Positions 1-64,000 of a stretch of 64,000 nucleotides of DNA are shown piece by piece. Below the pieces are notes generated by a model. It was not told where the DNA came from. It saw nothing but the letters and a program-made list of their open reading frames with translations, and searched no databases. The translations under genes were made by a program, and so were the position numbers. The DNA is from Perna viridis (Eukaryota). Where the stretch lies: NCBI GenBank assembly GCA_037379345.1, contig CM074517.1:42388500-42452499 (forward strand), read 5' to 3'. Position 1 is the stretch's first letter; every line of letters starts with the position of its first letter.

Positions 1-224
1 GGATTCAAAATTCAGGACGAAAGTTTGGAAAGATTCTTTTACATTAACCTTAAATATTTTACATGTATTAGTTATTCTGTAAATGAATTAGTTTTCAGGG
101 TTTCTGACAAGTGAACATACTTGTGGGTTTCAGTTTTCATTGTTTCAAAAAATAATGTTATATAGTGTTTAATCTATTTCATGGATACTAGTTTTTTAGG
201 CTTTTCTGTCCACACTGTAATCAA

Positions 225-406
225 TACTGTGAAAATATTTTTATTTGTGGGTACCTATTTTCATGGTTTAGGGAAAATTATTAGCTCATTGATTCTTGAG
301 TTAATGGATTTTACAACTCTATCATACTAATGAACGTAATTTTTCTTTTTCTAAGGGAACCAAGTTCAATGGTTTACCAAACCCACGAAAATTTACTTCC
401 ACAGTA
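225..406. mobile_element. Short non-autonomous DNA transposon (TACTGT...ACAGTA-type MITE) in KANSL1 intron
   Basis: Ends TACTGTG (225) and CACAGTA (406) are inverted. TA at both ends suggests Tc1/mariner-type insertion. Internal GTGGGT.../ACCCAC motifs. Confidence 0.4.
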
Positions 407-950
407 ATTGTTATTCTGTGTAGATATTAATTTTTTGTGGATTCTGTCTAGTTAACATATTAGCTGGTACCAGTTTTTCAAAGTTTCAAAAAACAATTAG
501 TGTAATTAAGTGTTAATACCAAAAATCAATTTTTTGGTACAATTTTTGTGCTTTTTAACCGTGAAAATAGCCAAAATTAATATTTTTACAATGTTCCATA
601 ATTGCAGGCAGTTCTTTGTTGGCTCGAGAGGTTAAGAATTAAAAATAATGTTCACCAAAATTTAAAGAGGTGCTGTCAAGACTTAAACACTGGTTTTCTC
701 ATACCTGTTAACCTTAGGAACAGTTCATGTTGGAGATAGCCCAATGCGTGTGTAAAGTGAAAAAACATCAATAAGATCTTCAGACCAGCCTAATAATACA
801 ATTATTTTAGCGAACATTCAATTAAGGTGCTAAATGAATAAAAGTTGGACCTTCTGAGTAAACTTTGGGAAAAGTAATTTTTTTTACTTGGCAGCATAGT
901 TTATGATGAAGTCAATTTTCTGAGCTTCACTTTTTTTGTTTCCTTTTCAG

Positions 951-1964
951 ATGGAGAGCGTTGGATTCTGAAGATAACTGTGATAATTTACACTGTGATG
1001 AAGAGGTAACTATAGTATTCTGTTATGAAATCTCGTGTTTTATATAGTTCTTCCCATAAAATGCACAGAAAAAAATGTTTCTCCATTCATAAAAAAATCT
1101 TATATTAAGATGTATTTTTTTAATTATTTTTATGTAAAAAATTATGGAGAAAGAAAGATAAATCCACTTGGTAACACATGAGAATAAAAGTTTGTTAAGG
1201 TCATGGTAGGTGAGGCTATTTATGTGTTTTAGGAATTGACATTAGTCCTCATTATACTAGTTTTTAAAAATGAAGTGAGTACATTAATAAAGAAAGTTCT
1301 GTATTTGAAATGTCTTTTACAGTAATAACCATTTAAAGTACAATTAGCTACTAAGTGGACGATATTTAGAAAGTTAATGGTAAATCATAAACAAATCATT
1401 AATTTTGTATTGCAGGTTGAGGAATTAACAGATGAAGCTTTTCAAACCCGTCATTATTTAAGTGAAGTGCAGGAAAGAAAAAGGTTTTCCAACTTTGTAC
1501 AATATCCCAGCAGAAGAAGTAGAAGCTCTCGAACAGACAGTGGTCCAACATCAGATACTGCTACACAAGATGGCCCTGAGGAGACATTCCGTAGAAGGAG
1601 TAGCTCAGCAGCCTCAATTCGTAGTGCAAGTTTTTCATTAGAGGACAAAGATTTGGAATTTTATGATTCGCACGTGATAGAACCTTGGGGAGAAAGAGCT
1701 TTTCCTCTGTCAGAAGAGGAATACAGCATAATGTTGAAGGACCAACCCCAGTTCATAGAGCCCAGGAGGAGACGCAGTTCAGCACGAGTATCATTATCTG
1801 AATCTTTTGGAGGAAAGACTGAAGAGGAAGGTATGACTGGTGATAACTTGCCAATTTCACCTCTGGGTAGTGTAAGCTCACCTTCTATTGCAGGTGATGA
1901 TCCTAATGACCCTGAATGGTCTGTGGAAGTTGGGGAGAATGGAACATCAAAATCTAGAAGATGA
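951..1964 (+). CDS. KANSL1: KAT8 regulatory NSL complex subunit 1, 3' end (last two coding exons 951-1005 and 1416-1964; gene starts upstream of window)
   Basis: tttcag|exon 951-1005 (WRALDSEDNCDNLHCDEE)|gtaac, then tgcag|exon 1416-1964 (VEELTDEAFQTRHYLSEVQERKRF...EPWGERAFPL...TGA). This matches the PEHE-domain pattern WR...IEDLSDAAF..H...E..ER and the downstream PWE.RTFPL motif of KANSL1. Phases are compatible. Confidence 0.85.
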
Positions 1965-4891
1965 AAATTGTCGGCTTGATAGGAAAGGTATTTTGAAAGT
2001 AAAGCATAATTTGCTTTTATGTAGCAAGGATTGGAACCACCTGGAACTTTGCTCAGTCTTGATTGAGAAGAAGGGAATCCATGGAATGCGCACATTAATG
2101 GGCAGGAACAAAACTGTAGATAGTGCTGGATGAATATTGTACAAGTGCTCTAAAGAAATGTCGGCGATAAGTGCTTTTGTGACTGTCACTAAGTTGACTT
2201 AATGTAGAAATAAAATGTGGTTGGATCTCATAGACTTTATGGCACAAATATTTTTTTTTAGGTTTAATCAAATTGTCGATGGGAAATATGATTTATCATA
2301 TTTCTTAAAAATCATGTTGATCACATCTCTAAAACATAAACATGTACATTGTACTGAATGTGATAGTTTCATGTTGGAAGGTTGTACATGTACATTGTGA
2401 ATTTAAAAAAAAATATTTTGATCATTGACCCTATGGCCTTTGACCTTTTTCATTGCCTTATTTAAAACTCAGTTCTTTTTTTCTGTTTTTTGCCAGTTCA
2501 AGAACGAAATTTTCATTAAGAGAGGTCCAAGATGTTTTGAAAGATATAAGCTTGTCTTTGCCTAGGGTCATATTAGTTAATCTGTCATAGAAATGTGATA
2601 ATTTATTCTTTTGTTTTTGTTTACAAAAATCAGTGACTCACTCTTGGAAAGGTTAAGGAAAAGGAAATAATCGAGGCAATAAAAATCTTACCTACATAAT
2701 TAGGTTGAAAGAAATTTATTAAAATGACATGTTAAATTATTTTGAAATTCTAGTATTGGGTTAATTTCATATATAAATATATATATAATCATTATTGATC
2801 ATGATAATGCTTAAATTTACCTGAACAATACATTTAAATCTTTATTTCTGAATATGATAAACATAATTTTATTTTTCATTGCAATTTCACTTAAAGCTTT
2901 TAGGCAGCATGTTTCCACATTTTAGGTTGGTGCATTTGTAACCATTTATTGAGGAATTTGAAGATATTTTTTATGTGTGCACTCTGTGAGCAAGATGCTT
3001 CTTTCATAATTATTTGAGGGTAGTCATTTACATTTTCTTTAATTGTTAGTTTTTTTAATAATGAAGAAGATAACAATTAAGTAGACTTGTCATAAGAATC
3101 TTGCAAAATGTGATTCATGGTTGGAAAGCCTACATATTTTTATTTTTGATATTTTGTTTAAAATGTCATAGTTAACAGAAAATAACGTGGTTTTTCATAT
3201 AACCCTTGTTCATAGGAGATGAAAAAAATTATGTAGAAAGTACTGTAGAATTTAAAATTAAGGGAGATAACTATAAATGATGCTAAAATACACTAGAAAC
3301 TATCAGATTTTTCATGTGGATTATTTCCTACGAGCACAGATTGGAATGAATAATTATACATTTTATCATATAAACCTATAAAGGTAATTATAACAAAGAT
3401 AAAAATGTAGCCTTTTTTATGTGTAACACATTTTACAGAATTTGCATGATTCTTACAAAGACTGCTACTTAATGAATGTAACATGCATTGACAGAGTTGT
3501 CTGCCCTTGAAATGTTCATTTTCAGTGCATTTCAATGAATTTACAACTATTTATGGATATGGAAAATCTTGTCTTATTTCCTTGATTCTGATGGTGCAAA
3601 TAATCGAATTTAAATTTTCAAAATGGTTGATTTTTCATACTATTTTTCACCCACTGCCTGGTTCTTACAGGGAATGACACTTAATAGATTAATGTAATGT
3701 TCATTGACACATTGGCCTAAATATATGTTTGTTTCCTGTCAACATGTCACTGATTTCTTTGAATCTGCCAACAGTTGCAATAATTTTTTAGACTTGGAGC
3801 ATGCTTAAATTTTTATTTCTGTGAAAAAAGATCTGACAATTGTGATTCCTGTATTTCAGTACCTGTAACTAGTGTTTTCTGAATTGATGTCTTCCGTGCA
3901 TTAGGCATGTTTGACCTTATGACCCATTTTTTTTCACTGAATTACACTTTTTATCATGGAAGCAGGAAGCAAGTGCATGTCCTTTGGTCATTTCTTGTTA
4001 TAAAAAATGTTTTAAATAGATATTGTAGCATAGAAACAAATATTTTTTATCCATATTTTTTGGAAAAAAAATGATACTGTAAAGGATGAAAAGAAATTAA
4101 ATAAATTTAATAGAAAAAAGTCCTCTTCAGTCATGGTGGAATGTTGCTGTTTGACTGAGTCTTATAAGCTTTATGCCAAGCTATATTGGTGTTCAAATAC
4201 ATTATATCAGTTGAGTTATTCATTGAAAAAAAGCAACAAAAAAAAAAGAGATCTATATGTGGAAGACTTAAATTGTGATTTTATGCTAAATGTACTTATA
4301 TTGTAACATTTGAGATACAGTCCTTATCGATATTCACCAATTTTCCTGTCTTAATATGAAGAATAGAATTATAACTGTATTAAATTGTTCCAGGAATGAA
4401 TGATTTTTAACATGATTTTTAAAGGCCGATTATGTTTATTGATTGCAAAGTATTTATGAATTAGTACAGATCTTTAGTTTTTATTTTAATAGATTTTTCT
4501 TTTCGTCATATTTTGGAGAGGGCATTCCTGATGTGCAGTTCTTTGTTTTAGTTTGAAAATATTTTACTGTTTCTTAACAAGAGGAGGTAACTCCAGACCA
4601 ATAATTATGTTCATTGCAGTTATTGTTCTTGGTACAATGTATATTGGTAGTTTGTCTACATGAATGAATATTTGGATCACATTTTTTCTCAATTTAGAAT
4701 CATGTTTATTTTGGTTGCTTTTCACATCATCTGTGTCAAGGAAGGACTTACCTCCCCTGAATCATGTTACACAAATATATATTTGTTATTGTTTTTTTTT
4801 TTTTTTTTTTTTTGTTTATGTTGTATATTATTTGTACAGACAATGTATAGTTGTACAGATGTACATAACTGTTTCTCAGAACTTTGTAAAA

Positions 4892-4897
4892 AATAAA
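4892..4897 (+). terminator. Probable KANSL1 polyadenylation signal (3'UTR ~2.9 kb)
   Basis: AATAAA preceded by a dense run of TGTA motifs and a U-rich tract (4780-4890) and followed by TTTTGTTG. An alternative AATAAA lies at 2208-2213. Confidence 0.5.
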
Positions 4898-5420
4898 GCC
4901 CTACAGAAACATTGAATGCAACCATTTTGTTGAATTTGCCACGTTAAGATTTTGTCAAAATACACTTATTAGAAACAGATAGTTTGTTATTATGGTTTGA
5001 TAATGTTATTTCATGGTTTGGGTTGTCATTATCACTAAGTTATATTGACAAATGAAATGAACAAACATAATTTAAAGCAGAAATACAAGCTTTCCAAGTA
5101 CACCAGTAATTTTCTTCACATTGATTTGATGGATCTGATGATGCAATTATTTCTCCAGGGTATTCTGCAGTATTCTCTCAATAAATATGGAAAAAAGCAC
5201 AGGTCAGGTGTTCACTAGAAAAATTCAAGTTCGTGCTGTTTTGGCCCTGGAAAAGCATGTCTACTTGAAATTTGTAACGCAATCAAAAATAATTCTGTGC
5301 ATGACCAGATCGATACAAATCTCGTTAGAAAAAACAGGTGTGCCTCCTTGTACATGACAGTAGTGATTTTCTATTATCAACGACTTTGAAAGTAGTATCA
5401 TTAAAAATAAATAAAAAACA

Positions 5421-5526
5421 AGAAAAAAAACAACGGATTATAAATAAAAAGCCAGAAAAAAAAACCCAACGGATTATAACTAAAAAACCAGAAAAAAAAA
5501 CCAACGGATTATAAACAAAAAATCAG
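5421..5526. repeat. Minisatellite, 3 copies of ~35 bp
   Basis: (A)n-CAACGGATTATAA-n-AAAA-(G/A)CCAG unit repeated three times. Confidence 0.85.
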
Positions 5527-6499
5527 TACATGTACTGTTCATAAGGTAGAGGAAGGAATTGATCTCTTATCACATTATCTGTTTCTAAAGTTAAGGGACC
5601 AAGAGTTTGTACAGGCATTTCCTGTGGTAGAGAGCAGCTGTTAATTGGTAGGCTGAAGTACTTAGTTACAATTTGAAACCAGAAATTCAAGCTTCATTAA
5701 GAATTACTGGATCTGCAGGTCTACCAATGACATTTAATTGAGTATACACCTTCCTGTAAATACAAGTCAGTGAAACAATTGCATGAATCAACATGATGCA
5801 TTTCAAGTGGTAGATAAAAATACCACAATACTTTTTGCGAAACAAAAAAGGATCTTTATTTAAAGGGATTATACATTTGGCAAATAAGTGTGCCTGTCAA
5901 ATCATGGTAAGCACTAACTTCAGATTGTGCTGAAAATCCTAATCAGTATTATAACTACTTCATTGTGTCAAGTTTGAATAACATCCTTTGAAAAGCTGGA
6001 AACCACACAAGAAAACGGAATCAAATCTTTCAATTTGTTCTCTGGTTATTTTGAAACTAAGGAGGACACCTTAAACTAGTGGGATTCTGTGGAAAATTTT
6101 TGTAGAACATGTATGTGATGCCTGAAAAATTATTAGATCTATTGTATTTAGTTATTATTTGGAAACAACCCAAGGCTGGGGTTAGTGCCGCAATGCTGCT
6201 GGAAACGTTTAGTCTTCCATAAAACAATATTTAAAATAATTTTTAATGCCATTAGTAATCCTGCTCAATCTGATTACGGCACTGTAATCGGTCCGATAAA
6301 TGCAGAAAGCCAGTGAACTTATTTTATTGAATGATTTCTGCTTTTCCACCTCGTGCATCTGGCATGACCTCTAATGATATATTTGATGAGCTATTCATAA
6401 GAGAAATGAATGGTATACAGTCAGTTTTCCTTGACTATTTTGAAAAAGTGAACCTTGCTAGTCATTTCAAATGGGCTTTTTGGAGAGAGAAATCTAATA

Positions 6500-7410
6500 T
6501 ACAACACTTGTGAAGAGTTGGCATACCAGTATTCTTAGAATCATTGGATAGTCCAAAACATTTTTTAGTTTTAAGGACAGTTTATATCTTAAAACTAAAA
6601 CCCTAATTAAAAAACTAATGAATGCTCCTAAATTTACAGATTTAAATATTTCTTACTATGTGTTGTCAATGTACTCTGGGGGAAACTAAAACCAGAAAAT
6701 TTTTTTTGAGGCCTTAAAAGCCTTTAAATAGGACAACAATTCATAAAATATGTAATGTCTCATCTGGCTTATTACATATTTGCTATATTGTACCAAATAG
6801 ATAAGTGGAGATAACTCTACTTAATGGATGGATAATAATAATTATTTCTTATGATGTAATCCATTGATTTCATTGTAAATGGCTCTCGTTTGTAAAATAT
6901 TGCAATAAAATGCTTCATGTCTAATTAAAGAAGCTTGACAAATATTGGCCACAGGAATGATTTGATTACTTTTTTTTTAAAGGAGCACTACAAAAGAACA
7001 TTTCAATGTCTTTTATGATTAATGAATAAAACATCTGCATACTGCAATCAAATGATAAATACATTACTGGTTACAGTGTCTTACTGACCTATTTTACTTT
7101 TGTTCCATTGGGTAACTAGCATGCTCTGCAACAAATGTATCCTTTTAACTTTACTGATTAATGTTTTGTTACATTGATCACGTATCATTTGCAGTATAAG
7201 TGGTATACTTCTTGAGAAAAATCCTTTAGGGTCAACTGCTTGATTTTTTTTTTTGAAGGTAATTGAGTGGGAACATTTAATGGCATCTGGTTGAAATTTT
7301 GGTTTAAATGTCTCAATCGTGGTCTCAGTATTCTGTCCATTTTCATTCACCTTGTTGGTTTTGATTGCATTGTCTGAATGGATAGTCACCATATTAATCA
7401 ACTAAAAGGG
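6500..7410 (-). mobile_element. Decayed L1/Tx1-type LINE, ORF2 C-terminal region
   Basis: Minus-strand frames give HSDNAIK..VNENGQ...IETFKPKFQ (cf. W..GI..I.DL..ENG....F..KF), SRSIP, then HPLSRVISTYLF...ICNKPDETLHIY...IFW (cf. the zf-RVT-type LHR.I.T..L....C..C...ET..H.F....FW motif). Interrupted by stops and frameshifts. Motif recognition by eye only. Confidence 0.5.
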
Positions 7411-7672
7411 AACTAAATCTAGAGAATAACTAAATCAGAGACTCCCAGTGACACAGAATTATACTCCATCAATGGATGACGTCACTTGACTAATGAAATA
7501 CCTTAAATTATTCAGGGCGATGGGAAATATCAACTTAATTGTGATATTTCTGTTGTAGTGTTTTTTTTTTTCCTTCCTTCAGAAATATTGTAATAAATAA
7601 CACTTTATGGGATAATTTCCAGACAGTTCAATACCTATCTACGAAAAAGGTAAAAATTCAAATATGCAACCA

Positions 7673-7678
7673 TTTAAT
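7673..7678 (-). terminator. Probable polyadenylation signal (ATTAAA) of the dynein heavy chain gene
   Basis: ATTAAA on the - strand ~540 nt after the stop, followed by GT/T-rich sequence. Confidence 0.4.
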
Positions 7679-8213
7679 ACGAAAGAAAAACAATCTGTAA
7701 ATAAAAAATAAAATCTGAAGGAACACAAATTGCAAAATCACATTAAATATAAATTTCAAATAAATACAGTTTGCAATAAATATTGAAATATAAATTACTG
7801 AGATCCAACTATCCTGACAAATGTAGATTTCTTTGGCACAATTGATAAAAAAAAGGATGCTAGGCAATGAAAATTTCCACTGAACACAAAATGATGTAAA
7901 TAACTTGAAACATAAACAAATCAAGAAAATAAATGTCTGAAGACATGCATGCAATAACACCACATTGTTTATAACAGAAATATGTTTGAATAAATAATAA
8001 TGCAACAAATAAATAACCTAAAGTAAACAAATATATAAACCTATCTTTGCAATGCAGGAACAAAATAAAAATTATTAAAAAAAATATCATGTCTTTACAT
8101 TTAAAAAACTTTCAATGGACGGAATGCAACAAGGGAACTTAGCTATGATAAACAAAAAATAACATTGTCATTAATGACAATCAAAATATACAAGTGGCTT
8201 GAAGAAATAATGT

Positions 8214-11200
8214 CTAAACTTGAAGTAAGAGGGCTACTCCACCAAGAACCCATTTACTAGCTTTCTCCTTTGATTTCAAATTAAATGTCCATACATAAGT
8301 TGGTCCTCTGCTCTTTGTCTTGTATACTGGACATTCATACACATTTCTAGCATCCATACGATCAACAGGGATGGCTTTGATGAATATGACAGGCATTGTA
8401 CAAGCCAATTCCTTGAGACGAGCCTCAGCAATCATTCCCGTCTGAAGATCCCACCTAGCTCCTTCCATAAAGAGCCCATGGACATAAGCTCCTTCACGTG
8501 GAGGCCCTGTCATATCTTCACGATTTTTCTTTGTGACATCACACTGTAATGCCATACGATCCAGAGGCCATTCATTTTTACGAGCCATTTGTTGCATGAT
8601 GGCTGTAAGGAAGGATTGAGGGTTGAAGAATCCACCTAACCACACAGCTGCAGGCAAGTTAAAATCACCTGTCCAATTCTCCAGTTCTTTTATTCTCAAC
8701 AACAGATCTGCATACCATGCTGCCAAACCAAACAAGGATGGATAAGCTCTCTTAGCCCAACTGGCTGGTATGGAGTCCAAATACAAGGCATTTCCCAAGT
8801 TCTCCATCTCAGCCGTTATTGTTAGCTCACCCTGCAAAAGACAAATCACAAAATAAAGACTGTTAACATACATTGTAGAAATGAATAATAAAAAAAAATT
8901 AAATATCTTCAAAATAAAAAGCATTTCATAGTTTAAACTTTTTATTTTAAAAGTATTTTGGTTAGTATAATTTGTAGAAAAAGAGTAAGGACCATAAGCA
9001 CAACAACATAAACTAGGATGAAGCTGTGAAAACAAGGGCCAAAATAAGTTCACTCAATGAAAAAAAAAAATGTTGAAGGGCAACTCAGGAGGCAGTTGAC
9101 AACAGTTTACCTTTAATCCAAGATCAAGTTCCTTCAAAGAACGCCTGATTTCACTGGTCAGTAGATTCATTCTTTCACATTCCTGGAAAGCCACTACAAT
9201 GTAGGGAGTTCTCTCTTCCACTGGAACCTTTGACATTATTTCAATCATATTGAATTCTTCTGGTAGTTTTTCCAAGATCTCATCCAAAATGCCTTTTATC
9301 TGCAAAGTTTAAAGAATTAGATGATATTTTATTTCAAGCATTACTCCTTTTTTTATAAACTGTAAAGATGTATCTACCATATTTCTTTGTGTTTTGTTTT
9401 TTGCTGTCTATATGGCTTTCAATAGTAACTATTTGATTAATGCGAATTTCTTTAGGTTGATAAAAAATATACTTTATACTTAGACCTAACAAAAAAGTAT
9501 GTACCTTTGTGATCACCTATCAAACCTTAGACTTTTTCCAACAAATATTGCTCCAGAGAGATATTTTAATTAGTTCAACCTCTAGTTTACTTCAGAAAAT
9601 TGTAAACAAATAATGTTTAAACCTGCACAAGAATGTGTCAGTTTGACAAAAACTTTTATCAATGGTGGCTTGAAAAAAAAAAAAAAAGACCACCATTAAT
9701 TTGAACTTTATGTAATACATTGTTAATCTTCTTACCTTCTCTTCCCTACTAACACCAGCTGATCCACCACCTCCAGCATCTCTCGGCTGCATTTCAAACA
9801 CAGTTCTAAACAGATTTTCAGATAATGTGGTCAAGAATTCAATCTCAGCATTGGGATGGAGACCATAAAGATATGGACTTTCTGGTGGTAGGCATTCATC
9901 TATATAAGCATGGTAACCTTTGTAATCTGTATTTGGTGGTGATGGGAATCCAGGTGCAAGGTATAACTCACCATCAAGCTGAAATTAAAACATTTCAGTT
10001 AATAACTAATGTTAAATCAAGTATTAGAGAAATATGATTCCACATAACATCCCTAGATATCATGATATCACCAAAAAATGCTGCTACACAAAATAAGTAA
10101 TAATGATTGCACATAAAAAAATATATTTAGTTAAAATTTGAAAAATTCTTCCAAAGAAAGATATAAAAACACACTTTCAATTAACATAGAATATAAATTG
10201 GCTGTCTTGATTGTGAAAAGGCTTTTTAATATATCCTTACCATACATGAGTCCATGTAAACTTCCAGGTAAGTTTTATCCAGCCTTCTGTCCCAGTCATC
10301 GGTGATATGACCTCCATACATAATCTCCCCAAACAGATACCTAAGGTCTTCCCATGGTACCTTTGAGTTAGCTTCCAGGTAGTTATACAATACCATGGCA
10401 CTGATAGTTAAATCTCCATTGTTGAATGGATAAGATCTGTTCCAACCCTGTGGACCAAACTTCCGTCTCTCACAAACAACAGCGTGGAAATAGCAAAGAG
10501 AGAACAGGATACTCTTGAATTCTGTTTCCTTCGAACACTGTTCTAAACTATCCTGAAATAGATTCCAATGATAAATTATCTTCATGCTGGTAGATCGTTA
10601 ACATTTGGCCTTTAAAAATATCTTAATATCTGAATGTTCCATTTTTATCTCTTTCAACATGCTGATACATTTGTAATGCCACAATTACAGTGAGTTTTTA
10701 AGGGTTATTTTAAAAAAAAAAACAAAAAAAAAACCATCTAAAATGATGTAAATTTAACATTAAAAACTTGTCATCCCAATACAAAAACCAACGATACCAT
10801 TATTATAGTTTTCATACCTGATTAAAGTTATCCAGTGCTTTATGCAGATTAGCAAACATTCCAGTTGGAGGCTCATTGGTGATTTTAATTGCACTCTCTA
10901 GAATTCCCTGTGGCATGATATGCGACTCAGGTGTTCCAGCAGGCTCAGCACTGATAAATACACGATAATCTGGATGACTGCTCTCACTGTATTTTTCCAA
11001 CTTTTTCTCTAGTGTTGGCAACCATTTAGCGACCAAATGGACATTCTAAAAGAGAACATTTTTTATCACTCATGGGTGCAATTATTTTAGAAAAAAAAAA
11101 AAACGTGTAATAGAAAAGAAGACGACTGACACAAGGAAAAGGAGATAATTGATAGCATAAACAAGTTTATATCATCATGGAAAATGAGTGCTATTTTGTG

Positions 11201-14200
11201 TAAAATTTTGACCTTCCTTCAACTCAATAAGAATCATAACATTGTCCTGTTGTTAAAGAATGATCTTAATTTGAAAAAAAAAAAAAAAAATTTTGAATTG
11301 TAAAATTGGTCACAAATCATGATGTCAACAAGCATTTTTTAAAATATATTAGCAATTAAGGTCATGACTGGAACCTTTATGACAGTTTTAATAATTAATT
11401 TCATTATTATCAAACCTCCTGCCCCAATGAGAAACGCAAGCAATATCTTTTCACATATTTATACTCATGTACTCACCTCAAGGACAACCCAGTGCCCCTC
11501 CTCAGCAGATAAATCCATAGCTCTCTCAGCAACAATTTCTTGACCTTGTCCAAGAGAGATAATGTGAAAATTTCCATTATCTTCTGTAAAACCAATCTTT
11601 TTGCCATGCATTTCTACATCTTTGAGAGGATTGACACCAGCAGATAGGATGAAAAATATTGGTGTAGCTGGTCCAGATTCTTCAAAAGACTTGGCAAACT
11701 CTACACCAGCACCACTTGTGTATTTCCCACCTAATTTTTCCTCTACAAAATGTCTGAAAAAAGTACAAAGAAATGTATACATATTAACAGTGTTATCAAT
11801 TAAAATTTAATAACTTTCGGTGATTTCGACAACCTGTTTGGCTATACATTATTAAAATTATAAAGTAGCAGTCTTTGTAAAAATCAAGCAAATTCTGTAA
11901 TCTATGATACACCCCAAAAATGCTTCACAATTTTATTTTTGTTATTAAGTTGTTTTATGGGTCTATATAATGATATGAATAATCATCCATTCCAATCTGT
12001 CTGTTCTTAAGGGATAATTCACATAGTAAATTCAAAAGTGCCTATTGTACTTTAGCATCATTCACAGAGTTATCGTCCTTAATTTTGAGTTTTACGGTAT
12101 ATTCTATATAATTTTTACCATCTAAAAGGGGTTATATGGAAAGCTACATGGTACTTTCTGTTTAGTGTAAAATTTTGAACAAAATATCAAAAACATTTCC
12201 AACCATGAATCGCATTTTGCGAGATTCTTATCTGGAGTACTACTTTGAATTCTGTGTAAAAATATCGCACGTGCCACCCAATTTATCAGCTTGCTTCATT
12301 TATAGGTAAAGTGGTAATTATTTCTGATGAAAACATGATAAAAATGTAATACGGTACTGGGAATGCAGTAGACAGAAAGCCAAGGTATACTTACGTAACA
12401 GCATAAGTCATTCTGTCAGGTCTAAGAGCTCTCATCATACACAGCTTCTGAAGTGAAGTTTTATTTTTCCATTCCTGGGGGAACTTCTCTTTCTCAGGAG
12501 CTTCACTTTCAACAAACTTCTTCCATCTTTTGGCAGAACCTTCAATGTCTCGATCCAAATTTCTGAATTCATCCATACTTGACATGGCCTGATAGAAAAG
12601 ATATTGTTATAATAGTTAAAATGTGTGGATAATACATAGATGTCCTGCCATTCAGCTTTTTAAGTTTCATGTTCCTCCTTAAAGAAACCAAATAAGATTA
12701 CAGTATACTGTAAAATCAGAGATATTGTGAGTAAGTCATTTTAAGACATGATGTGACTTTTAATTTTTGCATCACCAAGAACTATTGGGTTTAAGAAATG
12801 ATAGAACTTTCATAATGCGAGATTTTAAACTGTGATAGGAAACAAATTACATTCCTCCCAATAAATATACCAAATCAACATTGCATTCGTTTTTGAGTTT
12901 ACAATGCTGATTTTCTTCATATTTATATCATACTATTCAGAATATTAACTATTACAATATTTTTATAAACTTTTTTTTGTATGCTCATGTTATTGTAAGT
13001 GTTATTTAATGAACTGTGATCTCACTAATCTAATTTTATTTTACCTTGATTCCACCCCAACTGTTGTTGCTCATGAAATCAACTGGGGAAGTTACATTCG
13101 GAACAGCTGGGAATCTCAACAAGAAATCCAGTTCTGAACTGCTTATCTCTTTGCTGGCTAACAAGATCTATAATATACAAAATTTGACGTATATCCATAA
13201 ACTTTTCTTTTGTTGAAATATTACTTTAATTTAAACAGTGGATAATTTGGTTAATAAATATTTTCTATACAAAAACATTAATGCTTTGCAAGTCTTGCCA
13301 ACTTTAGCACTAATTTACTTAACTTATCAATCTTTTGGTTTAATTTATATTACAGGTAATACCAAACCAGCATTCTTTCTTTTTGTGTTTATATAGATTG
13401 TATCAAACTTACTTGGAATGTCATTTGTGCAGTGAAGATAATTTTGTCTTTTTCAAACAATCCTCTAGCAGTATACATGAATACAGAGTAGTTGATACAG
13501 TCAATGAGATTATCCACCCTTTGTTTGACTTCCTCAGCTGGTTCTGCTTTGTCTATAGCCATCTCAAATACCACACTGAATGCCTGAATTAAGCAAAAAA
13601 TAAATAGAAACTTCACTCAATATCAAATCATGAGAAATCTGAGTTTGGTTCACACAGGTCCAAATACATATTTAAAAGAATTTTCATACCAGTATTGTTT
13701 AGGAAGGTTTCATTTTATAACATTCTCGTGAAATATTTGTTGTTTCTTTGAAATTACTAAAGATTTTCTAAATTTGAGTTCACTGTTATAAGTGTTGTGC
13801 ATTTGAATTTGGTGTACTGTTACTCTTAATTTCAATTTTGAAATCATCATTATTTGTGTGTAAAGTAGCAGCTGTTGCCAACCTTAAAATCATTTCATTT
13901 TTAAAATAATAAAAAAAAAAGTAAAATGTCTTTTCAATTAAATTACCTTCAATGAGAACTGGTACATTGGATGGATTTTATTGAGATCATTCAGGATGAA
14001 GTACAACAGTGAAGCTCTAGCTGCGGCAGGCCTGTAATGTTCTCTAGCTGTGTTGATTTCCACTTCAGTTTTCTTGGCTTGGGCAGCCTTCACTTCTATC
14101 TCAGCAGCAGTTCTCTTTGTAGTCTCCAAATTCTCAACCAATGCATAGTCTCCTAGGAAATTACCTTCAGCAGCTGATAAACGAGCAAGGAGGGAATCTT

Positions 14201-17200
14201 CCAACTCTTTTAAAGTAATCTTAAACTGATTCTGCTGCCTGGTCAAATCTGCCTTCAGACTTTCTAAATCTGGTCTTTCCTTTCCAACAACAGCTGCTAG
14301 AAGTTGGTCCTCTAGACCATCTCTGGTGACTGTGAAATTGATTAGAGTGGTCTGAGCTTGCATTTCTGGTTGGTAATGCGGATTAGCTAACTTTGTTTGA
14401 ATGATCAGTTTAAAATCTGGATGATACTCAACTTCTTTGTCTCCCATTTTAATAGCTCTCCCTTTCTTAATTGTGTTTCTACCAATCAATGGGTCTAATA
14501 CTGGATCAACAGATTCTCCAATGTTTTCTAAGAAAACCACATCACCTGATGACACTGCTCTTTCTAAAGCATCCAGATAGCCCTTCTGTCCAAGGCGGAT
14601 TACTTTCAAGTTTGCCCCATATTTGCTCTTAATCCAATTTGAGCCTTGCAACTGTGGATCTATCATCAATGGCCACCTTTCACAATTAGACAGAATAGTA
14701 GCATTCTCAGATGACATTCTATCACTTGGAAGACCTTCATTGTTCCAGGTGGCAATCTGAGCATCATCTGTCAATAAACACAATGGATCAAGTCCTTCAG
14801 ATATTGGAATAGGAATAGACAAGTTGTTTAGAAATGGAATCCAGTGGACATTCATCAGATCAAGTCTGTATTGTTTAGTGAAGCAACCAAAGTAGGACAC
14901 AAAAGCTGTGGTCAAAAGAACATCACCTGGCAATGTTTTTTCCTGCTCCTTAAATTCATTGATTGACTCAGCCCATCTGACATTTTCTGATGCCAAACCT
15001 CCTACTAATCTATTGGCCAGATCAATTGTCTTTCCTGTCATTTCTGCCTCTTGTTGACATCTCAATTTTTCATTAGTGGCTTCCTCAAATTCAGCAGTCA
15101 GTTTTCCTAAATCAGATTCTAATGAAGTAATCTTAGCTGTGATGACTTTAAGTTTCTCCTTAGCAGCATTTAGTTCTGCATTAGCTTGTGCTAATGCAAG
15201 TCTCTTTGGTTCAACAGTACAATAAACTGTGTAGTAGTTGATAATATTGATAACCCATGAGCATAAACCAGCAGCAGCCGCTGATTTGGCTCTAATGAAA
15301 TCTGGGTTAAATTCTGGGTCTTTCAAGTAAGGTTCTACTGCCTTCTGACAATTTTCGTGGATGTTATCTTTGTCATAGTTGATCAAGTTGTCCAGGAATG
15401 CATCAACCTACAGGTACAGAAAAACAGGATGTAAACCATTAAAGTTTTAGTTTTTAGTTAGGACACACAACAGCAGTATTTAAGATTTTGCTCAGCCTAA
15501 TAGTTTTCAATTGCTAATATAGTAACCAGACTTTTCCAAAACCAATAAGATTTGTAAATTATTGATGAAAATCCCAATGCTTCTTCAGGGAAGTGTTGCT
15601 GTCTGTAATGAAACATTTAAATACTACACAAAATATGAATATGGTTGAAATGGACGTATTAGATTAATACACTTAAACATTAAAATCATTAAAACATTTA
15701 AAAAGAACAAACCTTTGCCATTACAGAACTCTTTGCAGCTTTCCAACTTCTGTCTTTAGGAATCTTTCCACTTGTTGCTAACAGACACATGACAGCTGCC
15801 AGTACATTTATTACAGCAGGTGGTGGTGACCCAAAGGACTTCAACTCAGTCAAATTACCCTGAAAAATGGTTGATGTTTTATCACTATTGAGTGTGTTAA
15901 GATTTTAATTGTTGTCTTGTGATGAACTATTTGTCAAACGGTCTAAGTAGTTGCATATACTTGGTCTACAATGAACAGTAGTCAGGGTCACTTTGCAGCC
16001 TTTCACATCACACTAATAAATTGAAAACTGCTTAAGACAACAAATTAATTTGGTGAAATCTTATACCTTGTTAAGAGTATTCAATGCTTCTTTAGCAGCA
16101 GCCAGTGCAGGTTCAGCCTTAGCAAGATCTGTCATACAATCAATCTGTTTTTTAGACACTTCTTCATTAATTTTCTGAACTTTTTTTTCCTCTGTATCAG
16201 CTATGGCCTTCTCAGCTGATACCTTTTCGGTCTCAGCGCCAACGACGGCAATAAGTTTGTTGGCATCTTCATTCTTCTGTGCAAGTTCAACTTCTTGAGA
16301 GGCAAGTTTAGATTTTAGATCATCAACCTGGGAAATAAAAGTTCATAACATAATTAACAAAACAGAATACAAGGTGGTTAAGACCAGATACAGTGAATAA
16401 TTGCCTATCAAGAGTGATACGTGGCACTGAACTAAATTCAATATAATAACCAGCACCATCAAGCCTTAAGGATTTTTAAATACATTTTTAAGCTGCATGT
16501 GACATATTTCATACAGATAATAGTAAGACATAGCATGATTTCATGAATGCTTCATTTCATTTATACATATTCTGTAGTTTTGCCTATCACTTGCATGTTG
16601 CACATATTCATGTATAGACTAGCAATTTTACCGCTTGCTTTCATTTATCTGTATATTAAAATTCTTATATATTTTTTAACAGTATTCCCATGGTGATTCT
16701 TTAATTTTTTTTTATATATTTCAGCTGCAAGTGACATATATATGTATTTCATACAGATAATAGCAAGACATTGCATGATTTCATGAATGCTTCATTCCAT
16801 TTACATATATCAGTGTTCTAGCTAGGATTTGAAAATAGAGGGTGTGCAGGGAAGAGGGCACTTTAACACGTAGCATGTTTTTTTCAAACAAAAAAGGGCT
16901 ATTGGTGTATTTGAATTTTTTTTTTAAGATTTATGTTTCCATTAAGTCAGAAATATCTTTATTCATTTTTTTGGGGGACTTTTCTTGTATGTTTGTATTC
17001 TTATTAAATAATACAAGAATGATGTGTAGACAAAAATTAACATTGCTTTTGGAGAATTTAAAGCAGTATACTATCACACCATAAAGGAGATTAAGGGCAA
17101 GTGATTCTTAACATTTATGACATACTATGAGGTAAAATGTTGAATGAAATGTAACAAATATTCAATATTGCTCCAATTTAATTTCAAAATCATATTATTT

Positions 17201-20200
17201 TCTCTAATGTAATTATAACTTTTGAAAAATACTGTTGAAGATATAGAAAATTTTACAAAGAATTGAACTGACAGAGACAACCGACATATTGAATACTGGT
17301 AAGCAAACATATGCAACATGCAATTGCTTACATCCATGGTTCTACATAACATAGACCTGTCAACTTGAAAATATTTTTGAAATTAATTGTACAAAAGAAA
17401 ATAATTATTAACCAATGACTGGCTGTCCATGAAATGGTGAAAGATCCAATCTGGATCCAATTCCTACTTGTCAATGATCATCATCCAACAACCCTTATCA
17501 GCTGATTGATCACCAATAATTACCTGAGGTATACCAGAGGGTTAATTATGACAGGATGTGGTAAATGAAGGTGACACTTCTTAATTGGCTTGGGGTAATT
17601 TATTAACAAAAGTGTAATATTAAGATAATTATAAATGGGCACGAAGGGGGTAATATGTTAAAGGGGCGGGTGCTGCGCCCCTCCATTTTGCCTAGCTAAG
17701 ACACTGATTAAAAAATATGTATATTCACTGTTTTGCCTATTTCTTGCATGTTGCACATATTCATGTATAGACTAATGCATTTACCACTTGTGCATTCATA
17801 TATCTGTATACTAAAATCGTTTTATATATTAACATTTTTATGCACATCCTCTTTTCAATGTACAGCTAAATCTTGATTTTTGTCTTGTCTAAGAGCAAAT
17901 TTGGAGAAGGCCAGAATGTAGGGATTACCTTTCTGGTATTCGCAATTGTAAGAGTATTTGTCAATATCAAATTTTCAACAACCACTTTATATCACAGGTC
18001 GATGATATTTGGTATGTGAAGAGAAATAGAAGATAATGCAGAAGTTGTACTGATCCACACTGTATAACAGTGACTGTATATGAAGCTGGTGTATTGCCAT
18101 GAACTATTTTGTATCTCATCTAACCAGTTGAAATTTCTGTGTGTATCCATATGATTGCCTTGATAGTTGTGTGAAGTTTCCTAAAATCCATTTGTTTTAT
18201 CGGGGATCAATGATTTCAAGAAAACTTCTCTTCTTGTATACCAAGCATTTTCAGCTGGAAATCTGCTGTATTTAAGCATCACTCAAGTTTGCATGCACTC
18301 TGTACAGGTGAGGAACAAGAGAGTATAAAGTAATCTTGATGTTTATCAATATTGAGAATTCAGCTTATTTGCACACTGGGGCTATCTTGTTTAAGGGTAT
18401 GGAAATTTTGTCCATTGTTGTAGACAAAAAGCCCTGTTCTTTGATAATTTGGTGTTTTTGTCACCTACACATTCACTCCATAGCCCATACCTTTTCATTT
18501 TGAAGTTTTGGAATGGGTTATTCTTGATATCAATATGCAATGACTACATAGTGATTTAACAACTGTTCAAATTCAGTTTCAAAGGAACCCATAAAGTTTA
18601 ATTGTGGAAGAGTTGCTTTGATGATAATTCACACTAAATAGATATAAGAAGATGTGGTATGAGTGCCAATGAGACAACTCTCAATTCAAGGCACAATTTA
18701 TTCAAAGTATAAACCATAATAATAAGTCTTCAACACGGAGCCTTGGATCACACCGAAAAGTAAGCTATAAAGGGCCCCAAAAATTACTAGTGTAAAACCT
18801 CCAAACAGGAAAACCAACGGCCTAATCTACAAAAAAATTGAGAGACGAGAAACACCTATAAACAACATCAACAAAAAATGGAAGTTGACATCTTTTCTGA
18901 TGTTCGGGTGTCTCAGGTTGCACCATAGCAAAACCCCGAGAATACCTGTAAAAATGGCGCAAACTTCCGGCAACAAAAACGTGTAACTCAACTATACTAA
19001 AGGTTTATACAATGACAGGGATTCATTTTGGACCATTTCAAGAAAGTAAAAAACAACTTTCAACAGAATGTTCCTTCATTTTCCACTCACAGAAGCGAAT
19101 TTCCAAGCTCAGTACTGTGCCATAGCTGCATTTCCCACCAATCCACAACCAAATATATATTTTTTTTAAAAGGCCGTCCAAGTGTCCCATTTATGTTCTG
19201 CTGGAACAGCCTAATTTACAAAGGATGGTTTTACTAGATTTTGACCAGTAATGATCTTATAGTTGATGTCAAAATGGAAAATGGAAGAAAATCACTGAAA
19301 TTTGGGGTTATTAATGAACATTTTTCACCCTACAAACTGAAAACTGGCATTTTTGGTAGTTTATTGTCAACAAAATGTATTTTATTTTGCTGATTTTTTG
19401 TGGCCAGAGCGAAATGGGTAACTCATCATCAATCTTGAGCTACTTAAGGTAAAATTAAAATTGAAATAACATTTAACATTATCAATTTTTGCGATCTCTT
19501 GGTAACTGTCATAATAATAAAAAATTAGATAGATGAAAACATTTCTGGTTATATGGTATTCATACGAATAATGTTATAGGTAAATTCATATCAAATTATT
19601 TCTTGATGGCATACCTGTTGTGCAGTGCTTCTCAGTTTCTCAAGACCATTTTCCAATCTCACAATCTTGGCTTGTAGCTCTAAATTTTTCTTCTTCAACA
19701 AGTTCTGGTAAAGTTTGATCTGTTCGAGGAAACTTTTTGGTGTTGTATAGTTGTATCTTCGTTCATTCTGGAGGTAACTCTGACTCATTTCATTTACAGA
19801 TGTGTGAACAAATCCCATAAATTGAGAGATTGAAGTTCTCATGTCAGGCTGTAATTAGAAAATGCTTATCTATAAAATTATGCAAAATTAATAGCATCTG
19901 TTTTGAAAACTATTGGAACTAATTTGAATGAAACTGCCTACTTTTTAGAATTTAAAAGAGCTGTATTATATATGTGTTTAAAGGGTAAGACATTGAAGAA
20001 TTTACACAAAAATAAGTTGTTTGAATGTAAATATTTATTAAGAGATCGTTGTTGACATCAAACTACGAACTTAAGAATTAAGTGTAGGCAACATGGAATC
20101 AAATGTACTTACTGACAATAGTTCCACCTCCTGTAAGAATCTGGAAGATACAGAATTCAAAGCTTCTACTGGCCATTCATGGAACCAATCAATACATGTA

Positions 20201-23200
20201 CAGTTAGTTACTGCAGGGAACTTTCGACTTCTGACTCTTAATGTGGATCCAACAGGTGAGAAACATAACACAACCTATAATTACATATATAAAAACAATG
20301 TCCTGAATTTTTTTCAGCTTTTAAAATTCTGTAACAGTACTTCAAAGAATTACAAAATGAGAATTTTGAAAATAAGGAATATTATAAACTAAATGTAACT
20401 TGTTTTTTTTTACTGCAAATTCTATAATATTATATTATATTAAACTAGTAAGAATGATAAATAAATGGCAATACAGAATAAAGATAATTAAACTAATACC
20501 TAAATGTGAAGCTACATTTGTATTTACTTTTAATTTTTTTATTGGTAAAGTAAATTTACCTTTAGAGTTTTTCTGACTTTGTCAATGAAAAATTTCCAAC
20601 AATTTTCCCTAGAATCCTCCATTCCTGTAGCCTTGACCTCATTTCTAACACCATTAATAACATTTTCTACTTCATCATCAGGTAAAAGGTCAGGTATTTC
20701 ACCAGAGGCCAACAAGTCATTAATCAACACCAAGAATTTTTCATCAGCAACTTGAGCATCCGTCATAAGAAACATCATCCCAACATTCTTCAATCCTGTC
20801 TTTATATAAAGTTGGGATAAATCAACCTTTAGATCTGCAATACTATAGCCTTTTCTGAGAGTAATTTGGAAAACATCAAGACCACTGATAAATGCTGCCA
20901 AACGAGACAAGCTTTGTTTGCCGCTTCCTCCTACACCAATCAATAAGGCATTACCTCTGGGAGATTCTAAAATCCTGTTGATTTTACAAATGTGTGCCAT
21001 GGCATCTTCAAACAATACTAGGTTCATGATGGCATTTAGTTCATTGTAATTGTCTAAAGCTTCAGTCAGAAGTTTATTTAACTCTGACCATCCCTCCACA
21101 GGATTATAACGAGGATCACCAATACCCTGAGCAAAGTGGCAGAAAATATTTGGTTTCTTGAACACTACTTCCTCATTGCAGTCCTGAATAAATAAATAAA
21201 AATAAGTCATTTAAACATATTGAATTTTGTTAGTATTTAAAAAACATAGGCACTACAATTCTTCTAAATACAAATGAAAATACAATTAATTCTTCTGAAC
21301 CTACACATGATAATAATTTTAAAGCATCTAAAATCTTTAATTCAAGAAGTATTTCAAAACTGCTACATATTTTGAATTGTCTGTATTTCTTGAAGTAAAA
21401 TCACTGTGAATTTGGTGCAAGGTTTGTTAACGGTTTTTATTTGCATTAAAACCGATTAAAATGGTTTTCCAATAATTTGTACAACTCAGGCAAAAACTGT
21501 GTTCAATAGAACTCAAAACTGCAAGTAGAAATTGCCACCTACTGCCGAACTAGAATTTCTGAGGCCCAATAATGAAACAGGAATAATACCTCAAAACATC
21601 TTTTACAAGTGTCCTTAATCAATTTTTGGAAAGTTTCAATGTCTTTCTCATCAGCAAGCTTGTCACCATAAACACGCTCTGCCTCATGCATCCACAAACG
21701 AATCAAGTCCATGGTTGTCTTGGCACATTCTGGCATAGCAAATAGAAGTCCCTATAATAAATCAAAGTATATCACCAGCAATCAACATAACTAGTACTTG
21801 ATTTGATATTAAATGTTTAGTATACACTATTCTTCTTAAGTCTTGTATTACTACTGTGACCATACCTCAGCTAAAATTTATTTTCAAATTTCATATATGT
21901 ATATAGTTTTTGTATACTTTTCACGATATAACCTAATTTTACATCTATCTATACATTTAATAATATATATAAAAAACTCTGCTATTGTCTGCTGGCAGTA
22001 CAATAAGTTAAGTTGTTTGACCAACTCTAGCTCATATTAGCCTAAAGAGTTAGACACTCTTAAGAAAGGGTCTGCTTGACCATGAACCCTATCCTACCTG
22101 GAAAATGTTGGAGAGATCTCTTAGGTTGAAGATATAATGAAACTTGATGGCTGTTGGCAAGAATGTTGTGGCGATCTTGGAATGTAAGGTAAGAGCACCA
22201 TTGACTAGTAATGTGGAGTATTTCTGAACAGCTGCAGGGAATCCATTGATAGATAAATGTTGAGATAGGATACTGCTGTAAATTGTCTGTAAGGCATCAG
22301 TGTTGGGAAAGTTACAGGAAAACACACAGAAATGTCTCTGAAAAAAAATATTAAATTAAGAATTTAGAAACTAAATTAGATGTCATGAAATATTAGAGAC
22401 TGGGAAGATTTCAACATTACAATATAGATATGTTCTTAAAAGGGGCAGCAAGCAAATTTCTCTCTTGCTGATGTATCTCTACTTCTCTTATTATCTGATA
22501 TACTATACATATTTCAATCCTATGACTATTTCTCCTGAAAGTTAACACCATTTTTGCTTTAAGTAAGATCCCTACATAATCAATGTACAACTATGTGTCT
22601 TATTTCTCAACTGTTAATTTTGGTATACCTTAACGTTTTGGCCAAGTGAATTCAAAGAATTCTTGAATACTTTCATGGCATACCTGTCTAGGTTGATGGA
22701 CATTTTATAGCAGAAATGCCTAAAAATGCATACATATACTATATCATTGAAAAATTTATGAACTTTTAAACATCATTCAGTGGTAAGAATTTTTAAATCA
22801 TCAATATAATTAAAGGTATGTTAATGGATTACTTACCTGCAATCTTGAATCAATAGTAAAGCTACCAGCTGTAGGATTCATACAGGCCACATACTGAGTG
22901 TTGTGGATTTCTTTCAATGTCAGTTTAGTTCTGTCATACCAATGACCATGATCAATATGCTGCCTGATCAAGGTATGGGGCTGCACTGTGAAATATGGGT
23001 CAACCTATTTAATTAAAAAAAAAAGGAAAGTAAGCAGAAAGACAAGATTGTATGATGCAAAAAAACAAGTGAAAGCTGAACAGTAATAGTTGCACTTAAA
23101 AGCTTTGAAACATGTACATTCAAGTTAAATTATCTTTCTTTAGAACATCCAACAAATGTTTTTGATGCTTTCAAAGTACCTGGAAGGATATAGTAAATCT

Positions 23201-24678
23201 TATATGCCCTTCCCAACAACTTTGTTTTCAGGGACATATAGAATAGAATCATAATCATAAAGTCAGGAAATAGCAAATTTGGTAAAAATTGTTCAAAACA
23301 AAGACGGGTTTGAAGAATATCCACCAGACATTTAACCAATACCAATATTTTTTAGGAAGAGAGTTGTTTTCATGTCAAAGGACTTAAACCATGTTCACTG
23401 AAGACCAATGGGTGGCCTTGATCTGACATTTTCATCCTGATGGGGTTGTCTTTTTGACATATTCACCATTAACATTCTCCTTATAATAGTTGTCAATGAT
23501 ATACATAAACCAGTCTGCACAAGGAGAGAAAAATGTGGAACCATGAGAACAGTACAAAAAGAATATGACTTTTTTTTTTCATCACCCTACCTCTGGCATA
23601 TTCATGTCATCTACAAAGTAGATTAGTCTTCTGGTACCAGGTGGACCATAGTTTCTTCCTGCCTTTTTCTCCAGTGGTTTTTCCAATATTCCTTGCAGCA
23701 TGGCTGAAGTTGTATAGAAGTTGAATGGTACATTTGCAACCATGAAGGCATCTGACAGGCTGAAAAAAGCAAAGTACTTACATACATACAATACAATACC
23801 AATTAAATCGACAGATTATCTTAATTTCTGCAACTAATTAATCAGGGATCTTCACTTAACATGTTAAATTTCCTTTCAGTTTTAATTGACAATGTTTCTG
23901 ACCAAACATTAAACCAGATATCCCCATTCCTTGTACCTACCACTTTCATCACAAACACTTACCTTGATAATTTGTCCTGCATGAGTACTGTTTTTCCTGT
24001 ACCAGCTGTACCCACCAACATGACAGGCCTCTTGTTCTCTACCAACATGTCAAGGAAATATTTTACCCTTGTTGTTTCCGCTGTGTGTACTAATACAGCC
24101 TGTGAATAAATAAGTTTTTATACACAACTTAAACATAAAGGCACATAATTTTGGAAAACTTTACTGGTGCCAGTGCCATATTGACACATCAATGGTCATT
24201 TCTAAGTTAATATTGATGATATATATATCTATTTAGAAGGGTCTGAAAAATTCCCAACGATGATAGAACTGTCAAATTTGCGAAGCAAATTTTTGGTCGT
24301 TCCCTCCCCGGGACTCGAACTCGTACCGCTGTGACATCTATGGCAACACCGCCTGCACTAAGTCCAGCACCCTTGACCACTCGGCCAGCTAGGCTATATA
24401 AAAATATAGCTTTTGCTGGCCGGGTCATTCCTCCTCATAGGATTAATCTAGGGCTGTAACTTAGTACACAATGTATGGTAGTATGGGGCAGTTCATCTAG
24501 GTGTTATTATGTAGGATAGAGGATCAAATTAATGATGCATGTTACAACAAATCAATATTATACAACGTCTCAGAATGTGACGACTCTATTCGCTACACTA
24601 CTCCATCGGATCAAATTGATACAGGGAAGATAACGTAAACTTATAGAAGGGTCTGAAAATATATATATCTATATCTAG

Positions 24679-24736
<58 letters not shown>

Positions 24737-27700
24737 ATATATATATATATATATAAACATATGAAATTCATTTCTATCTTACACGAAAGTACCTCAAATG
24801 TAATTTTAGTTTGGTATACATTTACATATGGCAATGTACATTATGTTCTCTATATCATGAAGACCTTCTATCTGAAATATTTATGCTAATTATTCACAAT
24901 GCAATAAAAAATAATCTTTGAGATTAGCTCTGCAAAAATAGATCGATAGATCAAAAATAGTAACTCCAGAAATATGCAATAAATTTATATAATAAGAATT
25001 GTGAACGGTATTTTATGCTCCAAAGAAAACTGGTTCAGCAGTTGTATAATTCATATAATCACCAAAAGTGATAGACAAACTGACAAGAGAATCACATGCA
25101 GCAGGGGTTATGAAATTAAGATATATAGCAGCTTCTGTAATATTTACCTGTAAAGGCATTTCTGGATCCAACTCAAATTTAGCAACCTTTTTGGTCCAAG
25201 GTTCAAACTTGTGTGTTTCTGGGTCAATGTAATAATCAAACACAGTGCCTTGGGTTGGAAACTTGACAGTCTTAAACTCTGTAACCCACCACTTGGTAAA
25301 CTCTACTCTGTAGTCAACCAACTACAAAAGATTTTCTCTTTAGTTAGAAAATGTAATGAACCAAGTTACCAATACAAATAACTATCTGTGTCAAGATGAC
25401 AAATTTGACTAGACAACTTACTATGTATATGTTTAATAGTCTCCCCTAAACTGTTAATTTCAAACAAATTAAAGCTTAACATTAATCTGATAAAGAATTT
25501 TGTTATGACCAAAACAATAACTTAGTCTGTAATAACTTTTAGTAAACCATCAAAAAATGTTAGAAAATCTAATAAATCAAAGAAGCCAAAAATTAAATGT
25601 GGACTTTGTATCCTATCAAAAAATGATGAGAAGCCATGAAGTATCCCATCTAGTTATTTTTAAAAGAACAACATACCTGATCCTGAAACATAACACTGCC
25701 AAATGCCCATACACAGGCAAACACGAAGTACAGTTCATATAACTCTTTATGACAGTCTGGTGGTGTGTTTTCTGGTGTCAGTAAACATTCCAGTAGGTAA
25801 CATAACATCTGAACCTGGCTGATCTCAGGTACTGGCGTAACCTTTTTAAATCTCACTCGTAGAGTGTCTAGACAGACTGGGACATATTTGTCAAACAGTA
25901 TTGTAAGATTGGCTCTCTCGGATTGAACTTCTCTGGTATCTATCCAACTCTGTACATATCTGTTAGTGTAAATTTAACTGTAGAATTAACCTAATTAAGA
26001 AGTGTAAAATTAAAAAAAATAAATATTATGTAGTAATGTAATATTAATAGCTGGTTTGGTCCTTTTAATGTGATAGCACGGCTAAAAGCAGGGCCTTAAA
26101 TTCTAGCCTATTTAAAGCAAGTACACATTTTAATTGGTAGATTAAGTCTTCACAGCTTTGGGAAAATGAAATGTATCTTTATGTGAGAAATGATATACCA
26201 GTAAATTTATTTGTGCTGAACAAGTCTTAACTTACGGATTCCATCCAACATCAGCAGCATTTATAAAAAGAATCCCTGCCCTTGATACAGTAGCTGGTGT
26301 GGCAGTTTTTAGATGACTGATCTCAAACAGAAGTCTCATGCTTGGAGTGAGGGTAATTCTCTCATTACTAGCAAGTGTTAGAACTTTGTTGTCATCCATC
26401 ACAGTGTTTAGAGATTCAATCCACATTGGATCAATGTCACCATCCAATACAATCCATTTGGGGCTGTCATTGGCCATGTTAGCTAGATCTCTCATTACCA
26501 CAGAAAACAAACCTGTAATAATTTTATTGTAATTGATTATAAAGCGAAACTCATTATTGTTCAGCTACATCCTAAACAGACATATGGACAATAAGGGAGA
26601 AAATGAATACAAAAAGTTTATTCTTGACTTACCAAAGGAACACATGATGTATGCTTTAGCAACCCATTATTTTTAACATGAGCACTTAACTTACATTTTG
26701 TAGATACATAGGCTTTACTGTTAATAACACAATGAAAATCTTTTAGTAACCATTCATGTTATTTAATAAATATATTGTCTCCTGGATGGAGACAGCCAAT
26801 TTTAGTTTGCCTTTATACACTGAACTTGACTACTACTTAGCATAATATATATTTAATGAAAACAAACTACAAGGAACAAAAGAAGTCTAATGAAATACCA
26901 TCTTTCCATTCTCTTGTAGCTGGGTTGATGATTCCAAAAAGTTCATCATTAGTCACAGCTTTTGGATCTAAATCGAGGGCAGTTGGCTTCTTTCCTTGCA
27001 TTTTATAAGTTCTGAAAAGTGATCCCCATACTTTACTCTTTCCGACACCTGCTCCACCAAGATCAAATACAGAGTGACGTACTTCAAACAACTCTTGCAA
27101 CTGTACAACCTAAGTTTTATAAAGGAAAAAAGTCAGTAAAAGAAATATGAGAATAAATACCAAAAAATGGTATCAACATAGGAAGGGCATTAACATAAAT
27201 GGTTTCCCCTTGGTCATAATAATACAAAAATCATCATATAAGTTACAAGCAAACTGAGTGTAAAGGCATTTTTACACATAAAGGTTACATATATTTTTTG
27301 CAGACCAAAAAGTTGAGCAGTATTTGCCCCTGTCTAGCAATCACAGAATGCTTTAAATATACCTTAAGGATAAAGTTCTCTTCGGGCTGCAACTTTTGAT
27401 CAACAACAGCTTTACGGATTTCCTTCTCAAACTCTAGATCCCTCTTCCTAGGTACATTCAAAGCAGGGAACAAATCACCAATCAATCCCATGAAAATGGG
27501 AACATCATCAGTCACAATCTTGGGAATGTTGAAATCTCTAAGAGCTCTCATTAACACCTAAAAATTTAGTAATTCAGTAAATCATACAAATGACAAATTC
27601 ACAATCAAACTTGGTAATTGAACAATGAAAAGCAGAAACAAAACACAAAAAAAAACTTACACTGAAAATATTCAAATATATTTGTGATCTTTTAAGCTAT

Positions 27701-30700
27701 GATATTAATAGAAATGTTATAAAATAGAAAGTATGTGTCCCATTTTCATTACCTATGAAATTCTAATCATCTTAAAATTGCATTTTTATGTATTCAAAAG
27801 TTATGAGTTACTTCTATTTGTTTTATAATACTGATTCAATACAGAATTTCATGAAAGTATTGTAAGTTCAATAATTTTTATGTATTTATTAAAAAGTACC
27901 TGATCCTCTGGTCTTCCTGGATCTCCTCTTTTCAGGGAACCAGCAACTACAAGCACAGATTTAATAGCCCTCAATCCCCAGTCATAGTGATCTTGTTTAG
28001 ACAGTAGCTCTTTACACAGACTGTACAAAGTGATGAACTTCCTAGCTAGAAGCCTTGCTTCCAAGAAACCTTCAGCTACCAACATGATTTCACAGATCAG
28101 TTCAAAATCTGGGACAACCATAGCACATGGTCTGAACAGGGCTTTAAGATTTTCTGGCAGTTCTGTTCTACCTGCATAACCAGGATTCATAGTAATGAAC
28201 AATCCAACAGTCCATTTTATACTAATGACCTCTCCTTGGAAGTTGAATCTTTGTTTCTTTTCCTTAATGGCATCTTGAATACTCTTGACCTGGACAGCAA
28301 TTACAGACAACACTTCAACAGCGATACGGTTGAACTCATCAAAACAACCCCAAGCTCCTGACTGGGCTAGTCCTTTGTAGATGTTTCCAACAGACTGAAG
28401 TAGAAATAGCATTGTTCAAATCATAAGAGTGAAGGTTTACCATTATAAAAGTTAACTCGGCAAGTATGTACATGTATTATTAGATAAAGACAGTCTAATT
28501 AAGGAGTGGGTTGGGAAAAAGTCTGTTAAAAAACTGCTTAAAATGTGGCAACTTATAGAAAATAAGAATACTAACTAAATCAGAACAAGCCCCATGCCAA
28601 ATGTAGTTGACCCATTTAAACTAAAAATGAAGATGAAGATTTTTCACAAAAAAGTTTGTTCCCTGCTATGCAGTTCCTGAGATTTTATAACACTTAATCC
28701 AATCTTTAAAATCTGCTATTTTGCATTATATTTTTTGATATTTTTATAATTTTTATTAACCAAATTTGACTAAAACTAAATATGATTATCTTCAAATGGT
28801 GTCTTCTTAATCTAGTGGGTGTTCTTCTATACCTTGTAGTCCATCTGTTCAGAACAGTTGAACACATATACCATAATGCCCAAAGCTCTACCCAAATCTT
28901 TGGTAGTTTCTGTTTTACCAGTACCAGCTGGTCCAGCAGGAGCACCACTCATAATCAAATGGAGGGACTGTGTCAAAGTGATGTAACATCTAAAATACAA
29001 GAATTTACATGTAAGGATAACTGAGAGTTCAGTCTGAAGTAATGTTGGTGTGTTTGATGGAATCAAAGAAGTGTTAATGCTTCAATTGCATTTTCCAGTT
29101 TTGTTGATTCTATTACATCTATATGCAAATAGGTGAATAAGATTTTTAACAAAATACCTTCTTGCTCTAAAACGCATTGAAACAGTAGAGAAGAATGGAT
29201 TCCTGAAGTGAATATTGGTTTTGTGATCTTTTAATCACTGAATAATTGAATAACATAGCATGCTCTAAAAAAACCTAAAAATGCAAACATGTACTACATA
29301 ATGAATGAAACAATTATAATACAAAACACATTACATAATAACTATTTGTGTCTACATTTTGAAGGCCAATATGAACATATTTACCTGTCTGTCAATGGAG
29401 TAATAACCAGACGAGGAGTGTTTCCAAGGTACTCATGAGAGTATCTGAACTGTGCATCACAGATATTTGCAAAGCAATCTTTCTCATTGTCATCCCATCT
29501 ATGTCGTAACTGTGACAGCCAGGCAAAGGCTTGGGAGCTATCAACTTTAGTAGTGATCATCTTGGTGACGACATCTCTGGCATGTACATCAATGGTACAA
29601 ATCGTCATGATCTTCTGTCTATCGCCTTTGGACAAGTTACCAATCAGCATGGTAATGAGGCTATTCAGTTGTTGAATCTATAAATTCAGCATGACATATA
29701 TTAAACTTCATCAACAGTAAAATAAAGGAGTAGATGTATGTACCTTGGACAACTGAATATCCAAGAGCGGGATTGTGGAGTGCTCACAAACATGCTTAAA
29801 CTCGCCACACGCTTTATGCGCCTGTCCCAAGCCAGGAACCTGTCGTCCAGTGGTTGTGATTTTTTTATGTTTATTGTTCTTTATTTTTTTTATATACATT
29901 TTTTCTATAGATTAGGTTTATTTTTGTCTTTTATGAATAGTTACACATCATTTATTTTGTGGCTTTTTTACAGCTTGCTTTAATTGTTTAATTGTTCATT
30001 GCTTGGCATTTGGTCAATGACTACCTCATTGGCAATCATACCACATCTCCTATTTTTATATCTAATAATATCAAATACAACAGTGCTGTTCTGAAAGTAT
30101 TTTACCACATCTTTTTCATCATTCCACAAAATAAATCTATGGAATAATTCATTTTAATTGTTATGTTGTATTACAGCAGTACTAAAATTAACACATTCAT
30201 TTTTAACTAGTTTTTTTAACCTAGTATTTGATGTTTTCTGCACCTCCATTAATTTTCCTTAGAACATCATTCAGTACCTAATATAATTCCATACAATGTT
30301 CTGCTTTATGATTCATAGTCACAAACAGCTTAATTCAAAAGTTTTGTCTAAAGAAAGAAGGGCTATGCCAGAAATAAATGTATAGGGAAGTCAGGAGGCA
30401 CTTTTTATTTGACCCCACCATGCATACAATTTTAATTGATTATATTCTTTCAATGTTAAGATTAAATTTCTTTAATAACCACCCACCAAATTTTAATAGA
30501 GGTGCCTACAGACCCCCTCACAATTAATTCTGGAATAGCCCAAATTACAATTATACCTGTTTTTTGCTGTAGTCTTTTAAAGCATTTTCATATCCTTCCT
30601 CCAGCCTGGCAAAGGCAATATTGACTTCAGTTGTCCACCAGATCTGTGTTCCACACAAGGCTACCTGAGCAGGGAAGTCAAAGAGCCATTGATCCCTGGG

Positions 30701-33700
30701 TTTTTCTTCATATGATGATACAGCTTCACACATTTCATGCATCACTGTGCTACACATGGAGTTCAACAGTCGCATAAGCCACACTTCAACCTGTATGATT
30801 GAAAAATACCATATATGTTAAAGGAAAATTATAACTTAAAGTGCAGTTTGAAAGGGATCAAGGTGTATTTTAAAAAAATGTGGTTTTTGGGTTTGTTTTT
30901 TTTTTGTGGTAAATGTAAGTATCTAACACTTTTGCAAAGATACACTAGAGGCCTGAAGTTTTTATTTTCTAGTTCAAAGCACAGATATTTTGTAGATTTA
31001 AAACCTTTCTAACATAAAACTTGTTTTACAAAATAGTTACCTGTCCATTCAAATCACAAGTTTTATCTAGGTTCACATATTCTCCATCTTTACTGTACAT
31101 TCCTATCCCTTGTTTCAGGCAATTGCCCTTGTCATCTTTCTCAAATTCTAGCTTAGCCATACTGTCAAACAGTTTTGTCAAGTGACGACTGACCTGAAGT
31201 GAAATGAAAACATTGTATTCTGAAAAAATAACATCCTGAAAAACTTGTATCACTGCAGTCAGATTGATAACATAAAAACTTACTAATTAACATTTTAAGT
31301 TGTAATTAATTTTAGATTGTATTTTAGTAATTTTATTCTTATTAAGGTCTCTCCCAAACAAATTCAAGAAATGCTAAACTAAGCAGCTCTTACTGAAAAT
31401 GGATACTTAAGTTTTCACATCGCATAAGTTTAGAACGAGAGTCAATTTTAAAAAAAAATTTTTTTTAGAGATGATTTTATGAGGTCAACAAAGTGGAAAT
31501 TGGCAAAATCGTACGTAAATGTACAGTATAAAAAGAATCGTAACGGTAAAATCCCGATTTGAAATAGCAAAAATCTGCTAAAAACGAAAAAAATCCTCCC
31601 TGACTTGTAATCCCCCAAAAAATAAAATAAATAAAAAAATGAAACGTCAAAAATAAATGTCCCTATTTGTTTTTTTGTATCATTGGTTATGTGATAAAAC
31701 AGCAATCAATTGGACAGTATATTTCACATTTAAATAAGACAATATATACTATCATGTTATTTGAAATGACTGAACATTTTAATATGCATGTAAATCGTAC
31801 CTTACAGTACTAAGGAATGGAAAACCTTTACTTTCAGTTCATTAATCATCTAAAGAAAACATTTCAAAATAATTATTTTAGTCAAGCTCTTAAATCCTGA
31901 AAATGTTTAGAAATAGTAAGCATCCAAACATCTTGAACTTACAACTGGGGGATTATTTCCATTGGACAAAATGTCCAGGAGATCTGCAGAAGAGACAAAG
32001 TAAAATCTTGGAAAAGCTAATCTCTTTGTCTCTAGGTACTCAGCTAATGCCTTCTCACACAGTACAAGATCTTCCTGGAGTCTCTCTAACTTTTCATACA
32101 AACGTGGCTGATTTGTTGCTTCAACTGTATTCTTGGTCTTTTCCATCTGCTTCACTAACTCCTACAGATAAAAGCAACAAATTAAAAATTTTCAGTGGAA
32201 AAAAAAAATAAAAAATAAAAAAATGTGGCAGACATTGAATTTGACCAAAGGATGAAATTATCAAACTGATAAAGGTCACTGTATACAATGATTTTCACAC
32301 TGAGCAAAAAACTCCCAAATTAGTACTCATGGTAATGATTATCAACACTTTTTAAACTTATTTATTTTCAAAGCAAGAAAATAAAATAAATCATGTGATT
32401 ATTTTCATAAGGCAGACTTAGCAAAAATAAACATATTTACATACAATTGTATGTATGATTTTTTTCTTTCTATCTTTCATTTTCTACTTCTTTGAACACT
32501 ATCCACTTACAGCATATTAAAATTTTTTTTAAATATGTAATTTATAGAGTAAATATTCTTATGCAAGATTAAATGACTAACAAACATACCTTGAAATCAG
32601 TATCAATACCATCAAATCTAGCAGAATCTTCAGGGAGCTGACTTCTAATATCTTCAGAGCCAATGAAAATACTTTCTAAATGGGACCATGTTCTTTGTAC
32701 TTCCATCCAAACAGATATAACTTGGTCAGCTGTGGATAATTTCTTCTGCCAAGTTGACACTTCAGTCAAGAAATGAGCTATGTATTTGGAGGACAGCATA
32801 TTTTGCAGTTGAACCTGTATCAAAATGGATCATTTTGTATTCAAATCCAGTCATGATTAAAAGAAATTGAAAATTGTAAGTAACAATGTAGCATTTTTAG
32901 TTTTAAAAATTGTTTTTTAAAATTGAATCATACAAGCTAATTATATGGTTAATAGCTGTGTTTAAAGCATACTCATCAATGTAATACTTTCATTATCTAA
33001 AAATGGAGAATTTATCAAAAATATATTTTTCTGCATATAAAATGTGATAGTGAGCGAACAAAACCTGGTTGTCTTCAAGGGTTTCAATCAGTTCTTCACT
33101 AGTCTTCAGCATTGTGATACCAGTCCTTGGATGAGATTCATGTTCAAACTCCATCTGAGCCCAAGTTACATTCAACTCTTTCAAAACTTTCTCCATACTC
33201 ATTTCCTTAACAGCCTTGTCTACAATGCCTCTGACTTCATCCTCATAATTGTGTAAATTAAGAGATAATAGATCTGCCAATGTTGTATTGTCATCCATAG
33301 TGAACCGTACCTGTAAAAGAACAGATAATACATGAACTTAGTGCAAAGCTAAAGGTACATGGATATACTACCAGTCCAAATGAAATCTGCTCAGACAGAC
33401 AAAAAAGTCAGATAAAACCAGGGCTTGTCTGGTAACATGAGTCACATTTCCAGAATCAGATTTTGCTATTTACCTATGTTTTTCCATTTTGGTAAATGTT
33501 GTAATGAAAGTTGAAGGTCATTGCGACATTTCCTTTTCACTGTACTAAAATGCTCGGTCATTTGAAATAACTTTACTTCAATGGTACATTTTTCTCAAGT
33601 CATTTTTTCCCATCAATATGAGGCAGAAGATTGCATTTCATAAAATAAGGTTTCACACATGAGAAATATGTAAACTTTAATGATTTCACCAATAATAAAA

Positions 33701-36700
33701 TTGTATTCAAGTGATTGTTCTAAAACCTCCACAAACACTGACCTTGGTGGCTGACATAAGTTGCTGCCAATGTCTTTCTCTAATAGCTGGATTTTGGAGC
33801 TCTCCCACAGCCCTAAGGGATGTCAGCATATTTTTAACATTATCTTCCACACCAGTGTAAGAGTCCCAAGCCCTCATTTCCTTGTCTAGTGATCTAATGT
33901 CCTTAGAGAACTTCTTACAATCTATGTCCATCTGTTCGACATTGATGTCTTTCCATTGTGTGGTCTTCCAATCATCAAAACTGCTTTCAACAACTATGAT
34001 ATAATCCCACAATGTTTTCAAAAGCACCAGCTCTTTTCTGCATTGCTTAAGCTGTTTGAAATCAGGTACATGGACTTCAAAGAGACCTGCAGATTCAATA
34101 AGCTGTGCCATTTCTGTTTCCATGTCACAAATCTCCCAGTGGTACTAAAACAGAACTATGCATTTGTCATTATTTCAAATCATTTTAATACATGTAACAA
34201 ATGAAGTTCTGTTATTATTTTACATAGTTTATTTTTTATTAACAAAGTTGTTGGTTCAAAAACACTCATGTATATGAAACTACTCCTAATACTCAATTTT
34301 TGTTATAAGCTTTTATTTGGAAATGCATTTTCATTACAGTAAAAAGGGTTCCTAAAGACACCAAATTATAAATCTACAAAATAAGTCAGAAATACCTGAT
34401 CCAAGAATATGTAGGGTTGTTCACATTTATATCTAAATGGTTCAATTCCTCTGAACTTCTCCCTGAATTTATGCTGACTGACATCAAATGATGCAGCATG
34501 ACGTCTAATATTTGATACTTCAGTGGCTTGTAGTGGCGCCATCTGTTGTTTAACAGTAATGGATATCTTCTTTGTGTTGTTCCACTGTTCTGGAAGTTCC
34601 TGTAAAAAATCAAAAATTACAAATACATGTATAATTATCTTCAAAGACAGGACTTCACAAGAAACTGTCACACACTTCTAAAAAAATCTTACTGACGGAC
34701 TGAATTCACTCTCAAAAAGCAACAAAAAGTAGATAAATTACTTCCAATTCAAAAGTAAATATTGCTTGTGCTCATGCCCTAATCCTTATACCATATTTAT
34801 TTTTAGGAAACTAACCTGTAATTGTAGGTGAACTTCTTCTGGCATTTCTTGCTCATAAGTCTTTAACAATTCTATGGTTTGTTTTAATGGCTCAAACATT
34901 TCATCAGTTGCCTGCTGTCTCTCCTTCACAGCATATAAATATCCCATACACTCAACAAGTCCATCATAGTCACCTTCTTCTACCGGATTCAATAAACCAC
35001 CATCAGTATTCTTTATGAAACCAGACAATTCCTTCAAGCTAAAAAATAACATTTCCATTTCTTAATTTTTGATCATTTAAAAAATCTTTAAATAATCAGA
35101 TCTGAAAAATAAAGCTTTATAGGGATGGAGCCTCAGGGATATGTTGGGATTAGGGACATGAATGGTTCAAAATTGTTCTTCCAGAAATGATGTAAGTAAT
35201 TTTGAAGTAGTTGTTTTAACTTTTAATACTGGCACAGAACAGGTACTATTCTAGGCAATCTTACATATTCCCTCTCAGTCAAGACATCACCAAAATAACA
35301 ATATGATTTAACATAAACAACAAAGTAGCTTTATGTGAACAGTGTTCTGCCAAGGTTTTGAAAAATGGCGTGAATTTCACTCATATGTCTAAATTTTGTG
35401 GGCGAATTTTTGAAAAGATGGATGAATTTTTTCAGGTCAATAAAACCTGTCAAAAATTTACTAAATACCAATTTTTACATGCACTTACCTTGGAACTTGA
35501 TTTAACGGTCTTTTGTGTATGTTCATGTCATATGGATTTATGTTAGTGAATTGTGCATTTGTCAGTGTCTTATCAGAATTATAAAGATGATGAATTTATC
35601 ATAATTACCTTTATAGCTGGTTTTAGACAGGACACTTTGACATGTACATTAAATTATCCATGGTAAGAGACTAACATAAATTGAATTTATTGGTTAAAAC
35701 AAGATCAATAACAACTGAACAACACAAATGTCATTATGTGAACAAAAGTATAATGAGATTCATTGAAGCATAGTTAGTTCATAATGTCGAAGACAATTTT
35801 AAAGATTAAACAGTTTTGAAGAACTTCCTGTCTTTCTCTTTTGTTTCCAAGCTTTAAGACTTCCACACTAAAGGAGCACTACATGTTTGTTATGTTTAAA
35901 TGAAAAAGCCTGAAATCGGAAGTTATCGCTAACGTTTGAAAATATGATATGCTCTGAGGCCTCACAAAAATTTTGTGTACCTGAACTACCGATGAATTTT
36001 TAAGCGAGAAAATTACGAATACAAGCAAATTTTATGAGTGATTTAAAAAAATCATGTGTGAAATACGCAAATACGTGGCCTTGGCAGAACACTGGTGAAC
36101 ATTTAGCTTCATGTCTCATAGGCAAAGCCTATAGTAAAATTAAATAAAAAATTGTAATCAAATGTTTCTTTGATCATGATATATTTCAAGAAAGGAAATT
36201 AGTTTGTTGACCTAAATCTTCAAAATTACCTGTTAGTAACATGGTCAATTAGATGCTGTTTGAACATATAACTCCATCTTTTGATTGTGTTAAGGAGGGA
36301 TTGTTTAAAAGGCTTAGAGTTTACTCTAAACCAGCAATCAAACAGTTCAGTTGACTCAACAAGCTGGGCTTCTTGGTATATTGTCTCAAAACTGTCAATC
36401 TGTAAATGAAAGGTTCACAACAATTATAAACAAAAACAGCACATACCATTTTAACACATGAGAATTTTCTACCTTATATCACCACATGAAAAAACCGTGG
36501 TTGTTAATGTACATTAAAGCAACTAGCAATACGGGAAAAAAGGTTTTTATCTGAAGAGAAATTTAAAAAAACAAAAATATATGGATTATCTAACAAAACC
36601 CTTATTGAAAAACTCATTGATCCACAAAAATGTAATTGCTCGTTACTTTTTTCCAATTTGTACTACTTTTGCATTCATATGTAGATGCAGGCATGGTGTT

Positions 36701-39700
36701 TGTTTACACTAAAAGTAGCAGAAATTCCTACCTGTTCTTTGAACTGATCCAGAGTTGGTGGAGACTCTGGCACACCTTCTTCTCCAGCTTGCTCAATTTC
36801 CTCAGGAGTTAGGACATGGTTGTACATCAAAAACTGCCTCATAAATTCATTTCTATCATCTACCCAAAGGTAAGCATACACATCAAATGAGTTCCTGTAC
36901 TCTATTGCCTTTGCCATTACTGCATTCATTCTATCCATCAGTTCTGTTTTCATTTCTGCTAAATCTTCCATTTCTTCCAGATCTTGCATGTAGTCAGCAT
37001 GTTCCAAGTGAGAAGCAAGACGAGGTATCAAGGCAGCTTGTTTGTATATATCATTCACCAAACTATCCACTAATTCATAGAAACCACCTTCTTCATTGTT
37101 GAAATCCAATGATGGCTTAAATATCATGTCTGGAACCTAAAGTTATAGAGAAAAAAAACAAAGATGAAATATTTACAACTATCTAATAGTTATTTAATTC
37201 ATATTAATCATGTGCATTAAAAATATCTAATATAAGCAAAATTTCAAGAAAATAATTTACAAGTAATTTAAAACATTTACTGTAATATACTAGAAGTGAG
37301 AGTAGGCTCAAAGACAGAGAATGAGATCCTACTCACTTTAACTTTTACTCTGATCATGTAAAACCTCAAGTTAGATTATCTAACCTTCCAAATCTGATAT
37401 CCAATCTTCATATCAAGTTTTCAAAAAAAATCCATTTGATGGTTTATCAGTTACACTAAGAAGGTAACTGGATTGAGGACATGATAAATTCTGTAACCCC
37501 CCTTCCCAACATTGTTTGTAAGGGTATAATTTACCTGTAATTCTAAACTAGCTTCAAACAAAGGACTGACATTATTCTTTGGATCAGTATTGTCCAGCAA
37601 GAAGTTTAGACAACAGTAGATTGTCTTGACAAAGCCCTCTACTACCATTTCATCAATATACTCCACATACATATGCCATTTTTCGGAATCAGGGTCAGCC
37701 TTATAATAACCCATGTTTTGCTGAAAAGACAAAGCAATGCATGCAAATAAGTAGGCAATACGTTGATTTTTCATAATAGAAAGTTAAAAATTTGTGTGTA
37801 TTTAAAATGTGACTTATACTTACATATGTATTATTTTATGTCATGTAACTGTATCACACAGACCTTTTAGAGTTATTAAAGATCCTTCCACTTCACTAAT
37901 TTCCAATCTTCAGAAAAAATATTCAGTCCTATACCCAGATAAAAATAGGCCCTCTTTACCTATTTCTTTTAAATCAATCATATCCAAATTTTATTACTAC
38001 TAACCATTCACCTCAGTTTAATCACAACCTGTAAACAAGGGGTGCTATCCTAGCAACAAGCCTAATCATTTATTTTTAACAAAGGCTCCTTCTACCAACT
38101 TCTGTGTAACCAATCCCATCCAAGCTTTCATTGCAACTGACTATTTACCAATCTTGAAGTCCCCAAAAGGCGACAAGCCTAAACAATAAATTTTTTTATG
38201 AAGCACCCCCCTCCCCGATGTTCAAAGATTTTATTGCCACTGACCAATCACCAAAGTTTGAAGGACATTGATGATAAAAAAAAATTAAGGTGCTATCTAA
38301 GTGACAACAAGTTGTGGCTGTTGCACGGACAGACATGTAAAAAATATTAAATCCCTACAACTTTCTTGAGTTTGGTATAACTATCAATTATATAATTATA
38401 CACAATACCTGCAATAGAGCATGGACTTTAGCTCCAATATCTGATATATTTCCATATCTTTTCTCCAGTCTATCCTTTCTATCATCCAGATTAAGTAAAG
38501 TGTCATGTTTATCTTCTTTTCTCTCAAACAAAGGAGATTTACTCCAAGTTGTCATCAATTTATTGATTTCTTCTACATTACTCTTGGCTTTTTGTACACT
38601 GGTTTCTAGTTCTATTACTTGGTCTCTAGTTTGTTGAATATACTCCCAAACACCTGTCATAAATAGAAGGTTCAGTCATAAATAAACATGGTGTATAATT
38701 GGTTGAAAGTTGGCAAAATGCTTTTGATACTTTGGTTTATGATCAATTTTATGTGCAACAGTGTACCATAAATGTCGATAATACCTACAAAATATTGTGA
38801 AAACGTTTTTTAAATCAGAGAAGATTGATAGCTCTGATCTAATTATTTTTCACCATTACTCCCGAAGATCGCTGACAGGACATTCACCTGGGTTAAAAAT
38901 ACTTTCACCTTTGTAAAAAAATAACAAGAGATACACAGGTAAGCAGGTGTCTTGTTTTCATTTCATCTACTTCTTGATTAGTTTTCAAATAAATAATGAC
39001 CATATTTGAGCCACATTATGTCACAATAGTTTAATTTCAAAAGGATCCTTGTGTTATATTCAAACTTTTTTCTTTTACCGCTTGAGTGTTAATCTTCCTC
39101 ACTGTTAAAGAGGCGACCCTTAAAGCACATGCGCGGATTAAGGTCACAAGAAGTCACATGCATACAGATTTATCTAGGTCGATTTTTTATCTTGCAAGAT
39201 AATAAATATATAGACACTTATTTCATGTATTTAATGCATTTCATTTGCGGATATCAAATGAAGTTAAACAGGAAAAGTACAATTTAGTAGAAATAATTCA
39301 AAGTTAAGGTATATTTCAACAGAAACAAATATTTACGAAAATGACAGCTAATGCAGCTTTAATTTTAGGTGTTGCTGCATATACTCATTTTATAGACAAC
39401 ATTTATGACAATGAGAACATTGGAGATGTATATTTAAATAAAAGTGCATTTAACTGTTGAGTATGCTTATTTCTCCTGAAAATAATGAACTAACCTTCAC
39501 TTTCCCATGTTAGCGTTGTCTCTGCTTGTTTCAGTTGTACATCAAGCTCTTCAAGCCAGCCTTCAATCAGAGGGTATTCAACCCCAAGTACATTGTTTCG
39601 AACTTTGTTGTAGAGATGGACAATCAAATCCAAGTTAGTGACATACTTCCATAAAGTATCATTCTGTTCGAACAGAATTTGGGCAGATTCAGGAATCTCA

Positions 39701-42700
39701 GATATATCAGCAACTTTCAGGTATTTCACTTCTCTAAGAATGGCTGTAAGCTTAGCATCAAAGTTAACAGATATTAGATCTGTGTGGGCATTTCTGAGTA
39801 AAAGTGGCTGACTCATATTGAAGGAACAAGATGCATCAACAGTGTCTGTCCATTCATTGTAAATAGTACCATCAAATCTGTAAACAGTCCAAAAAATATT
39901 AATGATACAGCAACAAAAAATATGGCATCTAATGGGACATTAAATAAAATAGTACTTTCTTTGAAATAAGCTGCTTTCAATGACCAAATCAGGTCTCTCA
40001 ATCCTTTTTCCATCATCTGTTGAAAGTGAAATTCATGCCAGGGAAAGTTTGTCTTGATCCTTTTGTTGTTTTTATTTAACTGGTATAAATAAAATTGTGC
40101 AAAATAAAGGGTAAAATAAATTAAGGATGCTATACAGACATTATTTCACAAAATAAACTTAACAACTGTAGCTGGCTAAGTCAGAAGTTTGTATGCTATA
40201 TAAAATCACTACACTGAAAACTACATTTTTGTTAAAAAAAAAACATGAGTTATTATTTCAATGTCTCTGTACTGTCCATATATATACTTACGCACTAATC
40301 AAATCAAGCATTTCCTCATACTTTGTGAACACTAGTTTAGCCTTTTCACCTAGCATACAAGGATGATCCATGTTTTTGAACTCAGTCATGGGTCTGGTTA
40401 TTCTCAGTCTCAATTCTTTAGCCCAGCGAAGACTACCAGCTATTTTTGGCATGTTCTTGTGACGAACAACTTCACCTTCATTTCTTACTCTGGCCATTTG
40501 CTCATCATAGATTTCTTTAGCGGTATCCATTTCTCTCATCATTACATCAATAATCAATGGGTATTTTGCATCAAATATTTGCTTAATCATATCTCTCTCT
40601 AAAAGACTACCCATAATGGCTAAAAGCTAAAATAAATGAATTATGCAAGTGCTCACAAAACATAAAAACAAATTTAAAAAATTGTTAAATTGACAGAATA
40701 TGCTAAAATTATGCAGTTAGTAGAGTGAAAAAAAAAGCATGTATATCTGGTTGAAAAGTTGATTATAAGAGATCATACTATATACATACAGAAGTTGCAA
40801 AAAAAATTCCTCATATCTGAGTTAAATTTTGATAACATTAAGATTTCAAAGAAGCATGCATTTTTTTCAATTATAAATATGGAACTGTCTGACATCAATC
40901 CTTTTGGCATACTAGTTCATGGGGTTAGAAAATTTCAGAGCCACTCTAAAATCACTTTCCCTGGGTTTGATTACTCAGCAAGAGTAGTGACAATCACTAA
41001 CACTTGAAAGAAAAATCTAGAATTAGATGTTTTAGAAGTCAGCAAAGTTACTATGTTCAAACTAATATGCATTATCTCCATACATATAATGGGTCTCAGG
41101 TTACCTTGAAGATTGAAGTAGCTGTGCAGCAATCATCAAAAGCCTGAGAAACAATATTTCCCAATCTTCTGTCAAAGTCATTAACTCTTTCTAAGAAGCT
41201 CCTATAATCACTCAAGAATGCCTGTTATAAATTTAAAAACAAATGTAATTAACTTTGAGCAGCCTAAAATAAAATAATCATATATCTTAAATTGATAATT
41301 TAAAACATATTATAATAGTACCAAGTGTCCCAGGATAATCAAAAAGTATTGCAAGAACTAATTGTCCAATTAGTTATGAAAAATTACATATATTCAATAT
41401 AAATCAATGTGGTTAACTTTAAGGAACCTTACACCAGGAAATCTTTCCATCTAAAACAAAGGTCTAGCACAAGTCTCAATAGCAATACTAAAATGATTTG
41501 TAAAAACAAAATTTTCAAAAATTTGTGATGTAATTGTTACCTTCCAAATTTCTTCGATGCCAACCAAAGTAATTACACTCCTACAATTACATGTACCTTA
41601 CATGATTTTAGTATCACAGTGTTTAAATAAAAAAATTCCTTTTCATTAACCTCATTCACCTGTTTTTACTACCATGCAGCCAGTTAATGTGCAATATGCT
41701 TATTTCCAACATACCTTGTTATCTTCCTGCAAATAGAAATACATTTTTTTACAACTTTTCCAAATTTACTGTGTCATGTACATGTAACTGCCATCATCCA
41801 AATCAAGAATGTTACTGTTTCAATGCAAGGAAACCACACACATATCAGAAAGAATCAGATGATCTTTTTATATTCTTACGTGTGTATTTCTATTGATTTG
41901 TCAATGTCATAGGACAAAAATAAAATTTATTTACATTATTTTGTCAAACAAGAATTCCTTTGTCATAAAAAGCTATTAATTTTCAGTAAAAAATTATTTA
42001 CTACTAACTTATACATATTGTTGAGTTAAAGCCAAAGAGTGGTGAAGTTTCAAATTTATATGAAATTTTGCATGTGACTATCAAAAAAGGTTCAGCCAAT
42101 TTAATCCACTTACTGAGTTTTCTGGGTCCAAGGGGTCATAGCTTCTTTCTGTAAATATCTTAAAAACTTCTTGAAACTCTTCATAGATGGTTACAACACT
42201 CTGGCTCAACTGCTTTCCTTTTATTCCTCCAATTTCTACTTTCTCAAGCTTCATGAATTCCATTGCTGTTGATATCAAGTCCTATAAAAAAAAAAAAACT
42301 AGTACAGTATCATACATCGAGACGCTGTGGCTGCACCCAGACTAGTTCGGGATAGGGGTTTTCCCTTCTTAGGCAGCTATATATGTTTGCCAATCGAACA
42401 TAGGCTTTAAATAAACACTTATATTGCTTAAATAATGTTTAATACAAGCGATTTGACTGGTTTTCTGCAGTCTCATGTAATTTTTACGAGAATATCTAGG
42501 GTTAAAATATTTGCATATGAATAGCCGTAATGGATGCTTTTCTCACTCAACACAAGCACTTTTTTCGTGAACTTCTGAACGATTCTGAGAGTGAGGGTGA
42601 ATTTGAAGGTTTTAATTCATCCGATGATGATGAACAGCCACTAGAAAACAATAATGGAGATTTCCTGATGGAAAATTGTCTGGGGACAAAAAATACATTC

Positions 42701-45700
42701 ATATTATTGTATATCTTTATTTTCACACCTTAATTAATATTTACAGGTAAAATACAGGTAAAAATAGGTCATAATTACAAATTATAATTAGCATATAAAA
42801 GTACAGGTACTCACCTTTCCAACGATATATATCACGACCACATTATCATAGAAATCAAGTTCGCTATAAGCATTAGAACAGTCCATACCCTTTTCAATCA
42901 GAATATAAAAAAATGGCCAGCCACAGCATCTAAGCCCTATATATTACATATAGCACTACAAGGGTTAATAGTTTCCTGTTGACAGCATTTTTGTACTTTA
43001 TTATTAAAATGTGTCAAAATATTCAAAGAGGTCATTTTAATGAATCACAACAACAGTCTTCATGTTCATAGAGAACTTAGAAAATGATGTAATTAACTAC
43101 ACATACCTTTATCATTTCAGCTCTCTCTAAAAACTTGTCATATCTAGCAAAGACCAGTTTCGGTGCAAACTCCCACACTCTAACTTCCATATCTCCACTA
43201 AAGTAAGTCTTCATCTTGGATTTATGATCTTCAAATGCTTCTTTAAAGGCGTGAAGTACATGAACTGCTTTTTGCATTTTTTCAATAATTTCTTCTATCT
43301 CTCCTTTGAATATTTCAGATGGATCCAAGTATGTGCGTGCCTAAAGTAAAACGAATGGAAATAAATAGCATGTTACGGTTCCTAAGTAACATTAACAAAG
43401 CACTGGCAGGCAGCTTATGTCTTGGATAAATGTTTTTAGTCCTTTTTATTGAGGAGAATTCTTTATACAGTCTAAAGAGAAGTATAAACATCTGGCTTCA
43501 GGTCTCATGATATCCCAACTCTGGGACCTTGCAAATAAAAGCACTTGAAATAGAATGTGATTACCATTTTACTAACATATTCTAGCTCATTTATTTATAG
43601 TAAACTGACTAAGTCTTCAAACTCTTGTAACTTCTTCCCTGACTAGCAATACAACTTTAAAATTGGTCAAAGACAGAAATGGCCAAGTTGCCATCAAGTC
43701 AGTAAACAGGAAGTAGAAGTGTGACAGACCTGAAACACATCCCACTATATGGGATCCCATACTGAAGTCGTGTTCCAAATATCTAGTGGCTGTGAATTAT
43801 AGTTGCTGAGAAAGATGTAAGGAAAGTATTTTCACTGTCCACCCCACCCAACATTCACCACAAGTGCAACCAGACCAATATTTATTATGAAAGCTTTTGA
43901 AATAAAGGACACACTGTAAATGTGTGGTAACACTCAAAACTTACCTGATTGATGACCATATTACACATCTCTTGTAACAGTACAATTATCCTAGCTGGTG
44001 TATTGTAATACTGAGAATGTGTCCAGATCAAACACACAGTGTGCATCATTGGTGCAAAGTATATTTCACATTCATCAAACTCTGCTTGTTCATAATCTTC
44101 AAACTGATGTCTTATTGGTCTCAGATACATGTTGATGTCAATGGCCTCCTCTAAGGCTAAAAAATACCATATATTTTAACTAAAAACAATAACCAGAGTA
44201 CCAGTGTTTGAAAAGCTAGACCATCAGTCTGAGAATGGTAGATTTTGTGCATGGCTGCCCCCAATTCAAAAAGTACTTATTTATTTTATTATCATAATTT
44301 CCAATTTGTTTTTGTAGTGACTTGTTCTTGTCCTGGTTAATGGTTATGAATGACATACATGTAGATGCAACTGGATCTACCACATATATTAACATCAATC
44401 ACTAAGAAAATTCTTTACTCTATTTATCATGATTATTTTTTTATTTGGCCCTTACTTGTAAGGACCAAAATAATAAGGAAAAAAATGTAAAATAAGTGTT
44501 CAATATTGCTTATTTTTACTGTGTGAAGTGATCCTGGCATGTAAAGATGGAAAATAATCATAAAAGAAATTTCACTGTACTGCTTGAAAGGTCATTCTAT
44601 GCCATTTTCTACTGTTATGTCTCCATGGAAACCATTAGTGAATTTACTAAATAGCTGTGTTCTGCATTAACTAAGACCTACATTTCAACATCATACACAT
44701 TTATTTGTCATAATTGTAATACTGCTGTAAAAATTCATGGTCACAACAAGTCTAAAAGTACATTTCAAAATTAGTCATTGAATACTATTTTTAGTTAATT
44801 TCAATTAGAAACTACAAAAAATTGCACCCATACATAGGTAATTCCTTTCAGTGTTACAAATTCTAAAGTCTATATCATTTGAGAAAAATATACATGTATT
44901 TTGAGAAAAATGACCTTGAATATGGTTGTCAAGACAAAAAATTAACATATGAATTTTAGGATGTTTTTTTTTATACCAAAAAATTTGATCTTAAAGTAAT
45001 ATTTCATTTTTATCAAGTGGTGAAAATGTCAGCATATAGTCAGGATATACCTATGAAAACAATAGAAATATATTTTGTGGTGAAAATAAAGATCAAGGTA
45101 ATGGCCAAAAAAAAAGAACCCTGGTTATAAAAACAGAAAATACAAAGATGACCTTTTAAATGACCTTGAAATGAGAAAATTTGATCGTGAAGTTCAAAAT
45201 CTTGCTTTTTTATGTTCTTTAAATTCTTTTGCAGTTAACCTACAAACTTAAAATGAAAAAGAATGAAATGCCCTGTGGAAACAAACACTAAAAATCACCA
45301 TTTTCTTGAGAATATCCATGGTTACCAAGTTTTCTGAAAGTTCAAAAATAACACATCTCTAGTTTTCTATAATTTTCTTGAGCAAGAGTAGTTCTTACCA
45401 CTTTTGAAAGTATACACATATCTAAGGATGCAATTTCATACTGTTTGGTATTGAAAATTTCATAAAACAGGATTTTGAAAAAGAAAAAAAGTGACTTTTT
45501 GGAAACCATTGTAGACACTTCAATACCCTACTATGTCTATGGATAAGGATGTGATTACCTACAAAAACTGGTTGTATTATCATCACTGAGTTAACAAATT
45601 ACCTAAAGGATAAATTTATAATGTCTGCATTAATGGTTTCCATGGTAAAAAGTCCACAGAAAACAGCAAAATATCCCTTTTGGTAGTTAAGGTATACTAA

Positions 45701-48700
45701 ATGTTGGTTTCCATGGCAAAGGGTTTTGCAAAAGTAAAAGTTTCAGGTAATTTTGATGTTAATATGTCATATAGATTTATTTGAGTTATTTCAAAGATAT
45801 TTGAAAATTTAAGGTTCCCACATGATATTGATTCATAAAGAGAATGGCTCTCAAATCATTAAATAATCATACCATACATACCAACAACTACATCTCTGAA
45901 TATGTCTTTGAAAACAGGAAAATAACTGCTTTGCAATTTTTCCAACAACTCTGCCATTTTCTTCACTTTGGGATTTTTCAGCTATTGGAATAGGATGAAA
46001 TAGATCATTTCTATTACTACTAGTTATTATCTACTTTTGTAAAAGCATTATTCTGACAAGTAATCTGTTCCTTTTTCTCATTGCATGCAGCAGACTTCTC
46101 CAAAACAATCATACTGTACATATACATAATTTTTATCACTGTCTTTAAAAAATATAATATTTAATATTAGTTGTGTAGTAATAAGATGCCAAACATTCAA
46201 CAAAAATATTTTTTAAATCGAGTCATCAAGAGTAATGAAAAATTTAATGTATATTGTAAAAATCATATTCAACAAGTTTCAAACCAACTCTGATCTATCA
46301 TAAAATATGATTTCTTTTCAAACCTGGTCATAAATGCATTCAAGGTTGGCTGACTTGTTCTTCCAGTATTCAATCTCAACAAATGGAGTGGGGTTGAGAC
46401 CATCCAGAATCGGTTGTGCTGAGTCTCTCTTTAATACATCTCTTATCTGATGAGTCCAATCAATGACCATAGATTCAATAGAATGAATAAGTAATCTATC
46501 TGATTCCACCCTTGACAAGAGAAAAAGAGCATGTTTAAAATGTCAAGAAGGTCCGAATGGGAACTGCATTAACTTACTACACTAAAATTGAAACCAAATT
46601 GAATTGAATGAATGTAAAGATGTTAGATTTTTCAGGTTCCATAAGTATGGAGGGGTGTAAAAAGAATACACAGGATATCCCTTTACATCTCTTTTTAGTT
46701 TAAAAAAAAAGAGCATAAATATATTTATGATAATTGTTGTTAGCTTGTTAAAAAGTCAAATTTTAATACCTCTTTAAAAGAAATGGCACACAAGTTTCTA
46801 CTGATATCAGTAATTATTCAATTACATATGACACCATTTGCACAAACTACATTGTTGTTTTTGTGTACATGATTTTTTAATCTTATATCAAGTTTCTCAA
46901 CTTACTTATTTTCTTCTCCATTATCAATTTTCTCAGCACCTACAGGCAATGGTAATAGAGTTTTTCCTTTTGCTTGACCAGATATAACATAAACATCACT
47001 TTTGATGCTATGGACATGACGAACCACGTCTTCAGCAACAACCAAAGGCCATGACTCATGATTTCTTTCATTTGAAAGCAAAGGAAACAAAATCTGCAAT
47101 ATCAAAAGAAAGTCATCTTTTACATTAATATTGAGCACTGACAACTAAAAAGATAGTCCCAAGTCATTGAAAAAAATTGTCTGCCCGTTCAAATGAGTTC
47201 CAAATTTTTCCCTTATAAAGAATAATATTCCAACAGCCTTAATGAACTTTTACTTTGGCATACATTTAGGCAAGGGTTTTCCTGGGTTTTATATCGGCCC
47301 ATCAACCTGATGCCCTTGTAGGGGGTTGGCTGAAAACAATTTAAAGCATTTTCACATTAGTTTGGAAGCCATCTCCTGCCTGTTGTTTTTTGGTGCAGAT
47401 TATTTGTTTTTTTGGTCATACTGTACAAATGTATATCAGTTAAGTTTTATGGAAAACTTGAAAACTTAGCACTTTGTCAAGAGTTTATATGATCATGCAA
47501 AAACAGAAGCTTTCCAATTCAACTGCCTTTAATCATTATGTTTGTTACTATAATAACCCTTGACCAAACAAATCCTTTTTTTTTGGGGTGACATGTTTAT
47601 ATGATTTACAGGACATTGTAAAACATGCAATTTTATCAACCTTAAATTAATTGAAGAATAGTAAAGATTTACATAACCATAACATAGATAGCTTAACACT
47701 CACCATGCTGAATTGGTTGAAAACAATGTCTAGATTTCGGTATTTTGCTAACTTATGCACAATAAATACAAATTAGTTGCATCATGATACTGATGCTGGG
47801 GTGAGGAGGTGATGGGAGGGTGAGTGGGCATGGCAGAAAAATGGGTCTGTTGCCTGAAAATGGTGATTTTTGGTCATTGTTCACCAGATGTAGTGCTCAC
47901 AAGGGGTAAGACAGTGTCCAAAGTCAAATTTTTCCAAAGCTTGTTCCCTCTGATGGTAATTTAAGCCAAAAATTGTTCATTACAGTTGTAAGTGGAAGGT
48001 CAGGGGTTCCCAGTGGGGTCACTCATGAGAAAAAATGAGGATTTCTTGCATTTTTTGGCTTCAGATTGGCCTAATATCAGAAGTGGTTAGTATATTGGGT
48101 TGACATCGTGGGAGTGGTGAGAGACATTTTTATTCTTTAAAAACCAGAAGAAATGAAGCACTATGAATCCATTCTGCTGTTGTTAGAGGCTGAGAATTGA
48201 GCCCTACCCCTCAAAAAGTCACAATTTTTTTGTGGCCTTCTTAACTCATAATCTCTTGTTCAGCTGTCCAGTCCCTTTTTTGCTAAAACTATAATATAGC
48301 CTCATTTTAAAGCACATTCACTCTGCTTGCATATGAAATCAAATTGTGGTTTCTAAAACTAAAAATAAAATTGCCATTACCCAAAAATCAGGAAACAGCC
48401 CATGACTGTATATACATGTATATATGGTTCCCACATGGTAAGGGTTAGGATATGATTAAAGACAATGTGGAAGACAAGTCCAAATGTTTTTGAAATTAAT
48501 TATACTCAAAAACGTATGAAATCATACCATGAATTTGAAATTCGGAACCGTACTCGGAAACAAAAACATTAATTTACTTTTAAAAAGAAACTAGTTTCTG
48601 AGATGCGCTGTCTTACAATCATTGTAAGAGCTATTAAATCAGCAATTTGTCTACTCAAAACAATAAAAGCATGTCACTGTTCGATGATAAAGTACATACA

Positions 48701-49265
48701 AATTTCACAGAGGTAAGAGCACTTAACAGACATTTCAGAAAACTAAGTCTGCATGAAATGCATAACTTTGACAGTGCTGCACTTAGAGAGAAAAAGCATT
48801 AATTCCACATCCCATAATTTTTTCCTCTTTTACTTTCAAATTAGTATTGAGGAATTGTTAATCAATCAAGCCATCAATTTTATTAACATGATTGGGGTTC
48901 AGTTTTACCTCATCTACAAAAGCTGTTACATGATCTAATGGTGCATAGGACAAATCACCATACAGTAAACTGTGTCTCAGATTGGCATCCTTGGTCAATG
49001 CTTCTTTTTTCTTCTTCACAAAAAAGCACCCCTTTCCTCTTGGTTTACCAGGAAAATATGATAAGGCAATAAGAGCACCTGATGGTTGAGTTATGACAAG
49101 GACGGTATTTTCAGCTTTGTCAAAAAATTCTACGAACTGCTGTCTCGTTTCTTCCAAACTGAATAGTTTTGCAAATTTGTCAATTTTTAGGTTCATAGAC
49201 TTAAGTGCATATTCGGCTGTAAACTCAATACGAGCGTCCTTAAGGTCTAAATCTTTGATGGACAT
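8214..49265 (-). CDS. DNAH17: Dynein beta heavy chain, ciliary/axonemal outer arm (DNAH9/DNAH11/DNAH17 co-ortholog); complete, 50 coding exons, 4,465 aa
   Basis: Hand-spliced exons (all GT-AG, phases consistent): 48909-49265, 46906-47093, 46324-46510, 45882-45981, 43945-44156, 43107-43340, 42114-42281, 41105-41221, 40292-40626, 39495-39877, 38409-38653, 37535-37720, 36732-37136, 36230-36399, 34816-35038, 34396-34599, 33743-34144, 33065-33310, 32590-32814, 31943-32161, 31041-31193, 30557-30790, 29385-29677, 28833-28989, 27900-28394, 27363-27557, 26899-27109, 26236-26512, 25677-25959, 25148-25321, 23963-24099, 23591-23759, 22837-23004, 22098-22337, 21590-21751, 20560-21183, 20113-20274, 19615-19848, 16067-16327, 15713-15859, 13947-15407, 13413-13583, 13045-13167, 12395-12588, 11477-11753, 10818-11045, 10241-10552, 9736-9978, 9111-9299, 8214-8831. 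Sum 13,398 nt. P-loops GPAGTGKT (AAA1, with CFDEFNR), [25 protein letters not shown]-terminus [31 protein letters not shown] is typical of beta outer-arm chains. The symbol is approximate because the vertebrate paralogs cannot be resolved by eye. Confidence 0.96.
16491..17830. repeat. Local ~230-bp tandem duplication, second copy split by a MITE
   Basis: 16491-16570 matches 16723-16810, and 16570-16662 matches 17717-17818. Confidence 0.75.
16811..17706. mobile_element. Non-autonomous DNA transposon (CAGTG termini, hAT-like), 896 bp
   Basis: Left end CAGTGTTCTAGCTAGG; right end reverse-complements to CAGTGTCTTAGCTAGG (14/16). It interrupts a duplicated segment. TSD not clear. Confidence 0.7.
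18643..18875 (-). mobile_element. Fragment of abundant interspersed repeat (…GTCTCATTGGCA(A/C)TCATACCACATCT… family)
   Basis: The same terminal motif occurs three times in the window (18643-18680 reverse, 30026-30060, 55282-55320). Confidence 0.7.
24234..24659 (-). mobile_element. tRNA-Leu-derived Pol III-type element bounded by 16-bp direct repeats
   Basis: TAGAAGGGTCTGAAAA at 24234-24249 and 24644-24659. On the - strand: A box TGGCCGAGTGG (24377-24387), CTGGA-CT-TAG anticodon-arm remnant, B box AGTTCGAGTCC (24311-24321), T5 at 24246-24250. The acceptor stem does not pair, so it is not a functional tRNA. Confidence 0.7.
24660..24755. repeat. Compound microsatellite (TA)n(TATC)n(TA)n
   Basis: Directly visible; a short (TA)n also flanks the element on the left (24219-24228). 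Confidence 0.95.
29745..30060 (+). mobile_element. Copy of abundant interspersed repeat (GCCTGTCCCAAG.CAGGA.CCTG ... CATTGGCAATCATACCACATCT)
   Basis: Shares its terminal motif with 18643-18680 and 55282-55320, and its internal motif with 50660-50705 (reverse). Confidence 0.65.
35340..36094. mobile_element. MITE, 755 bp, 16-bp perfect TIRs, 5-bp TSD
   Basis: TIR CAGTGTTCTGCCAAGG at 35340-35355 and its reverse complement at 36079-36094. GTGAA duplicated at 35335-35339 and 36095-36099. Confidence 0.9.
42299..42968 (+). mobile_element. piggyBac-like non-autonomous element with remnant acidic transposase N-terminus
   Basis: Right end ...AAGGG|TTAA (42961-42968). Subterminal inverted repeats AGACGCTGTGGCTG (42320-42333) / CAGCCACAGCATCT (42918-42931). 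Internal ORF 42530-42733 with [21 protein letters not shown]. Left terminus eroded. Confidence 0.6.
44619..45720. promoter_or_regulatory. Cluster of RFX X-box-like palindromes in dynein intron 4 (likely within an old transposon)
   Basis: GTCTCCATGGAAAC 44619-44632, ATATCCATGGTTAC 45312-45325, GTTTCCATGGTAAA 45636-45649, GTTTCCATGGCAAA 45707-45720. Confidence 0.4.
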
Positions 49266-49720
49266 CTTAAATGGTTAGTTTTAAATGGGCCTGGGCAATC
49301 TATGTCGATAGGAAACTCATTTTTCGGGCTTTCGCGATTTTCTCCACATCCAAATTACCCGCGTCCGTTGTCGTCTGTTAAAAGTAGATGGCGTTCATAA
49401 ATTAGGTTTTGCTAAAGATGGAAATATAGTTCGTTATTGACTCCTATTTGGTGTAAGCTGTATCGATTGTAAATTCAAAAACGTTGCGACTACGAAATAT
49501 TCCTTTTTTGTAAAATATAACACACAAACAAAGTTTGAAAGAATCCACTAATTATATTCCAATCACGGGCTAATATGAATCTCCAATTTTCAACCTTCGC
49601 ACCTTCTATACAACTGAATGTTGTGCTGTATATGTGCTATATTATTTCCCCTGAACGATAAAAACTTTGCTAGGCGTAGCGTTGATTGGGATTATCGCGT
49701 CCATGGATACTAATCCACAA
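49266..49720 (-). promoter_or_regulatory. Dynein 5'UTR/promoter region with X-box-like, CCAAT and forkhead-like motifs
   Basis: CpG-enriched relative to the CpG-poor gene body. On the - strand: GTATCCATGGACGC (49697-49710), CCAAT (49685-49689), GTTTCCTATCGAC (49304-49316). ACAAACA at 49524-49530. RFX/FOXJ1 control of motile-cilia genes is established knowledge; these sites are predictions. Confidence 0.45.
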
Positions 49721-50896
49721 TTCATAAATTAATTGCTAATCTATATAACGAAAATGAACGGATTAGCAAATTTAATAATTATGTCAAATTGCACAACGAA
49801 TTATAGATACATGAAAGACGAAAGACAATAAAAAAAAATCCGTTTAACATATATAAAATCCTTAGAATGGATAATACTTTAAATAAAAATAAAAAAGATA
49901 AAAGACCAATAAAAACATATTTTTTTATGGTTGATGCATGTGTAGCCAAGAACTCAATGTAACACTAACACTCCATGGTGTGACACACACAAATTGAATT
50001 CTCTTAAATTCTAAGCATAGTAGATATACTAAAAAAATCTTGTTTTAACATAATAATATAATAGGAGATGTTTAAATCAAAGTCTGTCGATTTTTAAGAC
50101 CCCTTATGAATTTTAAGTAAAGAGATCAACAAAGGTTCGATGTAATTGCACGCATTTATGTATTAACTGGTTATATTCTTAACGTGACCACAGTTAAATT
50201 ATTTCGTAAAATAAAACCAAGAATAAAAAGATAAAAATAGTCAGTTGAAAAAGAGTACAAAAAGACACAATATTTCCCAATTTCTTGCTTTCGATATAGC
50301 TGTGGTTGTTCTTTTGATGCGCGAATGTGTGTTGCTGTTACAAGGATACTTAATGTGGAGATATGATAAAAAAATACCAATTACATGTTTACATACTACT
50401 GTAACCTTAAGAACAGTAAAAACGTAATACAAATTCCTGGAGAGATTCACGCTATGAAAGGATGTTAAAAGAATAAACAGGCTGGGTGCACTTGATATCT
50501 ACCCGATTAAAGGACACATACAACAGAAAAAGGAACGGTATGATAAAACTTAACCACAAAGTATTAATTAAATATTTTCAGAGATCACCAAAAGGTTTTC
50601 AATAATTAAGTGTAACATCATATTGAAGTAAGCTCCGAAAGACACATTAATGACCAACATCTCCTGACCGTGGACAGGTGCATGTCTGCGGTGGGGTAAA
50701 ACTAGTTTTATATTGCCTTTACCATCCCCTATAATGTAAGATCAAAAAATGAACTTAAAAAACAAACACACTATAAAATTCAATCAATAATACATCCAAT
50801 ACTTCAACATAAACCATATAGTCCAAATGAGATATCCGCATTAATAACGTTCGCAGTTACTGAAAGCTAGCTGAGAACATGTTAAATAATATGACA

Positions 50897-51650
50897 ATAG
50901 TTTAGTTTAAACATTTTATTTGCGTAATTATGCAAAAGGGATTAGACACAAGTTAGACAAACTTATTAAGTCTTCTCCCATATACAGTGTGTAACAATAC
51001 ATATTGAAAGCATGCAAAAACAATACAATAAATATATAAACATACTATTGACATGATATAACTAGCAAATATTGTGATGATGTGATGATGTATGTGGTTG
51101 TTTTAAATATACTTACAGTATAAATGATACTGATTATACAATATGGAACCTCTTAGATCCTTTTATATACTTATATACATGACTAAAAATTACTGTATTT
51201 TGCTCATCGGTAAGAGCCGGGTGACCACACGTTAATGTACTTAAATTTACTCGACAATTTTCCGGTAAACAATTTAGATTAATAAGGAGTCTGTTTCTAA
51301 TATCAGAATAGTGAGGACATTCAAAGAAAAAATGATTTGAATCTTCAATGCTAGCACCACATCGGGAGGATGGATCAGTTATAATGTTAACTCTCGAGAG
51401 ATAATAATTTAAAAAGGAGGCCGAACATCGTATTTGTGTTAAAATAATGTTTAATTTATGATTTCCAAACTCGAAATATTTAGGAACTCTGTTTGTTGGA
51501 TTTGATTTACTCCTCTTTAATTCATTTTTAAATTTAACTATAGATTCAATGTTACGAGTAGACAAAATGAGTTTATTCCATAACCGTATAGTTGATGGTA
51601 AAAACGAGTATGACAATACCATACCGGCTCGAGAATTAACCAAGGACTTC
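50897..51650 (-). mobile_element. 5'-truncated CR1/L2-type LINE 3' end
   Basis: ORF 51134-51643: SFLPSTIRLWNKL...IILTQIRC...RCGASIEDSNHFFFECPHY, the typical post-RT C-terminus. The 3'UTR ends in AATAAA plus a short (AAACT)n tail at ~50897-50925. Confidence 0.85.
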
Positions 51651-52379
51651 CAATGGACTGGATTTAGAAGTCAAGTACTAAATAGGCAATATTTGAGTAA
51701 GTGCATATGCAAAGCTAAATCTTGGATTTCAGGGTAGGGGCGTTAACACATGTAGTATGAAATGCCGTGCGAAGCAAAATGAGTTTTTTTGGGGACGGAA
51801 TTTGTGAAAAATCAAGATTCATGCAATCAAAATTTTGTTCCCAATGTTAGGGGGCTTACGTCCGGCACGCCCGTACTTTGATTCGGGGTTGAAAGTGACT
51901 TAGTTTTACGTATAGGGATGCAATTAGCGGTCGAGTGTTTCTTTTCGTGAAAACAAAGTTTGAAAATAGAATATTTGAAAGTCGTGTCCATTTCGAATAA
52001 ATTGATAAACCCATCGGATTTGTTTGAAAGAATGTGCTTTATGGACGATACCTCCGGGAAAAAAACTGGGTGTCAGAGCAAACACCATTTTAATTAAGAA
52101 CCTGCAAGTGCTGTTATATGTTCACTAGTCACCTGACGTCAACTTTATCATTTGAATTTCGTTGTTTAAAGTAGTAAATATCTTGAATTACCTAACTAAA
52201 TAGGATCAATCCAAGGAAGAAACCTTTCTCCAATTAGGATATTTGGTACACACCACGAAGTCATTAAGAATAAATGAATCAATGCCTGAATGGCAACGCC
52301 GATATGCATATATTCATATATTTGCTGAGGAATGTTTATGAATGAAAATATGTCCGCTCAAATGTGTTTTCGATAAGCA

Positions 52380-53785
52380 TATGGCAGAGTAATCAAGGGA
52401 ACCAAGGCTCTATCGCTAATCAAAAGAATGTAATCTAGGGACAAAGACCAGACATGGAAAACAGACACACACAACAAAGAACATAAAGTAACTAAAATAA
52501 TACATACAAAGTAACAAAAGCAAATGAGCAAATCGGACTCCACTAAAAACTGGGAGCATGGACCAGGTGCACCGGTAGGGTAAGCGTCCTCTGTTTTTCT
52601 AGAAACACCCGCCGAGTTGCTAATAAAAATTCAAGTCCGGGGTAGTCAAAAGAGGAAAGGAAAACTATGACATGTTGAACAAATCAGTTTTCATGGCGCT
52701 GATGGATACACCGTGACCATCCACGAGTTTATGATGACGACCATAAAACTTCAGTAGTGATGACTTAAATCTTGTAGCAACATAACCCTGTTCCAGTAGC
52801 CTACTTGTTGGAAGTCTAGCGCGATACAAAAAGTCTGCGTAGTTTCGTCAAACTCTGGCATAACATATGAGTTGTGAAATGAACACCCCATACGCAGGTG
52901 CCGAAGGGATTTTGCCGCAGATGAAAGGAAAGTTGACAATTCTGAATGAAAAGTCATCACGTTTGTCGTAAAGTTTGGTCAACAGTTTTCCTTTACTATC
53001 GATTTCTAAGTGTAGGTCAAGATATGAGGCTGACTTCACAGTGTCTATAGTATCCTTTATCTCAAGTTCTTTGGGGTAGATGTGATGTATCAAATCCCCG
53101 AAATTAGGATTGTTTTAAGATAATACGTCATCTATATAGCGGAAACTGAGATTAAAGGATCTAGCTATACGATATTCTTCCTTTCGGATCAGATCAGTGA
53201 TAAAGTCAACCTCATAAGAGTGAAGGAATAGGTCTGCAAGTAGAGGAGCACAATTTGTTCCCATTGGAATGCCGACTGTTTGTTGAAAAACACGTCCACC
53301 ACACAGGACAAATGTGTTGTCGATTAAAAATTCCAGCATTTTGTAAACATCTTCTTCTGTATATTTGGAAGATTATTTGGAATTATTTCTAACAAAGTAC
53401 AATGAATCTCTACCAAGAACTATATATTTGTATCTAGGTGTATCATCTTTTTTGGAAAAAGAACGATGTATAATGCTTTTTAAGTCGCAATTTTAACTGA
53501 GTATGGGGAATAGAAGTATACAGTGTTGAAAAATCATAAATTTTAATTCTATGATATTCTGATAATAGTCTTGAACTGATGGTCTCCAGAAGATCTTTCG
53601 AATTTTTCAGGATCCACATTGAATTAATAACACTACAGGAGTAACAAGTGTTGTGGTAGGACTGCACAGCCGTGAGTATAGAAGTTAAAGTGTTGGAAGA
53701 GGTTTGGTGGTACATTTTGCAGACCCAGCTATGTAACGTTGTTTGTATGGATTCTTGTGGAGTTTAGGAATCCATGTTCTAGATC
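52380..53785 (-). mobile_element. Degenerate Penelope-like retroelement (reverse transcriptase and 3' region)
   Basis: Frameshifted RT motifs WIPKLHKNPYKQRYIAGS, YDFSTLYTSIPH, QQTVGIPMGTNCAPLLADLFL, FRYIDDVL, ASYLDL, LYDKRDDF, PAYGVFISQLI. Multiple stops and frameshifts. Confidence 0.88.
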
Positions 53786-54049
53786 GTATACAAGTTTCTC
53801 TGTAAAAACTAAAACACTAGAACTCGCAAATTTAAAATGTACATTTACGGGTGAATTGCATCGAGAAATACTGGGAACTACATTTCAAAATTATTTATTT
53901 CTAGTGAAATTTTATACCTGTAACCAATCGGTCAAATTTAGAGCACATCGGATAAGAACAAGAACAAGCTACTGCTTCATCGGAAGAATCGACTTCTTAA
54001 GGTGCAGAAATTCGGAAGCAACTGTGAGTCCAGCAAGTCTATCCCTCAA

Positions 54050-54210
54050 TCGAACACATTATTTTGACCAACTAGTCATCACTCTATCCCCTAAATACCG
54101 TGCGTTTTGCAGATAAGCAATCTTTGGTGTGACTCGACCGGGCATCAAACCCACGACCTCCCATTCGAGGCGATCACGTTACACGGTAACACCGTGACCA
54201 CCGAGGCGGT
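54050..54210 (-). mobile_element. tRNA-derived SINE, degenerate 5' part
   Basis: The - strand starts ACCGCCTCGGTGG..., with B-box-like GGGTTTGATGCCC followed by GGTCGAGTCACACCAAAGA. This resembles the head of common bivalve SINEs. Confidence 0.7.
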
Positions 54211-54502
54211 AAGGTTTTAAATAGGACAGCTTGTATGTTGCGGTGCCGACACAAAAACAATATAACATTTATTTTGGCTGGCATTACAAAGTTGTACAAA
54301 AAATTACAAGCCTGCAAATTATTACATACAGCAAGTACATTGACTGAATCGATCATGCCTAAATAAACTAAACATACATATAAATTAGATAACTTCAAAA
54401 GTCTCTCAATGTTTCAATGAATATTTAACATGCCTAAACTCATTCATAGGTGACTTTGTCCTTTCATGAGGTTAATATAAAGAGAATCCATATGGTGAGT
54501 AT

Positions 54503-54571
54503 CAGTCTAATTAAAACTAGACCTTGCGTTGAAACAAATAAAAATCGGAGGGTCTAATTTTAATTAGACTG
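54503..54571. mobile_element. 69-bp mini inverted-repeat element with degenerate 9-bp TSD
   Basis: CAGTCTAATTAAAACTAGACC (54503-54523) vs GGTCTAATTTTAATTAGACTG (54551-54571), 20/21 complementary. Flanks GGTGAGTAT / GGTGATTGT. Confidence 0.7.
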
Positions 54572-54797
54572 GGTGATTGTCAAAAAGACAACATATACAT
54601 ATACCATCATTGGATTTATCCATTTTTTTAAAGATATAATAGAGTGTCAATTATCCTCACACCATACATACCAATCTCTTTATTGTTGACCTGCACTTCT
54701 TTCATCAGATTTTGGTCTTGGTAAGCGCAATGCAGTTGTACCATCTTTTAAGGATTAAGTTCAACTTTGATAGACGGGTTTTAGCAATTTGAAATAG

Positions 54798-54809
54798 CAA
54801 GATGGCGGC
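54798..54809 (+). promoter_or_regulatory. YY1 consensus overlapping the ANAPC2 start codon
   Basis: CAAGATGGCGGC, a perfect YY1-type motif containing the ATG at 54802. Confidence 0.5.
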
Positions 54810-57800
54810 AAATGTTGAACTTGTGAATCGAGCTTGGACAGTTATTACCGAAACGTTGACACCAGGAATCAAAAAGGTAAAATAATTGGTATTGTCCTTT
54901 GAATCAGTAGTAAGACACATTCTATTCCCAATGACTTTATTAATCTTGATACTTTACTATTTTTTTGCGTTAAAAAATGATTGTACTATCGAATTATCTC
55001 CCTTGTGGAACCAAATGAAGGAAAACAATTTTTAGGCAAATAGCTTCGCATATTCATAAACTGATGTATAAATTCATACATTATTTTTTCATACGATTAA
55101 TTAACTGCAGCAAATTTTCATTGGTCTTTCAGAAAGTTGGTTTCTCATGACTTAAAAGCTAGTCTGTTCAAAAATGTTTAGCAATCGAGTTTTACAGCTT
55201 GTTTTATGGTATGTGTTTTGTCCATCATTGAAAACCATATTGTGACCTGTAGTAGTTTAATTGTTTGTTGCTTGGATGATAGTCTCATTGGCAATCACAC
55301 CACATCTCCTATTTTTATATTTAGCTACTGTTTAAACTAATCTGAACCCCCAAATTCAACGATTTTCAATAGACCATTTTGTGCTTAATTTCTGACCAGG
55401 CTCAGGTTATGTTTTTATGAGGTAGGTTAATGTTTTCCTGTTAAAGAAATGTTGAAACCTGCTGGGAAACATGTCAGAGTTCTAAAGGGACAGTGTAGCA
55501 TAATTTACCTTGTGGAAGTGCAAACTTAGTCTGCTCAGAAAATTAGTATCAAAGGGTCTAAGTACTTCCGCATGTCATATTATTAAAACTGTTTTCAGAA
55601 TGTTCAGCCTTACATAAGCTCTGAAGTTGAATTTCAAAATGCTGTTGAAATTCTTTGCAAACAAGAACTGGGTCACATCATTGAAGAATGGTTTCTAGAA
55701 ACATTACAGGAAGATCTGCGACAGAAAGTTGGACCAGAGTTTTGGGGCTGTTTCAAAGAAGAATATACATATGCTGACAAGCTTGTGAAAGCTGTAGAAT
55801 ACTTACATAATGTGACAATGGATTATCTCCCTTGTATTCAAAGACTTGAATCCACCACTCAAATAAAAAAATGGAGGAAATCATCCACACTCTTCAACAC
55901 ATCTTCTCTTAATGAATGTTTTATTCTCCTTATGAAATCAACATTATTTTCCCTGTTCCCAAAGTCTTTCCAAGCAGTGGTGAACAAATTTTATTCGGAT
56001 GCTTTTAGAGTTTTTCATCATACAACAACAGACATTGACCAAGGTACATGGGTAGCTTAATATAAAGTTCATTGTACGGCAAAACCTACACTTATTTCCA
56101 GTAGAAAAAGCCTACATAGCTATACAAATTGCAGAATCTTCCAGACATGCCTGAATAATTGTAAAAAAGATATGATTTTTTTTTAAAACTATAGTAATGA
56201 TTGTATGTTTCTCAAATGCAGTTTTTTTTTATTTGAAAGCAAATGATGTTTTCTTTTTCCAAGTGAAGGGACTTAAACAATGTACATTTAAGGAAGTCAT
56301 GTGCTTATGTAATAGATACTAGTTTGACATATTACTTTAAGTGGTACAAATTAAAAACTTTTTATTAAAATCGAATGCATAAATTTGAAACCTCAAACAT
56401 AAATGGCTAGCAGAAATTTTAAAAAAATTTCTATCACTTAGTAATTTTTTAAGACTAACAGTAAATACGTATGTGTAAGTAAAGTTGAAAGTGATTTGTA
56501 TTTTTTTTGCATGTTTTAATTAAAATTTATTTTATTTTACATATGTATGCTCTTGTCTCTATTATAGAAAATGAAGATGAAGAAGAAACCATGTGTAAAG
56601 GCTGTGATCAGGTGTCAGAAAGCTGTGTCTGTCAACAAATCATGTCAGATTTCCATAACATCAACAGAAAATTGTAAGTTACCTGTAAATCTGTGCTGAT
56701 AATGCAGTTAATGCATTTAGTAATAAAATTTTAAAAAAAATGAAAAATCAGAAAACAAAAACAAACATGACAAAAGTGTGCCTCTGCCAAAAAACTATAT
56801 TGAAATCTCTCAAAATTAATTTGATTTATAGTAACATACATGTATGGATGGATGGAAATGCAGACTGTGATATATAATATAATATGTCAATCAAAAGACA
56901 GGCATATATAAAGCTTGATATAATTTTTCTGGTCAAAAATACTTTCCTCTGTAGTTAAAAGGATTGAAGCCATCTGATCAACCAGTAAATCTTGATAATA
57001 AACAATGTAAAAAAATTGAGAAATATAAAATGACAGAAAACTGTTGGCAAAAGTATAACCTCCTCTGGGTGGTTATCTTTAAAAAGTGCCATTCATATTT
57101 TAATCACTTGTTGAGAATGGGTGAAAGCTTTACATGACACTTTTTCATATTTCAGAGATGATATAGGTATTTTGGAGAGAGTGTCAGGTACAGCTGTTAC
57201 AAATATTGTCCACGAAAGAATAAAAACATATGTAGAGAATTCTTGTAAAGGCAACTTTGAAACGTCATACATAGAAATTTTAGAAACAGTAAGTTTTTAA
57301 TCTGGTATCATGCTAGTCAACAGTTTTAAAATTTAATGCCAAACCATACATATAGAAAGAGTAGTTTCTGTTTTAGCAGAATTTGAAATTCAATGTCATC
57401 CTGTTTTCAAAAATCAAGTGATGTCCATCCAGATGATTTTTTTCCTCTAAAATACAAATTGTACTGCATTTTTCTATTGAGAGCCTCACTGTGTTGGCTT
57501 TTGAGCAAGTTTCCTGCCCTGATGTTTGTAGTATGAATATGTTTTATTTATCAAGATCATGTGTGTAAAGTGGTCTCCATCGGAGATCTTTTTATTTATA
57601 ACAAAGTGGGATTTTGAGTTGTATGTTTCATGATGACGTAAACGTGACAAGATTCTTCCAATTGCTTAAAAATGAAGACTTGCTATTGTTGAAAGATTGG
57701 ATGTTGAGAAGAAATGTATGTTTCTTTATTTCAGTGGCTAGAAACCAAAGTGATTGGATGGTTACGTTTGATTTACTCTGGCAACAGAACACATATATAC

Positions 57801-60800
57801 TCAGACTGTATAGATGGTTTTAAGGGGAGATTACTTCATTTTTTGTACGAGTCCTTTGCTAATATACAGATTGACCAGTTGTTTAACATCATAATAGAAT
57901 TTCCAGAGTCTGAGCCTGCAATATTGGATCTGAAGTTTTGTCTTGAGAAGACAGATCTTAGAACTAGACTTGTAATGTCTCTAAAATCTGCATTGGAAAC
58001 AAGATTATTACATCCAGGTATCTAGTATTAATGAATGTCAAATTTTTGTAGCAGTTTGAATTGAAATTCAATGCTAAGTTAGATAAGCTTAGAAAAGATT
58101 TTTTATATTAAAAATGTCACAGACCTTTAGATACTTTAATAGATATTGTCTATCTGTCTGGCAGAATATGTATGTTAAAAGAATAGGGAATTACCTGCAT
58201 AATATTGAAAACTATTGAAAGTATCAATTTAAAGACCAACCTGTTTTATTATACAGAATTCTTCACTTAGACAGGTATCTATGTCATTTATGAATATTTT
58301 ATTTTTGTAGGTGTGAATACTTCGGACATCCTGACTGCTTACATTGCTGCAATTAGAGCATTGAGAGTTTTAGATCCAGCTGGAGTCATTTTAGAGTTGG
58401 TGTGTCACCCAGTTAGGAAATACCTCAGGTAATCCTTGAACTAAGCTGTGTCTTTTTGCTTAATTGATTTATCAAATTTGCAAATCACTCACAATCCTGG
58501 ATCGGAAAATTGAGGGTCTTGGCCCTCGTATCAACCTATTTTGAATCTCTGAATTTGTAGTTCAGTAATAGAGCAAGAGAAATGCCTTATCAGTTGTCCC
58601 ATGCAGGACCAGGTGTTAAAAGAATAGGCCTGCAGCAGCATTAAGCTCGGGGTAAAAGGCGACTAAATAGTGATCAGAACCGTTACTGTGGGCTAGGGTG
58701 CTCTGCCCGCAGAGCAACTGGGGTGTGTGCCCCAGGTGGTGGAATGGGGTACCCCTCGCATGTTGGGATGATCTGGCCATAATATGGAAAACCTGACCAC
58801 AAACCATAGTGGTGCAACATGTTGGGAAAGATGCCACGTTCCCCGCAGGTTAAGGAACCCTTCTGTGGTATTCTATCAGAGTAGGAACCATTGGGCTCAG
58901 CCACAGGAGGCTAAATTGCCCCGCCCTACTCACCTTTCCCTATTTCCAGTGGCAATCAAAATTTGTTGACCTTATTATCCTTGTGCTCCATCCCATTTTT
59001 CGTTTCATCATCGTCATTTCATATTCATCGCCTGAATATTGCTGCTCTGGTGTTGAACCCCAACAATCAATCAATGAACATGTTTTAGTTCAGAATTTTT
59101 TTTCTAGTTCTTGCAGGAGTTATTTACTGTCTGAATTCTTTAAGGGATGAAGAGCAATAACAAAATTACAGAAATTTAAGAAAAGTCAATATGGAAAATC
59201 CCTGTTTTACAAATGACAATATTGATACAGGCATGGTGTGTTAAACCAGGTTTTATAGGGTGCAAAACTTCATGCTTTAATTATGGTTAATTGGTTCTGG
59301 TATGTTGCAATACAAGAAGCCAGCACAAAATTGTCATAAAGCAAAGTAAATAAAACTAGTAGCCAAAACAGTACTGAAGGTATATTTAGGATATTTTATA
59401 GCAATTTGTATTTTTTTTTGAAGACCTTAAATTTGCAGGTTAATAAAATTTACTAAACTGGCATACAAGAATGTGACTTTTATATTATGATACATTAACA
59501 GTTGCTAAATTATGCTTCTGTAGATCGAGAGATGACACAGTACGATGTATTGTATCAAACTTAACAGATGATGGGAGTAGTGAACTGTTAGATGAACTGA
59601 TTAAAGGACAACCTCTACTGTTAGATGAATCAGGTCATAGCGACAATGAGGATGATGATTGGGAGAAATGGATGCCTGATCCTGTTGATGCTGATCCATG
59701 TAAGTTTGTAATATGAACTACAGCTCAGATTTGGGGTTTTCCCCACAAGTTATAAAATTTATGAGCTTTTTATTTCATGCTTCTTGTTGAATTAGTTTTA
59801 TGATTTTAAGAATTTCTTTTTTAAATCTTCTAATCTGAATTTCACTGTTCCATTTCTTTTTTTTTTTAACTCCTGTAAGTCTGCTTCCCATTTAGCTGAT
59901 TGCCTCTTTGTGGCTTCTTAAAATTGTGTCTCTAGTTTACATTTAAAATTACTTAACCAGTTCTGCTCACTTAATATGACAAATGTGGTACATAACCATG
60001 AGCTTTCAGGGTTCTCAATAAGTGCCGGTGACTGGCGATTTTGCCGTCTACTTTGATATTGGCGCCAGCTATTTTGTTGCTAAAAAAATTAAATTGAAAT
60101 AAAAAATGTTTCGTTATTTCACATTTCATACATAAAAATTTGTGTCAGAAACCTTCGATCGTGGTGTTAATTGTAATGTAGATTAGTTTCCTTGATAACT
60201 TAATTTTGTTTTATCGTGGTTGGTAGTACGAATAAACTAACTTTAATTGTGGTTAATTCGGTGCTTTTGTTGTAATGGACATGATCTGTTATATTTTTTA
60301 AACGCAGTACTGATTCCGTATCACGGATTCCGTATGTGGGAAGGTTTAGAATCAATTCAGTGCTCGGTTCAGGACTGAGAGGGCCCTCAATGGTGCCACC
60401 TACTTTTAATTTTCTTCCACCTATTTTAAAACTTATTGAGAACCCTGAGCTTTGTGAAATTTATTCATTGTTTATAGTGTATTGGCATAACTTCAATCTC
60501 TGGGTTTCTGAACCATGTAAAAATCTCTGTATTATTACAGCTACAACATCTAAGAGTCGAAGAGCTTCGGATATTATCAGTATGCTGGTCAACATCTATG
60601 GAAGCAAGGAACTATTTGTGAATGAATATAGGACATTACTTGCAGACAGAATTCTAACTCAGTTTAATTTTGAAATTGAAAAAGAGATCCGTTATTTAGA
60701 ATTGTTGAAACTAAGGTTTGGGGAAACTCAGCTGCATTACTGTGAAGTGATGTTAAAAGATGTTGCAGATTCTAAAAGGTTGAATTCTAGAGTAACAGAG

Positions 60801-63722
60801 GCCAGGAACAAAACTGGAGAAAGAGGGGTAATGTTTGAATTTATGTTTTGGTCCTCAGAATCTATCATCTCTAATAGGTGCATAGCCCCTTTAATTGAAA
60901 TTGCATAAAACAAAAAAACAAAAACAAAACAAAACAAATAGTCTTTCATCATGTCCATAATCAGGGATGTACAACAGCACATTTTAAATGTTCATACTAC
61001 AGCTATTTAGCTGTTTAAACAAAATGTAAAATATCCATGTTAAACTATACAGGTATATTATCCATTTTCAGGAAAAACCTTTTCCATAAAGAAAACCCAA
61101 CTGAATAGATAGGTGTTTTTATGTACCTTTTTTTGTGCGGTTTATTATTTGTATTTTTTTCCCATCCAAATGCAGAAGAGAACATAATACCAGTGTCAAT
61201 GCGTGTATGTGTAGGTCCATCACACTTGACTTTGTGGAATCAACACCTTGGAAATGCTTAATACATTTTTTTTCAGTTTTATAGAATTGTAGTCACCAAT
61301 TGTGTTTGACCATATTGTGCCACCATTTTGACTTGACAAATTTGCAGAAGTTATTGCCCTTCGGGGAATTTGTGTGTGTTACACTAAAGGAACACTTTCT
61401 TGGACCCAACCTCAGAAACTGCTCAACAGATTTTGTTCAAATATTGTAGGATTATTAGTCACTGCATGTAGTTAGTCATATTGTTTCACCATCTTGATTT
61501 GACAAATTGGACTTTGTTTAATTTGAACCTGCTACACTATAGTAAACTTTGGAAACCCCTCAATTGATGTTGTTCAAAATTTGTAGAATTGTTAGTCACC
61601 ATACATTACATGTAGTTGATCATTTTTCAGCACCATTTTTATTCATCAAATTTTACTGGAGTTATGGGACTTTGTTGAAACAAAATGTAAAATATCCATG
61701 TTAAACTATACAGGTATATTAACCATTTTCAGGAAAAACCTTTTCCATAAAGAAAACCCAACTGAATAGATAGGTGTTTTTATGTACCTTTTTTGTGCAG
61801 TTTATTATTTGTATTTTTTCCATGTACATTTTTTTTACATGTAGTTGATCATTTTTCAGCACCATTTTTATTCATCAAATTTTACTGGAGTTATGGGACT
61901 TTGTTGAAAATGAACATGCTACACTATAGGAACATGTAATTGATCATATGGCATGATTTTGATTTTACAAACTTTACAGGAGTTATAAAACTTTTGTGCT
62001 TCAACTTTTTTTATGGCCGCAGAGGACATATGGCTAAGTGTAGCAATCTCATTTAATAAGTAGTATTGATACCAAAGGTGAAAACATCGGGAACTCATCT
62101 GAATGAGAATAATTAAAATCTCCCTGATATACATGTACATGCCAAAATCTATATCATTTATATCAACCCAAAAGTTTAGGGTTGATATGTCATGTGATGC
62201 AGATTTTGACATACCATGTTCATTATATTATATATTTCAAATGTGTAACAAGTAAAGTGCAATAAAAAGTATGCAATCTATGTTTAGGGGTGTGATGTAG
62301 GGTATGCCATATAAGTCTAGGGTGTGATATAAGGTGTGTGATATAGGTCTAGAGATGTGATATATGGTATGTGATATAGTGTAAACAATATAGGTTTAAA
62401 CAATCACTTATAATGCATATAAAAAATTATGTATATTATAATTTATACTGTTAACATTGTATTTGAGGAAACTCAATAGCTATCAGCATTATCAGCAAGC
62501 TTTTATTGCTCCCTAAAACTAAGTCTTTTCTTTAAACCTACATTTATAGTACATGTACATCCTGAATGAATCACAAAATCTGAAAAAAGACATTGAAGTT
62601 TCTGACATGGGAATAAAGATAAATTAGATGAACTCATCTTTATATACTTAGCAAGTTCCTCTGGCATGTTTTGGTAGTTAAACCCATATACATGTAGAGG
62701 CCATTGATTGTAACAACAATTTCATTAAGAATAATTGTAATGTCAAACGTACAAAGAAGTTTTTATCAACGCATTGTTCATTGGCTTTTCAGGAGATAGA
62801 TGTAAATGCTATGGTATTGTCAGCTCAGTTTTGGCCAGCTTTTAGAGAGGAAAAGATAACATTACCAGAAATTATGCAAGAATCGCTGAAAGAATACACA
62901 AAAAAATTTGAGGCTCTAAAGGGAAACCGAACATTGAATTGGAGGCCACATTTAGGTACTGTAAATTGTATCATGTAGACATGATACAATTAACAGGATT
63001 TTTTATCTATATTTTTAGTTTAGTTAGCTGATAGTTCTTAGATGTGCCTTGTTTTCTTTTAGTACAGGAATCTTTAAGCATCAGGCAAAATTGAAAAAAA
63101 AGAATCATGCTCAGAAAAAACTCCATCTAATTTGACAATTTGAACACATAGTTTATGGTCTGTTGAAGACAAATTGTTAATTCATTTCTCTTGCTAAAGT
63201 TCACATGTTGAAAATGTTAATTTTTTCAAGTGGAGAAATAATTTAAACCATTCATTACTGAAAGAGAAACTATACATTCACGAAAATAAGTTGGTTTATA
63301 GTCACATGTCATATGTGAAGTTTATGTCTTTAGAGAATATTGTATATGATTTTATATTTGTCATTCTAATTTTACGGACTTGGTCAGTATTGATATAGAA
63401 CTGAAGGATAGAACCTTATCCTTCAATGTGTCACCAGTCCTTATCATTCTTATTTTACAGGCTTGGTCAGTATTGATATAGAACTGAAGGATCAAACCTT
63501 ATCCTTCAATGTGTCACCAGTCTTTATCATTCTTATTTTACAGACTTGGTCAGTATTGATATAGAGTTGAAGGATCGAACCTTATCCTTCAATGTGTCAC
63601 CAGTCCTTATCATTCTTATTTTACAGGTTTGGTCAGTATTGATATAGATCTGAAGGATCGAACCTTATCCTTCAATGTGTCACCAGTCCTTGCTGCTATT
63701 ATAATGCAGTTTCAAAAACAAG
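54802..63722 (+). CDS. ANAPC2: Anaphase-promoting complex subunit 2 (cullin-like), exons 1-10; 3' end beyond window
   Basis: GT-AG exons with consistent phases: 54802-54876, 55599-56043, 56568-56673, 57156-57288, 57735-58017, 58311-58428, 59524-59699, 60541-60827, 62793-62955, 63627-63722. Diagnostic APC2 peptides: LFNIIIEFPESEPAILDLKFCL, LETRLLHPGVNTSDIL, WMPDPVDADP, DIISMLVNIYGSKELFVNEYRTLLADR, ELLKLRFGE, CEVMLKDVADSKR, LSAQFWP, KGNRTLNWRPHLGLV. Confidence 0.96.
55215..55320 (+). mobile_element. Short fragment of the same abundant repeat family as 18643 and 29745
   Basis: GTCTCATTGGCAATCACACCACATCTCCTATTTTTATA is near-identical to 30026-30060. Confidence 0.65.
58590..59075 (+). mobile_element. 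GC-rich SINE-like retroposon with (CAAT)n tail in ANAPC2 intron 6
   Basis: Abrupt GC rise, internal hairpins, and a 3' end GGTGTTGAACCCCAA-CAAT-CAAT-CAAT typical of LINE-mobilised SINE tails. No clear tRNA head. Confidence 0.65.
60007..60447. mobile_element. MITE, 441 bp, 17-bp perfect TIRs, 6-bp TSD
   Basis: TIR CAGGGTTCTCAATAAGT at 60007-60023 and its reverse complement at 60431-60447. AGCTTT duplicated at 60001-60006 and 60448-60453. Confidence 0.92.
61017..61909. repeat. Recent X...Y-X-Y complex duplication within an older ~160-bp tandem-repeat element
   Basis: 61017-61165 is near-identical to 61678-61823, and 61606-61680 is identical to 61835-61909. Diverged ~160-bp units span 61230-62000. 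Confidence 0.85.
62285..62380. repeat. Degenerate minisatellite (GGTGTGATATA-like units)
   Basis: Several TGTGATATA/GGGTGTGAT units in tandem. Confidence 0.7.
63361..63691 (+). repeat. 83-bp tandem repeat x4 spanning the ANAPC2 intron 9 acceptor and the first ~65 nt of exon 10
   Basis: Acceptor-equivalent positions at 63377 (CGG), 63460 (CAG), 63543 (CAG) and 63626 (CAG), exactly 83 bp apart. The fourth unit continues into the unique exon end. Confidence 0.95.
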
Positions 63723-64000
63723 GTAGATATAAAAAAAAGTGCAGCTTGTTCTTAAAACTATGCAGTTGATGATAAACATCGTCTGTGCACTTAGCCACTA
63801 TTAGTTAAACCTTGAGCCCTGGCTTGTATTCTATTAGCCTGTACGAACCAACTTAATCTCATTTTTCTCCCAGTTCGTCTGGTTTGTTGACTTAAGACAA
63901 ACCACTGGGTATGACTCAATAATGGAACAGGAATCTGTGGTTCAAGTGGTACAAAGTGTATAAAGGAAAGTACTCCAAAGACTAATCAAGGAAACCAAGG

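Follow-up and report, generated by a model that had tools for sequence, protein, structure and literature searches.

A four-copy splice-acceptor array at the intron 9/exon 10 boundary of ANAPC2 in Perna viridis, a probable neutral mirage

The ANAPC2 gene of the mussel Perna viridis raises an unusual question of splice-site choice. In the window analysed here (the whole stretch of 64,000 nt from contig CM074517.1, assembly GCA_037379345.1), four copies of an 83-bp unit span 63361-63692, head-to-tail across the boundary of intron 9 and exon 10. How, then, is a regular mRNA obtained from several copies of the same junction, and do the surplus copies regulate the gene or are they merely tolerated? 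Our main reading, to which we give a probability of about 0.8, is that this is a four-copy duplication of which the RNA examined uses only the last copy, likely because the exon 10 donor is paired with whichever acceptor lies closest to it, while the other copies are likely neutral intron of the type termed a mirage. The array is most likely a tolerated leftover of copying and not a regulatory switch.

Host gene and anatomy of the array

ANAPC2 is an essential gene; its product binds APC11 through the cullin domain and the E2 through the WHB domain. Twelve coding exons were traced, the first ten in the window and the last two past its edge (Table 1). Pfam places the Cullin domain on exons 8 and 9 and the ANAPC2 domain (PF08672) on exon 12, the last, while exons 10 and 11, searched singly, returned no Pfam match (two of the five exons without one). 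A search with exon 9 recovered 49 proteins, the best named of which are ANAPC2 entries of Mytilus edulis at 94-96% identity, as fits a mytilid mussel. The locus is single-copy in the 723-Mb assembly.

Table 1. Features of the ANAPC2 locus. Coordinates are window positions unless prefixed L002.
Feature	Position	Strand	Remarks
ANAPC2 coding exons 1-10	54802..63722	+	from frame tracing, Pfam and homologues, with RNA joints for 9-10 and 10-11
Exon 9, Cullin domain	62793..62955	+	phase-1 donor GT at 62956
Intron 9 as spliced	62956..63626	+	671 nt, contains copies 1-3; GT..AG joint in four of four runs
Sequence upstream of copy 1			original AT-rich intron, kept by no other copy
Copy 1	63361..63443	+	dead acceptor (GG for AG at 63376); A for T at 63368
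Copy 2	63444..63526	+	intact AG at 63459-63460, no use seen; polymorphic site 63507
Copy 3	63527..63609	+	intact AG at 63542-63543, no use seen; Gly to Asp at junction codon
Copy 4	63610..63692	+	used acceptor, AG at 63625-63626, plus first 66 nt of exon 10
Exon 10	63627..63722	+	96 nt; donor GT at 63723
ANAPC2 exons 11 and 12	L002:1319-1548, L002:4036-4245		past window edge

The surroundings contain another gene and several dispersed repeats. A dynein heavy chain gene occupies about 8200-44200 on the minus strand, divergent from ANAPC2, with Pfam matches to DHC_N1, DHC_N2, AAA, stalk and C-terminal domains in 19 of the 43 ORFs scanned, and a plus-strand ORF at 1329-1961 shows a weak PEHE domain match (E 7e-7, under the curated cut-off). 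Intron 8 of ANAPC2 carries recent non-tandem duplications within 61012-61909 (122 nt at 98% with a spacing of 661; 75 nt at 100% with a spacing of 229). By eye, one interspersed repeat is copied in introns 6 and 11 (58600-59080; L002 about 1790-3240), and the intron 11 copy is split by a second element that also occurs in intron 7 (about 59990-60450). A repeat in intron 10 (L001:2177-2286, window about 63976-64085) is covered thousands-fold by RNA from either strand in every run, with many go-back joints; similar sequence lies near 52400-52530.

Tandem Repeats Finder describes the array at 63361-63691 with a period of 83, 4.0 copies, 93% matches, no indels and a score of 585, the highest among its nine rows in the window. 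Together with alignment of the copies, this upholds the arrangement and coordinates given in the initial annotation. Each unit joins the last 17 nt of intron 9 to the first 66 nt of exon 10. Identity between copies is 93-95%, with 10 variable positions in the unit and 4-6 differences in 82 between any two copies. The proposal that the acceptor of copy 1 is dead was correct: it ends in ACGG, with GG in place of AG, whereas copies 2-4 share one 17-mer ending in ACAG. The accompanying description of acceptors 2-4 as equal stands for this 17-mer but not in full. Acceptors 2 and 4, which lie 166 nt apart, agree over 51 nt (50 nt up to the AG and exon base +1), whereas the match of acceptor 3 to both is limited to 20 nt and its +1 base is a different one. 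Copy 4 alone has T at +2, which gives it an AG/GT context against AG/GC and AG/AC at the upstream acceptors. Acceptors 2 and 3 are 76% pyrimidine, on par with real acceptors of ANAPC2, and branch-point-like motifs at -43 and -18 are common to acceptors 2-4. The GC content upstream of copy 1 is 19%, against 40-42% at the other copies.

Contigs of four DNA samples from three studies (X1, X3, X4 and X7) were aligned to 63290-63945 and checked against a 31-mer graph simulated for a four-copy allele; most of the boundaries that the simulation predicts recur in them. Pieces 63432-63491, 63462-63597 and 63598-63680 and both flanks occur in X1, X3 and X4 at similar depth (114-131, 53-59 and 6-9, respectively). 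Taking the copy-specific pieces as roughly 1x, the 49-mer common to several copies reaches roughly 2x (248, 114 and 10.6). A 61-nt contig specific to copy 1, expected by the simulation, is absent from the X1 depth profile and from the pieces listed for the four runs; we infer that graph simplification removed it, because the depths balance only if that piece exists. X7 has no left-flank cover (63290-63412), a gap that proves nothing, and its right flank (63662-63945) stands at 14.8 against 6.6-8.6 within the array, which may reflect low-depth noise or a second haplotype. Joints that skip or repeat one unit were absent among those listed for the four samples, where contigs drop rare alleles and X7 is uneven.

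The array structure is real and not an assembly error. The notion of an artefact could appeal to X1, possibly the assembly's own sample, and to the fact that the array is not bridged by any single contig. Yet X3, X4 and X7, which come from two further studies, also yield the junction contigs specific to single copies, and X3 and X7 carry their own SNP inside copy 2 (63507), so that this notion is scarcely credible. Copy number in further animals, a check raised by the initial annotation, came to four wherever these contigs make the array readable, with no shorter allele listed. Judged on four of the listed samples only, the four-copy array is probably fixed.

Acceptor use and reading frames

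Acceptor use was read from three raw RNA runs of one study (X21, X22 and X23, of which 19-25% each was read) and from a contig set, X11, guessed to be RNA. Alignment was to exons 9-11, and joints were listed from three reads up, with 12 joints beyond those listed. The joint from 62955 to 63627 is supported by 5, 10 and 4 reads in X21, X22 and X23 and by one X11 contig without mismatch. At this low depth, all 19 exon 9 junction reads among those listed lead to acceptor 4, and joints to 63461 or 63544 are absent among the joints listed (at least three reads) in the four RNA sets. The expected skipping of two upstream acceptors is therefore borne out by the 19 listed reads, and the junction mapping envisaged in the initial annotation for 63461, 63544 and 63627 returned only the last of these, in RNA without a known NMD block. 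Normal splicing proceeds to acceptor 4.

Read depth provides a further line of evidence. The segment 63557-63622, obligatory in both upstream isoforms, has depth 0 in all four RNA runs, while the bin after it has depths of 4.7, 15.2, 4.05 and 42.4; this result is unaffected by the three-read limit, because the depth table is independent of the joint listing. The array genotype of the RNA animals is visible only through cover of copies 1-2 by about one X22 fragment, which is probably unspliced because it also covers the upstream intron. A poison isoform was not seen among the 19 reads, which places its upper bound at 14.6% of steady-state mRNA. NMD could mask some upstream acceptor use, and with an assumed 5-10-fold loss to NMD the bound rises to 46-63% of splicing events.

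Frame tracing confirms the predicted stops and leaves acceptor 4 as the sole open one. From exon 9 (end 62955, phase 1), splicing to 63461 meets TAG at 63562-63564 and splicing to 63544 meets TAG at 63645-63647, whereas 63627 gives open reading through to the donor at 63723. Splicing at the dead position of copy 1 would add 249 nt in frame, yet run into a stop at 63479-63481. Exon 10 would measure 179 or 262 nt from the upstream acceptors, against 96 nt from acceptor 4. Under the NMD junction-distance rule, the premature stops from acceptors 2 and 3 lie well upstream of the last junction, at 388 and 305 nt. Rescue by recursive splicing or micro-exons was considered and rejected: stop-free in-frame paths from acceptor 2 or 3 exist only through 9-nt micro-exons on the weak donor TCA/GTATTG, the better donor TTG/GTCAGT yields 5 nt and is also present in the real exon, and micro-exon joints are absent among the RNA joints listed.

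Acceptor choice and history of the copies

Whatever discriminates acceptors 2 and 4 must lie downstream of the AG, because the two share 50 nt upstream together with pyrimidine content and the branch-like motifs. Everything unique to copy 4 lies on that side, namely its T at +2, the other 30 nt of exon 10 and the closest donor. A difference in branch point was discarded as a discriminator, as the same motifs (-43, -18) precede acceptors 2-4. RNA structure was discarded as well, as global and local folds disagree; the tract of acceptor 4 is the most open in the global fold (0.71 vs 0.42 and 0.66) and the least open in the local fold (0.023 vs 0.092 and 0.052).

On this analysis, exon definition from the donor at 63723 appears the most likely cause of the choice of acceptor 4. 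Recognition across the exon is probable because both flanking introns are long (671 nt for intron 9 and 596 nt for intron 10). These lengths exceed the threshold of roughly 250 nt at which, according to PMC9225289, human genes switch to exon definition. The same source describes that long flanking introns shift the choice to the nearest site across the exon, so that the 3' site lying upstream is preferred less strongly than usual; in the human data of its section 9, that preference is reduced but not shown to be abolished. Copy 4 alone is followed directly by the rest of exon 10 (30 nt) and its donor, which gives an exon of 96 nt instead of 179 or 262 nt; its AG/GT context may add a small edge. 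Against this explanation, ANAPC2 also has exons of 283, 287 and 445 nt, so that 179 or 262 nt is not excessive in itself.

The preceding and later steps can be sketched along the same lines. A short tandem duplication, probably aided by TTG microhomology, would have been amplified later, either by slippage or through crossing-over between misaligned copies. The triplet TTG stands just before copy 1 and again at the end of copy 4, whereas the other three copies end in TTA; this pattern fits duplication at short microhomology, after which the base at the junction was copied into further units. Transcripts leaking to acceptor 2 or 3 would contain the distant premature stops described above and be removed by NMD. 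The silent copies would now drift, in line with their private changes and the lack of a significant synonymous excess given below.

Two other accounts of the locus keep the array but change what the acceptors do. In one, the array is equally neutral and acceptor 4 wins by local sequence rather than by proximity to the donor, be it the AG/GT context, an enhancer within the final 30 nt of exon 10 or a silencer created where two units meet, comparable to the G-runs of human CBS 844ins68. The confinement of T at +2 to copy 4 fits this account, and in CBS an element created at the junction can decide the choice (PMC1802585). However, other ANAPC2 acceptors function with AA, AG, TG, AT, CT or GA at +1/+2, sequence inspection found the unit free of any run of three or more G, so that the two G-runs brought together between the CBS acceptors have no counterpart here, and folding gives acceptor 4 no consistent edge. 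We regard a decision by local sequence as unlikely.

The other account holds that acceptors 2 and 3 are appreciably used and that their products, destroyed by NMD, set the ANAPC2 level as regulated or dosage-tuning poison acceptors. Both acceptors are indeed intact with a pyrimidine content like that of real ones, their stops obey the junction-distance rule, and the limit set by the RNA reads is a loose one if loss to NMD is taken into account. Against this stand the segment 63557-63622, without reads in four of four runs, and the four DNA samples, for which no copy-number variant is listed. The intact AGs need no selection to explain them, because among about eight private changes the chance that any strikes an AG is only 0.18. 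Moreover, a literature search on NMD and alternative splicing of ANAPC2, judged by titles and the start of abstracts, brought up no such switch. We consider such poison acceptors quite improbable, and the copy-number-tuned NMD isoform suggested earlier found no support: no upstream-acceptor read was seen, and all readable samples have four copies. A bolder combination, in which acceptors 2 and 3 take a large NMD-hidden share of splicing, the fixed mirage sets ANAPC2 output and selection removed the copy 1 acceptor as too strong a competitor, has likewise only a small chance of being correct. Loss of the AG at the only acceptor with native upstream intron hints at selection, a hint that is only suggestive; an AG would be struck by chance with a probability of 0.09 in copy 1 and of 0.18 in any of the silent copies, and selection against this AG was set aside because chance alone gives such a loss 9-18% of the time.

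The initial annotation further proposed that, by unequal crossover, the copies may have alternated as the working start of the exon, which would have left traces of purifying selection. Substitutions were compared with 30 spliced homologues; 19 of the 49 matches, which read into the intron, were left out. Measured against the majority base, private changes number three in copy 1 and two in each of the others, and every copy has a sequence of its own. At +1, copies 1 and 3 both have A, and position 18 alternates A/G/A/G over copies 1-4, which suggests mosaic copying and would suit turn-taking. Copies 1-3 retain Glu where copy 4 has Asp; as all 30 homologues have Glu at this residue, the Asp is best read from the comparison as a later change in the working copy, which predicts Glu in copies 1-3 equally well. 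The Gln of copy 2 occurs in two of the 30 homologues. The junction codon, Gly in 30 of 30, is broken in copies 1 and 3. Three of six exon-part changes in the silent copies are synonymous (P 0.17-0.27), and the most generous count, which adds the synonymous site of copy 4 and the polymorphic site, reaches five of nine (P 0.05-0.11). With this low power, the synonymous excess is not significant and does not support copies taking turns. Nor is there any sign of current turnover, as the copies all differ and no length variant is listed. Alternation of copies as exon start is thus very improbable.

Mirages and other duplicated splice sites

The array is a mirage, a kind of structure that the initial annotation did not recognise although it is already described and named in amphioxus, and human CBS 844ins68 is its two-copy analogue. 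CBS 844ins68 comprises two copies of 68 bp, is polymorphic and consists mostly of intron. Reed and Maniatis reportedly observed in 1986, on artificial beta-globin substrates in vitro, that among duplicated sites the one adjoining an intact exon is used.

In amphioxus, PMC3087553 describes tandem copies of an intron 3' end and an exon 5' part in the globin gene BflGb6, many of them with intact signals, and regular splicing; similar mirages occur in Adh3, troponin C and PGBD5 (PMC3087553, PMC3902484). The ANAPC2 array resembles these, and BflGb6 in particular, in its minisatellite-like junction copies, partly kept signals and normal transcript (PMC3087553, PMC3902484). The head-to-tail unit spans the host intron-exon boundary, the AG is intact in three of four copies, and regular mRNA comes from the terminal, authentic copy, on the low-depth evidence of the 19 listed reads and one contig. 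Differences lie in the host, a mussel instead of amphioxus, and in unit length (83 bp against 150-160 bp), while the unit identity of 93-95% compares with 81-100% in amphioxus, as given in the same sources. Mirages also differ in length between haplotypes, with six and three units in BflGb6 (PMC3087553), whereas no length variant of the ANAPC2 array is listed in four samples. A literature search judged by titles and the start of abstracts found no report of a mirage in any mollusc.

Human genes provide two further parallels. In CBS 844ins68, a 68-bp duplication spanning a junction creates acceptors of identical sequence; splicing favours the distal one and thereby skips the duplication, so that a mutation in the upstream copy of the exon has no effect (PMC2630376, PMC1802585). 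Unlike in the ANAPC2 unit, the distal choice in CBS depends on G-runs (PMC1802585). The 37-bp VNTR in IVS7 of F7 is likewise a boundary minisatellite with identical, functional but silent sites, of which the one attached to the whole exon is used; it lies on the donor side, whereas the ANAPC2 array lies on the acceptor side (PMC1557585).

Within ANAPC2, copies near a junction (at most four mismatches in 24 nt) were found at one of 22 junctions. Two homologous genomic ORFs suggest that the same intron has been affected in other animals. In P0003, the end of exon 9 is repeated in two copies of 23 residues; in P0034, it is repeated in at least four copies of 9 residues that continue in a shifted frame. 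Both are probable donor-side mirages, known from protein sequences only, and they represent two of the 19 intron-reading matches in a search biased towards such repeats. A metagenome scan for intron 9 of relatives yielded two loci: one, from a distant animal, shows no repeat in its 80 nt of intron, and the other is a 15-residue match.

As a probably fixed and probably neutral mirage, the array extends this kind of structure to a mussel and leaves knowledge of splicing unchanged. The array would matter more if the upstream acceptors proved to be heavily used under NMD inhibition. It constitutes a natural control, in which acceptors identical over 51 nt lie 166 nt apart and only the downstream one is seen used. 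As such, it could serve to test exon definition in a molluscan gene, and it can mislead both gene annotation and the alignment of reads.
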